Below, piece after piece: positions 1 to 64,000 of a stretch of DNA of 64,000 bases (position 1 is its first letter; the number at the start of each line of letters is the position of its first letter). The translations under genes were made by a program, and so were the position numbers. Source of the stretch: Caedibacter sp. 37-49 (GTDB lineage Bacteria > Pseudomonadota > Alphaproteobacteria > Caedimonadales > Caedimonadaceae); NCBI GenBank assembly GCA_001898725.1, contig MKUV01000008.1, positions 42,211 to 106,210 of the forward strand, in the 5' to 3' direction. The notes under the pieces are model-generated. The model ran no database searches. It had not been told where the DNA came from and worked only from the letters and a program-made list of their open reading frames with translations.

Positions 1-930
1 ACGATTTTCTAATGAAACTTCATGATATCGGCCTTGTCGACAATTATAATGCGTTTCTAAAGAAGGTGTCGCAGACGCTAAGACAATAGGAATATGATTA
101 AGTGAGGCACGGACAACAGCCATATCACGTCCTTGATAAATTGTTCCTTCATCTTGTTTATAGGTTTGCTCATGCTCTTCATCGACAACAATTAACCCTA
201 AATTAGAGTATGGGAGAAATAAAGCTGACCGTGCACCAATAATGACTTTGGCTTCGCCTTTGATAATTTGTTTCCATGTTTCTCGACGTTGAGCAGGTGT
301 TAAGAGAGAATGCCACAATGAGGGTTGAGCTCCAAATCTTTTTGTAAATCTTTCAATCATTTGGGGTGATAAAGAAATCTCAGGTAACAGCACAAGAGCT
401 TGTTTCTGACATCTTAAAACGTCTGCAACTAACTCAAGATAAACCTCTGTTTTTCCTGAACCTGTTACACCATCTAAGACAGAGACAGAATATCCTTGAT
501 CAAGTCGAAATTTAAGATCGTGATATGCAAGTTCTTGGGCAGATGAAAAATGAATTGGTGCGAAATCAGGATAAGGTGTTAAAATCTTATTTAATTTCTT
601 AGATTGGCGCTTTAACGCTTTAAAGACTTGCGGCACACTTAACATAAGTTTAAGCATGGCCCCTAAGGGTGTCAAAGTATAGTTTGCAACCCACTCAATA
701 AACTCTAAATTAACCCCTGGAATTGTCGGCAAATCAAACTTGTCATAAACTTGTTTAAGCGGTTTTGAAGTCTCAGCAAAATCGGAAATTCGCCAAATAA
801 CGCCGTAAAGCCTTCTTGAGCCAAATGGAACAAGCACGATATCACCAACGTCAACAGACATCCCTTCAGGAACGACATAATCATACACCTGACTTAAAGG
901 AACTGGTAAAAGAACACCTACTTTTTTCAT
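1..930 (-). CDS. priA: Primosomal protein N' helicase PriA, 5' part (runs off the window; not in the ORF track)
   Basis: Manual minus-strand translation from ATG at 930 (or 933): MKKVGVLLPVPLSQVYDY...DGVTGSGKTEVYL...LVLLPEISLSPQM...IIGARSALFLPYSNLGLIVVDEEHEQTYKQ...LASATPSLE. Walker A, DEEH and SAT motifs are present. Confidence 0.95.
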   Translation of the reverse strand, partial: MKKVGVLLPVPLSQVYDYVVPEGMSVDVGDIVLVPFGSRRLYGVIWRISDFAETSKPLKQVYDKFDLPTIPGVNLEFIEWVANYTLTPLGAMLKLMLSVPQVFKALKRQSKKLNKILTPYPDFAPIHFSSAQELAYHDLKFRLDQGYSVSVLDGVTGSGKTEVYLELVADVLRCQKQALVLLPEISLSPQMIERFTKRFGAQPSLWHSLLTPAQRRETWKQIIKGEAKVIIGARSALFLPYSNLGLIVVDEEHEQTYKQDEGTIYQGRDMAVVRASLNHIPIVLASATPSLETHYNCRQGRYHEVSLENR

Positions 931-1008
931 CATACTTTATAAGATATTTCTCTATCGCTTATTGCTTATTCCGATTATACTTCTCTCAAAAAATGAAAGG
1001 AACCTTAA

Positions 1009-1665
1009 ATGAATTTTTTCCTCGATAGCGCTGATATTCATGAAATTCGTGATCTTGCGGACTCAGGTCTCATCTCAGGTGTGACAACAAACCCTAGCCT
1101 AATTGCCAAGTCTGGCCAAGAGATTAAAAAAGTCATCGCTGAAATTTGCTCTATCGTTCAAGGTCCAGTAAGCGCAGAAGTCACAGCCACAACTTATTCT
1201 GAAATGTTGCAGGAAGCTAAAATCCTTACACAAATTAGTGAACAAGTGACCATAAAAGTTCCTCTTACTTTTGATGGTCTTAAAGCCTGCAAGACTTTAT
1301 CAGATCAAGGTACCATGGTTAATGTTACATTATGTTTTTCTGCAACGCAAGCCCTTCTCGCAGCACGCGCAGGAGCCACTTTTATATCGCCTTTTTTAGG
1401 ACGTCTTGATGATATCAGTATGGATGGATTACAGCTTATCCGAGATATCCGTCTTATCTATGACAACTACCCTGAAATCGAAACTGCGATTCTTGCAGCC
1501 TCAGCGCGCCATCCTTATCATGTTCTTGAAGTTGCTAAGATCGGTGCAGATGTTATCACACTTCCGGGAAAAACTTTCCGACAACTTTACAATCATCCAT
1601 TAACAGACCAAGGTTTAGAAGCTTTCTTAAAAGATTGGCAAGCAACAGGTCAAACAATTCTTTAG
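1009..1665 (+). CDS. tal: Transaldolase / fructose-6-phosphate aldolase family (short TalC/Fsa type)
   Basis: [20 protein letters not shown] (Schiff-base Lys), VNVTLCFS and [10 protein letters not shown] motifs; 218 aa. Confidence 0.92.
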
Positions 1666-1667
1666 GA

Positions 1668-2630
1668 ATGAATGTGGAGAAAAGATCCCCTCTCTTAGAG
1701 CCAGCATTTCAACATTTTATAGGTATAAGTTTACAGCCTTATATCTTTGAATGGCTTAACTGGCTCACAGTTGAAAAGAATGCTTCACCACACACAGTTT
1801 CAAATTACTGCCGTGATTTGGCATTTTTCTTTACCTTTTTATCGCAACACTTTCAAGAACTTATTACTTTAGAATTACTACAGAAGGTTGCTTTACAAGA
1901 TTTACGTGCTTACCTCACGCATCGCGTAAATCAAAAAATTTCTCATCGTTCAAATGCCCGCATGTTGGCTTCCATTCGCTCTTTTGTGCGCTATCTTCAT
2001 CGGCATTATAAATTTGAAAATCAGGCCTTTGAACGCATCAAAACCCCCAAACTTCCAAAATCTCTTCCTCGCCCCTTATCCACGAACGATGCGATAAATG
2101 TTATTGAAGCAGAAGCTTCTGTTCAAGAAGACTGGGTTATCGCTCGAAATCAAGCTTTGTTCGCTTTACTGTATGGAGCAGGTCTACGCATTTCTGAAGC
2201 CTTAAATCTGAATCAAGGGGATATCCAACAAAATCAATTAAGTTTAAGAATCAAGGGGAAAGGTAATAAAGAGAGACTTGTGCCATTGCTTCCTGAAGTT
2301 TTAAAGAAAATTAAAGAGTATCTTTCTTTATTTCCGTTTGCTTGCACCTCTAAAACCCCTCTTTTTGTCGGCGCTAAAGGAAAAAGATTAAACCCAGGAA
2401 TTGCACAAAAAGAACTACGTCAACTGCGGCTTGAATTAGGTCTTCCTGAATCTGCAACCCCGCATAGCCTGAGGCATAGTTTTGCAACGCATCTTCTTAC
2501 TTCTGGTGGCGATCTCAGGACAATTCAAGAACTTTTAGGGCATGTTTCTCTTTCAACAACGCAACGGTACACCGAAGTTGCGGATTCGAAGCTCATGGAG
2601 CTTTATGCTAAAGTTCACCCGCGCGCTTAA
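1668..2630 (+). CDS. xerC: Tyrosine recombinase XerC
   Basis: Intact catalytic set: GLRISE, KGKGNKER, HSLRHSFATH, LLGH, TQRYT. Housekeeping priA-tal context. Start moved from 1635 to the ATG at 1668, just after the tal stop. Confidence 0.88.
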   Translation: MNVEKRSPLLEPAFQHFIGISLQPYIFEWLNWLTVEKNASPHTVSNYCRDLAFFFTFLSQHFQELITLELLQKVALQDLRAYLTHRVNQKISHRSNARMLASIRSFVRYLHRHYKFENQAFERIKTPKLPKSLPRPLSTNDAINVIEAEASVQEDWVIARNQALFALLYGAGLRISEALNLNQGDIQQNQLSLRIKGKGNKERLVPLLPEVLKKIKEYLSLFPFACTSKTPLFVGAKGKRLNPGIAQKELRQLRLELGLPESATPHSLRHSFATHLLTSGGDLRTIQELLGHVSLSTTQRYTEVADSKLMELYAKVHPRA

Positions 2631-2673
2631 AAAGAATAAGTTACTTTCCTAATAACTTTAAAGTTCTTAATTC

Positions 2674-2702
2674 TTGACTTACCTTATTGTCATCTTTACA
2701 AT
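2674..2702 (+). promoter_or_regulatory. Sigma70-type promoter of the kinase-like orphan
   Basis: TTGACT(2674-2679)-N17-TACAAT(2697-2702), about 32 nt upstream of the ATG at 2735. Confidence 0.65.
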
Positions 2703-2734
2703 TAACTTATTAATTTATTAAAAGGTTTTATCAT

Positions 2735-3712
2735 ATGTACTTTAAGGCTATTGTTTTTGCTATTATTTATATGCTCTCTACTCAAAATGGATATTCTACT
2801 TACAAAGTAGAATGGGAAAGTCCAACTTTAGAAGCTGCAGATAAAGACCCTTGGAAACACTCTCTTCTTTCACAATTACCTACAGATTTCGTAACTCATC
2901 TAAAAGAAAAAAATCGCCAGTATTTTTCCTCAAATGAGGAAGTTCTAGCTTCTTTACAAATGATAAACTCCCAAGGTCAAGTAAGAGATGAGCTATCACC
3001 AAACATTATAGGAAGCTTTGTTTATAACCCGCGCCTTATTATAGGATCAGGAGAAGAAGGAACTGTCTATATAGCTCAGCATGTACTCACAGGTCGTTAC
3101 GCTTCTCTCAAAAAAACTAGCCGGAAAGGTGAATATGAGGCCTTTAAAAATCTTGAACGTTGTTATGCCTGTTATTCAGAGAAAAATAATTATTATTCAT
3201 CAACATATCATATTTTCAGACCCCTTGTTATTGGGCTTCCACTAATTACTTTTACATACGATCAAGAAAAGCTTGGAATGATAAGAAGCTATGATAAAAT
3301 TGTTTACAAAGATTGGAAATATAATATCAGTCTTGTGGATGCTTTCCTGACAGAATTTGAATATAACATAAAACATAGCGCCGGCCCCTATGAAGTTGAT
3401 AGCAATGCTATGTTTTTAATAGAAGAACCTGAAAAAAAGCCTTGTATTGTCTTTGTTGATCTAAACTCTGAACAATATAATAAAAATGATAATGATTTAG
3501 TCACTACTCAATTTTTTTATGTGATGCTTAGATTTCTTAAGTTCGAAATGACAGCAGAAACTTTGGCTTACCCAGAACCCATTAAACAATTTATAAAAGA
3601 AATTTTTCATAAAGACGATCTTTTCGTCTCTTTTACAAAGGTAAAAGAAGCTCGCAATAAGCTTGTCGAAAATATGAAAAATTTAGGATATCCCGAAATA
3701 GCTAAAATTTGA
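2735..3712 (+). CDS. Secreted orphan with a protein-kinase-like N-lobe (probable pseudokinase, candidate effector)
   Basis: Hydrophobic N-terminal signal-like segment. IIGSGEEGTVYIAQHVLTGRYASLK resembles kinase subdomains I-II; later VFVDLNS resembles the DFG region. Confidence 0.55.
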   Translation: MYFKAIVFAIIYMLSTQNGYSTYKVEWESPTLEAADKDPWKHSLLSQLPTDFVTHLKEKNRQYFSSNEEVLASLQMINSQGQVRDELSPNIIGSFVYNPRLIIGSGEEGTVYIAQHVLTGRYASLKKTSRKGEYEAFKNLERCYACYSEKNNYYSSTYHIFRPLVIGLPLITFTYDQEKLGMIRSYDKIVYKDWKYNISLVDAFLTEFEYNIKHSAGPYEVDSNAMFLIEEPEKKPCIVFVDLNSEQYNKNDNDLVTTQFFYVMLRFLKFEMTAETLAYPEPIKQFIKEIFHKDDLFVSFTKVKEARNKLVENMKNLGYPEIAKI

Positions 3713-3729
3713 GCTTTAGCAATATCTTT

Positions 3730-6564
3730 TTAAGAAACAGGTTCAAGATACTTTTTAAGGTACTTCCCTGTATAACTCTCAGGGATTTTGGCAAGCTCTT
3801 CAGGGGTTCCACTTCCAACGATGCGGCCCCCTTCATGCCCACCTTCAGGCCCCAAATCAATGACCCAATCAGCTGTTTTGATCACTTCAAGATTGTGTTC
3901 AATCACAATGATTGTATTACCTTGTTCGACCAAAGAATGAAGAACTTCTAAAAGTTTATTAACATCTTCAAAATGAAGTCCCGTTGTTGGCTCATCTAAA
4001 ATGTAAAGCGTTCGACCTGTCGCCCGTTTAGAAAGTTCTTTGGAAAGTTTAATCCGCTGTGCTTCTCCACCAGATAGCGTCGTCGCACGCTGACCAATAT
4101 GGATGTATCCTAAACCCACTTTTTGTAGCGTTGCGAGCTTGTCCCGTACTGATGGTGTTGCTTGAAAAAACTCAAGCCCTTCTTCAACAGTCATATCCAG
4201 AATATCAGCTATTGTTTTATCGCGATATTTTACTTCTAAGGTCTCACGGTTATAACGTTTTCCCTTACACTGATCACATTCAACATACACATCGGGCAAA
4301 AAATGCATTTCAATTTTTAGGACGCCATCTCCTTCGCAAGCTTCACACCGTCCGCCTTTAACGTTAAAAGAAAATCGTCCTGGTTGATAACCTCGTGCTT
4401 TGGACTCTGGTAAAGCCGCAAACCATTCACGAATCGACGTAAAGGCGCCAATATAAGTCACAGGATTTGATCGTGGTGTCCGTCCAATCGGCGATTGATC
4501 GATATCGATAATTTTGTCAATGGCTTCAAGCCCTTCAATAGCGGTATGCTCCCCAGGAAGATCGCGTGCCCCATGAAGTTGGCGCGCAATGGCCTTATAA
4601 AGCGTTTCAATAACAAGGGAAGATTTTCCACCCCCCGAAACACCCGTCACACAGGTGAGTGTTCCTAAGGGAAATTCAACACTGAGATTCTTCAAATTAT
4701 TTGCTTTAGCGCCTTTAACTTTCAAAAACTTTCCGTTCCCGGGACGGCGCTTAGTGGGTACTTCAATCGATCTTTTGCCTTGAAGATAAGCACCCGTAAG
4801 ACTTTTTGGATCCGCCATTACTGTCTCAGGTGTTCCTTGTGCAACGATTTCGCCGCCATGAATACCTGCACCCGGCCCCATATCAATTAAATAATCAGCT
4901 GCTCGAATGGTATCTTCATCATGCTCAACAACAATCACCGTATTATCTAAATCCCGAAGATGCCGTAACGTTTCTAAAAGACGATCATTATCACGCTGGT
5001 GCAGCCCTATGGAGGGTTCATCAAGCACATAAAGAACACCTGTCAACCCTGATCCAATCTGCGAAGCAAGCCGAATACGCTGACTTTCACCACCTGAGAG
5101 CGTGCCTGAGGAACGGGCGAGCGTAAGATATCCCAACCCAACATTATTTAAAAAGCCAAGTCGCTCATTAATTTCTTTTAAAATACGATGCGCTATTTCC
5201 TGTTGTTTTTGCGTTAGCTTTGGGGCAAGTGCTTGAAACCATTTCACGGCTTCAGCAACTGAAAGTTCGGTCACTTGCCCAATGTGTTTATCATTAATCT
5301 TTACCGAAAGAGCTTCAGGCTTCAAACGATAACTTTGACATGTTTCACAAGGACTACTCATCTGATAACGTTCTAGATCTTCCCGCCGAGAAGAACTTTC
5401 ACTCTCTCGATAACGTCTCTCAAGATGAGGAATAACACCTTCAAAAGGTTTTTTCTGTTGAAAAAATCGACTTCCATCCATAAGTGATAAAGAAATTTCT
5501 TTTCCTTTTGTGCCATACAAAATAGCAGTGCGCGTTTCCTCTCTTAACTGTTGAAACGGTGTATAAATGTCTTCTTTGAACGCTTTAGCAACAGATTCAA
5601 GTGTTTGTAAATAATAGGTAAAAAATGAGTTCGCCCAAGGCACAATGGCGCCTTGCTCTAGCGTCTTCATAGGATCTGGAACAACAAGATGAGGATCGAA
5701 TTGAATACGGGCACCCAATCCATCACATTCTGAACATGCGCCAAAAGGACTATTAAATGAGAATAGCCGAGGCTCAATCGCTTCAATCGTAAAACCTGAA
5801 GTGGGACATGCAAACTTCTCTGAAAACGTTAAGCGCTCTTCTGTATCAGCATTTTCAGCAAAAAGGATTCCCTCAGCAAGTTTCAAGCCGGTTTCAATGC
5901 TGTCTGCAAGACGCGTCGCTATGTCTTCTTTAATAACAACACGATCAACCACGATTTCAATATCATGCTTGATCTTTTTATCTAAGGCAGGCGCTTCTTC
6001 AATGGCGTAAAGCTTGCCATCAATTTTAACGCGCTGGAAGCCTCTCTTCTGCATGTCAGAAAGTTCTTTTTTATATTCACCTTTTCGACCTCGAACAATC
6101 GGCGCTAATAAAAGCCACCGGCTTCCTTCAGGACAACTCAACAGACGATCAACCATTTGCGATACAGTTTGGCTCTCAATGGGAAGGCCCGTTGCAGGAG
6201 AATAAGGGATCCCAATACGCGCAAAAAGAAGACGCAAATAATCGTAAACTTCCGTCACTGTTCCAACGGTTGAGCGAGGATTTTTCGAGGTCGTTTTCTG
6301 CTCAATTGAAATAGCTGGAGATAAGCCTTCAATTGAGTCGACATCCGGCTTTTGCATTAATTCTAAAAACTGACGCGCGTAGGCTGACAAGCTTTCAACA
6401 TAGCGCCTTTGTCCTTCGGCATAAATTGTATCAAAAGCAAGAGAAGATTTTCCTGAACCGCTTAAGCCAGTAATCACAACAAGTTTATTACGGGGGATAT
6501 CAACATCCACACTTTTTAAATTATGCTCACGCGCACCACGAATACTAAGGGTATTAAGAGTCAT
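3730..6564 (-). CDS. uvrA: Excinuclease ABC subunit A
   Basis: Two ABC ATPase modules ([34 protein letters not shown]) and zinc-finger Cys motifs. Start taken at ATG 6564; the ORF track begins at 6579. Confidence 0.98.
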
Positions 6565-6685
6565 TCTTCCCACATTCAAGCGAGTTAAACATTGAAGAGT
6601 TTAAGTCTTCCAATCAACCTACATATATTTTGTTACTATTGTCAAATCAAGCTAACAATTTAACAAATAGAATTTATGTAAATTT

Positions 6686-8509
6686 TTAATCTTCTTTATT
6701 GCGGCTTAACCGTTTACGTTCATTTGGATCTAGAAATCGCTTACGCAGGCGGATCGATTTTGGCGTAACCTCAACAAGCTCATCATCTTCAATATAAGAT
6801 AGTGCTTGCTCAAGCGTTAAAATTCTAGGCGGCGTAAGACGAATCGCCTCGTCTTTTCCTGCTGCACGCACGTTGCTAAGCTGCTTTGCTTTTAAGGGAT
6901 TCACCTCAAGATCTTGTTGGCGATTATTTTCGCCAATGATCATACCTTCGTAAACTTCATCGCCTGGATTAATGAAGAAAATACCTCGATCCTCAAGATT
7001 GAAGATCGCATACGCAACCGCTTTGCCCGCTCCCACTGAGATTAACACACCATTTCGATGCTGAACAATGGCACCTTTATAAGGTGCATAAGAGTGGAAA
7101 AGACGACTTAAAATACCTGTTCCACGGGTATCCGTCATAAACTCACTTTGATAGCCGATAAGACCGCGAGAAGGCGCATGGAAGGTGATTCTTGTTTTGC
7201 CACCACCTGAAGGGCGCATATCTTTCATTTCTGCTTTCCTAAAGCCCATCTTTTCAACAACGACACCAGAAAATTCTTCATCCACATCGATTTGAACTTC
7301 TTCAATTGGCTCAAGCCGTTGCCCTGTCGTTTCATCTGTCTTATAAACAACGCGTGGGCGGCTAATGGACAACTCAAATCCTTCACGTCGCATGGTTTCA
7401 ATAAGAATCCCTAATTGAAGCTCGCCTCGCCCTGCGACTTCAAAAGAATCTTTGTCTTCACTTTCTTTAACTTGAATAGCGACGTTACTTTCAGCTTCGC
7501 TTAAAAGACGATCGCGAATCATGCGTGACGTCACTTTTTTTCCTTCACGACCTGCCAAGGGTGAATCATTGATCGTGAACGTCATCATCAAAGTTGGCGG
7601 ATCGATAGGCAATGCAGGAATAGGATCCATTATTTCAGGGACACAAATCGTATCTGCAACCGTTGCTTGCTCAAGACCCGCTACAGCAATAATATCCCCT
7701 GCGAAGGCTTCCTCAACAGGCTCTCTTTTCAAACCACGGAAAGCCAGAATCTTTGTAAGTCGAGCATTTTCAAGGGTTTCGCCTGAGTTACGCAGTGCCT
7801 TAACAGGCATATTAAGACGTGCAACTCCAGTTTGCACACGACCCGTAAGAATACGTCCCAAATAGGGATCCGCTTCTAAGGTTGTCACGAGCATGGAAAA
7901 AGGTGCTTCTCGATCAACATTAGGTGCCGGAATGAAATCAACAATGGTCTCAAAAAGCGGCGTTAAATCAACACGTGGGTCTGTCAAATGACGAGCTGCC
8001 CATCCATCGCGACCTGACGCATAGATAACGGGGAAATCAAGCTGTTTTTCATTCGCGTCTAACATGACGAAAAGGTCGAATATCTCATTCAAGACTTCAT
8101 CAGCACGCGCATCTGGCCGATCTGCTTTATTAACAACAACGATAGGACGCAATCCCAATTTAAGCGCTTTCATCACAACGAATTTTGTTTGTGGCATTGG
8201 TCCTTCAGCCGCATCGACGAGTAAAACAACGCCGTCAACCATGCTTAAGATTCGCTCAACTTCGCCACCAAAATCAGCGTGTCCAGGTGTATCAACAATA
8301 TTGAGACGAACATCTTTCCATTCAATTGATGTACATTTTGCAAGAATCGTAATCCCGCGTTCACGCTCAAGATCATTGGAATCCATCGCACGCTCTGCCA
8401 CAGTTTGATTTTCTCGAAAAACGCCACTTTGACGAAAGAGACTGTCAACAAGGGTGGTTTTCCCGTGATCAACGTGGGCGATAATAGCAAGGTTGCGAAG
8501 TGGAATCAT
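6686..8509 (-). CDS. typA: Translational GTPase TypA/BipA
   Basis: AHVDHGKTT, DTPGHADFGGEVER, NKAD, GRGELQLGILIETMRREG and C-terminal EVTPKSIRLRK. Confidence 0.98.
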   Translation of the reverse strand: MIPLRNLAIIAHVDHGKTTLVDSLFRQSGVFRENQTVAERAMDSNDLERERGITILAKCTSIEWKDVRLNIVDTPGHADFGGEVERILSMVDGVVLLVDAAEGPMPQTKFVVMKALKLGLRPIVVVNKADRPDARADEVLNEIFDLFVMLDANEKQLDFPVIYASGRDGWAARHLTDPRVDLTPLFETIVDFIPAPNVDREAPFSMLVTTLEADPYLGRILTGRVQTGVARLNMPVKALRNSGETLENARLTKILAFRGLKREPVEEAFAGDIIAVAGLEQATVADTICVPEIMDPIPALPIDPPTLMMTFTINDSPLAGREGKKVTSRMIRDRLLSEAESNVAIQVKESEDKDSFEVAGRGELQLGILIETMRREGFELSISRPRVVYKTDETTGQRLEPIEEVQIDVDEEFSGVVVEKMGFRKAEMKDMRPSGGGKTRITFHAPSRGLIGYQSEFMTDTRGTGILSRLFHSYAPYKGAIVQHRNGVLISVGAGKAVAYAIFNLEDRGIFFINPGDEVYEGMIIGENNRQQDLEVNPLKAKQLSNVRAAGKDEAIRLTPPRILTLEQALSYIEDDELVEVTPKSIRLRKRFLDPNERKRLSRNKED

Positions 8510-8576
8510 TGTTTACCTAAAAATTGTTAAAAACTAATCCTATACCCTCTTATTTGTTTTAAGAGGATGTTTTATG

Positions 8577-8603
8577 TCCTGGCTCTCTTTTTGAGAACCA
8601 GGA
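8577..8603. terminator. Stem-loop between the lipoprotein gene and typA
   Basis: TCCTGGCTCTC-TTTTT-GAGAACCAGGA (one mismatch); a second hairpin CCTCTTA...TAAGAGG lies just to its left. Confidence 0.4.
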
Positions 8604-8618
8604 ATATTATCTTTATCC

Positions 8619-9236
8619 TTAATAACCAGTAACTGGGTCAGGCCTGTAGGGGGCTTGAGGATAATACGCAGTTGGTGCATGACGCGGCGCTGGATGATAC
8701 TGAGGCGCAGGGTGATACTGAGGTGCCGGCGAACTATCAGGAATAATCCGTGAACGGCCTTGCTGTCCTACAATGAGAAGCACGCGTTGACCAGGTGCAT
8801 ATTTTGTATCTTTGCCTTGGACAACTGTACGCATTTCACCATTGTTTAATTCGACAATGTATTCAAAGGCTGTTTGAGAACTGAGAGCTTTCTCTGCATA
8901 AGCGCCAGCAACTGCGCCTAAAAGTGCGCCTGCGGCTGTTGCAGCTGTATTGCCACCACCTTTACCAAACTGATTTCCAATAACACCACCACCAACACCA
9001 CCTGCAATGATACCGGTCGTGTTTTCTTGAAGCTTTTCAGCATTTGTGACTTCAATTTCACGCACACTTACGACAGTTCCTCGGAATGTTCGTGACGCTT
9101 CACCAACATGTGTATCTGAGTAAACATTCGAAGAAATCTCACGAGCACAACCAGAAAGCATTACCGCAGCAGAGCTAACCAAAATTAAATAAGCTGTCGA
9201 ACGAAATACAGCAGAATTCTTTTTTATATTAATCAT
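8619..9236 (-). CDS. Outer-membrane lipoprotein with glycine-zipper 2TM domain (SlyB/Pcp-like)
   Basis: Lipobox LSGC; GGVGGGVIGNQFGKGGGNTAATAAGALLGAVAG glycine zipper; C-terminal VVQ...PGQRVLL segment. Confidence 0.85.
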   Translation of the reverse strand: MINIKKNSAVFRSTAYLILVSSAAVMLSGCAREISSNVYSDTHVGEASRTFRGTVVSVREIEVTNAEKLQENTTGIIAGGVGGGVIGNQFGKGGGNTAATAAGALLGAVAGAYAEKALSSQTAFEYIVELNNGEMRTVVQGKDTKYAPGQRVLLIVGQQGRSRIIPDSSPAPQYHPAPQYHPAPRHAPTAYYPQAPYRPDPVTGY

Positions 9237-9362
9237 AATAACCTCATATGTTAATGGAACCAGTAAGGCTCTGTCTCAAAGAGACATAAGCTTTCTGCCA
9301 GATTTCCTAATTTTTTTCTACTTAAAAAATGAAGTGATATGGCCAAGTCCCTATTTTCATTT

Positions 9363-9391
9363 ATAGTAGCATTCTTGTTCTTTTTTTGCAA
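9363..9391 (-). promoter_or_regulatory. Sigma70-type promoter of the lipoprotein gene
   Basis: Minus strand TTGCAA-N17-TACTAT. Confidence 0.5.
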
Positions 9392-9512
9392 GAAAAAAAT
9401 GAAACATTTATCAAGCATTTATTTTTCAAGGAGTTATTTTAGGGGACGTCTATAAAATCCTTAAAATGTTTCATTTCTTTTCACAAGTTATTCATTAACA
9501 AATTGAATTTTC

Positions 9513-9541
9513 TTGATATTTGTATCAAATCATGATAGTAT
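9513..9541 (+). promoter_or_regulatory. Sigma70-type promoter pointing into the palindrome/GIY-YIG locus
   Basis: TTGATA(9513-9518)-N17-TAGTAT(9536-9541), overlapping a TATAAT at 9539-9544. Confidence 0.5.
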
Positions 9542-9547
9542 AATTAA

Positions 9548-9633
9548 AGATGATCAGAGAGAAAGTTCTTTCCTTACTAGGATGCGTGCCCTACTCCAGT
9601 AATTCTTTCAGCTTTCGCTATGGAGCCATCTAA
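9548..9633 (+). other. Candidate ~85-nt structured RNA or leaderless 27-aa ORF
   Basis: Starts where the upstream promoter predicts the TSS. Nested pairings AGATG/CATCT, GAAAGT/GCTTTC, TTACT.GGA/TCC.AGTAA. ATG 9550 to TAA 9633 encodes MIREKVLSLLGCVPYSSNSFSFRYGAI. Confidence 0.3.
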
Positions 9634-9795
9634 AAAAATAGTAAGATAGGAAGTCGACACCTAAATTATTAAAAAACAAACACTTAACGTTCATTTTTGA
9701 GCGAATGCTCTTGTTTTGCCTGGTGAAAAGGCAGAAAAAGGGAATGAAAAGCAACGGGGTAAGTGACTTTGAAAAGTTTTTCTTTGTTACTTTTG

Positions 9796-9917
9796 GATTC
9801 CCGCTTTCGCGGGAATGACACACGGGTAAACCTGTCTGTGCGTGAAGAGTACGGTGGGTGGTAGCGTGAGAAGGAGTTTGAAACCTTTCTAATGTCATTC
9901 CCGCGAAAGCGGGAATC
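9796..9917. repeat. REP doublet: perfect 25-bp inverted repeat with 72-nt spacer
   Basis: 9796-9820 is the exact reverse complement of 9893-9917 (TGTCATTCCCGCGAAAGCGGGAATC). Confidence 0.9.
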
Positions 9918-10071
9918 GAGGAAGCGTTGAAAGACATCCAATGGTAATGATCGACACGAGGAAAAAGATAACGCCTTTCTTCGTCATCCTTAGACTTGTC
10001 CCGAGGATCTCAGACAGCCAAAAGATGTTGCGAGGTGTCAGAAAAAACAAAAGGTTTAAAAGAGAAAACAG

Positions 10072-10356
10072 ATGAATCACTCCGTTTATATCATGACAAA
10101 TAAACCTCATGGCATTCTCTATGTAGGCATGACTAATAACTTGATGCAGCGTGTTTGGGAACATAATGAGGGAGCCGAAGATGGTTTTACAAAAAGGTAC
10201 AACCTAACAACGCTTGTCTTTTATGAATTTTTTGAAACTCCAGGTGAAGCTATCAAACGTGAGAAGAGTCTAAAGCGTTATTCGAGAGAATGGAAAATAA
10301 ATCTTATTCAAGAAAAGAATAGTGATTGGAAAGATTTATATGAAGAACTTCTTTAG
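10072..10356 (+). CDS. Stand-alone small GIY-YIG nuclease (UPF0213/Slx1-like family)
   Basis: SVYIMTN-KPHGILYVGMTNNL, RVWEH, GFTKRYN, LVFYE, AIKREKSLK, WKINLI...N.DW.DL. The catalytic-type Tyr, Arg, His and Glu are present. Confidence 0.92.
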   Translation: MNHSVYIMTNKPHGILYVGMTNNLMQRVWEHNEGAEDGFTKRYNLTTLVFYEFFETPGEAIKREKSLKRYSREWKINLIQEKNSDWKDLYEELL

Positions 10357-10358
10357 GC

Positions 10359-10873
10359 GATAGGCAAGATCTATCTATTGCTTGAGATCCTAGGCACAAG
10401 GCCTAGGATGACCAAAGGTTGTGAACAAAGAATGATCGCTGACGAGGACTGGAAGGATGTAGATTGATGGCAATAGGAACAAGCAATCACTCGGTTGTCA
10501 TCCTCGGGCTTGTCCCGAGGATCTCAGGCAGCCTGACGATGCCACGAGATACCAGAAGGCCTAAGACGTACGTGAGAGGCACGGCAAAAAAGTTAAGAAG
10601 CAACGGTGTTTAAAACTTAGAGAAGTTTTTCACTTTTGTAGATGGATTCCTGCCTTTGCGGGAATGAGACAAGAGAAGCAAGATATTCGCATCTCTCTAA
10701 CGTATTGAAAAAGTATGGTGGAGCAACCACTTTATTATCATCCTCGTGACCCTGCTACGCCAAAGGCTTTGCCGTGGCGAGAAATGCTGATCCAGGAAGC
10801 GTTGAAAGGTGATAGGCAAGGTCTATCTGTTGCTTAAGATCCTAGGCACAAGGCCTAGGATGACTAAAGGTTG
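10359..10873 (+). repeat. 63-bp direct repeat module (10359-10421 and 10811-10873)
   Basis: GATAGGCAAG...CCTAGGCACAAGGCCTAGGATGAC.AAAGGTTG; 4 mismatches, all transitions. Confidence 0.9.
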
Positions 10874-11223
10874 GATGGAACAAGGGCTCGTTGGCAAGGA
10901 TAATGCCTGGTGAGAAGAGACGTAATATCTGTGATGACCAAAGGTTGGAGATAAGAAAGCTCGGTGACGAGGGATGAAAACGTTGATGAGTGACAATAGG
11001 AACAAGCGATCACCTCACCGTCATCCCCGCGAAAGCGGGGATCTAGGAAGAGCTGGAAGGTAACAAATGAGGATTGATAAGAAGAGGAATGAACTGGTTC
11101 TTCTCTTCGTCATCCTCGGGCTTGTCCCGAGGATCTCAGGCAACCTGACGATGTTGATAATTGCCATAAAACGCATGCCATCTGTGAGAACATCGTATTT
11201 TTAAAATTTCTCTGTTTCTATTA

Positions 11224-11532
11224 TTATGATTTAGGCCTACTTGCTGGGGTACTTCCTGACGTCGTGCTAGTTGACGTCGCGCTGCTTGATCCAGTAACAG
11301 TTGATGCATGTTGATGTTCACTGCCTCTAGGGAGTTCATTAATCTTTTTCTGAGTCTTTTTCGAATTCTTTTGCTGGCTTTCTATTTCTTCATCGATAAT
11401 GTTCACCATTTTATTTATATCAGCTTGCTCAGTAGGATTGTTTGAGGCAGAACTTTGGTTATTAAATGTGTTTAAGACAAAAATAGCAAAAAATGAAAAT
11501 AAAATTATATTTACTGGCATAATAATCTCCAC
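11224..11532 (-). CDS. Small secreted hypothetical protein (coiled coil plus Ser/Thr-rich tail)
   Basis: Hydrophobic N-terminus IILFSFFAIFVL, charged helical middle, low-complexity C-terminus. Confidence 0.55.
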   Translation of the reverse strand: MEIIMPVNIILFSFFAIFVLNTFNNQSSASNNPTEQADINKMVNIIDEEIESQQKNSKKTQKKINELPRGSEHQHASTVTGSSSATSTSTTSGSTPASRPKS

Positions 11533-11676
11533 ATAAATTCAATATATTATTTGCAAATAGTATTCTGCCAGCATTAAAATTTATTATATTTATAACAGTG
11601 TAAAACAATAAAAAAACCACCCTATCTTAGATAAAGTGGCTTTCAGTTTTTGGATCCGTTTTTTATTTTTTATTCT

Positions 11677-12396
11677 CTAGTGTTTCGCTATCTCTTCGTT
11701 CGCTTGCTTTAAAAGTTCAAGCGACATCTTGCCATGCAGCACCAATTCTTTTGCTGTTGAACCTGAATGATAAGGATATTTACAAGTATGGGTGAATGCT
11801 GTTGTCCCTTCGCCAACTTGCCCTTTAATCGTTCCTTGTGGAGCATTTCCGACGAGAGATTTTGCCCCTCCTAATAAACCTTTTAAAACATTACAAACCG
11901 CCGCTTTAGCACCCTGTTGTTTGACTTCCCACCAGGGTCCATTACCAATTTTCAATTTATCTTGGCATAAAGCGCTGGACATTGCTTCAAAGGTGAGCAC
12001 AGGACAGACTGCACCTTTTAAAGAAGGCGGTGTTTGGATTTTTCCTTCTAAAGAAAATTCATCAATCATAGCAGCTTTTTTCCAATCTTCAGGAAGTTTA
12101 TAATGGCATACGAGCATCCCTTCCACCTTATCTGATTCTGTACCACTATATGTTTTATCATCCTGTCTAAGCGCTTTTGAAAAAACACTACAAACACTTG
12201 ATAATGCTCCCAAAATATCAACAGGTCGCTGATAAACAACTGTTGTCTGCGGTATTACATTATAACTACCGACAACAGGGCAAAGATAATAAGCCATATC
12301 TTTTGCTGACAGCGTAGGACAATCTGCTTTAGCTTGAGGTGATGCAAAGGCAGACAATAAAACAAAAAAACTAGGAATAATCTTCTTCATTTTCAA
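11677..12396 (-). CDS. Secreted Cys-rich hypothetical protein with two internal repeats
   Basis: Signal peptide ending AKA; two copies of CPxLxxxxMxxxLC...VCxV...CxY. Confidence 0.75.
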   Translation of the reverse strand: MKMKKIIPSFFVLLSAFASPQAKADCPTLSAKDMAYYLCPVVGSYNVIPQTTVVYQRPVDILGALSSVCSVFSKALRQDDKTYSGTESDKVEGMLVCHYKLPEDWKKAAMIDEFSLEGKIQTPPSLKGAVCPVLTFEAMSSALCQDKLKIGNGPWWEVKQQGAKAAVCNVLKGLLGGAKSLVGNAPQGTIKGQVGEGTTAFTHTCKYPYHSGSTAKELVLHGKMSLELLKQANEEIAKH

Positions 12397-12405
12397 TCCT
12401 ATCGT

Positions 12406-12936
12406 TTATTTTATAATTCCACATTTTCTGCCAAGACCTGTTAACAGGTTGCCAACTTTAGATCCAAGAAGCCCTTCTTTCTTTGAAGATTCTTTAAATT
12501 TAGTAGCCAAACTTCCTAATTGAGTACTCTTGTCAAGCATATCTTCAATTTTTTCACCACTTACGACAACTTTTCCTAACGCAGCTTTTAATTCTTTTTC
12601 CCTACTTTCAAATACTTGCTTTGTTGGGCAAACATATGCATGTCCTTTACCATCTTGAAGTTTTTCACTCATTTGCGTTGCCGTTTCTAAAGCTTCACTG
12701 ATTGCATGCATTTCAGTTTCAATTTCGGCTTTCTGTTGTTGCGAAAGAGGCTTTTTTAATTCTAAAAGTAGTTTCTCTTGCCTCTCTGCAAGACGTCCCA
12801 TTTCAAGGTTAAGATCTAATAATACTTGCCCTAAATCAACTTGATAAGTAGCACTTGCAATAACCGTGTTTTCACTTCCGCCTAATAAGGCAAAAGAAAG
12901 TAGTGAAACTGAAAGTAATTTTTTATTTATTAACAT
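12406..12936 (-). CDS. Secreted coiled-coil hypothetical protein
   Basis: Signal peptide ending ASA; E/K/L heptad-rich core; 9 nt from the next gene, so probably co-transcribed. Confidence 0.7.
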   Translation of the reverse strand: MLINKKLLSVSLLSFALLGGSENTVIASATYQVDLGQVLLDLNLEMGRLAERQEKLLLELKKPLSQQQKAEIETEMHAISEALETATQMSEKLQDGKGHAYVCPTKQVFESREKELKAALGKVVVSGEKIEDMLDKSTQLGSLATKFKESSKKEGLLGSKVGNLLTGLGRKCGIIK

Positions 12937-12980
12937 TTAGGTCCCCTTATAATTTCATAATTATAGAGTAGTCCTAAAAA

Positions 12981-12996
12981 GTTAATTTCTGCTTAA
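12981..12996 (-). promoter_or_regulatory. CtrA-like box
   Basis: Minus strand TTAA-GCAGAAA-TTAAC, about 45 nt upstream of the 12936 start. Chance matches are likely in AT-rich DNA. Confidence 0.3.
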
Positions 12997-13040
12997 TTAA
13001 GAAATCACTTTTAAATATTCATGCAGATGCACAAAAACAT

Positions 13041-14324
13041 TTAGTTTATAAAAGGTTTAATTTTATTTAAAGTAAGTAACAACTTAGCCTGCTTAAGAGT
13101 ACGTTCAGGTGTTTTCAAATCAGGAAAAGTCTTTAGGACTTGACTATACATTGTGTATAAATATTTATAAAGAAAGGTTGGTGTCGCGTCTCCTACTTCT
13201 TCCAAATACGCTTCAAAAATCTCGCATTGCTTGTAGCTTCGCAAACCAGCATCTGTCATGCTTGAATTGAGACAAAGTGCTCCAGCATAGACGTATGTAT
13301 AAGACAAAATATGTAACAAAGGCTCAAATGTTTTATGCTTCGCAAGCTCTATAGAAATTTTTCTTGCCTTTTCAAGCTTTTCTTCAAAATTTGAGGTTTT
13401 CTCGATATAATTACTGTGCTTTACAAATTCCTTTGATCTCTCTTCATGATCAGTCACTTCACCAAGAGTAAAGTTTGCAGATTCTGGTTTCAATTCAAAC
13501 AATTGATTAACATCAATTTGCATATCAAGCAGGGCATGTAATGCAAAAGGACGACCTTTGGACATGGCGATAGCCGCAAAGCTTAAAGCTTTATCAAAAT
13601 CAGGTTGTAATTCAAACCTCTCTTGCTGTGTTCTTACCCAAGAAAAGAGCGTTTCTTTTAAACGGCCAAAGAAAGCTGATGTTACTTTTTGAGGAAGGAT
13701 TTCCAATCCATATAGCAAAGCCATAATTTCATGATTAACACCTAAAGTATCATCAAGTGCAGTTGAAGATGCCGTATTAAAAATTTCTTTGAGTTCTTGA
13801 TCCGGTCTTTTAGATAATCTTGCTTTTGTTAAAACAATTGCTAAGGGGATTAAAGGGTGTTTCACATCTTTCGCTGATTGTAAAAGTTCTAATTCACCTG
13901 TGAATGTGTTTTGGGCGTCCTTTGTTAACGGCAGTTTGGATTCATCTGATGAAACAGCGAGTTCACATATGGATTTATTAATCACAAATTTGATGTTTAA
14001 ATCCTGAGCAAGTAATAGTTTCCATTGATTAAATTCTTGTGGTACCGCCCGACGAAGCCACCTTTGGTTAGAGTTCGCGATTATTTTTTGTTTTGCAGCC
14101 TCATTTGCAACAGCTTGCCACCGCCTTTCAACACCACTGCCTCTAACAAGTTCATGATCTGGAAGAAATGAAAAAACATGCGTTAACAATTCATCCGGAA
14201 GAACTTGAAAATTTCCATATCCTTTGTGACTTATGTCCACTTCATCAGCTAAAGTCGCATATGATGCGTTTGAAAATGCTAATAAAAAACTTATCAATGC
14301 AAAAAAATTTGGAAATAGTCTCAT
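13041..14324 (-). CDS. F-box domain protein with signal peptide (eukaryote-like effector candidate)
   Basis: LPDELLTHVFSFLPDHELVRGSGVERRWQAVAN matches the F-box consensus LPxE(I/L)LxxIFSFL...VCRRW. The N-terminal signal ends ASYA; the remainder is helical. Confidence 0.8.
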   Translation of the reverse strand: MRLFPNFFALISFLLAFSNASYATLADEVDISHKGYGNFQVLPDELLTHVFSFLPDHELVRGSGVERRWQAVANEAAKQKIIANSNQRWLRRAVPQEFNQWKLLLAQDLNIKFVINKSICELAVSSDESKLPLTKDAQNTFTGELELLQSAKDVKHPLIPLAIVLTKARLSKRPDQELKEIFNTASSTALDDTLGVNHEIMALLYGLEILPQKVTSAFFGRLKETLFSWVRTQQERFELQPDFDKALSFAAIAMSKGRPFALHALLDMQIDVNQLFELKPESANFTLGEVTDHEERSKEFVKHSNYIEKTSNFEEKLEKARKISIELAKHKTFEPLLHILSYTYVYAGALCLNSSMTDAGLRSYKQCEIFEAYLEEVGDATPTFLYKYLYTMYSQVLKTFPDLKTPERTLKQAKLLLTLNKIKPFIN

Positions 14325-14432
14325 TAAGCTCCCCTTTTCGTTAATGATTATTATGTGCTTCTTCTATACTATTTTTTACATTTTGTCAATTTAATTTTAG
14401 GGGCTTTGAATAAGTAAAAGCGTAAAAATCTA

Positions 14433-14461
14433 TTGCTCTTCACAAAATAATCCGATATATT
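14433..14461 (+). promoter_or_regulatory. Sigma70-type promoter of the rimP-nusA-infB-rbfA operon
   Basis: TTGCTC-N17-TATATT. Confidence 0.6.
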
Positions 14462-14480
14462 CCGCTTAACTATCAGAATT

Positions 14481-14517
14481 AAATAAGAGGTGGGTCAAAA
14501 GCCCGCCTTTTTATTTG
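14481..14517 (+). promoter_or_regulatory. rimP leader hairpin (attenuator-like)
   Basis: AAATAAGAGGTGGGT-CAAAA-GCCCGCCTTTTTATTT: a GC stem followed by a U-run, 12 nt before rimP. It resembles known proteobacterial rimP leaders. Confidence 0.65.
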
Positions 14518-14529
14518 GGTAAAGAGTGA

Positions 14530-14991
14530 ATGGACCTTATAAAAAAGATAAAAGACATCATCGAACCTACCTTGAATAGTTTGGGTTATCATATTGTTCG
14601 TGTGCAATTTTCAGGACAAGTGCGCCCTACCCTTCAAGTGATGATTGAAAAATTAGATTTAAGTGCTTTATCAATCGATGATTGCGTAAAAGCAAGTCGG
14701 CAGATTTCTGCTTTGTTAGATGTAGAAGATCCTATTGATACCGCTTATCAACTTGAAGTCACATCCCCAGGACTTGACCGCCCTCTTGTAGCTTTGCAAG
14801 ATTATGTGAGGTTTCAAGGTGCCGAGATAAAACTTGAAACAGTCTCCCCTCTTGAAGGACGTAAACGTTTCAAAGGGATCTTGTCGCAAGTAAAAGAAGG
14901 AACAATCTTCCTTAAACCTGAAGATAGCGAGGCAACTCTTGATATTGCTTATGAAAATATTCTTAAAGCAAAATTGGTGCCGCAATTTTAA
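14530..14991 (+). CDS. rimP: Ribosome maturation factor RimP
   Basis: DDCVKASRQISALLDVEDPI, YQLEVTSPGLDRPL and GRKRFKG motifs; position before nusA. Confidence 0.97.
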   Translation: MDLIKKIKDIIEPTLNSLGYHIVRVQFSGQVRPTLQVMIEKLDLSALSIDDCVKASRQISALLDVEDPIDTAYQLEVTSPGLDRPLVALQDYVRFQGAEIKLETVSPLEGRKRFKGILSQVKEGTIFLKPEDSEATLDIAYENILKAKLVPQF

Positions 14992-15033
14992 ATTTTAATG
15001 TTAGCAATAAGTTAGGAAAATAAGGCGATAACG

Positions 15034-16569
15034 ATGACATCAACAACTTCAACTGGCATAATTCGAACTGAACTTTTAAATGTTGCAGAAACAGTTGCTC
15101 GTGAAAAAGGCATCCAAAGGGATGAAGTCCTTGAAGCTATGGAAATGGCTATCCAAAAGGCGGCCCGTGCAAAATACGGTCATGAGAGAGATATCCGCGC
15201 TGAAATTGATCGCAAAAACGGTGAAATAACTGTTTTTTCTTGTCTTGAAGTGGTTGAAAATGTTGAGAATGAAGTCATTCAAGTATCCCTTAAAGAAGCC
15301 AAAAAAATGGATCCTTCTTTGGAAATCGGATCCTTCCTTAAAACTTACCTTCCCCCCATTGATTTTGGTCGTGTCGCCGCCCAAACAGCAAAACAAGTTA
15401 TTTTTCAACGGGTGCGAGATGCTGAAAGGCTTCGTCAATATGAAGAATATAAAAATCGTGCTGGCGAAATTATCAATGGACAAGTCAAGCGTATTGAATT
15501 TGGGAATGTTATCGTTGAATTAGGTCAAAGTGAGGCACTTCTTGCAAGAGACCAACTCATCCCTCGCGAAAACTTTAGGCCTGGCGATAGAATTCGCGCT
15601 TATATTATGGATGTCCGTCAAGAACCGCGTGGACCACAAGTTTTCTTATCCCGCTCTCACACTGAATTTATGTCTAAACTCTTCACTCAAGAAGTCCCTG
15701 AAATTTACGAAGGTGTTATTGAAGTGAAAGCTGTTGCACGTGATCCAGGTTCTCGCGCTAAAATTGCTGTTTATAGTGCAGACAAAAGTCTTGATCCTGT
15801 TGGCGCTTGTGTTGGACTTCGCGGTAGCCGTGTTACAACCGTTATTAATGAACTCCAAGGGGAAAAGATTGACATTATTCCTTGGTCTTCAAACCCTGTT
15901 GTTTTTGTTGTTAACTCATTGATCCCTGCTGAAGCAAGTAAAGTTGTGCTTGACGAAAATACAAACCGCGTTGAAGTCGTGGTTCCAGATGATCAATTAA
16001 GCTTAGCGATTGGAAGACGAGGCCAAAACGTCCGGCTTGCAAGTCAGCTCACTGGACTTGGAATAGACGTTATTTCAGAATCTGCGGAATCTGAGCGCCG
16101 TACGCAAGAAGTGAAAAACCGTTCAAAACTATTCGTTGAAGCTCTTGATGTTGATGACGTTCTTGCTCATCTTCTTGTTACTGAAGGCTTTGATAATGTT
16201 GAAGAAATTGCCTATATTTCTCTTAATGAGCTTTCAGGTATCGAAGGATTAGATGAAGATTTGGCAGTAGAACTTCAAAATCGTGCAAAGAATTTCTTAA
16301 AGAAACAAGAAAAAGAATTTAAGCAGCGTTCTCAAGAGTTAGGCGTTGAAAAAACGCTTCAAAATTTAGAAGGCTTAACTCCTAAATTTGTCGTCGCCCT
16401 AGCTGAAAAAGGCATTACGACTTTGGATGGGCTTGCAGATCTTGCAGGTGATGAACTTGTCGAACTTTGCCCAGAAATGGATTTAGAAGAAGCTAATAAA
16501 CTCATTATGCTAGCAAGAGAGCATTGGTTTGAAAAAACAGATACAAAAAAAACTAAGAAAAATCCTTAA
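15034..16569 (+). CDS. nusA: Transcription termination/antitermination factor NusA
   Basis: FGRVAAQTAKQVI, S1 and KH motifs (ARDPGSRAKIAV, AIGRRGQNVRLAS) and C-terminal acidic repeats. Confidence 0.98.
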   Translation: MTSTTSTGIIRTELLNVAETVAREKGIQRDEVLEAMEMAIQKAARAKYGHERDIRAEIDRKNGEITVFSCLEVVENVENEVIQVSLKEAKKMDPSLEIGSFLKTYLPPIDFGRVAAQTAKQVIFQRVRDAERLRQYEEYKNRAGEIINGQVKRIEFGNVIVELGQSEALLARDQLIPRENFRPGDRIRAYIMDVRQEPRGPQVFLSRSHTEFMSKLFTQEVPEIYEGVIEVKAVARDPGSRAKIAVYSADKSLDPVGACVGLRGSRVTTVINELQGEKIDIIPWSSNPVVFVVNSLIPAEASKVVLDENTNRVEVVVPDDQLSLAIGRRGQNVRLASQLTGLGIDVISESAESERRTQEVKNRSKLFVEALDVDDVLAHLLVTEGFDNVEEIAYISLNELSGIEGLDEDLAVELQNRAKNFLKKQEKEFKQRSQELGVEKTLQNLEGLTPKFVVALAEKGITTLDGLADLAGDELVELCPEMDLEEANKLIMLAREHWFEKTDTKKTKKNP

Positions 16570-16617
16570 TTCTCTATTTAAGGCCAGCGAAGACTGTTTA
16601 AAGGAAAGATAAAAGCA

Positions 16618-19104
16618 ATGACGGAACAAAAAGATTCAAACGAAAAGAAGACATTAACCTTAGGGGGAAAGCTTTCTTTGAAAAAAACGCCTGAAAGTGG
16701 TCAGATACGTCAAAGCTTTTCACATGGCCGTTCAAAATCAGTTGCTGTTGAAGTACGAAAAAAACGCACTCTTGAAAAGGTTGGAGGATCTGAAGGTGAG
16801 CATTATGAAGGTGCTCTTAGATCCGAAGACTCAGGAGAAAAAGGTGATTCTGAATTTGAAGCTCGCCTTAAAGCTGTTCAAAATGCCTTAAAATCAGCTC
16901 CTGATATGGAAGCACGTATTTCAAAAGAGCGCCAACAACGTGAAGAAATGGATGCGCTTAGGCTGTCAGAAATAGAAGCCCAACAAAAAGAAGAAGAAAA
17001 ACGCCAATTAGAAAATAAAGAAGAGAAACAAAAGGAAGCAGCCGCCTCCCAAGTTGAAAATACGCAAGACCAAAATGCGGCTACCCGCCACAAGAAATCT
17101 TATAATGTCGATGAAGAAGACGAAGAAAATGACAGTCGAGCCCTTAAAAAGAATGTTACGAAAATTGCGGTAAAAAAATCAGAAAATGCTGAACCTAAAA
17201 GGCATGACTTCAAGCAAAGGTTACACGGATTAAGCTTTGAAGAGGCCTTAGAAGCCGATGAGGAACTTGGACGAGGCCGTCATAGTAGTACGCGTAGGCC
17301 AAAATTCAAAAAACCTAAAGAGCCTATTGAGACAAAACTTATCGTACGAGAAGTTAATATTCCTGAAGCTATTTCTGTCCAAGAGCTTGCAAATCGTATG
17401 GCAATCCGTGCAGCTGAAGTCGTTAAAAAATTAATCAGTATGGGAGTTCTTTCAACCGTTAATCAGATGATTGATGCTGATACTGCTGAAATCCTTGTCA
17501 CGGAATTTGGTCATACCTCTAAAAGAACAAAAGTTGAAGATATTGGCGATGTTTTAAAGGCACAAGAAGATGATCCTGCAACAATGGTGTTAAGAGCCCC
17601 TGTTGTAACCGTCATGGGCCATGTTGATCATGGCAAAACTTCCTTATTAGATGCGATCCGTAAGACAGATGTTGCTGCGCATGAAGCAGGTGGCATCACA
17701 CAACATATTGGCGCCTATCAAGTCACCATGCCCTCAGGCCAAAAGATTACTTTTATTGATACGCCCGGTCACGCAGCCTTTACTGAGATGCGAGCACGTG
17801 GCGCTAATGTCACGGATATCGTTGTTCTAGTTGTTGCCGCAGATGACGGAATTATGGCGCAAACAATTGAAGCTATTCATCACGCACGAGCAGCGAATGT
17901 ACCAGTCATCATTGCAATCAATAAAATGGATAAGCCAGATGCAGATATTAATCGTGTTAAAACGGCCCTTCTTCAACATGAAATTGTTCTTGAAGAAATG
18001 GGTGGCGATGTCATTGCTGTTGGTGTATCAGCAAAGACCGGCCTTAATATAGATAAACTCGAAGAAGCAATCCTTTTACAAGCAGAGGTTCTTAACTTAA
18101 AATCCAATCCTCACCGTGATGCTTTAGGTGCTGTTATTGAAGCTAGACTTGAAAAAGGCCGCGGCGCTGTTGCCACAGTTCTTATTCAGCGTGGAACTCT
18201 TAAAGTAGGTGATATTTTTGTTGCAGGTACAGAATGGGGTCGTGTCCGTGCTCTTGTCGATGATCGCGGCAATAATCTTAAACAAGCTTCACCTTCTCAA
18301 CCAATTGAAGTTATTGGATTTAACGGTACACCAAGAGCCGGAGACTTATTTATTGTCGTCGAGAGTGAAGCAAACGCTCGAGAAATTGTAGAAACACGGA
18401 GTCAAAACTTAAAAGCACAGCAAGCTGCAGCTTTAAGAAAGACGACTGTCGACCAATTAATTCAAGATGCTGCGGCTCAAGGAGCTATGAAAGAGCTCGC
18501 CGTTGTGATTAAGTCTGATGTGCAAGGCTCGCTTGAAGCTATTTTAGGAAGCCTTAACAAACTAGCTAATCAAGAAGTTTCTGCGCGAATTCTGTATTCA
18601 GGTGTCGGAGGAATTAACGAAAGTGACGTGACATTAGCGCGTGCATCAAAAGGATTAATTATTGGATTTAACGTTCGTGCGAATCAACAAGCGCGTGAGC
18701 TTGCTCACCGCGAGGGCGTTGAAATCCGTTACTATTCAATTATTTACGATGTACTTGATGATATTAAGGCGATTCTCAGCGGCCTCCTGTCCCCGACGCT
18801 TAAAGAAAACTTTTTGGGGTATGCTGAAATTCGACAAGTCTTTAATATTACAAAGGCCGGGAAGATTGCTGGATGTTATGTAACAGAAGGCGTTGTAAAA
18901 CGTGGCGCTAAAGTTAGATTACTTCGTGATAACGTTGTTATCCATGAAGGCAGCCTTAAGACTTTAAAACGTATTAAAGACGAGGTTAAGGAAGTGAAAG
19001 AAGGCTTTGAATGTGGAATGGCCTTTGAAAATTATCAAGACATTCGTGAGGGCGATATTATTGAATGTTTTGAAATTGAGTCAATCGCCCGACAGCTTGC
19101 CTAA
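16618..19104 (+). CDS. infB: Translation initiation factor IF-2
   Basis: [26 protein letters not shown] and C-terminal [16 protein letters not shown]. Confidence 0.98.
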
Positions 19105-19121
19105 ATTTAAAGCCTAATTGC

Positions 19122-19517
19122 ATGACCAGATCACATAAATCTTCTTCTGGACCAACCCAACGTCAGCTTCGCGTTGGGGAAGAGATTCGTCATATTCTTG
19201 CAACCATTTTAAGTCGAGGAGAGTATTCGCACCCTCTTCTTGAAGAAGCAAGCGTGATCGTCACTGAAGTTCGCATTAGTCCAGATTTAAAACATGCAAA
19301 AGTATTTATTACTTCTTTAGGTGGTAAAAATATGGAAGCAGTTGTAAAAATTTTAAATGAAGCAGCTCATCAATTACGCAATTCTTTAGGACGTGCACTT
19401 ACAATCAAGTACACCCCTCACCTTCAATTCAAGGCAGATACGACTTTTGAAGAAGCGGCTAAAATCGCCTCACTGCTTCACTCAGAACATGTCGCTCAAG
19501 ATTTAAGGAAAAAATAG
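19122..19517 (+). CDS. rbfA: Ribosome-binding factor A
   Basis: RQLRVGEEIR, VTEVRISPDLKHAKVF and YTPHLQF motifs. Confidence 0.96.
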   Translation: MTRSHKSSSGPTQRQLRVGEEIRHILATILSRGEYSHPLLEEASVIVTEVRISPDLKHAKVFITSLGGKNMEAVVKILNEAAHQLRNSLGRALTIKYTPHLQFKADTTFEEAAKIASLLHSEHVAQDLRKK

Positions 19518-19524
19518 ATTAATC

Positions 19525-21654
19525 TTATTCCTTCATTTTAAAAGACCAAGGTCGGGTTCCGACTCCATCACGAACCGTGCGAACCTTAATACCCTTCTGT
19601 GTCAACCAAATAAAATGTCCACCTTTCATTTTTAAATCATAACCTGTAAGCACTTTTGCGTTTGCAGAAGCCTGCATAACATAAGGAAAAATAGTTAGGT
19701 CTGACTTTGCGATAGGTTGAACTTTTTGGACAGATCTATAAATCGTCACTCTTTTACCGTCCTTAACCACTTGATACATTAAAGGCGTCACAGTTATTCC
19801 GTCTGGTTGATCTTCTCCATCTTCCACAATTTTTTGAGCTTCTTGAAGTGCAACCATTTTTAGCCATGTCTCTCGTGCAAACCGCCCGGCTTGCAAAGAA
19901 TTAACCCACCCTTTTCCTTTTTCATCAAGAAAACAGATAAGATTTTTATCCGAGGCTATGAAAATATCAGGTTTTCTCTCAAAGTTGCTTAAAATAAAGG
20001 CTAACAATATTCCAACACCACCCCACCCTCGCCATCTTGTCTTCCATAAAGCGATCCATAAAAAGCTGAGAGTTAATATAACAAGGATGTAAGGCGAAAT
20101 TGAAGGTACAAGAAGCATTGAACCTGGCCAAGATGAAATTGTGCTCGCAATTTTAATCATAAAGCCAATCACTTTTTGCAGACCAATTGCTAAATATGCG
20201 CCTGATGAAAATAGGCTTAAGATTAAATAAACAATTAGCGTCGGCATTAAAATGAATGAAAGCAATGGGATACATAAAATGTTTGCAGGAAGAGAATGAA
20301 GTGTAAAACGATTAAAGGTATACACAATATAAGGTGTTGTTGCGATCGTTGCGAGAATCGTTGAAAAGGTAATTCCAAATAAATAAAGCAGCAAAGTCTG
20401 CCACCAATTTCGACAATTTGTCCGCCAATTTTCTAAAGGCTTACGCAAGATTTCATAGCCGCTAACAAGCGCAATAACCGCTGCAAAAGACATTTGAAAA
20501 CTTGGTGAAATAATTGACTCTGGTAAAAGAAGCAGAATAAGCATTCCTGCAAGTGCTACGTTACGCATCGTTAGAGCTGTGCGATCTGTTATTACTGCCA
20601 ACAGGATAATTCCTGTCATTAAGAAAGCCCGCTGTGCCGGAATAGCAAAGTCACATAGGACTAAGTAGAAAAAAGTTAGAGCAATTGCAAAGGCAGCTGC
20701 CCACTTTTTTATGGAATATCGTAAGACAAACGCTGGAATAAAAGATAGCCCTTTTCGCAAAATCAGAAAAGCAAGCCCTGCCACAATTGACAAATGAAGC
20801 CCTGAAATGGCTAAAATATGAGCCAACCCAGAATTTGCAAAATGCTCCCGTAATTCTTCTGAAATTCCAGCTCGATCACCTGTAATCAAAGCGGCAGCAA
20901 TTGCACCAGCACTTCCACTTATTGTTGTTTTGAGATGCCAAGTTAATAAGTGACGAACCTTTGTGATCCAAGTAAAAAGCTCATTCTTAAACCCTTGATC
21001 TTGAGAAAGAGAAGCTTCTAAAATCGTCGGCGCTGTTACGCCATAACCAACGGCAGAAATCTGTTCAAAAAATGCTTTCTTGCGAAAATCATACGCTCCA
21101 GGCGCAATTGGCGCGTTTGGTGGAAGAAGAACACCTTTAAACTGAACTTTTTGACCAGGGACTAAGTTATCTTGTCCATAAGATAGCTTCCCTTTAAAAG
21201 TTATACGTATACACTCTAGAGGATGCTTTAATCTGATCGAAGATAAAGTTACTTTTCTGAGGGTAAGTCTCAAGCCTTTAGGCATTTGTTCTATTTTTTT
21301 TATTTCACCCTGTATGGTTTGAACATGAGATGGGTAATTAAAAAGGTAAGTTTTTAAAGAATATGTCCGAAATTGAGCTGCTGTAAAACCTAAAGATATT
21401 GTAAGGCTTACTACAACAAGAAACCAACCGCCAAAATGTTCTACCTTTAATATCCTTAAGAAAAGCAAAAATAAGCATGAAAAAGCCATTCCCATAATCC
21501 CAACCCACCATATAGGCTCATAAAGCAAGCCAAAATATAGAAGGATTCCCGTACCTATCCCTACGGGTCCCCACAAGATCCACTGAGAGCGTTCTTCTAG
21601 GAGTTTCTGTTTCATAATCTTAAAAAATTTCATATCGAGAAAAGATGCAGCCAT
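19525..21654 (-). CDS. comEC: ComEC/Rec2 family DNA-uptake membrane protein
   Basis: PGAYDF, GLAHILAISGLH, PAQRAFLM, SFQMSFAAV motifs; multi-TM; divergent from gltX. Confidence 0.92.
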   Translation of the reverse strand: MAASFLDMKFFKIMKQKLLEERSQWILWGPVGIGTGILLYFGLLYEPIWWVGIMGMAFSCLFLLFLRILKVEHFGGWFLVVVSLTISLGFTAAQFRTYSLKTYLFNYPSHVQTIQGEIKKIEQMPKGLRLTLRKVTLSSIRLKHPLECIRITFKGKLSYGQDNLVPGQKVQFKGVLLPPNAPIAPGAYDFRKKAFFEQISAVGYGVTAPTILEASLSQDQGFKNELFTWITKVRHLLTWHLKTTISGSAGAIAAALITGDRAGISEELREHFANSGLAHILAISGLHLSIVAGLAFLILRKGLSFIPAFVLRYSIKKWAAAFAIALTFFYLVLCDFAIPAQRAFLMTGIILLAVITDRTALTMRNVALAGMLILLLLPESIISPSFQMSFAAVIALVSGYEILRKPLENWRTNCRNWWQTLLLYLFGITFSTILATIATTPYIVYTFNRFTLHSLPANILCIPLLSFILMPTLIVYLILSLFSSGAYLAIGLQKVIGFMIKIASTISSWPGSMLLVPSISPYILVILTLSFLWIALWKTRWRGWGGVGILLAFILSNFERKPDIFIASDKNLICFLDEKGKGWVNSLQAGRFARETWLKMVALQEAQKIVEDGEDQPDGITVTPLMYQVVKDGKRVTIYRSVQKVQPIAKSDLTIFPYVMQASANAKVLTGYDLKMKGGHFIWLTQKGIKVRTVRDGVGTRPWSFKMKE

Positions 21655-21718
21655 TTCAAAAAATATGTTATAGTTAAAAAAAATTTATATAAGAATTTAG
21701 AGATATTAAAGGAACTTT

Positions 21719-23119
21719 ATGACTGTTGTCACTCGTTTTGCTCCCTCACCAACTGGTTATTTACATATTGGCGGCGCAAGAACAGCTCTTTTTAATTGGC
21801 TTTATGCAAAACATTTAAATGGAAAATTTTTGCTGCGAATTGAAGATACAGATCGTGAAAGATCCACCAATGAAGCCATTAGAGCAATTATTGATAGTAT
21901 GAAATGGCTTGGGTTACATTGGGATGATGATATTATATTTCAATTTTCACGCGCCCAACGTCATACAGAAATTGCCCACCAACTCGTTGCTGAAGGAAAA
22001 GCCTATTACTGTTTTTGCACGCCTGAAGAACTCGAAGAAATGCGCGAGAAAGCTCGACAAGAAAAACGACAACCAAGATATGATGGCCGTTGGAGAGACC
22101 GTGATATTCGTGAAGCACCTCCGGGTGTTAAACCTGTTATCCGTCTAAAAGTGCCATATGAAGGCGAAACCGGCATTTTAGATGTTGTACAAGGTCAAGT
22201 CCGTGTTCAAAATGATCAACTGGACGATATGGTTTTATTGCGTGCAGATGGGACACCAACTTACATGTTAGCTGTTGTTGTTGATGACCATGACATGAGG
22301 ATCACACATGTCATTCGCGGCGATGATCACCTCACAAATACTTTCCGACAAATTCAAATTTATAAAGCCATGGGGTGGAATACGCCAAGTTTTGCTCATA
22401 TTCCAATGATTCATGGCGATGATGGGGCAAAACTCTCTAAACGTCATGGAGCATTAGGCGTAGAAGCCTATAGAGACATGGGATTTCTTCCGGAAGCCAT
22501 GTGCAATTATTTACTTCGTTTAGGTTGGGGCTATGGAAACGAAGAAATTATTTCACAAGAGCAAGCCATTCGATGGTTTGACATACAAAATGTTGGGAGA
22601 TCTCCTGCTCGATTTGACCTTGCCAAATTAAAAAATTTAAATGCTCATTATCTCAACCAAAGTAACAACCAGACTTTAACGACTTTAATTACACCACTTC
22701 TTGAAGAAAAGCTTGGCAAGCAACTTACTACCGCTGAAAAATCACTCTTAGAGGCTGCCATGCCTGGACTCAAGCAGCGAGCTCAAACAACCACAGAACT
22801 CGCAGATAACGCTCTTTTCTATGTCCATCCGCGCCCTCTTCCTTTAGATGAGAAAGCTCGTCAATTATTAGAAAAAAATACTCTAGACCTCTTGAGAAAT
22901 TTTATCCCCAAACTAGCTCAAACTAAAGATTGGTCTCATGATTCTTTGCAAGAAATGTGCCGTCTATTTTCTGAAAATCACAGCTTGAAACTGGCTCAAA
23001 TCGCACAACCTTTACGTGCCGCGATAACTGGACGTTCCATTTCTCCAAGTATCTTTGAAGTTATGGAGGTCTTAGGCCAGGAAGAATGCTTAAAGCGTTT
23101 AAAGGATGTCTTAAATTAG
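21719..23119 (+). CDS. gltX: Glutamate--tRNA ligase
   Basis: [14 protein letters not shown] (HIGH motif), [15 protein letters not shown] and KLSKR motifs. Confidence 0.97.
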
Positions 23120-23158
23120 TTTTTGTATCTAAAAAAGAGGAAAGGCAAAAAGGTTAAA

Positions 23159-24493
23159 ATGTCATCGCAAAAAAAATCTGATTCCATTGCTTCTTTAGAT
23201 CAAATGGCAAAATTTACGTTTACAAAAAATGGCATAGAACAAACGTTTGAATTTCCTCTTCTATCACAGACTCTAGGCCCAGAAGTTATTGACATCCGCG
23301 AACTTTATACAAAAACAGGTTATCTTACTTACGATCCTGGTTTTACATCTACAGCTAGTTGTGAATCTTCCATTACTTTTGTTGATGGTGAGCAAGGTCT
23401 GCTTTTGCATCGAGGGTATTCAATCCAAGATTTAGCAAATCATTGTGATTTCTTAGAAGTCGCCTATTTGCTTCTTTACGGTGAAATTCCTAATCAAAGT
23501 CAGCATGAAAAATTTGAAGAAAACATAATTGTTCATACGATGCTTCATGAACAGCTTATTAATTTTTATCAAGGGTTTAGAAGAGATGCTCATCCTATGG
23601 CCATTATGGTGGGCGTGGTAGGTGCACTGTCTGCTTTTTATCATGATAGTCTCGATCTTAAGGACCCTGAGCAGCGTGAACTTGCATCTTACCGATTGAT
23701 CGCTAAGATGCCCTCAATTGCTGCAATGGCTTATAAATATTCTGTAGGGCAACCTTTTATGTATCCTAGGAATGAGCTTAAATATGCGGAAAACTTTTTG
23801 CATATGATGTTCGCTCTCCCATCATATGATTATCAAGTTAATAAAACAGTTGCTCGGGCACTCAATAAAATTTTTATTCTTCACGCAGATCATGAACAAA
23901 ATGCTTCAACCTCAACTGTACGCCTTGCAGGATCCTCTGCTGCGAACCCCTTTGCTTGTATTGCTTCTGGAATTGCCTCTCTTTGGGGTCCTGCTCACGG
24001 AGGCGCTAATGAAGCTGTTCTAAATATGCTTAAAGAAATTGGTAAAAAAGAACGTATTCCAGAGTTTCTAAACCGAGCTAAAGATAAAACAGATCCTTTC
24101 CGCTTGATGGGATTTGGACATCGCATCTATAAAAATTTTGATCCTCGTGCTGTTGTTCTTAAAGAAAGCTGCCATGAAGTCTTAGAAGCTGTAGGCGTTA
24201 AAAATAATCCCCTTTTTGAGCTTGCGCTTGAACTCGAAAGAATTGCTTTACAAGATGATTACTTTATAGAAAAAAAACTTTTTCCTAATGTCGATTTTTA
24301 TTCAGGTATTATTTTACAAGCTATTGGAATTCCTTTATCAATGTTTACTGTGCTTTTTGCTGTTGCACGTACAGTAGGCTGGGTTTCTCAATGGCGAGAA
24401 ATGATTGCAGATCCTGTGCAAAAGATAGGCCGACCAAGACAAAGATATATAGGGCCTAGTCAAAGGCAATTTAATCCAGTAAAAGAAAGATAA
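23159..24493 (+). CDS. gltA: Citrate synthase (type II)
   Basis: [45 protein letters not shown] motifs. Start taken at ATG 23159; the ORF track begins at TTG 23123. Confidence 0.97.
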
Positions 24494-24497
24494 GAAT

Positions 24498-24695
24498 GTG
24501 GGATATTGGAATAATAAGTTTACAGGTCAAGAAGTTATGGAACAACATAATTCAAAGGCATTTATTCTCAGAGACAATGTTTCATTGGAATCGCTTCCAA
24601 CAAATGACAACAAATCTCCAAAAAATGAGCGTATTAAACGAATCATTATAGGAATGATAATCTTAGCAACCCTTGTGTTTCTTGCATTATTATAA
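24498..24695 (+). CDS. Small hypothetical protein with a C-terminal transmembrane helix
   Basis: Begins 4 nt after gltA; ends RIIIGMIILATLVFLALL-stop. Confidence 0.4.
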   Translation: MGYWNNKFTGQEVMEQHNSKAFILRDNVSLESLPTNDNKSPKNERIKRIIIGMIILATLVFLALL

Positions 24696-24700
24696 TTCTT

Positions 24701-25492
24701 TTACACACATACTAATAAAATAATTCCTAAAATAAGCCGATAAATCACAAACGGCGTAAAGGATGATTTTTGCAACCAAATCATCATAAACCTTATGGCT
24801 ATAATGCCTGAAATTGCGGAAATACCTACACCTATCATCATTTCTTGAGTCAAGAAACTTTGACCAGCTGCTTGCATCTTATACCCTGTCAAACTAGCCG
24901 CTCCTAAAATTGCGGGGACAGACAATAGAAAGGCAAATCGAGCTGAATCAAGCCTTGAAAACCCTAATAAACGTGCCATTGTCATACAAGCTCCAGAGCG
25001 ACTTGTCCCAGGAATTAAAGCAAGTGCTTGGGCACACCCAACGAGGAATGCCTTTTTCCATGTCATATCTTGTAATGTCTGTGTTGAGGGCACAAATCGA
25101 TCAATAAGAAAAAGTAAAATACCATAAATTATACTCATCCATCCCACAACAACAATTGTTCGTAAACTATCCATCCCCCCCGAACTTAATAGAAAACCTG
25201 CTACAATCGCAGGTATCGTCGCTAAAATAATATAAAGCGCAAGGTTGCCTTCTAAAGTCTGTTTGCCTATTAATATTTTGAAAAACCCTTGAAAAAGCTG
25301 AAAAATGTCACGCCAAAAATACATAACAACTGCTAGAAGCGTACCAACATGCATAGCAACATCAAGCTCAAGTCCTTGAGGTAACCACTGGAAAAGATGT
25401 GGAATTAAAATAAGATGACCTGTTGAGCTTATTGGCAGAAATTCTGTTGCACCTTGAATAATAGCTAAAATAACAATTTGATATAGAGACAT
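24701..25492 (-). CDS. uppP: Undecaprenyl-diphosphatase
   Basis: IIQGATEFLPISSTGH and ALIPGTSRSG motifs. Start taken at ATG 25492 because the longer ORF overlaps the divergent GST gene. Confidence 0.95.
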   Translation of the reverse strand: MSLYQIVILAIIQGATEFLPISSTGHLILIPHLFQWLPQGLELDVAMHVGTLLAVVMYFWRDIFQLFQGFFKILIGKQTLEGNLALYIILATIPAIVAGFLLSSGGMDSLRTIVVVGWMSIIYGILLFLIDRFVPSTQTLQDMTWKKAFLVGCAQALALIPGTSRSGACMTMARLLGFSRLDSARFAFLLSVPAILGAASLTGYKMQAAGQSFLTQEMMIGVGISAISGIIAIRFMMIWLQKSSFTPFVIYRLILGIILLVCV

Positions 25493-25560
25493 CTGATTCT
25501 CTGTGTTAGATTGCGAAACATGGTTACCGTTAGTAAAAAATAACTTTGAAGTCAACTTTA

Positions 25561-26229
25561 ATGCGTACACTCTTTCATGTTCCTTTATGCCCTTTTTCTC
25601 GGAAAGTTCGTTTGACACTTGCTGAAAAGAAACTTGATATAAATCTTGAACCTGAACTTGTGTGGAAAAAACGTGAAGAATTTTTAGAGGTTAATCCTGC
25701 CGGTAAAGTTCCTGTTTTAATTGATCTTAATCAAAAAATTTTATGTGATAGCAATTCGATTTGCGAATACCTTGATGAAGCGTATTCAGATCCTCCTCTT
25801 ATAGGAAAAGACATTTTTCAAAGAGCTGAAACGCGTCGACTCGTGGCTTGGTTCGACGATAAATTTAACCAGGAAGTTACGCGTAATATTGTTTATGAGA
25901 AAACTTTAAAACGATTTTTCGAGCAAAGTGGTCCAGATTCTAATGCTTTACGGGCTGGAAAGGCTGCGATTGAGTTTCATCTTGATTATATCTCTTGGCT
26001 TATCGACCGCCGTAATTGGATCGCAGGAGATGACTTATCGCTCGCAGATCTTTCAGCAGCAGCTCATCTTTCCTGTGTTGATTTTCTTGGGCATGTGCCA
26101 TGGGATAAGTTTCCTGAAGCGAAAGAATGGTATAGCCGTCTCAAGTGCCGCCCCAGTTTTAGGTCACTCTTGACCGATAAGATGCCTGGGATTAGCGTTG
26201 CCCCGCATTATGCAGACTTTGATTTTTAA
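25561..26229 (+). CDS. fzlA: Glutathione S-transferase family protein, FzlA-like FtsZ-binding protein
   Basis: N-terminal LCPFSRKVRL, NPAGKVPVL and a C-terminal HYADFDF tail like the YxxxDF end of alphaproteobacterial FzlA; next to uppP. Confidence 0.7.
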   Translation: MRTLFHVPLCPFSRKVRLTLAEKKLDINLEPELVWKKREEFLEVNPAGKVPVLIDLNQKILCDSNSICEYLDEAYSDPPLIGKDIFQRAETRRLVAWFDDKFNQEVTRNIVYEKTLKRFFEQSGPDSNALRAGKAAIEFHLDYISWLIDRRNWIAGDDLSLADLSAAAHLSCVDFLGHVPWDKFPEAKEWYSRLKCRPSFRSLLTDKMPGISVAPHYADFDF

Positions 26230-26234
26230 TCAGA

Positions 26235-28829
26235 TTATTTTTCTATCTTTTGCTTTTCCGGCTGAGACGTGATTATAAGTCTTCCTTCTTTTTCAGTAAC
26301 TTCAACAAAATCTGTAATTTTTCCTTCCAAAATCATGGAAGCCATTTCGTTTTGTAAGTATTTCTGGATGACGCGCTTTAAAGGACGAGCTCCATAGACA
26401 GGGTCATAGCCTTTTTGGGCAAGCCATAGCTTGGCTTTATCATCTATATGAAATTCTATTCGATGTTCCTCAAGAAGTTTCGCTAAATGTTTCAATTGAA
26501 TCTCAACAACACCTTTCATATCTTCAGACGCTAAACGATTGAAAAGCAAAATTTCATCAATTCGATTTAAGAATTCAGGTCTGAAAGCATGCCGAACAAC
26601 TTCCATTACGCCATCTCGAACTTTTTCAGCAGATTCACCTGGCTCAAGGTTTGCAAGAAGTTCACTGCCTAAATTTGATGTCATAATAATAACAGTATTG
26701 GTGAAATCAACTGTACGTCCTTGTCCATCTGTTAGTCGACCATCGTCCAAAACTTGCAATAGAACATTGAAAACATCTGGATGTGCTTTTTCAACCTCGT
26801 CAAATAAGACAATTTGATAAGGGCGTCGACGGACCGCTTCTGTAAGACTCCCTCCTTCTTCATAACCAACATACCCAGGAGGCGCCCCAATCAAACGTGC
26901 AACAGAATGCTTTTCCATGAACTCTGACATATCCATTCGCACCATGGCTGATTCATCATCAAATAAAAATTGCGCCAAGGCCTTCGTAAGCTCAGTTTTT
27001 CCGACACCAGTTGGTCCTAAAAATAAGAATGATCCTATCGGACGATTCTTATCTTGAAGCCCTGCGCGAGCACGCCTTACAGCATTACTAATAGCCATAA
27101 TAGGTTCGTCTTGACCAATCACTCGCTGATGTAAAAATTTTTCCATCTGAAGAAGCTTTTCGCGTTCACCTTCTAACATCTTATCAACAGGAATGCCGGT
27201 CCAACGAGAAACAACGGCGGCGATATCATTTTCTGTGACTTCTTCTCGTAAAAGAGAAGAATCATTATTATTTGGAGCTTCTTCTAACTGCTTTTCAAGA
27301 TTGGGTATTATTCCGTAAGCAAGCTCCCCTGCCCGCGCTAAATCGCCCTCTCTTTGTGCAATTTCAAGTTCAGAACGGGCTTGATCTAAACGTTCCTTAA
27401 GTTTTTGAGCTTGATTAAGTTTATCTTTTTCGCTTTGCCAAATGCTTGTTAACTTATTTGACTCTGATTCCAGTTGACTTAATTCTGTTTCAAGGCTAAC
27501 AAGTCTCCTCTTAGAATCTTCATCCGATTCTTTCTTAAGAGCTTCTCTCTCAATTTTTAGTTGGATAATACGCCTATCGAGTTCATCGAGTTCTTCAGGC
27601 TTAGAATCAACTTCCATGCGAAGACGGCTTGCTGCTTCATCAACGAGGTCAATCGCTTTATCTGGTAAAAATCGATCACTTATGTAACGATTGGAAAGCG
27701 TGGCTGCGGCAACAATCGCACTATCCGTAATACGTATGCCGTGATGTAATTCATACTTTTCTTTCAATCCTCTGAGAATTGAAATGGTATCTTGAACTGT
27801 TGGTTCTGCAACAAAAACAGGTTGAAAGCGTCGAGCAAGTGCTGCATCCTTTTCAATATACTTACGATATTCATCAAGTGTTGTAGCTCCGACACAATGT
27901 AATTCACCTCGCGCAAGCGCTGGCTTTAGCATATTTGAAGCATCCATCGCCCCTTCTGCTTTTCCTGCCCCCACAAGTGTATGTAATTCATCAATAAAGA
28001 GGATAATTTCACCAGCTGCATTAGAAATTTCTTGAAGGACGGCTTTAAGTCTCTCTTCAAACTCACCACGAAATTTTGCTCCTGCAATTAAAGCTCCTAG
28101 ATCCAAGGCCATAAGTTGCTTATCTTTTAAACTTTCAGGAACATCACCTTTGATGATTCGATGAGCTAATCCTTCAATAATGGCTGTTTTACCAACACCT
28201 GGCTCACCTATAAGAACAGGATTATTTTTTGTACGACGCGAAAGAACTTGAATTGTACGACGAATTTCTTCGTCTCTTCCAATAACAGGATCTAATTTCC
28301 CTTCCCGCGCAAGCTGCGTCATATCACGTGCATACTTTTTTAAAGCTTCATAAGATTCCTCAGCAGAAGCACTATCAGCTTTGCGTCCTTGTCGTAGAGT
28401 TGAAATGGCATTTTCTAATTTAGAGGTAGTCACACCAGATTTTTTTAAAGCTTCAATTGTCTCTTCATTCCCGGCAACGAATAAAGCTTCAAAAAGACGC
28501 TCAACTGTCACAAATTCATCACCTAGTTTTTGAGCTTGTTTTTCTGCATAATCAAAAACTTTTGCTGTTTCTGGTGCCAAATAAATTTGACCAGCGCCAT
28601 GCCCTTCAACCTTTGGTTGTTTTTTAAGCAAGGCTTCAACAGTTGATTGCAATGGTCTTAAAGGAATTCCCATTATTTCAAGCAAACGCGGTATAGGTCC
28701 CTTTAAATCTGCGAGTAAAGTTATTAATATGTGTTCAGGTAAAAATCTTTGATGTCCTTCACGTAAAGCAAGCATTTGGGCATTTTGAAGTATCTCTCTT
28801 GCTTTTTCCGTGTATTTAGATAAATCCAT
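26235..28829 (-). CDS. clpB: ATP-dependent chaperone ClpB
   Basis: Two AAA+ modules ([16 protein letters not shown]) and a long middle coiled coil; 864 aa. Confidence 0.98.
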
Positions 28830-28876
28830 TGCACTTGCTCCTTATAAAAGCTTCTTTATAAAGTATAATTAACTTT

Positions 28877-30028
28877 TTACTTTTTTTGAAGGAATTCTGT
28901 ATAAATCCTTAAAGTTTCTTGAATCATTACTTTCTTTGAAAATAAATTTTGAACACGCTTTCGTGCCTCAATTGAAATTTCCTTTCTTTTGGCAGGAGAG
29001 AAAGTTACAGCAGTTTCTAATGCTTGTTTGAGAGTTAAAGAGTCGCTTGGTGCTACTAATAACCCTGTTTTTTCATTTTCAATAATTTCTTCAGGTGCAC
29101 CAAGCTTGCTAGCAATTACAAATTTCCCCATTGCTTGTGCTTCTGCAATAACGCGACCAAACGCTTCCGGCGCTGTTGACGCATGTACAACAGCGGTTGC
29201 AAGACTATATGCTGTTGGCATATCTTGACATTGTTCAATAAATTTTACTTTATCCGTGAGAGAATTTTTATTTACATAAGCTTGAAGTTCATTCAAATAT
29301 TGTTCATGTCCTTGAGAACTCCCTAAAATCACACAGCACCCTTTAAAATCTTTCATTTTATTAAGAGCCTCAAGCAAAATTGCTTGCCCTTTCCAACGGA
29401 CTAACCGACCAACCATTAAAATGAGGGTTCCATTTTTATCCAGACCCCATGCTTTTTTGAGAGATTCAGAACGTTCTTTAGTGACGTTTTGAGGATCAAA
29501 ATAATCAAGATCTACGCCACGATAAATAATTTTAATTTTATTAGGAGTAATATAATTTTTATATTTTTTTTCAATATGTTCTTGAATAAACTTCGAAATT
29601 GCTATTACTTGATCTCCTCGAGCCATAACAGAATTATAATATTTTTTTCCGTTATTTCGAAAATTATAAGTCCCATGAAAGGTTGTTATAAAAGGGATTT
29701 TTAGACTTCTGGCAGCCCAATAAGCACTCCATGCTGGCCCTCGTGAACGCGCATGAACAAGCGCTACTTTTTTCTCTCTGATAAATTTTCGTAGCCTTAA
29801 GAAGTTTAAACATATCGTAAAAGGATTTTTAGAATTTAAAGGAAGCCTTATATGTTCTGCCCCTATCTTCTTTAATTGAGGTTCAAGTTTTCCCCCTGCA
29901 GAAATAACTAAAGCTTTTCCGCCTGCTTTTATAATGCCTTCAGCAATATCTATTGTTCCTCTTTCAACCCCTCCTTGATTAAGAGCAGGCAAAACTTGTA
30001 AAATCATTTGGTGTTTTAAATCGAACAT
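28877..30028 (-). CDS. Glycosyltransferase family 4
   Basis: GGVERGT, HARSRGPAW and EAFGRVIAEAQAMG (EX7E) motifs. Confidence 0.9.
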   Translation of the reverse strand: MFDLKHQMILQVLPALNQGGVERGTIDIAEGIIKAGGKALVISAGGKLEPQLKKIGAEHIRLPLNSKNPFTICLNFLRLRKFIREKKVALVHARSRGPAWSAYWAARSLKIPFITTFHGTYNFRNNGKKYYNSVMARGDQVIAISKFIQEHIEKKYKNYITPNKIKIIYRGVDLDYFDPQNVTKERSESLKKAWGLDKNGTLILMVGRLVRWKGQAILLEALNKMKDFKGCCVILGSSQGHEQYLNELQAYVNKNSLTDKVKFIEQCQDMPTAYSLATAVVHASTAPEAFGRVIAEAQAMGKFVIASKLGAPEEIIENEKTGLLVAPSDSLTLKQALETAVTFSPAKRKEISIEARKRVQNLFSKKVMIQETLRIYTEFLQKK

Positions 30029-30191
30029 GATAAATTCACATCTTTCTTATGCAATTCTTATGGTTGCAAAATTTTTATGACCTGTTAATAAAAATTTTAG
30101 AATAATATGAAATTATTTATGTAAGGTAGCAACCTTTCCTATTTACATAAAGATAGGTCGTTTTTTATTGAAGAAGATGAAAGCAAATTAA

Positions 30192-31352
30192 ATGAATTTT
30201 CCTAGCCAACAACAATTTTTTAAACTCATTAAGGAACATCGAGTTTTAGCCATCCTTCTAGGTTTTATCCTGTTTGGTGTTTTTGCCATTATCATTAAAG
30301 AATTTATTCTTTCTGACCAAAAAAATAAACGACAAATGAAAGGGGTGACTGTTGAAATTGAATACGTTCGAAAAGCTTCTTTAACAAAACGCATTACAAC
30401 TGTTGGAACTTTAGCAGCCAACCAAATCGTTACTGTCAAACCTCAAGTGAGTGGTCTTATTTCTGAAATCAAAGCACAAGGTGGCTCAGAAGTTACAGCA
30501 AACCAAGCTATTATGCAGATCGATGATCGTCAATTTAAAGCTAACCTTAAAGAAGAAGAAGCTAAACTTATTCTTGCAAAAGCCACACACGATCGCGCTT
30601 CAAAATTGCTAGAAAAAAAATATGGACCAGTAAAATCTTATGACGAAGCTTTAGCTAACCTTAAAGCTGCTGAAGCACGCGTTGAAATTGCTATGAAAAA
30701 AGTAGAAGACTCTCTTATACAAGCTCCTTTTGAAGGGATCATTAGTTTGAATAACATTAGTATCGGAGCACCTGTTAATGAGCAAACAGAACTCTTTACC
30801 ATTGTTGATGTTGACCCTATGAAATTAGATTTCAGAGTCCCAGCTGAATATTTAAGATATATTAGCGTTGGTCAAACTTTAACGATCGTTATTGATGGTT
30901 TTGAAGACGAACCCTTTTCGGGAACAGTTGAGGCCATCGATGCAAAAGTTGACCCACATGCTCATAGTATTTCTGTACGTGCAAATTTACGCAATGAAAA
31001 GAGAACTTTGAAACCTGGTCTTTTTGCACGTGTTGACCTCGTCGTTGGTTCAAAAGATAACGCACTTGTTGTTCCTTTAAGTGCTGTTGAAAGTAGTGGC
31101 GATGAAGAATTTGTTTATAAAGTTTTTAATGGCGTTGCCTATCGTTTTCCAGTAACAACAGGAATCCAGGAAGGTGATAACATTGAAATTGTCCGTGGTT
31201 TACAAGAAAGAGATGTTGTTGTAACAGTAGGTCAAAACAAAATTCGTGACGGCATTCCTGTCGTTTATGAAGGAATGGAAAAAGATTTAAAGAAGGAAGA
31301 AGATTCGAAAGAATCAAACAATTCTAACAATAATAAAAAAACCTCAAGGTAA
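30192..31352 (+). CDS. RND efflux periplasmic adaptor (MFP)
   Basis: N-terminal TM, lipoyl/barrel motifs (VKPQVSGLI, IQAPFEG, LKPGLFARV); directly before the RND permease. Confidence 0.92.
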   Translation: MNFPSQQQFFKLIKEHRVLAILLGFILFGVFAIIIKEFILSDQKNKRQMKGVTVEIEYVRKASLTKRITTVGTLAANQIVTVKPQVSGLISEIKAQGGSEVTANQAIMQIDDRQFKANLKEEEAKLILAKATHDRASKLLEKKYGPVKSYDEALANLKAAEARVEIAMKKVEDSLIQAPFEGIISLNNISIGAPVNEQTELFTIVDVDPMKLDFRVPAEYLRYISVGQTLTIVIDGFEDEPFSGTVEAIDAKVDPHAHSISVRANLRNEKRTLKPGLFARVDLVVGSKDNALVVPLSAVESSGDEEFVYKVFNGVAYRFPVTTGIQEGDNIEIVRGLQERDVVVTVGQNKIRDGIPVVYEGMEKDLKKEEDSKESNNSNNNKKTSR

Positions 31353-31395
31353 AAAATAATGTTTACCTTTAATGTTTAAAGAAAGTTAATTCAAT

Positions 31396-34300
31396 ATGAA
31401 CTTAACAGACATATGTATTCGTCGCCCTGTATTATCTACTGTGATGAGCCTTGTTATTATTCTTTTAGGAATTGTAACTTGGACACGTCTTCAAGTACGT
31501 CAATATCCCAACGTAGATGAACCAAAAATTAGTATTATTACGCAGTTTGAAGGGGCAAGTCCTGAAATTATCGAAGCTCAAGTTACAAAACCTTTAGAGG
31601 ATGCGTTATCAGGTATTGAAGGACTATATCTTATGACTTCAAGCAGTGAAGTTGAAGAAAGTCGAATTACGCTTGTTTTTGAATTGAACCGTCCTATTGA
31701 AGCTGCAGCAAACGATGTTCGTGATCGAATCAGCCGTATTCGCAATAAACTTCCTAATGATGTGAGTGACCCACGCATTAAAAAAGCTGACGCCGACGCT
31801 TTTCCTTTTATGTATCTTGCCGTTTTTAGCGATAGACACGATACCAAAGATATTGCCGACTATGCGCGTCGCTTTTTAGAAAGCCAACTTGAAGTGATTA
31901 ATGGTGTATCAAGCGTTGAAATCTTTGGCGGTGGTGAGTATGAAATGCATATTTACCTTGATCCTGTCAAGATGGCCTCGTATCAGGTAACTGCAGAAGA
32001 TGTAGCTCAAGCTTTGAAAAAGCAGAACATTGAGAAACCTGCTGGACGTATTATTACAAAAGATCGTGAGATCACTGTTACGACAAAAGCTGCTCTTTCC
32101 ACTGAGAAAGATTTTAATAACTTAATTATCTTTGAACGTGATGGTTATCTTGTTCGTTTATCAGATGTTGGTGAAGCAAAATTAGATGCCATCGATACGC
32201 GTAGTCGCGTAAGATTTAATGATAAAAATGCTGTTGCTATTGGTTTAATAAAACAATCTATTGCCAACCCTCTTGATATTGCTCGTGCTGTAAAAAAGCA
32301 ACTTCCTCGCTTAAGAGAAGGTCTTCCAAGAGGTATGAAAATGGAAATTGCTAATGACAAAACTGTCTATATCGAGCGTTCTATCGAAGAAGTTTATCAT
32401 ACTCTATTTGAAGCAACAGTACTTGTAATCTTGGTTATTTTAGCATTTTTACGCTCATTCAGAGCTGTAATTGTTCCAATTGTGACGATCCCTGTTTCTC
32501 TTATTGGCGCATTTGCTTTAATGTATGCACTTGGCTTTACAATTAATACACTTACGCTTCTTGCTCTCGTCCTTGCAATTGGACTCGTCGTGGACGACGC
32601 AATTATCGTTTTGGAAAATATCTATCGACATATAGAAGATGGGATGCATCCTATAACAGCAGCCTTTAAAGGTGCCAAAGAAATTAGTTTCGCCGTCGTT
32701 GCAATGACGATCACACTTGCTGCTGTTTATGCACCAATTGCTTTATCAACAGGGCAAACTGGAAGACTATTTACTGAGTTTGCATTAACTTTAGCAGGTT
32801 CAGTTCTTATCTCCGGTTTTGTGGCATTAACTTTATCTCCTATGATGTGCAGTCGATTATTAACTTCTCACACATCCAACCCTACGCGCCATACGAATAA
32901 TCTTTTTGCTAAATACTGGGATGTATTTGAAGTTAAAAGTGGTCAAGTCCTTGACTATATTGATGTTCTCTACGAAACATTCTTAAAAAAGGCTCTTGTA
33001 AAGAGATGGACTGTGTTAGGAATAGGATTAATTATTGCAAGCCTCGGATATTACATTTTTAGGGAAATGCCTTCCGAACTCATTCCAAGAGAAGATCAAG
33101 GTATTGTTAATGCGCGCGCTATTCCACCTTACGGGGCTAATATTGATTTTACAAACAAATATATGCTTCAGGTTGATAGTATTATGAAAGGGATTCCTGA
33201 AATGGAAAAAAGATTAACCTTGGTCAACGTACCAGGTGAATCAACCATCTTAGGTGTTTTATCGCCTTGGGAAAAAAGAAAACGTCGAAGTCAGGAAATT
33301 GTCGAAGGGTTACGAGATCCTATGTATGATGTTACAGGGTTAAGTGTCACGCCAAGCGTAGGTGGTAAATCTCTTGTTGGAGGTTTAACAGATACGCCGG
33401 TCGAAGTTGTAATTGAAACCACAAAAACTTACAAAGAACTTGTTGAAATGGCTGATGGTTTTATGAAAACATTGCATGGATTAGGTGCACTTCAAGATAT
33501 TTATGCAGACTATGGTGCAGAAGGGCAAGAACTTGTTGTGACAGTCGACCGCGATAAAGCAGCCTCTTTAGGCATTGATGTTTCTACAATTGGAGAAAGC
33601 CTTGATACACTTATTAGTGGTCGTTCTCCAAGTAAATTTAAACGTGAAAATAAACTTTATAATGTTAAAGTCTGGCTAGAAGAAGATTATCGCCGTAGTG
33701 CAGATGATCTTTCTATGGTTTTCTTACGCGGTTCAAAAGATCGAAAAGAAACTATGGTCCCTTTATCAGAAATTGTAGAGATTTCTAAACGCTTAGCACC
33801 TACAGCTATCTCTCACTTCTCTGGATTAAGATCTGTTACGTTCAGTGCTAAACTACGTGATGGCTTTAGTCTTGGTAATACTTTACAGCTTATAAAAGAA
33901 CAAGGTTACAAGATGCTTCCTGAGGGTACTCGCATAGATTTCGCAGGTGAAAGCCGCAGATATCTTGAAGAAAGCTCTAATATTCTTTTAATTTTTGGCC
34001 TTGCTCTTATCTTTATATTTTTAGTTCTTTCTGCTCAGTATGAGAGCTATATTGATCCTCTTATAATTCTCTTTAGCGTACCCTTATCGCTTGCAGGCGG
34101 AATTTTTCTCTTAAAAATCTTTGGGCAGACTATTAACCTTTATAGTCAGATTGGTTTAATTACTCTTATAGGGCTTATTACTAAACATGGTATTCTGATC
34201 GTCGACTTTGCTAATAAGCTAAAAGCAGATGGGTTAAGCCGTCTTGATGCAGTTATCGAAGCTTCTCGCCTTCGTTTGCGACCAATCCTTATGACAACAT

Positions 34301-34500
34301 TCGCGATGGTTTTAGGCGCTGTCCCACTTGCATTTGCCAGTGGTGCAGGTGCTGAAAGCAGACGCCCTATTGGTTTAGTGATTGTTGGTGGTATGACTCT
34401 AGGAACATTGTTTACCTTGTTTGTGGTTCCTGCAATTTATACCTTTTTAAGCCGTAAGAAAGTTGCCTCAGACTTATCTGAATACAACACAGAAAAATAA
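31396..34500 (+). CDS. RND efflux permease (AcrB/HAE1 family)
   Basis: CIRRPV, GLVVDDAIIVLENI, GLITKHGILIVDFAN and RLRPILMTT motifs; 1034 aa. Confidence 0.95.
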   Translation: MNLTDICIRRPVLSTVMSLVIILLGIVTWTRLQVRQYPNVDEPKISIITQFEGASPEIIEAQVTKPLEDALSGIEGLYLMTSSSEVEESRITLVFELNRPIEAAANDVRDRISRIRNKLPNDVSDPRIKKADADAFPFMYLAVFSDRHDTKDIADYARRFLESQLEVINGVSSVEIFGGGEYEMHIYLDPVKMASYQVTAEDVAQALKKQNIEKPAGRIITKDREITVTTKAALSTEKDFNNLIIFERDGYLVRLSDVGEAKLDAIDTRSRVRFNDKNAVAIGLIKQSIANPLDIARAVKKQLPRLREGLPRGMKMEIANDKTVYIERSIEEVYHTLFEATVLVILVILAFLRSFRAVIVPIVTIPVSLIGAFALMYALGFTINTLTLLALVLAIGLVVDDAIIVLENIYRHIEDGMHPITAAFKGAKEISFAVVAMTITLAAVYAPIALSTGQTGRLFTEFALTLAGSVLISGFVALTLSPMMCSRLLTSHTSNPTRHTNNLFAKYWDVFEVKSGQVLDYIDVLYETFLKKALVKRWTVLGIGLIIASLGYYIFREMPSELIPREDQGIVNARAIPPYGANIDFTNKYMLQVDSIMKGIPEMEKRLTLVNVPGESTILGVLSPWEKRKRRSQEIVEGLRDPMYDVTGLSVTPSVGGKSLVGGLTDTPVEVVIETTKTYKELVEMADGFMKTLHGLGALQDIYADYGAEGQELVVTVDRDKAASLGIDVSTIGESLDTLISGRSPSKFKRENKLYNVKVWLEEDYRRSADDLSMVFLRGSKDRKETMVPLSEIVEISKRLAPTAISHFSGLRSVTFSAKLRDGFSLGNTLQLIKEQGYKMLPEGTRIDFAGESRRYLEESSNILLIFGLALIFIFLVLSAQYESYIDPLIILFSVPLSLAGGIFLLKIFGQTINLYSQIGLITLIGLITKHGILIVDFANKLKADGLSRLDAVIEASRLRLRPILMTTFAMVLGAVPLAFASGAGAESRRPIGLVIVGGMTLGTLFTLFVVPAIYTFLSRKKVASDLSEYNTEK

Positions 34501-34602
34501 AAGATTTTATTGAATAAGATTTTTACGAGAAAAATGTGTTCTTTCATGCACTCTGTAGAAAATTAGAAGATCAATTTTTTAGCTTTAATATAATTATGGC
34601 AG

Positions 34603-34619
34603 GTTAATATTCTTTTAAC
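34603..34619. promoter_or_regulatory. Palindromic CtrA-like full site
   Basis: GTTAA-TATTCTT-TTAAC matches TTAA-N7-TTAAC on both strands; 26 nt upstream of the ATG at 34646. Confidence 0.4.
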
Positions 34620-34645
34620 AAAACTTTCCAATTAAATAGATTAAT

Positions 34646-35527
34646 ATGGCGTACGCTACTTTAAATCCCATTTTCGATGTAACTCGAATTAAACTCTTAA
34701 AGGAAAGAGCTCTAAAAGTTTCTCAAGAATATGATGTGTGGATCAAATTTTTCGAAAAAGAATTTATTAACAGACTTCAATTCATAAAAAAAGAGTATAA
34801 ATCTATTTTTTTGTATGGTGAATTTTCTAATAAGTTTTTAAAACTTTTAACACTTACACACCCAAGATCATTCATAGTAATTGCTAATATTATTCCTGTT
34901 TATTCAAAAAATATTCTCGATCTTTACTTAACCGTTTGTCACGAAGAACAGCTTCCATTTCCTAATGAAACATTTGATTTAGCAATATCTTGCAATTCAT
35001 TTCATCATATTAATAATATTCCAAAAGCTCTTACCGAATATAAACGAATACTAAAACCTGATGGACTTTTCTTAGCTAGTTTTGTAGGTGGTGATACTCT
35101 CATAGAAGCAAGAGAAGCCCTTTTGAACAGTGAGATCAAACTTACAGGAGGTGCGAGTCCTCGTGTGATCCCTATGATTGATCTCAAAACTTCCTCAGAC
35201 CTCATACAACATGCTGGTTTTACATTGCCTGTTGTAGATCGTGACCTAATACACTTTAGTTACTCTTCCCTTCTTAACATCTTTAAAGAAATTAAATGTT
35301 TAGGAGAGAGCAATTATTTAAGTGAACGATCTTTAAAAATACCGCCTAAAACATTATTTAAATTAGCAGAAAAATTTTATCAGGATTATTATTTAGATCA
35401 CTATAAACGTTTGAAGGTTACTCTTGAAATAATTCATTTATGTGGATGGGCACCTGCTCAAGATCAACTTAGAAGCTGTTCTAAAGGATCAGGCAGAATT
35501 TCTTTAGTTGACGTTCTTAGCTTATAG
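34646..35527 (+). CDS. SAM-methyltransferase-fold protein, NDUFAF5/BioC-like
   Basis: EEQLPF..ETFDLAIS, ILKPDGLFLAS..GGDTL.E.R, GGASPRV.P, AGFTLPVVD and GWAP motifs; motif I looks degenerate. Confidence 0.8.
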   Translation: MAYATLNPIFDVTRIKLLKERALKVSQEYDVWIKFFEKEFINRLQFIKKEYKSIFLYGEFSNKFLKLLTLTHPRSFIVIANIIPVYSKNILDLYLTVCHEEQLPFPNETFDLAISCNSFHHINNIPKALTEYKRILKPDGLFLASFVGGDTLIEAREALLNSEIKLTGGASPRVIPMIDLKTSSDLIQHAGFTLPVVDRDLIHFSYSSLLNIFKEIKCLGESNYLSERSLKIPPKTLFKLAEKFYQDYYLDHYKRLKVTLEIIHLCGWAPAQDQLRSCSKGSGRISLVDVLSL

Positions 35528-35581
35528 AACGTTGTCGCTTGTAATGTAATATGGTAAATTATCAAAAATAAGAGAGATTTT

Positions 35582-36511
35582 ATGCAGGGAAAGCATGTTA
35601 CTATTTTTGGGGGGTCCGGCTTTATTGGTCGCAGTCTTATCCAAAAACTTGCACGTGAAGGAGCAATTATTCGAGTGCCCGTGCGTGCCCCTACCCAAGC
35701 TTTATTTTTAAAAACATTAGGACATGTTGGCCAAATTACCCTTATTAAGATGAATATAGGTGATAAAAAGGCTATCAAGTCTTGTTGCATAGGCTCAGAC
35801 ATTATTATTAATCTGCTAGGGATTCTTTTTGAAAAGAGAAACTCAACTTTTGAAAAAATTCATATTGAAGTCGCAAGAACTATTGCAGAAAGCGCTGCTG
35901 AAGAACGAGTTGAAAGACTTTTACACATGTCTGCTTTAACTCCAGCTTCTAGCGCAAACTCAAAGTATGCAAAAACTAAAATCATAGGTGAAGAAGCTGT
36001 TCTTAAGGCTTACCCTGATGCCACTATATTCCGCCCAAGTTTAGTTTTTGGACCTCATGATCATTTCTTTAATACTTTTGCAGAAATGAGCCGTTTCTCA
36101 CCTATTCTGCCCTTAATTGGAAGAGGAAAAACGCGCCTTCAACCCATTTATATAGAAGATGTTGTCGAAGCGATGTTAATAGCTATAAAGCACCCAGAAA
36201 CTCAAGGGAAAATTTATGAACTTGGGGGACCTCAGATATATTCATTTAAAGAACTTTTTGAGCTCATCCTCAAAACCACTCAACGTAAACGTTTACTTCT
36301 TCCTATCCCTTATTTCGTTGCTAAAATTCTTGGATTTTTTTGCGAATTTTTCCCTACACCCATTTTAACACGAGACCAAGTAAAAATGCTGGAAAATGAT
36401 AATATTGCTAACAAAGAACATTTAACCTGCAAAAATTTAGGGATAAGTCCTCATTCACTCGAATCTATTCTACCGCAATACTTATCACACTATAAGCCTA
36501 ACACTTATTAA
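35582..36511 (+). CDS. Complex I NDUFA9-like NAD(P)-binding SDR protein
   Basis: TIFGGSGFIG, GHVGQI, YAKTK, RPSLVFG.HDHF.N and LTRDQV motifs. Confidence 0.88.
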   Translation: MQGKHVTIFGGSGFIGRSLIQKLAREGAIIRVPVRAPTQALFLKTLGHVGQITLIKMNIGDKKAIKSCCIGSDIIINLLGILFEKRNSTFEKIHIEVARTIAESAAEERVERLLHMSALTPASSANSKYAKTKIIGEEAVLKAYPDATIFRPSLVFGPHDHFFNTFAEMSRFSPILPLIGRGKTRLQPIYIEDVVEAMLIAIKHPETQGKIYELGGPQIYSFKELFELILKTTQRKRLLLPIPYFVAKILGFFCEFFPTPILTRDQVKMLENDNIANKEHLTCKNLGISPHSLESILPQYLSHYKPNTY

Positions 36512-37608
36512 ACATTGAAACGAAAATGAAATACGTCCCCATCCTGAATGAAGTAATCTCTTCCTTCTTGGCGCATTTTACCTGCACTTTTAGCGCCTTG
36601 TTCGCCTTGAAATGTAATATAGTCTTCGTATGAAATGGTTTCCGCACATATAAAACCTCTTTCAAAATCACTATGAATTACACCTGCACCTTCCGGTGCT
36701 TTTGCTCCTTGCCGAACAGTCCAAGCTCTTGCTTCTTTAGGTCCTACTGTGAAAAAGGTTAAAAGATTTAAGAGAGAATACCCTTGTCTTATTACGCGAG
36801 CTAGACCTGTCTCTTTAAGACCTAAACCTTCTAAAAAAACTTGTCTCTCTTCAAGATTCTCTAACGTTATAATTTCAGCTTCAATTGCCGCTGAAATAAC
36901 GACTGAATGAGCCTTCTCATTTTTGGCCATTTCTGCTACTTGTGCCGTAAAATTATTCCCAGAAGCAGCTTCATCTTCTCGAACATTTGTAACGTACAAA
37001 ACAGGTTTTCCAGTCAAAAGTTGTAATTGTTTAAACGTGTCTTTTTCTGTTTCATCCAACGTAACATAACGTGCCGGATTGCCGGCTTCCAATATGGGTT
37101 TAATCTTCTCAAGTAGACTTAGTTGCTTCTGAGAATCTTTATCTCCTACTTTAACTTTCTTCTGTAATGTACTCAAACGACGCTCTAAATTGTCTAAATC
37201 TGCAAGCATCAATTCAGTATTAATAATTTCTGCATCTCTTAAAGGATCAACAGAGCCTTCTACGTGCGTAATATCTGTATCTTCAAAACATCTTAAAACA
37301 TGAATAATTGCGTCAACTTCACGAATATGTCCTAAAAATTGATTTCCTAGGCCCTCACCACGACTTGCTCCTCTTACAAGTCCTGCAATGTCTACAAACT
37401 CAAGTTGCGTGGGAATAAGTTTCGCCGATTGCGCTATTTCAGCAAGCTTGTTAAGCCTAACATCGGGGACACCCACGCGCCCAACATTTGGTTCAATGGT
37501 ACAAAAAGGATAATTTGCTGCTTCAGCTGCTGCCGTTGCAGTTAAGGCGTTAAACAGAGTGGACTTCCCAACATTAGGCAGACCAACAATACCACAATTA
37601 AATCCCAT
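36508..37608 (-). CDS. ychF: Redox-regulated ATPase YchF
   Basis: GIVGLPNVGKSTLFNALT, ANYPFCTIEPN and DIAGLVRGAS motifs. Confidence 0.98.
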   Translation of the reverse strand: MGFNCGIVGLPNVGKSTLFNALTATAAAEAANYPFCTIEPNVGRVGVPDVRLNKLAEIAQSAKLIPTQLEFVDIAGLVRGASRGEGLGNQFLGHIREVDAIIHVLRCFEDTDITHVEGSVDPLRDAEIINTELMLADLDNLERRLSTLQKKVKVGDKDSQKQLSLLEKIKPILEAGNPARYVTLDETEKDTFKQLQLLTGKPVLYVTNVREDEAASGNNFTAQVAEMAKNEKAHSVVISAAIEAEIITLENLEERQVFLEGLGLKETGLARVIRQGYSLLNLLTFFTVGPKEARAWTVRQGAKAPEGAGVIHSDFERGFICAETISYEDYITFQGEQGAKSAGKMRQEGRDYFIQDGDVFHFRFNV

Positions 37609-37620
37609 GTGTTTCCTAAC

Positions 37621-38184
37621 TTATTTTAATTTTACCGATACATTATTTATAAACGTTGTCATTTCTTTTTTAAGCAAAAAAAGAAAATTTTCTTGAATTG
37701 CACTCATTACATTTTCAAGTTGTGTTTCTTCATGTTTAGTAAAATTTCCTAAAACATGAGGGGTTACGACTTCTTTAGAACCTGGATGCCCTATACCTAT
37801 TCGAAGACGCCAATAGTCTTTTCCTAGATGAGCATCGATACTCTTTAAACCATTATGTCCACCATTCCCACCACCTTGTTTAACTTTCAAGCGACCAAAC
37901 TCTAAATCAAGTTCATCATGAATAACAAGAATGTCTTCCAACGGAATTTTAAAAAATGATGCAAACTCAGAAATAGCAATCCCAGACCTATTCATATAAG
38001 TCAGAGGTTTAAAAAGAGATACCTTCTGGTTATCTATTATTTTCTCTGAAAATAATCCCTGCCCATGACGCTTAAAATTATTAAAATCATAATAGTGGGC
38101 TATGAAATCGATACACAAAAATCCTATATTATGCCGATTCAAAGCATATTCAGGACCAGGATTACCCAAGCCCACTAAAAGCAT
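37621..38184 (-). CDS. pth: Peptidyl-tRNA hydrolase
   Basis: VGLGNPG, RHNIGF, KPLTYMNRSG, HDELD and GGHNGLKSI motifs. Confidence 0.97.
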   Translation of the reverse strand: MLLVGLGNPGPEYALNRHNIGFLCIDFIAHYYDFNNFKRHGQGLFSEKIIDNQKVSLFKPLTYMNRSGIAISEFASFFKIPLEDILVIHDELDLEFGRLKVKQGGGNGGHNGLKSIDAHLGKDYWRLRIGIGHPGSKEVVTPHVLGNFTKHEETQLENVMSAIQENFLFLLKKEMTTFINNVSVKLK

Positions 38185-38195
38185 TGGACTCTTCC

Positions 38196-38813
38196 TTAAG
38201 ATGCGGAAGATTCCGTAGTTTCAGCAGCAGAAGATCCGTCAGTTTGTACTGTTGGAGGAACAATCGTTGCTAACGTATTGTCACGTTCAGGATGCGTAAC
38301 AACTACACCTTTTGGAAGCGCAATAGAAGCTGTATGTACGCTGGCCCCAATTTCTAAACCTTCAAGATCAACAGTAATCTGCTCTGGAATATTCTCAGCT
38401 AAACAAGTCACATCAAGTGTATGAAGAACAATGTTCAAAACGCCGCCACGTTTAATTCCAGGACACTTGTTTTCATTGATAAACACAACAGGGATGCTAA
38501 GATGAATTTTCGAGTCTTTACTTACTCTCCAAAAATCAATGTGTATTGGGTTATCTGTCACGGGATGAAATTGTACATCACGGACCAAAGCTTTTTCAAC
38601 TTTGCCATTAAGATTCAATTCAAAAATTGTAGAATAAAAACCCGCGTGATGAAGTCCTTTCATCACATCTCGGGGATCAACCGTCACAAGAACGTTCTCT
38701 TTATTTCCCCCATAAAGAATTCCGGGGATCTTGTTTTCGTTACGAAGCGCTCTTGAAGCTCCTCGACCCGAATTATTACGAGGCTCAACTCTTAAAGTTC
38801 CAACCGCAGTCAT
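38196..38813 (-). CDS. rplY: 50S ribosomal protein L25 / general stress protein Ctc
   Basis: IPGILYG, DVQFHPV..HIDF and GIKRGGVL motifs. Confidence 0.96.
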   Translation of the reverse strand: MTAVGTLRVEPRNNSGRGASRALRNENKIPGILYGGNKENVLVTVDPRDVMKGLHHAGFYSTIFELNLNGKVEKALVRDVQFHPVTDNPIHIDFWRVSKDSKIHLSIPVVFINENKCPGIKRGGVLNIVLHTLDVTCLAENIPEQITVDLEGLEIGASVHTASIALPKGVVVTHPERDNTLATIVPPTVQTDGSSAAETTESSAS

Positions 38814-38999
38814 TTTAAACTCCTGTTCAGTTTTGGTTTAACAAGCTTCTTCATACCTGATTTGTAAGGCGTTAATCAATAAGAATTTCAGGTCAGAATT
38901 TTTTCTAGATTAATACTCTTTCAATATATTTTTAGAGCCAAATGCATTTATAATAAAATAAAACTTATAAGAAATTTTCTTTTTAAATCAATATAATAA

Positions 39000-40976
39000 T
39001 TAAATCTTCTGAAGAATACTCGTACCTTTTTTCTTGGTCTCTTTAACATGTGTTTGCTTATACTCTGGAACGAGATCTCTTAAAAGATTTAAACTTTTTA
39101 CCGTTTCACGAGCTCGTGCGGTTGTCTCAAGCTCATTTATTTTATCTTGCAAAACTTTATAAGATAACACTTGAGGAGAAGCCAACATTAAACCCGGACA
39201 AGAGGTAGGAACTAATTTTTCAGTTTCATAAAAAAGTTCCTCATAGAGTTTCTCACCAGGCCTTAAGCCTGTATAATTAATTTTGATATCCTTCTCCGGT
39301 GTCAAACCTGCTAACAAAATCATTTGATACGCTAAATCTTTGATTTTAACTGATTCCCCCATTTCAAGCACATAGATCTGTCCGTTTGATTTGTTACTTC
39401 CATAGCCAAGTGCTGCAGCTTGTAAAACCAACTCGACGGCTTCACGTACTAACATAAAGTAACGACGGATATTTGGATCTGTCAACGTGATAGGCCCACC
39501 TCGACTAATCTGACGTTGAAATAAAGGTACGACCGATCCTGTAGATCCTAAAACATTCCCAAACCTTGTCGTAACAAATTTTGTTCCTTCATTAAGGGCG
39601 TCTAAAGCTTGGCAATAACTTTCAGCCAGACGCTTTGTTGCGCCCATCACACCTATTGGGTTAACTGCTTTGTCCGTTGAGATAAAGACCATGGCTTTCA
39701 CTTTAAAAGCACGACAAGCCTCAGCAATATTTTTAGTTCCTATTACATTCGTTAGGATTGTTTCATTTGCATTTGCTTCAGCAATTGGAACATGCTTGAG
39801 CGCAGCAGCGTGGAAAACTATTTCAGGTTTCTCAATATTGAAAAGATTATTTATACGTTTAGTATCAGAAACATCTGCTAAGCAAATTGAACGAGATAAA
39901 GAGGGAGATTTTTCTGTAAGATGAAGATCTAATGAATAGAGTGAATATTCTGAATGATCAACCAAACTTAAGTGAAGCGGCCCAAAATCCGCAATTTGCC
40001 TTACAAGCTCACCACCTATCGTTCCGCCAGCACCGGTTACCATGATTCTTTTTCCATGAATAAAATCATGCATACTTTTGCGATCCAAAATCACCTCTGG
40101 ACGATGTAACAAGTCCTCAATAGAAATAGGTTCCATTTCAATATTTCGAGAAGGTGATTTTTTGAAATCAGTTAATTTTGGGGCACGAGCAACATCGACT
40201 TTTAGATTCTTAGTAATTTCTATAATTTTTCTTAAAGGTTCTCCCTTAAGTTCAGGATCTGTAATCACAAAATAATTAGGAGGATTCCCAGTTGCATTTA
40301 GATGAGAAACAACTTTCTTTAAATCATCTACCGTTCCTATAACTTCTACGCCATGCACTTTCCCGCCCAATCGATGATGAGCACAATCAATAATGCCAAC
40401 TATCTGATATGTATGCTTTGCATACCGATGAACGTCTTGAATGAAATGGCCTGTTTGATCTGAAATACCAATTAAAAGTAATCGAGAAAGAGCATCTTGT
40501 GGCACCGAGAATTTTTCTTCTTGAAAAGAAATATAATCTTGAAGGATACGGTATATAAAACGACCTGCACTTAAAAGGCTAATATTAAGCCCCCACACAA
40601 GAATAATCACCGAGCGAGGCATTATGATTGTTTGTGACATTACCACCATAGCAGGAATATAAAGCAGGACTGAGCAAGTAACAGAGATAACGATCGTCAT
40701 AACTTCATATAGAGAAACATATCGCCACATTGCACTGTAAGTTCTTAACCATAAAAATATGCTTATTGAGAATAAACTGAAAACAAGCATATGTTTAATA
40801 ATAAAATCTGAAGGATAATTTATAATGTCAGCCCCAACACGTATCCATAAAGCTAAAGGAAGTGCCATAAGTGACATTAAAAAATCGTAGAAAATTACAA
40901 TATATTTACGATCAATAAATTTGAAAATATTGGATGCTTTTTTTAAAAATTTAACAGCCATTAAATTTGGTCTCAT
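39000..40976 (-). CDS. Membrane-bound nucleotide-sugar 4,6-dehydratase (CapD/PglF/WbpM family)
   Basis: Four N-terminal TMs; VTGAGGTIG, HAAALKHVP, STDKAVNP, MGATKR, RFGNVLGS and GLRPGEKLYEEL motifs. Confidence 0.92.
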   Translation of the reverse strand: MRPNLMAVKFLKKASNIFKFIDRKYIVIFYDFLMSLMALPLALWIRVGADIINYPSDFIIKHMLVFSLFSISIFLWLRTYSAMWRYVSLYEVMTIVISVTCSVLLYIPAMVVMSQTIIMPRSVIILVWGLNISLLSAGRFIYRILQDYISFQEEKFSVPQDALSRLLLIGISDQTGHFIQDVHRYAKHTYQIVGIIDCAHHRLGGKVHGVEVIGTVDDLKKVVSHLNATGNPPNYFVITDPELKGEPLRKIIEITKNLKVDVARAPKLTDFKKSPSRNIEMEPISIEDLLHRPEVILDRKSMHDFIHGKRIMVTGAGGTIGGELVRQIADFGPLHLSLVDHSEYSLYSLDLHLTEKSPSLSRSICLADVSDTKRINNLFNIEKPEIVFHAAALKHVPIAEANANETILTNVIGTKNIAEACRAFKVKAMVFISTDKAVNPIGVMGATKRLAESYCQALDALNEGTKFVTTRFGNVLGSTGSVVPLFQRQISRGGPITLTDPNIRRYFMLVREAVELVLQAAALGYGSNKSNGQIYVLEMGESVKIKDLAYQMILLAGLTPEKDIKINYTGLRPGEKLYEELFYETEKLVPTSCPGLMLASPQVLSYKVLQDKINELETTARARETVKSLNLLRDLVPEYKQTHVKETKKKGTSILQKI

Positions 40977-40984
40977 AACGTAAC

Positions 40985-41956
40985 CTAAAAATTTTGTTTT
41001 TTACTAGATAAAAACCATCTAACGGTTTCTTCTAAGCCTTGGGTTATCGAAAAACGTGGCTGCCAACCTAGATCAGATCGTATCTTTTGATTATTCACTT
41101 GTAAAGGCGATGACAGCCTTAAGAACGCTTGTTGTCTTTTTAAGATTTTAAAAATAAGCTCAAGAATAATTAAAGGGCAATACCATAAATTTTTAGGTAC
41201 ATTCATAATATTTCGCATACAGGTAATGAGTTCCTGAACCGATAAATCTTCTCCATCACATAATAAGAAAGTTTCATTTCTTGCCTTTGGATTCATCAAA
41301 GCTAAATATATAATATCTAATAAATTTTCAATATAAATTAAACTACGCTTATTGTTAAGTGCTGAAAATGGTAAAGGCAATTTTGAAGCACTTATAGCCA
41401 ATAGATCAGAAAAATTGCCTTTTACTTTTGGCCCATAGATGAGCGGAGGTCTCAAAATTGTATAACTCATCTTGTTATCTTGACAGTAACCTTTAATAGC
41501 TTCTTCTGCTTGTAACTTTGACTCACCATATTCATCTATTGGCATAGGAACATCTTGTTCAACGAATGGCTTTATATGAGTTTCCTCTCCATTCACTTTA
41601 ATGGAACTCAAATAAATAAAATGCTTTACTCCAGCCTTATAAGAAGCTTGAACCAATGCTTTTGTACCTGTTACATTAATATTAAATAGATTACAAACAT
41701 CCTGTTGGCGTTTTGAATAATTTCCTTGCTTAACGCCATGTGCGTGGGCTGCAAGATGAATAACTACCTCAACGCCATCTAATGCTTGCACCCATTCTTC
41801 TTCGTTCGCAATATCATTAATAAGTGAATAGTCATAAGGATATTCAACTGGCTGCCTCCGCAATGCAGCTTTAATAATCATGCCTTTTTTTTTCAAGAAA
41901 GGACATAAAGCTTGCCCTACAAAACCTGAAGCGCCAGTAACTAATAGTTTAACCAT
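40985..41956 (-). CDS. NAD-dependent epimerase/dehydratase (WbpV-like)
   Basis: LVTGASGFVG, HLAA, YGESK, RPPLIYGP.VKGNF and NKRSLIYIENL motifs. Confidence 0.88.
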   Translation of the reverse strand: MVKLLVTGASGFVGQALCPFLKKKGMIIKAALRRQPVEYPYDYSLINDIANEEEWVQALDGVEVVIHLAAHAHGVKQGNYSKRQQDVCNLFNINVTGTKALVQASYKAGVKHFIYLSSIKVNGEETHIKPFVEQDVPMPIDEYGESKLQAEEAIKGYCQDNKMSYTILRPPLIYGPKVKGNFSDLLAISASKLPLPFSALNNKRSLIYIENLLDIIYLALMNPKARNETFLLCDGEDLSVQELITCMRNIMNVPKNLWYCPLIILELIFKILKRQQAFLRLSSPLQVNNQKIRSDLGWQPRFSITQGLEETVRWFLSSKKQNF

Positions 41957-43247
41957 CTTTACTTTCTAAAAATCTTACAAAAATTACTATCAACCACAAC
42001 CCGCTAATCCACCAACTTTGCCATATTCCATAACTTCCCATGCTTACGAATAATGAGGTTGAAAATGCTGCGTAAGCAGCTGCTCGATTATATTTTTTCT
42101 TAAAAATTTTATTAATACTAATAAGGATTAAACCTATTAAATAAAGGGCTAAGATTATACCCGGAAACCCTAATTCTAACCACATCTGCAAAGGAAAATT
42201 ATGAGGATGTAGAGGCAGTAATTCCAATTCAAAGATATTTAAAAGAGGTGTTTTCTTCTTGATTTCGTCTTCTAATATTGTTTGTGAAAAATATTTACTG
42301 CGCGATGCATCTAAACCCCAACCAGTCAATGGTTTTAAAAGAATATTTTTAGAAACAAAGTGCCAAATATGTAAACGATGATAAAAACTAGGTTTTTTAA
42401 TAAAATTTTGGGTTATGTTAGCAACCCTATCAGATGTAAAAATCTCTTTATATATTAAAGGTGATGTTATAAAAAATACGACGCAAACACTTAACAGAAG
42501 CCATGGCATTAGTCGGTTCATTATTAAAGAGAATGCCCCTATTATTATGCCGATAAGAAAAGCTATTTTTACCGTTGTTGCATCTAAAGATAAAACTACG
42601 ATAATTGTCTGAAATATAAAAGAAAATTGAAATATATATACGAGATATTTAAATTCTTTATCTAACCTGGTATTTAAAAAATAATAACAAGAAGCAACTA
42701 TAGGCCAAATAAGCATAACTTCTAGAGAAAGAGCCTTATTATAAGACGTTAAATGAAAATCCTTTCCTTTAATTAAAGCTATTAGTTTCCCTTGATTAAT
42801 TATTTCTATTAATAACCAACTGTTTGTAATGATAATACCTAAACTAAGTGACCATAATAAACGCCTTTTAAAATGTGCCTCAAAATCTTGAGATAATACC
42901 GTCATAGTTATGCCTGCTAAAAATAAACATAAAAGTTTTATCCACAATTGAAAAGTTTGCCTTGGATCTAATGACCAAATAACACTTAATAAAGACCATA
43001 AAAGGAACAACCCTAGAGCAATAAATAGGTGGTTACGTTTAAAAATTTTAAAAAAATTTTTAAAATGGACGTGTTTTTGGCGACTTACCAAATACCCACA
43101 TTGACTTACGAGTAAAATAAAAAAAAGCGGTACAACACCACGAGAGGAAAAAGTACTTATAGGTAAAATTAATAAGACTAAAAAACTAATCAAACTTTCC
43201 CAAAAAGAGACCCCTTTCAACATTAAAATTCTTCTCCCATTTGACAC
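41949..43247 (-). CDS. O-antigen ligase / Wzy_C family membrane protein
   Basis: About 12 TMs; HR..IW, P.TGWG, HPHNFPLQMWLELGFPG motifs. Confidence 0.82.
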   Translation of the reverse strand: MSNGRRILMLKGVSFWESLISFLVLLILPISTFSSRGVVPLFFILLVSQCGYLVSRQKHVHFKNFFKIFKRNHLFIALGLFLLWSLLSVIWSLDPRQTFQLWIKLLCLFLAGITMTVLSQDFEAHFKRRLLWSLSLGIIITNSWLLIEIINQGKLIALIKGKDFHLTSYNKALSLEVMLIWPIVASCYYFLNTRLDKEFKYLVYIFQFSFIFQTIIVVLSLDATTVKIAFLIGIIIGAFSLIMNRLMPWLLLSVCVVFFITSPLIYKEIFTSDRVANITQNFIKKPSFYHRLHIWHFVSKNILLKPLTGWGLDASRSKYFSQTILEDEIKKKTPLLNIFELELLPLHPHNFPLQMWLELGFPGIILALYLIGLILISINKIFKKKYNRAAAYAAFSTSLFVSMGSYGIWQSWWISGLWLIVIFVRFLESKDG

Positions 43248-43633
43248 AAGTAATCCCAGGATTGATCATCTATTTCCATAACTGAAAGACGGGATTGACG
43301 AACGAGCGGAAGATGAGAAAAATCTGCTATCCTTTTTATATCGCTTAACAATATTGGATTTTTCAATTCTCTTTCGAATTGGACGTCAACACATACAAAA
43401 TGCCCTGTCTTATCAAAAGGATCGGGATAAGCCGATTTAATTACTTTTACAATACCAACAATTTTTCTCTCTTTCCCTGAATGATAGAAAAAACATAAGT
43501 CATTTTTTTGCATTTGTTTCATATTATTGGCTGCTTGATAATTTCTTACACCATCCCAAGCAGTTACTTTATGTTGAATTTGCTGTTCCCATGACCAAGA
43601 CTCAGGTTCAGTTTTCAATAACCATTTTGACAT
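43223..43633 (-). CDS. EVE domain protein
   Basis: WLLKTEP, WDGVRNYQAAN, FFYHS and RQSRLSV motifs; next to gpsA. Confidence 0.93.
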   Translation of the reverse strand: MSKWLLKTEPESWSWEQQIQHKVTAWDGVRNYQAANNMKQMQKNDLCFFYHSGKERKIVGIVKVIKSAYPDPFDKTGHFVCVDVQFERELKNPILLSDIKRIADFSHLPLVRQSRLSVMEIDDQSWDYLCQMGEEF

Positions 43634-43641
43634 GTTCGCTC

Positions 43642-44640
43642 CTAATGAGAATGTAATTCAGTTTTAAGAGGACGTGACAAAAGTGCTACAATTTCACCAT
43701 CAATTGAACTTTGATGATGTAAAATTTTATTGATCCCCATACAAATGGGTAATTCTACTTCTAAAATGGATGCCAACTCAATTGCAGCTTTAGCGGTAAA
43801 AACACCCTCTGTTAACAAACATGCTTTAAGCATTGCTTCAGTAACAATATTATTGTGTCCAATAGCAATTCCTAAAGACATATTTCTGGATTGGTTCGAA
43901 GTGCAAGTTAATACAATATCTCCAACACCTGATGGCCCTAAAAAGGTTTCAGGATGAGCCCCTTTAGCCATCCCCAAACGCGTAATTTCTGCTAAACCAC
44001 GCGTAATAAGTGAAGCACGTGCGCTATCCCCATAACCCCTTGCAGTTGCAATTCCAGCAGCAATTGCAATGACGTTTTTGAGTGCGCCAGAAATTTCAAC
44101 ACCAACAATATCATTTGAAGGATAAACTCTAAAGTTTTGGCTACTTAATGTACTCGCTAACCATCGGCTTGACTCAATTTCTCTTGTCGATAGCGTAGCA
44201 GCTGTTGGCTGGCCTATTGCTACATCGCGAGCAAAAGTAGGGCCTGATAAAACTGAGACAGAAATTTCAGGAAGAATCTCATAAATTATCTCGCTCATGA
44301 GTAAACCCGTACCTATCTCAATCCCCTTTGAACATATAACAAGATAACTATTCTTAGGGATGTCCTTTTTAATATGCTGAACAAATGTCCTAACGGTTTG
44401 AGCCGGAATAGCTAAAAGGATTATATCTGCGCTTAAAGCATCTTTAAGTGAAGCAGTAATTGTCAGATCTTCAGGAAGGATAATCCCTGGAAGAGCTTTT
44501 TGGTTTTCTCTGGATTTTTTTATCTGCTCAGCACTATTTGGATCTCTCATCCAAAGGCATGTTTTATTCTCTGCTCTAGCAGCTACCAAGGCAAGTGCAG
44601 TCCCCCAAGCACCTCCACCTAAAACACTAACAGTCGTCAT
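43642..44640 (-). CDS. gpsA: NAD(P)H-dependent glycerol-3-phosphate dehydrogenase
   Basis: GGGAWGTALA, SKGIE, LSGPTFA, ALKNVIAIAAG and GDIVLTC..SRN motifs. Confidence 0.96.
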   Translation of the reverse strand: MTTVSVLGGGAWGTALALVAARAENKTCLWMRDPNSAEQIKKSRENQKALPGIILPEDLTITASLKDALSADIILLAIPAQTVRTFVQHIKKDIPKNSYLVICSKGIEIGTGLLMSEIIYEILPEISVSVLSGPTFARDVAIGQPTAATLSTREIESSRWLASTLSSQNFRVYPSNDIVGVEISGALKNVIAIAAGIATARGYGDSARASLITRGLAEITRLGMAKGAHPETFLGPSGVGDIVLTCTSNQSRNMSLGIAIGHNNIVTEAMLKACLLTEGVFTAKAAIELASILEVELPICMGINKILHHQSSIDGEIVALLSRPLKTELHSH

Positions 44641-45683
44641 TATTCTCCCCCTTTTATAGACTCAAGTGGCCAGCGTGGTTTAGGCGCAAAATCTAATGCA
44701 TCTATTGCTTTTAATCTCAATTTTTCAATACCAGCCCAAGCAATCATCGCAGCATTATCTGTACATAAAACAGCAGGTGGTGCAATAAATTTTATTCCAA
44801 AGTTTTGACAAACTTTTTGTAACGCCTCTCGCAATGACTGATTTGATGCAACGCCACCAGCGACAACAAAGGCATTCAGTGCAATTCCCTGATGTAAACA
44901 AACCTCTAAAGCATTAGAAGAACGATCCGTAAGGATGTCAATAACAGTTGTTTGAAAAGATGCGGCCATATCTTGGCAATCTTCTTCTTGCATAAAAGGT
45001 AATTTTGCTATTTCTTGACGCACAGCTGTTTTTAATCCAGAAAATGAAAATGAACATTTTAAAGATGCATCCTTATGGTGCAAAAGAGGACGCGGCAAAC
45101 CAAATTTTTTAGGGTCTCCTAATCTTGCTAACCGTTCAATAGAAGGACCTCCTGGATAAGACAAACCTAAGATTTTTGCAACTTTATCAAAGGCTTCACC
45201 AACGGCATCATCTAAAGTTGTTCCTAGCAAAATGTACTCTAATGCACTTTTTACTATCAACAGTTGACTATGTCCCCCGGAAACAAGCAAAAGCAGATAA
45301 GGAAAGTCTAAAGGTTCAGCAAGACGTGCAGTTAAGGCATGACCGGCAAGATGATTAATAGCAAGAAAGGGAATCTTTTTTGCAGCAGCAATAGCTTTAG
45401 CCATCGTTACTCCAACAAAAACGCCTCCTATAAGGCCTGGTCCTGCAGTTACAGCAATGCCTTCTAAATCATCTAAGGTAACATTTGCTTGCTGTAAAGC
45501 TTGAGAAATTATTGTTTCGAGAACTTCTAAATGAGCTCGTGCACCTACTTCAGGAACAACTCCACCATAAGTCTTGTGCTCATCTATTTGTGAAATTAGA
45601 ACATTTGAAAGAATCTTTCTTTCCGAACTTACAACTGCTGCAGAAGTTTCATCACAACTTGTTTCAATTCCTAGAACCAACAT
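44640..45683 (-). CDS. tsaD: t6A tRNA modification enzyme TsaD
   Basis: LGIETSCDET, GGVVPE, HLAGH, VSGGHS, GEAFDK, FSFSGLKT and CTDNAAMIA motifs. Confidence 0.97.
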   Translation of the reverse strand: MLVLGIETSCDETSAAVVSSERKILSNVLISQIDEHKTYGGVVPEVGARAHLEVLETIISQALQQANVTLDDLEGIAVTAGPGLIGGVFVGVTMAKAIAAAKKIPFLAINHLAGHALTARLAEPLDFPYLLLLVSGGHSQLLIVKSALEYILLGTTLDDAVGEAFDKVAKILGLSYPGGPSIERLARLGDPKKFGLPRPLLHHKDASLKCSFSFSGLKTAVRQEIAKLPFMQEEDCQDMAASFQTTVIDILTDRSSNALEVCLHQGIALNAFVVAGGVASNQSLREALQKVCQNFGIKFIAPPAVLCTDNAAMIAWAGIEKLRLKAIDALDFAPKPRWPLESIKGGE

Positions 45684-45790
45684 TAAAAAAATACACCACC
45701 GTTAATTTATTTATAAGGACAAAAAGTGACTTGTTTCATCCTCAATCTATGCTTTAATGACGTGAATCTCAAATTAAAAAGAAGTTTAAA

Positions 45791-46690
45791 ATGCGTCCTA
45801 TTATTCTTGGCACTCGAAAGAGCCCTTTGGCATTAAAGCAAGCTGATATTGTCAAAGTCGCTTTACAGAAGCAAGGACATAATAATGTTGAAATAAAAAC
45901 CTATCAAACAAGTGGGGATACATTAAGTCATGCGCCTCTTTCAAATTATGGAGGAAAGGGATTATTTACCAAAGAAATTGAAGAAGCTCTTTTGCGAAAA
46001 GAAATTGATCTTGCCGTCCATTCTATGAAGGATGTAGAAACATATCTTCCAGAAAATCTCGTTATTCCCTGCATTCCAGTGCGAGAGAATCCATGTGATG
46101 TCTTAGTTTCAAAATATAATTATACGCTTGAAAGTTTACCTTTTGGTGCAACTGTTGGCACTTCTTCCTTAAGAAGGCACGCCTTGCTGATGCATTTAAG
46201 ACCAGACCTTAAAATTGTTCCCCTAAGAGGAAATGTAGGAACGCGCATAAAAAAAATTCAAGATGGCTATGCTGATGCGACAGTTTTAGCTTACGCTGGC
46301 CTTTCGAGATTGAATCAATTAGAAAATATTGTTCCTCTTGAGATAGATCTCTTTATACCAGCTCTTGCACAAGGCGCACTAGGTATACAATGCCGTCAAG
46401 ATGATACTATAATCTACGAAATTCTCATGCATATTCATGATAAAAAGATAGGATTTTGTATTGAAGTTGAAAGAACTTTTTTACGTGCAATTGATGGCTC
46501 CTGTCGCACCCCCGTTGGCGGACTTGCACAATATTTAAATGAAAACGAGATCAGCTTCAGAAGCTTCGTATCTGATCCTCAAGGAAAACAAATCTGCTAC
46601 GAAAAGATTGTCTGTGCCCCAAAATCTATTTTAAAAGAAGTCGATTTTTTAGGAAAAAAAATGCGCAAATGGCTTGAAGATTCCCATTAA
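45791..46690 (+). CDS. hemC: Hydroxymethylbilane synthase
   Basis: GTRKSPLA, GGKGLFTKEIE, VHSMKD, GTSSLRR and LRGNVGTR motifs. Confidence 0.97.
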   Translation: MRPIILGTRKSPLALKQADIVKVALQKQGHNNVEIKTYQTSGDTLSHAPLSNYGGKGLFTKEIEEALLRKEIDLAVHSMKDVETYLPENLVIPCIPVRENPCDVLVSKYNYTLESLPFGATVGTSSLRRHALLMHLRPDLKIVPLRGNVGTRIKKIQDGYADATVLAYAGLSRLNQLENIVPLEIDLFIPALAQGALGIQCRQDDTIIYEILMHIHDKKIGFCIEVERTFLRAIDGSCRTPVGGLAQYLNENEISFRSFVSDPQGKQICYEKIVCAPKSILKEVDFLGKKMRKWLEDSH

Positions 46691-46733
46691 ATTATTCTAA
46701 TCTGTTTAACAATCTTTATTTGCAAGGTTTAAA

Positions 46734-48563
46734 ATGTCCTATTTGTATCGCCTCTTTCTGTTTTTCATGACTTTAGAAGTTCTTTTTATATCTCAAAGTG
46801 TTTGTAAAGAACATGGCATCGCCATGCATGGGAAACTTAAATATCCCTTAAACTTTACTCACTTCTCTACAGTCAATCCTGATGCTCCAAAAGGTGGGAA
46901 ACTTTGTCTCGGTGTCACTGGCACTTTTGACAGCCTTAATCCGTATGTCATTAAAGGAACACCTCCTGCTGGCCTTAGTATTTTTAGTGAACGCTTAGTC
47001 TTTGAAAGTCTTATGAAACGTTCCCCTGATGAAGCTTTTTCACTTTACGGATTGATTGCTGAATTTGTTGATCTGGCCCCAAATCGGTCTTGGATCATTT
47101 TCTACTTAAACCCCAAAGCTAAATGGCCCAATGATAGCCCTATCACAGCGGATGATATTATTTTTAGTTTTGAAACTTTAAAAGAAAAAGGACTTGCAAA
47201 TTACCGTCTATTTTTCAAAAAGATCGCTAAGGTTGAAAAAATCAATGATTATACAGTTAAATTCTCATTTCTAGCTGATAGCAACGACGGAACATTCGAT
47301 CCTGAAGCCCCTATGCTTATCAGTCTTCTCCCTATTTTGCCAAAATACTTTTTTAAAGGTCGTGACTTTGAAAAAGTAACGCATGAAGAAATTCCTGGAA
47401 GCGGCCCGTATAAAATTAAGACTTTAAAAATGGGTCACAGAATTAGTTATGAGCGGCGTCCTAATTATTGGGGAGAAAATCTTCCTGTTAATGTTGGATT
47501 TTATAATTTTTCAGAAGTCCAATTTGATTATTACCGTGATTCAAAAGTTGCTTTAGAAGCTTTTAAAGCTGGCGAGTATGATATAAGAGGTGAATCAGAA
47601 CCAGGCCAGTGGATTGAAAATTATAATTTTCCTGCCATAAAAGAAGGAAAAGTTATTAGAATGGAACTTAATCACAAAAGACCTGTTGGGATGAGAGCCT
47701 TTATTTTTAATACACGCAAAGATTTATTTAAAAATGAAAAAGTTCGACATGCTCTCTCGTACGCATTTGATTTTGAATGGTTAAATCAATCTTTATTCCA
47801 TAATTGTTTTACCAGAACGAAAAGTTATTTTGACAATACTATCCTCGCCAATGATGGTATACCTCAAGGAGATGTTTTAAAAATCTTACTAAAATTTAAA
47901 CAAAATCTTCCATCTTCGTTATTTTCAACTCCCTACTCTCTTCCTATTGCAGGTACAAAAGTTAACTTAAGAAAAAATTTAAAAAAAGCGAGGGATCTTT
48001 TACAAGAATGTGGTTGGGAAATTCATGACTCAAAACTTATACATAAAGAAACAAAAAGACCTTTTGAATTCGAAATCATTCTTTATCGACCTGAAGATGA
48101 AAAAATTACTTTAGCTTATGTTAAAAATCTAAAATTTCTTGGAATTCATGCAAAGGTTCGCACTGTTGATGCAACACAGTATGAACGTCGCTTAGGAACT
48201 TTTGATTACGACATGACAATTCATACCTGGGGACACACACTCTCGCCTGGAAATGAGCAAGCTCTTTATTGGGGATCAAAAGCTGCAGATCAAGAAGGAA
48301 GCCGTAATTATATTGGTATCAAAAACCCTATAGTTGACGAACTATGTCGACTGTTAGCCATGACGAAAAGCTCAGAAGAACTTGTTACTATAGCCAAAGC
48401 TTTAGATCATGTTCTATTATGGAACCATTATGTAATTCCTTTATACCATTCTAATAAAATTTTTCTGGCATATTGGGATAAATTTGATCATCCTCCCTTT
48501 AACCCTCTTGATGGCATAGTCTTGATGAGTTGGTGGTCTAAAAATTTTAAAAAGATTAAATAG
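46734..48563 (+). CDS. Extracellular solute-binding protein family 5 (YejA-like)
   Basis: HGIAMHG.LKY, NPDAPKGG, FDSLNP, GSGPY, FNTR and SPGNEQ..YWGS motifs. Confidence 0.88.
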   Translation: MSYLYRLFLFFMTLEVLFISQSVCKEHGIAMHGKLKYPLNFTHFSTVNPDAPKGGKLCLGVTGTFDSLNPYVIKGTPPAGLSIFSERLVFESLMKRSPDEAFSLYGLIAEFVDLAPNRSWIIFYLNPKAKWPNDSPITADDIIFSFETLKEKGLANYRLFFKKIAKVEKINDYTVKFSFLADSNDGTFDPEAPMLISLLPILPKYFFKGRDFEKVTHEEIPGSGPYKIKTLKMGHRISYERRPNYWGENLPVNVGFYNFSEVQFDYYRDSKVALEAFKAGEYDIRGESEPGQWIENYNFPAIKEGKVIRMELNHKRPVGMRAFIFNTRKDLFKNEKVRHALSYAFDFEWLNQSLFHNCFTRTKSYFDNTILANDGIPQGDVLKILLKFKQNLPSSLFSTPYSLPIAGTKVNLRKNLKKARDLLQECGWEIHDSKLIHKETKRPFEFEIILYRPEDEKITLAYVKNLKFLGIHAKVRTVDATQYERRLGTFDYDMTIHTWGHTLSPGNEQALYWGSKAADQEGSRNYIGIKNPIVDELCRLLAMTKSSEELVTIAKALDHVLLWNHYVIPLYHSNKIFLAYWDKFDHPPFNPLDGIVLMSWWSKNFKKIK

Positions 48564-48565
48564 AA

Positions 48566-49348
48566 ATGTCAAAAAAACATCCTTACCATCTTGTCGATCC
48601 AAGTCCCTGGCCGTTTATGGGAGCTTTTTCTGCATTTATTATAGTCATTGGGACAATATTATCTGCGCGTAAATTCAATTCTTATGTTTTATTTGCAGGA
48701 TTTGGCCTCTTAGCCTTTACGATGATCGGATGGTGGCGCGACATAATTAAAGAAGCTAAAACAGAACATAATGACGTCATTCGACATGGGTTTAAATGGG
48801 GAATTTCGCTTTTTATTGCTTCAGAGTTAATGTTTTTTGTTGCTTTTTTCTGGGCCTATTTTAATGCAAGTTTGATGCCAACATTAGAAATTGGTAGCGT
48901 TTGGCCTCCAAAAAATATAAAAACGATTGATCCTTTTGATCTCCCTTATTTGAATACGCTGATTCTTCTCCTTTCTGGCTCTACAGTAACATGGGCTCAT
49001 TATGATATGCTTGAAGGAAAAATAAAAGACAGTCTTGAGAAATTAGCGGTCACAATCTTATTAGGTACAAGCTTTCTAGGTGTACAAGCTTATGAATATA
49101 TACATGCCGATTTTGCGTTTAAAGGTGGCATTTATCCTTCAACCTTCTATATGGCTACTGGTTTTCATGGCTTCCATGTTTTGATAGGCGTTATCTTCTT
49201 AATTACCTGCTGGTTCCGTGGTCGTTTAGGCCATTTTACAGCAAATGATCATTTTGGGTTTGAAGCAGCTGCTTGGTATTGGCATTTTGTTGACGTAATA
49301 TGGCTCTTTTTATTCGTAAGCATCTATTGGGCTGGATCTAATCATTGA
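48566..49348 (+). CDS. coxC: Cytochrome c oxidase subunit III
   Basis: HPYHLVDPSPWP, FIASE.MFF.AFFWAY, ATGFHGFHV and AAWYWHFVD motifs. Confidence 0.97.
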   Translation: MSKKHPYHLVDPSPWPFMGAFSAFIIVIGTILSARKFNSYVLFAGFGLLAFTMIGWWRDIIKEAKTEHNDVIRHGFKWGISLFIASELMFFVAFFWAYFNASLMPTLEIGSVWPPKNIKTIDPFDLPYLNTLILLLSGSTVTWAHYDMLEGKIKDSLEKLAVTILLGTSFLGVQAYEYIHADFAFKGGIYPSTFYMATGFHGFHVLIGVIFLITCWFRGRLGHFTANDHFGFEAAAWYWHFVDVIWLFLFVSIYWAGSNH

Positions 49349-50040
49349 CCTTACTTACTAAGAAATATGTTTCAACATCTTTAATTTTAATAGGTGTTTT
49401 TGTTCTCTTAAATTTAGGAAATTGGCAAATATATCGTCTGAATTGGAAACAAGATTTAATTTCTAATCTTAAACAAAGCTCTCAAATGTCGCCTATTTTA
49501 ATACAAGAATTGAAAACTCTTTCAAGCCATCAAATTAAGCAGTTTGAATTCATGCCAGTTATAGTCGAAGGCCAGTATTTATATAGTTTAGAATTCAAAC
49601 TTTTAGGAAGAACTTACCAAGGTCAATCGGGTTACCACCTTATTACGCCTTTTCTTTTAAAAACGAGAGAAATTCTTTTAATTGATAGAGGGTGGGTTCC
49701 TTCTTCTGAAAAAATTATTTATCGTCCTTTAGGAAATCTCAAAATTAAGGGTTTTATTCGTTTAAATTCGGAAAAAAATTTCTTTACCCCGGAAAACGAT
49801 TTTCTATCTAAAGAACTATATTTTATCGATCCTTATGAAATAAAAGTAAAAGCACACCTTAGAAACCTTTTACCTTTTTATATTTGTACTAGCGAAAATT
49901 TTAAAATTCATACCTTTCCTCTAAGCATTCCTCTTAATTGCAATCTAAGAAATTTTCATCTTGCATATGCGTTAACTTGGTATAGTCTCGCCCTAGCCTT
50001 AGGAGTTATATATTACATTTTTAGACGAAAAAGTAGCTGA
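49345..50040 (+). CDS. SURF1 family cytochrome oxidase assembly protein
   Basis: LGNWQIYRLNWK, GYHLITP, IDRGWVP and HLAYALTWY motifs; TTG start overlapping the coxC stop. Confidence 0.93.
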   Translation: MTLLTKKYVSTSLILIGVFVLLNLGNWQIYRLNWKQDLISNLKQSSQMSPILIQELKTLSSHQIKQFEFMPVIVEGQYLYSLEFKLLGRTYQGQSGYHLITPFLLKTREILLIDRGWVPSSEKIIYRPLGNLKIKGFIRLNSEKNFFTPENDFLSKELYFIDPYEIKVKAHLRNLLPFYICTSENFKIHTFPLSIPLNCNLRNFHLAYALTWYSLALALGVIYYIFRRKSS

Positions 50041-50056
50041 TAGAAATGGGCTTTAA

Positions 50057-51322
50057 ATGACGACAAGAATAAAAACAACGACACTTTCAAATGGTCTTAG
50101 AATTGTAACCGATACTATTGATACGGTTGAAACTGTCGCCTTAGGCGTTTGGGTAAAAGTAGGATCTCGTCATGAAACATATGAAACAAACGGAATTTCT
50201 CATATGCTTGAGCATATGGTATTTAGAGGGACAGAACGGCATACTTCTAAAGAGATCGCTGAAAAAATAGAAGCCGTGGGCGGTCATCTAAATGCTTATA
50301 CCTCGCGCGAACATACTTGCTATTATGCTCGCACTTTAAAAGAAGATGTCCCTCTCGCTGTTGATCTTTTATCAGATATGCTACAATTTTCTGTCTTTAA
50401 GAAGGATGAACTTGAGCGTGAAAAAATTGTCGTACTGCAAGAAATTTCTCAAACTCACGATACACCCGATGATATAGTTTTTGATTTTTTTCAGGAAACA
50501 GCTTTTCCAACACACCCTTTAGGATACCCAGTTATTGGGCGACAACAAGTTATTAAATCTTTCACGCAACAAAATATTCGCGATTATATTGAAAACAAAT
50601 ATTCTACCTCAAACATGATTATTGCTGCGGCAGGTAAAATTGAGCACGAAAAGTTTGTTGAGCTTGTATCTCAAAAATTTATTAACCTCAAAAACAATCC
50701 TGTCTCTAGTTTCAAACAAGCTGAGTATAAAGGTGGAGATTTGAGAGTTCAAAGAAATTTAGAACAAGCTCATTTGATTATGGGTTTTCCTTCTGTAAAA
50801 ATAAATCATGAAGACTATTACGCAACCTCGATTTTGGCGACCATTTTAGGAGGAGGAATGTCTTCACGTCTTTTCCAAGAAGTACGTGAAAAAAGAGGAC
50901 TCGTCTACGAAATACAAGCTTTTATTAATGGATTTAGTGATCATGGTATATTTGGAATATATGCAAGTGCAAATCCTCAACAAGCAAAAGATTTATTACC
51001 TGTCGTTTGTGAAGAATTGTTAACTTTTTCCTCAACTATAACGGAAAAAGAACTTAAAAGAGCAAAATCTCAGCTCAAGGCTTCAATTATGATGACTTTA
51101 GAGAGTACACCTTCACGATGTGATCAGTTGGTACAGCAAATTATGATTTATGGTCAATCTTTGAAAACTTCAGAAATATTAACTTTTATTGATAATGTTG
51201 ATCTTGAAAAAGCACAGAAAGTTGCCTCGTCAATATTCAACCGACCTTTGACTTTTACCGCTCTGGGACCTACAAAAGATTTAGAAAGTTATGAAAATTT
51301 ATCCAGACGCTTACATGCATAA
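50057..51322 (+). CDS. M16 family zinc peptidase (mitochondrial processing peptidase-like)
   Basis: Inverted zinc motif HMLEH, LNAYTSRE, LGGGMSSRLFQEVREKRGL motifs. Confidence 0.93.
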   Translation: MTTRIKTTTLSNGLRIVTDTIDTVETVALGVWVKVGSRHETYETNGISHMLEHMVFRGTERHTSKEIAEKIEAVGGHLNAYTSREHTCYYARTLKEDVPLAVDLLSDMLQFSVFKKDELEREKIVVLQEISQTHDTPDDIVFDFFQETAFPTHPLGYPVIGRQQVIKSFTQQNIRDYIENKYSTSNMIIAAAGKIEHEKFVELVSQKFINLKNNPVSSFKQAEYKGGDLRVQRNLEQAHLIMGFPSVKINHEDYYATSILATILGGGMSSRLFQEVREKRGLVYEIQAFINGFSDHGIFGIYASANPQQAKDLLPVVCEELLTFSSTITEKELKRAKSQLKASIMMTLESTPSRCDQLVQQIMIYGQSLKTSEILTFIDNVDLEKAQKVASSIFNRPLTFTALGPTKDLESYENLSRRLHA

Positions 51323-51348
51323 ATTGTCCTTAGAAAAAAAGGAGCTAT

Positions 51349-53028
51349 TTAAGCTTCATAATTTTTACGGAATCCGTTTATTATCCGATGCGCTTCTTCA
51401 TATTCATACCCCGTTGCTTCAAGAACTTTTGTAGCAAGCTGCAAACTAGGTTCAAATGTTTCTGGACGTACGACTGTTATTCCAGCTTGAGTTAATTTGC
51501 TTTCATACTCGTCATCTCTTAAACGTACCAAAACTTGTAAATGCGGAAATTCTTTTCTGATAGTTAAAGCTATTCGTACAGCACCTTTCCGTGAATTCAA
51601 ACAGATCACTATAGCACGCGCGCGATTAGCTCCAAGGGCTCTTAAAACCTGTGTACGCCTTGCATCTCCATAAAAAACAGGATATCCATCCATGCGCCCT
51701 TGAGACACAATTGATAAGTTATTATCCACAATTAGGAAAGGTATCACTTGTTCTTTCATGAGATGCGCTATCATATTACCAACTCGACCAAAACCACAAA
51801 TAATAACATGGTTACTTATGTCTTCACATTCACTGACTTGTGTTTCAATTGATTGTTCTGTTTCTTTTTCAATCCAACGTTCATCTATGTATCGCCCAAG
51901 CATTGCTAAGAAAGGTGTAATCCCCATTGAGATCGCAACTATTGCAAATAATAGTTGTCCTTGATCTAAAGAAATAATCTTTGCTTCAATTGCTGGGGAA
52001 AGAACCACAAACGCAAATTCTCCACTTCCAGCAAGTAATAAACCAACTCTTAATCCTGTAGAAAATGGGATATGAAAAAGACGGCTTAACCCTAGAATAA
52101 CGCTTCCTTTTAGGGCAATTAGTCCCAAAAGACCAGCTAAAATAAAGCTAACATTCTGCAAGATAAAGTATGGATCTACACTCATTCCCAATGTCATAAA
52201 AAATAAGCCTATGAGCAAGCCATAAAATGGCTGGATATCTGCTTCAACTTGGTGCCGATATTCTGTTTCAGATAATAGAATACCGGCTAAAAAAGCGCCT
52301 AGTTCTAAAGATAATCCAGCAGCCGCTGTCGCAGCGCTGATTATTAAAATTACTAATAAACTCATTGTCACAAAAAGTTCTTGGCTACCAAGCTGAGCAA
52401 TTACTCTATAAATGGGCTTCAAAAGGACACGTCCCAAAAGAATAATCAAGAACAAGACGATCGTTGTTTTAAGAAAGGAAATTCCTAAAATACTTAGTAA
52501 GCTTGGAGCACCCTCTTTAAAGGCACTAATAAGCATTAAAAGCACAACAACAAATAAATCTTGTAGAAGAAGAATTGCAAGAGAGACACGTCCAAAACGA
52601 AGAGCAAGATCTCCACGTTCAGAAAGGATTTGAATGCCAACTGCTGTAGAAGACAATGCTAAGACTGTCCCAATTAAAATTGCAGGCTCTAGCTTAATTT
52701 TAAAAAATAATAATACAACTGTTATAAGAGCTGACGTACAAAGTACCTGCAATAAACCTAAACCAAAAACATAGCGTCTCAAAACTTGCAAACGCTGCAA
52801 AGGCATCTTAAGACCAATTGTGAAAAGTAAGAATAGAACACCCATTTCACCAAGGAATCTGGTTCCTTCTAATGTATTAATAAAACCAAGTGCTTTTGGT
52901 CCTATGAGTAAACCAGCAAACAAATAACCTAAAATACTGCTTGCCCGTAACCATTGAAACAATGAAACAACTGCAACAGCAGATATTAGAATTATTAAAG
53001 TTTCTTTTAAATATAAAGCGTGTTCCAA
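51349..53028 (-). CDS. CPA2 family K+/H+ antiporter with KTN domain (KefB/KefC-like)
   Basis: Multi-TM; ELGAFLAG..LSETEYRHQVEADI, IICGFGRVG and YGDA motifs. Confidence 0.9.
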   Translation of the reverse strand: MEHALYLKETLIILISAVAVVSLFQWLRASSILGYLFAGLLIGPKALGFINTLEGTRFLGEMGVLFLLFTIGLKMPLQRLQVLRRYVFGLGLLQVLCTSALITVVLLFFKIKLEPAILIGTVLALSSTAVGIQILSERGDLALRFGRVSLAILLLQDLFVVVLLMLISAFKEGAPSLLSILGISFLKTTIVLFLIILLGRVLLKPIYRVIAQLGSQELFVTMSLLVILIISAATAAAGLSLELGAFLAGILLSETEYRHQVEADIQPFYGLLIGLFFMTLGMSVDPYFILQNVSFILAGLLGLIALKGSVILGLSRLFHIPFSTGLRVGLLLAGSGEFAFVVLSPAIEAKIISLDQGQLLFAIVAISMGITPFLAMLGRYIDERWIEKETEQSIETQVSECEDISNHVIICGFGRVGNMIAHLMKEQVIPFLIVDNNLSIVSQGRMDGYPVFYGDARRTQVLRALGANRARAIVICLNSRKGAVRIALTIRKEFPHLQVLVRLRDDEYESKLTQAGITVVRPETFEPSLQLATKVLEATGYEYEEAHRIINGFRKNYEA

Positions 53029-53202
53029 AGCCTGCCCTGTTAAAATTAAATATTTGATAATGTATTATTTATAATAGCGAGAGAGCAAATGCATAAGCAA
53101 GCTTTATTCTTAGAAATGCTTCAATTACCTTTTTTAACATTCGCCTTTTAAGTTAAAATTTAGGAATTTTTTTAAATATTAAGACATAAAATAGCAATCC
53201 AT

Positions 53203-53233
53203 AAAAAAAGCGAGCTTAAAAAAGCTCGCTTTT
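53203..53233 (-). terminator. Rho-independent terminator after the small lipoprotein gene
   Basis: AAAAAAAGCGAGCTT-AAAA-AAGCTCGCTTTT: a perfect stem with a U7 tail on the minus strand. Confidence 0.8.
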
Positions 53234-53254
53234 AAATCGTACGATTATTTTTAA

Positions 53255-53512
53255 TTAATCGTTTTTATTCCTATCATGAGCTTTCCCCAAGCGCTCAAGA
53301 GTAGGTGCTTGAGTATTTGTTGAATCAACAGTAACAGCATCTGTGTTAGGCACAACAGGTCCGTTTTCTTTTAATCTTTCCTTACACCTTGCAAGTTCAC
53401 GATCATTTACGGAATAATTGCTGTTGCAATCATGATCCCAATTAGGGTTATGATTACAAGCTGACAACACAGTTAAAGTACTTACTGCAACCATGCTTAT
53501 AATATTTTTCAT
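53255..53512 (-). CDS. Small orphan lipoprotein
   Basis: Lipobox LSAC, upstream GGAG RBS, own terminator, two additional Cys. Confidence 0.75.
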   Translation of the reverse strand: MKNIISMVAVSTLTVLSACNHNPNWDHDCNSNYSVNDRELARCKERLKENGPVVPNTDAVTVDSTNTQAPTLERLGKAHDRNKND

Positions 53513-53666
53513 TCTTTATGACTCCCTACAATTCAATTGTTTTTAACTTTATAAAATTATGAAAATAAAAATTTTATGTCAAGAAAGCCGAGCTTATCCC
53601 TGCAACTCTTCTTAAAGTAGTGCCATAATGCAACACTTAGAAAAAGATCTTTTCTTATAGTTCTAC

Positions 53667-53696
53667 TTGCAAACTAAGACTAAAAAATTACATAAT
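53667..53696 (+). promoter_or_regulatory. Candidate promoter of 6S RNA
   Basis: TTGCAA-N18-CATAAT, just before the 6S terminal stem. Confidence 0.4.
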
Positions 53697-53699
53697 GAA

Positions 53700-53867
53700 A
53701 AAGGAAAGGCTGTTGTTTCACGTAAGATGCAATTTCCCTGGGGCCGATATCAATCCTTAAGGGAACTGTCCCTGCCAGAGTTCGTGGACTCAGGCATATG
53801 GTACCCACCTGCTAATGCAGGCCACACGAGGATAATTTTCATCGACGGTTATGATGGCTTTTCCTTT
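53700..53867 (+). ncRNA. ssrS: 6S RNA
   Basis: Ends pair (AAAGGAAAGGC / GGCTTTTCCTTT). Alphaproteobacterial 6S-like blocks TTCCCTGGGGCC, GGGAACTGTCCCTG and CCCACCTGC..GCAGG. Directly upstream of ygfA, the canonical context. Confidence 0.85.
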
Positions 53868-53894
53868 ACATGTTATTTAGAAAGTTAAGTATTT

Positions 53895-54485
53895 ATGCTG
53901 TTAAAAAAGCTTCTTGTGCGAAGCTGGGCGAAAGAACAAAGAAAAAAATTCTGTCATTCTTTAACAAAATTAGAATTAAATAAAATCCACCAACTTATTA
54001 ATGAAAAAATTTTCGATTTATTTGAGTTTCAACCTTTTGATATTATTGGAGGTTATTGGCCCCGAGGAGAGGAAATCGACCCTCGTTACCTACTTAAAAG
54101 CTTATTTCTTCAAAAGTTTGAGCTTGCTCTTCCCGTAACCAACATAAAAGAAAAAATTCTTCTTTTTAGAAAATGGAGTCTTGAAGATCCACTTAAGATT
54201 GGCCCTTATAAAATATATGAACCTTTTGACAACCAACCCTCCCTTGAACCTAATATTTTATTAATCTCTTTACTCAGTTTTGATAAATATGGTTATAGGC
54301 TTGGTTACGGCAAAGGATATTACGATCAAACAATAACAGCTTTGAAATCAAAGAAATCTATTGTAACCATTGGTTTGTCATATGAAATATTAGGCGTAGA
54401 TCGGCTTCCAACCGAGCCTCATGACGAGCGTTTACAATGGATTATTACAGAAAAGAATATTTATAATTTTAGGGGAGTTACATGA
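53895..54485 (+). CDS. ygfA: 5-formyltetrahydrofolate cyclo-ligase
   Basis: GYWP...EIDP, IYEP and FD..GYRLGYGKGYYD motifs; follows 6S RNA. Confidence 0.93.
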   Translation: MLLKKLLVRSWAKEQRKKFCHSLTKLELNKIHQLINEKIFDLFEFQPFDIIGGYWPRGEEIDPRYLLKSLFLQKFELALPVTNIKEKILLFRKWSLEDPLKIGPYKIYEPFDNQPSLEPNILLISLLSFDKYGYRLGYGKGYYDQTITALKSKKSIVTIGLSYEILGVDRLPTEPHDERLQWIITEKNIYNFRGVT

Positions 54486-55306
54486 AGATTTTAACATGTG
54501 GAGACGTTGTAGGACGAAAAGGGCGTTCAATTGTGATGGACCTTGTTCCTAAATTACGTTCTGAGTTACAGCTTGATGCTGTGATTATTAATGCCGAGAA
54601 TTCTGCAGGTGGTTTTGGGATTACCCAAGAGATTGCTCACGAATTTTTTGAGAGCGGTGTTGATGTTATTACAACAGGAAATCATGCTTGGGATCAGAAG
54701 TGTAGTAATAACTATTTTGCAAAAGAGCCTAGGCTCTTAAGACCCGTTAATTATAAACTTGATAAACCAGGGCTTGGAATTACAAAAGTAAGACTTCACA
54801 ACAACAAAACTTTAGTTGTTATTAATATTATGGGAAAGCTTTTTATGCCACCTCCCGCCCCTGCAGATCCATTTTTCTCTATCGCTGCAATTTTAAACCA
54901 GTACCCTCTGAAACAACAGGATGTCGATGCTATTATCATTGATATTCATGCAGAAGCTAACAGTGAGAAAATGGCCTTTGCTTATTATGTTGATGGGAAA
55001 GTTTCAGCTGTTGTAGGAACCCATACACATGTTCCTACAGCTGATGCAAGAATTTTACCTAAAGGTACAGCCTATCAAACAGACTTAGGAATGTGTGGCC
55101 CTTACGATTCTGTTCTTGGAATGCAAAAAGACCTTTCTATCAGCCGCTTCTTAGGAACAATTCCTACACCTCATATGAAACCTGCTAACGGTGAACCTAC
55201 TTTATGTGGCGCGTTAATCACGCTTGATAACACGACAGGACTTGCCTCAGATATTACATCTCTTAAAATTGGTGGCCTTCTGAATTCTTTTTATTCTTCT
55301 CTTTAA
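54482..55306 (+). CDS. ymdB: TIGR00282/YmdB family metallophosphoesterase
   Basis: GDVVG, NAENSAGG, TTGNHAWD, DIHAEA.SEK, GTHTHVPTAD and TDLGMCG motifs. Confidence 0.92.
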   Translation: MKILTCGDVVGRKGRSIVMDLVPKLRSELQLDAVIINAENSAGGFGITQEIAHEFFESGVDVITTGNHAWDQKCSNNYFAKEPRLLRPVNYKLDKPGLGITKVRLHNNKTLVVINIMGKLFMPPPAPADPFFSIAAILNQYPLKQQDVDAIIIDIHAEANSEKMAFAYYVDGKVSAVVGTHTHVPTADARILPKGTAYQTDLGMCGPYDSVLGMQKDLSISRFLGTIPTPHMKPANGEPTLCGALITLDNTTGLASDITSLKIGGLLNSFYSSL

Positions 55307-55384
55307 TAAATTTTTAATCTCCTCTCACTATACTAGGAATATAGAAGTTAAATAATTTTAAAATAATTTGAAGGGAGAATTCAT

Positions 55385-56521
55385 ATGGTTTCTACAAACA
55401 AAAGTTCATATGCTCGTATTGCGATGGCATGTCAAGGTGGAGGATCTTTAGGAGCTTATCACATTGGCGCTTTAAGAGCGATGCAAGAAGCCGGATATTC
55501 TCCTGACACCATTGCTGGTATTTCTATCGGTGCCTTTACAGCCGCAGTTATTGCCGGCAATACCCCTCAGAATCGCGTCGCTAAACTTGAGAAATTTTGG
55601 GATACTATTTCCTGGCCAGATGTCCCTTCTCTTCCTAATGCAACAGATGAAATAAAAAAATTTCATAATACACTTACATCTCTTCAAGGATTCCTTTTTG
55701 GACAACCAAATTTCTTTTCTCCCCGGTTTCCTATCCCTCAAATGCAACCAAAAGGAACTGCGGCATCAACAAGCTATTATGACACAAGTAAACTAAAAGA
55801 AACTTTACGCCAATTTGTTGATTTTGACGGAATAAATTCTGGCAAATTAGGACGGCTTATTTTAGGCGTTACACGCGTAAAAGATGGGCAACTTGTTTTC
55901 TTTGATAGTGCAAATATGAAGATTGGCCCCGAACATGTTATGGCAAGTGGTTCAATGCCTCCTGGTTTTCCTGGGATGGTCATTGACGGAGATTTGTATT
56001 GGGATGGCGGGTGTGCATCAAACACCCCACTCGAAGGAATCTTCAACGCAGAGCCTAAAGTTGACACATTATGCTTTATGGTGGACTTGTTTGCCGCCAA
56101 TGGGAAGGAACCAAAAGACATGGATGAAGTTACTCTTAAGTTAAAAGAGTTGCAATTTACTAGCAGAACTTCCCATCACATTGAACATCTTAATAAAAGA
56201 CACAATCTTTCAAGATATTTAAAACATCTGATAGACGTCATCCCTGCGGATCTTAAAAAAGATGCTATTATTAGAGAAATTATAGATTTCTCAAATGACA
56301 GTAAATTTGACATTGTTCATATTGCTTATGATAAACCTAATTATGAAGTACCAAGTAGCGATTGTGAATTTTCGAAAATATCAATCAAAGACAGAGCGTC
56401 TTATGGCTATCAACACATGAAAGCTGCTCTTGATCATAGCCCATGGTTAAAAGATAGAAAAAACCATGTAGGATCAATAGTTCATAAATTTGTTGGAACT
56501 AAGCATATAGATTCATATTAA
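55385..56521 (+). CDS. Patatin-like phospholipase with C-terminal extension (DUF3734-like)
   Basis: GGGSLGAY oxyanion loop, GISIG nucleophile elbow and YWDGG catalytic Asp. Confidence 0.88.
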   Translation: MVSTNKSSYARIAMACQGGGSLGAYHIGALRAMQEAGYSPDTIAGISIGAFTAAVIAGNTPQNRVAKLEKFWDTISWPDVPSLPNATDEIKKFHNTLTSLQGFLFGQPNFFSPRFPIPQMQPKGTAASTSYYDTSKLKETLRQFVDFDGINSGKLGRLILGVTRVKDGQLVFFDSANMKIGPEHVMASGSMPPGFPGMVIDGDLYWDGGCASNTPLEGIFNAEPKVDTLCFMVDLFAANGKEPKDMDEVTLKLKELQFTSRTSHHIEHLNKRHNLSRYLKHLIDVIPADLKKDAIIREIIDFSNDSKFDIVHIAYDKPNYEVPSSDCEFSKISIKDRASYGYQHMKAALDHSPWLKDRKNHVGSIVHKFVGTKHIDSY

Positions 56522-56533
56522 TTATGGCTTGGT

Positions 56534-56564
56534 AAGAGGAGCCTTATTCATTAAGGCTTCTCTT
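56534..56564. terminator. Hairpin between the convergent patatin and rnhB genes
   Basis: AAGAGGAGCCTTA-TTCAT-TAAGGCTTCTCTT (one G-U pair). Confidence 0.65.
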
Positions 56565-56569
56565 CTATC

Positions 56570-57202
56570 TTAGGCAGCTGATTGTTCTATATATTTTGCA
56601 ATCGGTGCAAATGAAACGCGATGATAAGGGGTGATTCCGTGAGTTTGAATCGCACGATGATGCTCAGCGGTTCCATATCCAGCATTTCTTTCCCATCCAT
56701 AATGTGGATGTTCTTCTGCTAATCTGCACATTATTTTGTCTCTTATGACTTTTGCAACAATAGAAGCCGCAGCAATTGAAAAACTTAATGTATCTCCCTT
56801 TACCAAGGTTTGAATATGACAGTCTAATGGAGGTTTCACATTACCATCTACTAAGACCACGTCAGGTTTTACTTCTAAAGAATCAACTGACTTTTTCATG
56901 GCTAATAAGGCTGCACGTCTAATATTAAGAGAATCTATTTCTTGTACACTTGCTTCTGCCCAAGATATAAAGCACTCCATTCCGTTTAAAATCATTAATT
57001 CTTGATAAATCAATTCTCTTTTTTTGGCAGAAATTTTTTTAGAATCCTGGATGACTTCAAGCAAGTTTAAGGGAAATTTTTCTTGGTTTATAATAACAGC
57101 TGCAGCAACCACAGGGCCAGCCCATGGACCACAACCTACTTCATCAACTCCTGCCACAACTCCATTATGGAGTTTCTCATAAAAAAAGCTAGGCAACTTC
57201 AT
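56570..57202 (-). CDS. rnhB: Ribonuclease HII
   Basis: AGVDEVG.GPWAGPV, DSKK, LVDGN, KGD...SIAAASIVAKV.RD and GYGT..H motifs. Confidence 0.96.
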   Translation of the reverse strand: MKLPSFFYEKLHNGVVAGVDEVGCGPWAGPVVAAAVIINQEKFPLNLLEVIQDSKKISAKKRELIYQELMILNGMECFISWAEASVQEIDSLNIRRAALLAMKKSVDSLEVKPDVVLVDGNVKPPLDCHIQTLVKGDTLSFSIAAASIVAKVIRDKIMCRLAEEHPHYGWERNAGYGTAEHHRAIQTHGITPYHRVSFAPIAKYIEQSAA

Positions 57203-57216
57203 TTCCTTGAAAAAGA

Positions 57217-60200
57217 TTAATCATTCAACTCTTTAAATTCTTCATCATTATCTTCAAACTCTTCATCAATGTCTGGTTCAAAGATTTTTCGGAAAAATCC
57301 TGGTGTAAAAATACTAACTGGATTTACAGAAATTTCAGGCTTGTTACTGTCACCTGTGATTGTATAGGAAACAGAAAATAACCCTTCATGCTTACCTCCA
57401 CTTGCGAGTTCTCCTATGATCGGGATTTTAGATAAAATAGTATTTAGATAATAAGCAGGAATAATGGAGCCATGAATTTGTAAATTGTTTTTTTGTAAAT
57501 CAACAGAGCCTGCGAAAGTTAATCCTAACGAAGCTCCATTTGCACGCCCTTTTGTAATAACAATTTTATTAGCATTTGCGCTGAACTTACTTCTAAACCG
57601 GGTAAATGACATTCCTTTTTCAGAAAATAAATCAACTACTCCTGTGGGAAATGCAAGTGATAATAATTTTCCAAATACAGGCGCTTTCTTTAAAGCAAAA
57701 TCTTTCATTACGAGCTTCCCCTGCCAAAGTTCGTGCGGCAAACGATCATCGTGTGTTGCGATAATGTTTAGATCTCCTTCGTAAACATTATCATATATCT
57801 GAAAGATTTTAAGAAATTTGCCCCCATAATTTGTTTTCAATTTAATTTTTCTTGTATGTATATCCTCATGAGCCAAATCAATTTCTAATATTGCTTGAGG
57901 ATATTTTTTTGATAACCTTGCTCGGAAATTTAATTTATTTATAACATTCTTATTATAATGCAAGTTAAGTTCGCTGTTATAAAGAGTTCTATCAACCCCT
58001 AAAACAACATCATTTATGCTAGCATTTAGCTCAAAAGAAGACGCCAGCTGATTTTTAGAAAAATGTAAAGAATCCTGCAAAAAAGGCTCTAAATTTAGAG
58101 CTTTTCCTCGAAGTTTAACGAGATAAATGTTATTTTGTTGTCGTAGCAAAGAAAAATGAACGTCTGTATAACCTACTTTAAAATTTGGGAAGTTTAATTC
58201 TTTTAATCCTTTATCATCAAATGTTCCTTTGCCATCAATATGAATGCCATCAGTTACCTTTGCTTTAACAAAATGTAATTTATAAGGAATACCATTGCGG
58301 ATTTCCATTGAAGTTTCTAGACTTCCTGGCGTCATCCCAGCTTTTTCCAAGCCTAAAATACTTCCGCGAGCATTTGTAAGGTCAACCTTTGCAGACAAGA
58401 CTCCGTGAGCATTTCCTTTACTTGAATAATTGATTTCAAGGGGAGCGGTTCCTCCAAATCCTTGTATCAAATTACTTTGCTGATCTTTAAATACTTGTTC
58501 ATTAATTGTCCCAGTTACAGCGAGCTTCGTTTCAAAGTCTGCGTTGGATGTGAAATTTTTCTGCCATAGAATTTTGAGAGGAATTTTGAACACATACCCA
58601 ACACCTTCAAAAAGCATATTTTTATTATTAACTTTTAAGGTGAAATTGCCTCCCTCTAATTCACACGGAAAAGCAGTTAGAATATCAGAGAATCGAATAT
58701 TCTGTAAATTTGAGTTAATATCCGCTTGAATTTCATTTACGGTGATCGTTGTCAGAAGCGGAAACTTTAAATGAACAACTGTCTCGGCTTCTCCTAAGAT
58801 TTGAGAAGGTTTCAATCCAAACTGTTCCACATATTTCAAAGGATTATGATTTATCAATGATAAATGATGAGATAAAGAACCTTGCAAAGTTAATGAGATA
58901 TCAATATCTTGATTCTCGTTATCTAAATTCCTAATATCAACACGTCCTTTTTTTAGAACAAGTTGATGGGTCCTTCCTGAATCAATTGCAATTAGGAAAT
59001 CTTTAGATGAATAACGAGCTTCTCCTCTCACATGCGTTACTTTTGGCATTCCTTCCAAATAAAATACTGTTGCATCTTGTATTTTAATCGTGCCATTCAA
59101 ATTTTTAAGAGTGGATATTACTTTTTTATTTTTCAAACTAATCACTGAATCAAGATTGAGCGTCGCTTTTGGAACTTTTCCTTGTGTAATATTTTGTATG
59201 ACCCACTGCCGAGGTGTCTTAGCTAGGTTTTTAGGCCAAAATTTATTTAAATCACTCAACATAACATTTCCTGCTTCTGCTTTACTTTGAACCGTGAGTG
59301 TTTGGGTCAGTTTATCCCATGTTCCTTCAGTCGTTCCTCTTACAAAAACATTACCACTTTGGATTTCAATTTTTTTTAACTGAAAATTATTATGACTATA
59401 TATAGCCTCTATAATACCTTTCTGGATATCAAGAGAATGCGGGAATAATGAGGGAATTTCTATTTTTCCTTTATCCAACTTCAGAATCAAAGAAGCTTCT
59501 TTGAGACCTTCTTTTTCTGAATAATGAAATTTACTCGATAGATAAAATGGTAACTTTAAACCTGAAAGGAAGAATTGATTTTCTTGGCTTTCTGGAATTG
59601 CATTCTTTATTTTTTGATTTTGCTGAATAGCCTCTTTGACAGCGTAATCACTATTGATGTTAGCATCAACAAAGATTTCTCCTGCTTTATAGTCATAGGT
59701 ACCCTCTACTTGAAAATAATTTTTTTCTATTCCTCCCATACAATGAAATTTTTGCCTCTTATCCACGCGTTCCACCACAAAGGTTAAACTTGGAATAGAT
59801 AAAAGCCTCTCTCCCTTTAAATCTTCGATTTTTATATTTGCTTCATCTATTTTAAGGCGCTTCACACGTTTCCAATGTTTCTTATGGGTTAGAAAATTGT
59901 CTAAGAGAGTTAAAATAAATTGATCATCTACTTCTTCAGAGGGGATCAATGTGGAATTCTTTTCATGAATGAAACGGAGAGAAGGTTTAATAATCTCTAA
60001 CGTTTTTATACTAAAATGTCCTAGCAATAATGAAGGAAGTGAAAAGCTAGCCTTCAACTCAGGAAGAACAACCTTAAGTTTTTTTCTATTATTTACATCC
60101 TGTAGAATAACATTCTTAGCATCGATAAAAAGTGGATGCCCAAAACCTTTCCACATAAACTTTGCATCGTTGAAGGAAACTTTATATTGAGGGGCTATTG

Positions 60201-60363
60201 CCTGAATACTTTTACTGACTTCTATAGGTAAATCTTTAAGACTTATGGGTGCATAATAGAGGCGTATTAAAATGCTGGCTGCTAATACGAGTACTGCGCT
60301 GATTAGTCCAACACAAGCCCATATGCAATAAACCCAGATTTTATTAACTATAGTTTTTTTCAT
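57217..60363 (-). CDS. AsmA-like / DUF3971 (YhdP-type) large envelope protein
   Basis: N-terminal TM; AsmA-like C-terminus (GASLGLTFAG.VD, GSIIPAYYLN, IPIIGEL, GLFSVSY, VNPVS); divergent from bcp. Confidence 0.8.
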   Translation of the reverse strand: MKKTIVNKIWVYCIWACVGLISAVLVLAASILIRLYYAPISLKDLPIEVSKSIQAIAPQYKVSFNDAKFMWKGFGHPLFIDAKNVILQDVNNRKKLKVVLPELKASFSLPSLLLGHFSIKTLEIIKPSLRFIHEKNSTLIPSEEVDDQFILTLLDNFLTHKKHWKRVKRLKIDEANIKIEDLKGERLLSIPSLTFVVERVDKRQKFHCMGGIEKNYFQVEGTYDYKAGEIFVDANINSDYAVKEAIQQNQKIKNAIPESQENQFFLSGLKLPFYLSSKFHYSEKEGLKEASLILKLDKGKIEIPSLFPHSLDIQKGIIEAIYSHNNFQLKKIEIQSGNVFVRGTTEGTWDKLTQTLTVQSKAEAGNVMLSDLNKFWPKNLAKTPRQWVIQNITQGKVPKATLNLDSVISLKNKKVISTLKNLNGTIKIQDATVFYLEGMPKVTHVRGEARYSSKDFLIAIDSGRTHQLVLKKGRVDIRNLDNENQDIDISLTLQGSLSHHLSLINHNPLKYVEQFGLKPSQILGEAETVVHLKFPLLTTITVNEIQADINSNLQNIRFSDILTAFPCELEGGNFTLKVNNKNMLFEGVGYVFKIPLKILWQKNFTSNADFETKLAVTGTINEQVFKDQQSNLIQGFGGTAPLEINYSSKGNAHGVLSAKVDLTNARGSILGLEKAGMTPGSLETSMEIRNGIPYKLHFVKAKVTDGIHIDGKGTFDDKGLKELNFPNFKVGYTDVHFSLLRQQNNIYLVKLRGKALNLEPFLQDSLHFSKNQLASSFELNASINDVVLGVDRTLYNSELNLHYNKNVINKLNFRARLSKKYPQAILEIDLAHEDIHTRKIKLKTNYGGKFLKIFQIYDNVYEGDLNIIATHDDRLPHELWQGKLVMKDFALKKAPVFGKLLSLAFPTGVVDLFSEKGMSFTRFRSKFSANANKIVITKGRANGASLGLTFAGSVDLQKNNLQIHGSIIPAYYLNTILSKIPIIGELASGGKHEGLFSVSYTITGDSNKPEISVNPVSIFTPGFFRKIFEPDIDEEFEDNDEEFKELND

Positions 60364-60421
60364 CTAAAAAGTTTATTCTTTAAAATATAATAAGAAGTAA
60401 AATTCATTCGGAGGACACTAA

Positions 60422-60889
60422 ATGTTATTATCACTTGATCAATCTGCCCCAAGTTTTACCACAGTCACAAACTCAAATCCAATAATTACTCTTGAATCTT
60501 TTAAAGGGCATAATCTGATTTTATATTTCTACCCTAAAGATGATACGCCAGGATGCACCCTTGAATCTTGTGGATTTCGCGATAGTTACCAAGAAATAAA
60601 ACAATGTCATGGGGAGGTTCTGGGTGTATCAAAAGATAGTCTTGAGTCTCACCAAAAGTTTCGGAAAAAATATGACCTACCTTTTGAACTTGCTGCTGAT
60701 TCTGAAGGAACTTTATGTAAACTTTATGACGTTCTTCAAGAAAAAAGCATGTATGGCAAAAAATATATTGGTATAGAACGCTCAACTTTCTTAATTGATC
60801 GCAATGGAATTCTTCGAAAAATGTGGCGAAATGTGAAGGTGCCTGGGCATATTCAAGAGGTCCTTGAAGCTTTAAAAGCACTTAATTAA
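60422..60889 (+). CDS. bcp: Thioredoxin-dependent peroxiredoxin Bcp
   Basis: YFYPKDDTPGCTLESCGFRD and GIERSTFLID motifs. Confidence 0.95.
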   Translation: MLLSLDQSAPSFTTVTNSNPIITLESFKGHNLILYFYPKDDTPGCTLESCGFRDSYQEIKQCHGEVLGVSKDSLESHQKFRKKYDLPFELAADSEGTLCKLYDVLQEKSMYGKKYIGIERSTFLIDRNGILRKMWRNVKVPGHIQEVLEALKALN

Positions 60890-60965
60890 ACAAAGAATAA
60901 TTTTCATAAAATTAAAACTTTTCTTGGCAAGCATATAAAAATCGCTTAATTCCTTGCTCTGCCCA

Positions 60966-60994
60966 TTGCATGCTTAAGAAAGGTAGCATATATT
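60966..60994 (+). promoter_or_regulatory. Sigma70-type promoter of hflK-hflC-degP
   Basis: TTGCAT-N17-TATATT. Confidence 0.5.
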
Positions 60995-61026
60995 AAATCA
61001 AAATTTATTAAATTTGGAGATATTGT

Positions 61027-62130
61027 ATGCCTTGGCAGAATAATGATGGAGACAAAGATCATAATCCATGGGAGGAAAAAAATGATCCTTGGAAAAGCCG
61101 AAAACAAGGTAAAACTATCAATTTAGAATTATCAGTTGAAAAGGCATGGGAGAATTTTAAAAAATCTTTCTCTGGTCAAGGGGGAGATAAAGGAAGAGCC
61201 ATTTTAGGCTTATTTGTGCTTATTTTACTTTTATGGCTCGCAACAGGTTTTTATCGTGTATCAGAAGGTGAATTAGGTGTAGAGCTTCGCTTTGGTAAAA
61301 TGACCACAATTACTCAACCAGGATTACGTTATCATCTTCCTTCACCTATTGAAATGGTAATAGTCACAAAAGTTTCTGAAATTAATCAAGTAGATAGTGG
61401 TATTCGCGTCAAATCAGATACCGCTATGCTTGGAGAAGATAGTGACAACCAAATGCTTACAGGAGATGAGAACATTTTGACACTCAACTTCTCAGTCCTT
61501 TGGTTTATTAAAGATGTCACAAAATATCTTTTCAATGATCCTACACCAAATAAGACTGTTAAATTAGCAGCAGAAAGTGCTGTACGTGAAGTTATTGCTC
61601 AAACAACAATTGTAGAGGCTTTAACAAAAGGAAAAGATAAAATTGTTGTAGATGCACAAAAACTCCTTCAAAAAATGCTTGATGATTACGGTATAGGGAT
61701 TGAAGTACAACAAGTCAGGCTCTTACGCGTTAATCCTCCAGAAAAAGTGATCGATGCTTTCCGAGATGTTCAAAGAGCTCGTGCTGATCGCGAAAGTAAA
61801 ATTAACGAAGCGCGCGCTTATCAGAATTCAATTATTCCAGAGGCAAGGGGTCAAGCTCAACAAATCGAACAAAGTGCAGAAGCCTTTAGACAATCTGTTG
61901 TTGCTGACGCACAAGGACAAGCTCAACGTTTTCTTGCGCTTCTAAAAGAATATCAAAAAGCACCTGAGGTTACGAGAAAGCGCCTTTATATAGATCTTAT
62001 GACACAGTTAATGAAAAATCTTAACAAAGTTATTATTGATATTCCCGGGAACGGTCAAAGCATTTTGCCTTACTTACCTCTTCCAGCAATAAAAAATAAA
62101 CTTTCTACCGCTTCAGGAGATTCTCAATAA
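61027..62130 (+). CDS. hflK: FtsH modulator HflK
   Basis: MPW..N...NPW N-terminus, SPFH domain, MLTGDENI and AFRDVQRARAD motifs. Confidence 0.96.
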   Translation: MPWQNNDGDKDHNPWEEKNDPWKSRKQGKTINLELSVEKAWENFKKSFSGQGGDKGRAILGLFVLILLLWLATGFYRVSEGELGVELRFGKMTTITQPGLRYHLPSPIEMVIVTKVSEINQVDSGIRVKSDTAMLGEDSDNQMLTGDENILTLNFSVLWFIKDVTKYLFNDPTPNKTVKLAAESAVREVIAQTTIVEALTKGKDKIVVDAQKLLQKMLDDYGIGIEVQQVRLLRVNPPEKVIDAFRDVQRARADRESKINEARAYQNSIIPEARGQAQQIEQSAEAFRQSVVADAQGQAQRFLALLKEYQKAPEVTRKRLYIDLMTQLMKNLNKVIIDIPGNGQSILPYLPLPAIKNKLSTASGDSQ

Positions 62131-62999
62131 TGAAATTACCTTTATTACCCTCATTAGTTGCTGGTATAATTTTATCATTTATTATTGCAAGTAGTTCACT
62201 ATTTACACTCCATCAAACTAAGAAAGCTTTAGTTCTTCAATTTGGTGAGCTTGTAAAAATTCATGATACTCCAGGACTAAAAGTTAAAATACCTGTCGTT
62301 CAAGACGTTATTTTTTTTGATCGACGTTTGTTAGACTACAATCTTCCTGTTATTGAAGTGAATGCTGGCGACCAGAAACGCATGGTTGTCGACCTTTATG
62401 TTCGCTATATTATTAATGATGTCTTAGTCTTTTATAAAACAGTTGGCACATTAGAAGGCGTTCAAAATAGACTTGGTAAGATCGTACCTGATATTATGCA
62501 AGAAGTGATCGGAAGAGTTCCTTTGTCAGAAATGTTATCTCATAATCGTGCAAAAATTATGGGAGAAATTTTCCGTAAAGTTCGAGATTCTTCTAAAAAT
62601 TTTGGCATTGATGTTCGAGACGTTAGAATCATTCGGGCAGATCTTCCAAAGGAAAATAGTGAAGCCATTTTTAATCGAATGGAAAGTGAGCGACGTCAAG
62701 AAGCAAAACAATTTAGAGCTGAAGGAGATGAGCAAGCACAAGGGATACGTGCAAAAGCAGATCGTGAACGCACTCTTATCCTAGCTCAGGCGCGAAAGAA
62801 ATCTGAGATCCTTCGAGGAGAAGGCGACGCTGAAGCAGCACGTATTTATGCTGATGCTTTTTCTCAAGACCCCGATTTCTTTGAATTTTATAGATCTATG
62901 GATGCCTATCAAAAAACAATGAAACCAGAGGACACAACTCTCGTATTAGCACCATCAAGCGAATTTTTCAGATATTTTCACAAGAAAAATGTTAAGTAG
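62130..62999 (+). CDS. hflC: FtsH modulator HflC
   Basis: ALVLQFG, RADLPKENSEAIF.RM.SER and DPDFFEFYRSM.AY motifs. Confidence 0.96.
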   Translation: MKLPLLPSLVAGIILSFIIASSSLFTLHQTKKALVLQFGELVKIHDTPGLKVKIPVVQDVIFFDRRLLDYNLPVIEVNAGDQKRMVVDLYVRYIINDVLVFYKTVGTLEGVQNRLGKIVPDIMQEVIGRVPLSEMLSHNRAKIMGEIFRKVRDSSKNFGIDVRDVRIIRADLPKENSEAIFNRMESERRQEAKQFRAEGDEQAQGIRAKADRERTLILAQARKKSEILRGEGDAEAARIYADAFSQDPDFFEFYRSMDAYQKTMKPEDTTLVLAPSSEFFRYFHKKNVK

Positions 63000-63016
63000 G
63001 AATTAAGGAGAAATAA

Positions 63017-64000
63017 ATGATATTTGACAAACCCACATATTTTAAAAAATCAATTTTAGCAACAGCGATATTCGCTGTTTTTGGAACTATGTCCCCTGTA
63101 CACTCAGTTCCTTTAGCAGTTCAAAAAGAAGTTCCTACTAACTTTGCAAATATTGTTGAACCACTCTTACCCGCCGTTGTTAATATCTCGACAACAACAG
63201 AAGTGAGTGCAAATCGTCGCTATCAAGAAATGCCCAATTTTCCTCCTGGAACTCCTTTCGATGAGTTTTTCCGTTATTTCTTTGAAGAAGGGCAACCTAC
63301 CAGACCAAGAAAAACAACTTCTTTAGGATCAGGTTTCGTTGTTTCACAAAAAGGTACAGAAGCTCTCATAGTTACATGCGCGCATGTTGTTGCTGATGCT
63401 GATAAAATTACTGTGATTCTCAACAACGATACAGAGTTAAAAGCAACAGTTGTAGGTCAGGATCGGCGTACTGATTTAGCTCTTTTGAAAGTCACTACTG
63501 ACCAAAAACTTGCGACAGTTGAATGGGGCGATTCAACTACAGCTCGTGTTGGTGAATGGGTAATTGCGGTCGGTAACCCTTTTGGTCTTAGTAGTACTGT
63601 GACAATAGGTATTATTTCAACAATCGCACGAAATATTTCTGCCCGAGCAAAAGGCGCTCCTGCTGTTGATTATATCGATGGCTATATTCAAACAGATGCC
63701 TCTCTTAACATGGGTAATTCTGGCGGTCCTATGTTTAATATAGATGGTAAGGTAATCGCTATCAGTACTGCGATATTCTCACCAAATGGAGGTAACATAG
63801 GAATTGGCTTTGGAATCCCTTCCGCTATTGCAAAAACCACTATTGAACAACTAAAGAAATACGGTCACACAAAACGAGGATGGTTGGGAGTCACAATTCA
63901 AGCAATTACACCCGAGATTGCCGAATCTCTAGATTTAAAGACAACATCAGGTGCATTGGTTGGAGCTGTTGCTTCAGGTAGCCCTGCAGCGAAAGCTGGT
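63017..64000 (+). CDS. degP: DegP/HtrA (Do family) periplasmic serine protease, 5' part
   Basis: Manual translation from ATG 63017 after an AGGAG RBS: signal peptide, PAVVNIS, SLGSGFV, VTCAHVV (His), TDLALLKV (Asp), IQTDASLNMGNSGGP (Ser), then the start of a PDZ domain (RGWLGV). Confidence 0.95.
   Translation, partial: MIFDKPTYFKKSILATAIFAVFGTMSPVHSVPLAVQKEVPTNFANIVEPLLPAVVNISTTTEVSANRRYQEMPNFPPGTPFDEFFRYFFEEGQPTRPRKTTSLGSGFVVSQKGTEALIVTCAHVVADADKITVILNNDTELKATVVGQDRRTDLALLKVTTDQKLATVEWGDSTTARVGEWVIAVGNPFGLSSTVTIGIISTIARNISARAKGAPAVDYIDGYIQTDASLNMGNSGGPMFNIDGKVIAISTAIFSPNGGNIGIGFGIPSAIAKTTIEQLKKYGHTKRGWLGVTIQAITPEIAESLDLKTTSGALVGAVASGSPAAKAG

Follow-up and report, generated by a model that had tools for sequence, protein, structure and literature searches.

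Ssn nucleases and related repeat systems

The pairing of Ssn nucleases with hairpin repeats (NTS/SRM) has been described by Chenal et al. (Nat Commun 2025; PMC11893778). SsnA of N. meningitidis (NMV_0044; CDD cd10448; CAX49033.1) is a 94-aa protein with the catalytic residues Y6, Y17 and E64, whose mutation abolishes cleavage (PMC11893778). The NTS hairpin CGTCATTCCCGCGMAVGCGGGAATCYRG is bound by SsnA solely as single-stranded DNA (ssDNA) and is cut a few bases upstream (PMC11893778). In vitro, Ssn proteins of four species, including the alphaproteobacterium Wolbachia, bound hairpin ssDNA and cut it just upstream of the tag, and were inactive on RNA; Ssn is likewise inactive on double-stranded DNA (dsDNA), and a change of stem sequence with the structure retained abolishes activity (PMC11893778). 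SRM are found on both sides of 42% of ssn genes and on one side or both of 71%, and SRM-rich genomes are found among host-associated Alphaproteobacteria such as Wolbachia and Rickettsia (PMC11893778). The only demonstrated role of Ssn is the restriction of transforming ssDNA in Neisseria; the analogy with RAYT, REP and IS200 systems has already been drawn, and the idea of an active mobile SRM-ssn-SRM element has been raised in the same study (PMC11893778).

The repeats are also known from a survey of CGTC REPs (Di Nocera et al., BMC Genomics 2013), in which the CGTC-1 family corresponds to dRS3 of Neisseria and includes RPE-6 of Rickettsia conorii (PMC3733652); nearly half of the dRS3 copies are NTS (PMC11893778). 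The hairpins analyzed here share with CGTC-1 REPs the (C/T)GTC tag, a stem-loop of 20-26 nt, a predominance of head-to-head dimers, a grouping into large clusters such as Neisseria and Wolbachia also have, and an occurrence mostly in Alphaproteobacteria. They differ in that a partner gene is identified, as in PMC11893778, whereas the survey found no dedicated enzyme (PMC3733652). The statements of the initial annotation of this DNA that CGTC-type REPs have no demonstrated dedicated mobiliser and that the mechanism is unproven are outdated, since the association, ssDNA cleavage, tag dependence and RAYT/REP analogy were published in 2025 (PMC11893778). The connection with CGTC REPs that it drew is correct, by way of dRS3.

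REPtrons consist of a RAYT (TnpA-REP, an HUH Y1 transposase) flanked by GTAG-tagged REPs or BIMEs. The present locus resembles them in having a single-copy nuclease gene between inverted copies of a tagged hairpin that occurs throughout the genome, in the predicted recognition of hairpins as ssDNA, and in hairpin variants that alternate in BIME-like clusters; it differs in that the enzyme is a GIY-YIG hydrolase rather than an HUH transposase, with no covalent intermediate or strand transfer known. Membership among REPtrons was rejected: the bracketed gene encodes a GIY-YIG protein, PF01797 is absent genome-wide, and the tag is (T/C)GTCAT, not GTAG or GTGG. NIMEs (neisserial intergenic mosaic elements), described by Parkhill et al. 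in 2000, are reportedly repeat units bounded by inverted dRS3 repeats.

The probable ssn gene and its hairpin array

The locus is very probably an Ssn/SRM system, with an SsnA-type single-domain GIY-YIG endonuclease whose SRM are the surrounding GTCAT hairpins (Table 1). The pairing as such is already known, and the locus is a typical member. It shares with the published systems a single-domain GIY-YIG protein of 94 aa that carries Y6, Y17 and E64, the inverted hairpin bracket with outward tags, a hairpin class (T1) near-identical to NTS (26/28), and dozens of hairpin copies clustered in intergenic arrays. In contrast to these systems, the gene is directly bracketed by T2a and T2b hairpins rather than by NTS-type ones, three hairpin classes (T1, T2a and T2b) accompany one nuclease gene, and the local arrays have a promoter-bearing leader.

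Table 1. Features of the ssn array, in positions of the window (the whole 64-kb stretch of DNA analyzed).
Feature	Position	Strand	Remarks
Leader repeat heading array	9491-9746	+	promoter-like site, then hairpins with compensatory changes among copies
T1 (NTS-type) hairpin	9796-9819	-	GTCATTCCCGCGAAAGCGGGAATC; perfect 8-bp stem; 26/28 versus N. meningitidis NTS 28-mer
T1 (NTS-type) hairpin	9894-9917	+	head-to-head with 9796 copy
T2a hairpin, decayed	9983-10009	+	GTCATCCTTAGACTTGTCCCGAGGATC; upstream ssn bracket, tag away from gene
ssn	10072-10356	+	94-aa single-domain GIY-YIG nuclease; Y6, Y17, R27, H31, E64 intact
T2b hairpin	10386-10412	-	GTCATCCTAGGCCTTGTGCCTAGGATC; downstream ssn bracket, tag away from gene
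T2a hairpin	10497-10523	+	head-to-head with 10386 copy
T1 hairpin, decayed	10645-10668	-	with flanks (10642-10671) still exact match to published SRM regex
T2b hairpin	10838-10864	-	
T2b tail remnant, hairpin lost	10933-10949	-	GATGACCAAAGGTTGGA
T1 hairpin	11020-11043	+	GTCATCCCCGCGAAAGCGGGGATC; with flanks (11019-11046) exact SRM regex match; NTS 26/28
T2a hairpin	11109-11135	+	final array element; repeat homology stops near 11160

The protein encoded by ssn matches the Pfam GIY-YIG model PF01541 with residues 3-77 (E=1.2e-16, model positions 2-78 of 78), the domain search found no second domain within its 94 aa, and it is thus a small (<150 aa) single-domain GIY-YIG protein, as is characteristic of the Ssn family. 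Its length and the numbering of Y6, Y17 and E64 are identical to those of N. meningitidis SsnA, the residues being equated by their position numbers and the GIY-YIG motif rather than by direct alignment with SsnA. All 26 homologues compared share Y17, R27, H31 and E64, and nearly all have Y6; no Neisseria protein is named among the 120 homologues listed. The best relatives in the PDB, which is without an Ssn structure, are UPF0213 proteins of unknown function (E ~1e-4). The likeness to Slx1, an enzyme of branched DNA, that the initial annotation invoked is not the closest one, Ssn being inactive on dsDNA. A GIY-YIG homing endonuclease of the I-TevI type, in which a DNA-binding domain follows the nuclease domain at the C-terminus and whose gene resides in an intron or stands free in a phage, was also considered and rejected: the 94 aa hold no additional domain, the match to TIGR01453 reaches 20 bits (cut-off, 56), and the gene is surrounded by an array of intergenic repeats. 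Searches of the genome for a second intact ssn copy by tblastn and with a 26-sequence profile found none and matched only uvrC. A stop-containing fragment elsewhere (contig C10, 9294-9422) matches PF01541 at 20 bits and is missed by the Ssn profile.

The array comprises nine GTCAT-tagged, GC-rich hairpins between 9796 and 11135, in addition to one T2b tail remnant, and includes three head-to-head (reverse/forward) doublets (9796/9894, 10386/10497 and 10838/11020), much as the earlier reading had it with about ten hairpins, many in doublets. The T2 class has a 9-bp stem and a 5-nt loop, and three hairpins of the window match the NTS 28-mer at 26/28, so close that T1 is, as judged by sequence, essentially the Neisseria NTS. 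The placement of the 94-aa GIY-YIG gene between inverted hairpins with outward tags, at 9983(+) and 10386(-), was confirmed, though the upstream copy is decayed: it carries three mismatches to the consensus and has a dG of -4.6, compared with -15.2 in intact copies. These two hairpins lie 63 nt 5' and 30 nt 3' of the gene, respectively. At least one SRM is present within 500 bp on either side of ssn; with the exact regex of the paper it is found on the 3' side only (10642-10671), and with one substitution on the 5' side as well (9793-9820). Taken literally, that regex recovers two of the nine window hairpins, because the local 3' flank (ATCGAG, ATCTCA) fails one degenerate position, and it was therefore kept for the enrichment test only. 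No further copies were found in the 64-kb window, either at up to five substitutions or with the published SRM pattern at up to one substitution, so that the claimed absence of such palindromes elsewhere in it is upheld.

The direct brackets of ssn are T2 hairpins, not the NTS-like T1, and the upstream one is decayed, which counts against the Ssn/SRM assignment; T1, T2 or both may be the cognate substrate. With three classes of hairpin to a single nuclease gene, the locus offers a compact natural system in which specificity can be examined.

Mosaic arrays and their leader

About 92 tagged hairpins were found in the whole genome, in 29 clusters, of which about half are located at contig ends. 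Regarding the genome-wide count of palindromes and GIY-YIG genes proposed as a check, the repeats proved numerous and clustered and go with one intact ssn; 28 clusters are without a nuclease gene. T1 and T2 patterns gave 43 and 35 matches, respectively, in the source genome (G000), and reversed control patterns none in 41 genomes; the published SRM regex gave 22 genome matches versus one to three in each of ten dinucleotide shuffles, an approximately 10-fold enrichment. The hairpin array is not due to chance. The genome consensus of T1 is TGTCATcCcCGCGaAaGCGGGgATCCA, and the tag in the hairpin consensus is (T/C)GTCAT.

All segments of 9488-11160 except ssn, the sole stretch of it that is unique in the genome, recur 10 to 25 times in other arrays, and the order of hairpin types is also repeated among arrays, which are mosaics resembling those of Neisseria. 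As in NIMEs, homologous spacer modules between dRS3/NTS-type hairpins are shuffled among arrays. The module sequences are unlike those of NIMEs, however, and each array here has a polar promoter-bearing leader at one end, for which we know of no equivalent description in NIMEs. The leader, a genus-specific repeat of ~250 nt, is present in 14 full and ~9 partial copies (nhmmer), each at one array end and pointing inward. A promoter scan detected in it a near-invariant promoter-like site, TTGATA-N17-TAGTAT (9513-9541), and no second such site ahead of ssn on the + strand. The leader points in the same direction as ssn in G000 and likewise in its congener G002, and ssn is probably transcribed from the leader promoter. 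The presence of a promoter-bearing leader in the arrays hints that transcription may matter in making the hairpins single-stranded.

The conserved promoter-bearing leader at the head of every array, pointing in, might also be taken to mean that the hairpins act mainly at the RNA or structural level in leader-driven transcripts, as terminators, mRNA stabilisers or parts of sRNAs, with the nuclease merely embedded or regulated there and not acting on them. Each of the four congeners indeed has ~25 copies of the leader, even G001, in which hairpins are nearly absent and ssn is missing, and such roles are known from REP elements elsewhere (PMC3733652). This reading leaves unexplained why the same tag and orientation bracket recurs with different hairpins in unrelated genomes, and it conflicts with the binding and cleavage in vitro by four family members, none of which acted on RNA (PMC11893778); we consider it very unlikely. 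Comparison of hairpins and leader with Rfam gave nothing, the top hit being FtrB at 26 bits versus a gathering score of 66.

Distribution of ssn and proposed action

The arrangement of tagged hairpin, gene and inverted hairpin recurs, with different hairpin sequences, at homologues in many other Alphaproteobacteria. Outward-tagged hairpins lie on both sides of the homologue at L001, L002, L007, L011, L013, L018, L019 and L021, and on one side at L004, L005, L009, L010 and L015, in agreement with the published flanking percentages. The published Ssn/SRM association is thereby independently reproduced in a set of alphaproteobacterial genomes. An alternative would be that an unrelated small GIY-YIG gene, for instance one for a YhbQ-like housekeeping protein or for a homing endonuclease in decay, is found among intergenic repeats by coincidence. 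The imbalance between one gene copy and 29 clusters would fit such an account, as would the UPF0213 proteins as nearest PDB relatives; it is effectively refuted by the occurrence of the bracket at no fewer than nine independent loci from several alphaproteobacterial families and by the G038 gene, whose flanking hairpins, 48 nt 5' and 16 nt 3', are two of just 39 in a 4.2-Mb genome; the large-scale published association also speaks against it (PMC11893778).

If the Ssn/SRM assignment holds, the window enzyme would, by homology, ignore duplex DNA and RNA and bind a hairpin only while the GTCAT-reading strand is single-stranded, for example in replication, in incoming or recombining DNA, or in a strand displaced by transcription. 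The GTCAT strand would then be cut in the presence of Mg2+, at a point a few bases 5' to the tag, cleavage being governed by the three bases before the stem and binding by the C after it. The gene lies in the usual SRM-ssn-SRM arrangement inside one of the ~29 mosaic arrays. We infer that the enzyme cuts T1 and/or T2; the proposal of the initial annotation that the nuclease recognises and cuts the bracketing hairpins is supported by the probable membership in the Ssn family, by the in-vitro data from four species and by the recurring geometry. A further role in spreading or reshuffling the hairpins is supported neither by the present data nor by published work.

Comparison of congeners bears on whether Ssn spreads the repeats or merely uses them, as one genus shows four states: arrays with ssn, arrays without it, ssn elsewhere, and decayed ssn. 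The gene lies upstream of a lipoprotein gene in G000 and beside orthologues of genes of G000 contig C55 in G002, and no intergenic DNA homologous to the G002 locus was found in that contig. Both share a conserved cassette, 80% identical in nucleotides, that extends from 39 nt ahead of the gene through the T2b hairpin behind it (10386-10412(-) in the window). Two additional, decayed ssn copies are present in G002, one of them bracketed by T1. G003 has ~77 hairpins and no intact ssn, and the repeats therefore persist without need of the nuclease. Its orthologous locus has the leader as well as a T2a(+)/T2b(-) pair, yet no ssn; as a clean empty site this pair was rejected, its 112-nt spacer being unrelated and a precise excision or insertion footprint lacking.

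The different loci of ssn, the shared cassette, the decayed copies and the gene-less pair, as well as the patchy distribution of ssn, which does not follow taxonomy, would be in keeping with an SRM-ssn-SRM cassette that is an active selfish mobile element, Ssn being transposase-like and excising or copying hairpin-bounded DNA, gene-less units included. Such a system, also envisaged in PMC11893778, would be similar to RAYT/REPIN or IS200/IS605 with a hydrolytic GIY-YIG enzyme, and would extend the Ssn/SRM explanation rather than exclude it. We regard it as rather improbable: neither the clean empty sites expected in related strains, nor a target duplication, nor an identical second copy was found, the genome holds a single intact ssn, the two predicted cuts fall on opposite strands, unlike in IS200/IS605, and no strand-transfer chemistry is known for a GIY-YIG hydrolase. 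Moreover, the arrays seem to have been propagated in larger homologous blocks (leader, T1, T1 and T2a), a pattern that fits recombination or duplication as well. The absence of a transposase nearby, as initially noted, is upheld: no Y1/HUH transposase (PF01797) was detected in the whole genome at E<=0.1, the control being positive in 7 of 14 genomes, and the recombinase closest to the array is an XerC/D-like gene 7.4 kb off. The hairpins thus have no HUH enzyme in the genome as another candidate partner, which favours the Ssn/SRM assignment.

Within the Ssn/SRM reading, the enzyme in G000 may serve to modulate recombination or the exchange of DNA at loci flanked by arrays and would not be a true transposase. 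A role in natural transformation, as in Neisseria, is doubtful for the source organism. An unlikely elaboration is that the arrays are polar transcribed units in which the leader drives transcription into the SRM arrays and ssn, hairpins on the displaced strand become exposed to the nuclease, and the arrays serve as programmed hot spots of transcription-coupled nicking and recombination beside genes for secreted or host-interaction proteins; or else that the leaders are a multicopy sRNA family with 3' ends set by the SRM hairpins. The genome is small and AT-rich, and F-box and secreted orphan genes near the array suggest a host-associated lifestyle.

The Ssn/SRM system and the nuclease gene

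In Neisseria meningitidis, the NTS hairpin repeat (CGTCATTCCCGCGMAVGCGGGAATCYRG) is an oriented form of the dRS3 palindrome and represents nearly half of the dRS3 copies (Chenal et al., Nat Commun 2025, PMC11893778). The single gene tied to it across bacteria, ssnA, encodes a 94-aa single-domain GIY-YIG protein (CDD cd10448), and an Ssn-related motif (SRM) is found near 71% of ssnA homologues, on both sides in 42% (PMC11893778). The NTS is bound by SsnA as ssDNA only and is cut a few nucleotides upstream; the reverse strand, dsDNA and RNA are not cut. Cleavage is abolished by Y6A, Y17A and E64A and is governed by three bases upstream of the stem, and binding by the C after the stem (PMC11893778). 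The enzyme reduces transformation by NTS-bearing DNA in Neisseria, and the NTS-ssnA-NTS arrangement has been likened to insertion sequences and to RAYT/REP/BIME (PMC11893778). dRS3 also corresponds to the CGTC-1 family of the CGTC-tagged REPs defined by Di Nocera et al. (2013, PMC3733652), which are mostly alphaproteobacterial, mostly form head-to-head dimers, are clustered in Neisseria and Wolbachia, and had no dedicated enzyme as of 2013.

The product of ssn, the GIY-YIG gene of the window, matches the entire PF01541 model (E=1.2e-16), with no other domain found in Pfam. It has the same length as SsnA, and its Y6, Y17 and E64 fall at the SsnA numbering; all 26 homologues compared have Y17, R27, H31 and E64. 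A tag-anchored scan of the full 64 kb window, tolerant of up to 5 substitutions, detected nine GTCAT-tagged GC-rich hairpins, all within 9796-11135. They belong to three classes, T1 (GTCATYCYCGCGRARGCGGGRATC; stem 8 bp, loop 4 nt), T2a (GTCATCCTCGGGCTTGTCCCGAGGATC; stem 9 bp, loop 5 nt) and T2b (GTCATCCTAGGCCTTGTGCCTAGGATC; T2a architecture with compensated stem changes). By tag, the array reads T1-, T1+, T2a+ (decayed), ssn, T2b-, T2a+, T1- (decayed), T2b-, a T2b remnant, T1+, T2a+, and includes three head-to-head doublets. The initial annotation had placed the gene between inverted hairpins with outward tags, with neither further palindromes in the window nor a transposase nearby. All of this is borne out, with the qualification that the upstream hairpin is decayed, three of its stem pairs being gone (dG -4.6 versus -15.2); a search of the whole source genome likewise revealed no HUH/Y1 transposase.

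Three T1 copies in the window share 26 of 28 positions with the NTS 28-mer. The published SRM regular expression has 22 matches in the genome; ten dinucleotide shuffles gave 1-3 apiece. In its literal form it picks up just two of the nine hairpins in the window, since one degenerate position is not matched by the 3' flanks found here. Since each of the defining features that were tested was found, we file the locus, to judge from its sequence, as very probably a member of the Ssn/SRM system; it is a further instance of an already published pairing. The novelty implied by the initial annotation is thus outdated, as the nuclease/repeat association, ssDNA cleavage and the RAYT/REP comparison all appeared in 2025 (PMC11893778). 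The likeness to a RAYT/REPtron is functional only; that system has an HUH enzyme and a GTAG tag, both missing here.

T1 and T2 have a common tag and stem base (GTCATCC...GGATC) and thereby share the positions found critical in PMC11893778, so that both may be substrates of Ssn. The gene is bracketed directly by T2 hairpins rather than by the NTS-like T1, and one nuclease gene is accompanied by three hairpin classes. Homology to the Ssn family also supports the proposal that the nuclease would recognize and cut the hairpins; the best-supported mechanism is a predicted ssDNA-specific, tag-directed cleavage 5' of them.

Locations of features (window positions unless a contig is given; G000, source genome; G002 and G003, congeners)
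Feature	Location	Strand	Remarks
ssn	10072-10356	+	ORF, 94 aa
Leader	9491-9746	+	heads array; ~250 nt
Leader, examples of other G000 copies	C8:147106-147367; C8:118959-119219; C66:3493-3758; C45:44457-44720
GIY-YIG fragment, G000	C10:9294-9422		PF01541 20.6 bits; single internal TAA
Small hairpin array, G000	C10:6041-6415		~3 kb from the fragment
Orthologous locus, G003	C1:1040687-1041316 (L027 988-1616)		orthologous to window 9500-10420
ssn relic, G003	C1:1656648-1656716		23 aa, with stops; only trace in G003
ssn pseudogene, G002	C6:70516-70818 (L021/L032)		residues 2-60 and 68-90 in separate frames
Third ssn copy, G002	C44:1260-1466		more decayed
ORF	11224-11532	-	102 aa
ORF	11677-12396	-	no Pfam match
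ORF	12406-12936	-	no Pfam match
F-box-like protein	within 11224-14324	-	427 aa; PF12937, E=4e-8

The bracket in relatives and congeners

A homologue of ssn was found in 14 of 40 relatives. Followed across taxa, the bracket stood on both sides at eight fetched loci and on one side at five (L004, L005, L009, L010, L015), and no flanking hairpins were seen at five others (L006, L008, L012, L014, L020). The eight comprise L001 (GTCATCCCGGGCTTGTCCCGGGAT / ...ATGAC), L011 (GTCACCCCCGGACTTGTTCCGGGGGT / ...GTGAC) and L013 (GTCATCCCCGCGAAGGCGGGGAT / ...ATGAC), together with L018, L019, L002, L007 and L021. Stems vary in sequence among loci, and the tags face outward throughout. The two L013 hairpins, 48 nt before the gene and 16 nt after it, come from a 4.2-Mb genome with just 39 in all. 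A coincidental placement of the gene amid repeats, hardly credible given this recurrence across relatives, was rejected. A purely RNA-level action of the hairpins is improbable, as it would leave the conserved bracket unexplained.

Within the genus, T1 and T2 hairpins were counted at up to 2 mismatches. The source genome has 78 and one intact ssn, at a lipoprotein locus; G002 has 22, with two decayed copies of ssn and one intact ssn (81% aa identity) that occupies another locus; G003 has 77 and no intact ssn; and G001 has 7 and no ssn. Every array/ssn combination thus occurs, indicating that the repeats persist without the nuclease and that the ssn cassette moves between loci or is subject to gain and loss. 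The frameshifted pseudogene of G002 is flanked by forward and reverse T1 hairpins. The orthologous locus of G003 lacks ssn: the same leader, upstream of a 17-kDa-antigen-like lipoprotein gene, leads into T2a(+), a 112-nt spacer, T2b(-) and T2a(+). This gene-less T2a(+)/T2b(-) pair is what the search for empty sites yielded, yet no clean insertion footprint of the cassette was found in the congener comparison. An autonomous mobile cassette, which would extend the assignment to Ssn/SRM rather than exclude it, fits the patchy, locus-shifting distribution; it has neither a footprint nor a plausible strand-transfer chemistry in its favor and seems rather unlikely. Spreading of the hairpins by the nuclease is unproven.

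Genome-wide repeats and the leader

The source assembly is a draft of 1.83 Mb (36.6% GC, 78 contigs; window, C8:42211-106210). At up to 2 mismatches it contains 43 T1 (consensus TGTCATcCcCGCGaAaGCGGGgATCCA) and 35 T2 hairpins, and reversed control patterns gave zero matches. The initial annotation had suggested counting palindromes and GIY-YIG paralogues genome-wide: a slightly looser catalogue holds at least 92 hairpins in 29 clusters, and tblastn and a 26-sequence profile detected one intact ssn-type gene only, the further GIY-YIG matches being uvrC and a weak 20-bit fragment that the Ssn profile did not detect. Contig ends (e.g., of C7, C11, C12, C49, C50, C58, C61, C75, C76, C78) are no more than 300 nt away from about half of the clusters and from many leader fragments, so the true number is higher; the repeats account for much of the fragmentation of the assembly, and their copy number is underestimated. 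Modules making up 9488-11160 recur 10-25 times in other arrays, and only the ssn ORF is unique, repeat homology ending at ~10043-10068 and restarting at 10355. The arrays are thus mosaics of shared modules, like Neisseria intergenic mosaic elements.

Each array has at one end a leader, which is present in 14 full and ~9 partial copies, always in this position and directed into the array. It begins with a near-invariant promoter-like site, TTGATA-N17-TAGTCT/TAGTAT (TTCTTGATATTTGTATC...TATGGTAGTCT), the only such match upstream of ssn on the + strand. Leader and ssn have the same orientation in G000 and G002, and ssn is probably expressed from the leader. Leader hairpins covary, with both sides changed in 5-6 of 14 sequences at three stem pairs, and no Rfam family matches. 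The family is genus-specific: the four congeners have 22-26 matches apiece, and nine further relatives have none. It resembles a family of sRNAs or promoter cassettes. Three copies, translated by eye, keep open a short frame of 27-32 codons that starts with ATG, and the peptide is not conserved.

Neighboring genes and possible role

Our best guess is that, at loci flanked by arrays, the system might modulate recombination or the exchange of DNA. The array adjoins minus-strand ORFs, of which the 102-aa ORF and the two ORFs lacking Pfam matches were not found at the orthologous locus of three congeners. Neisseria NTS clusters adjoin host-interaction genes, a pattern that the window array, next to F-box and orphan ORFs, resembles.
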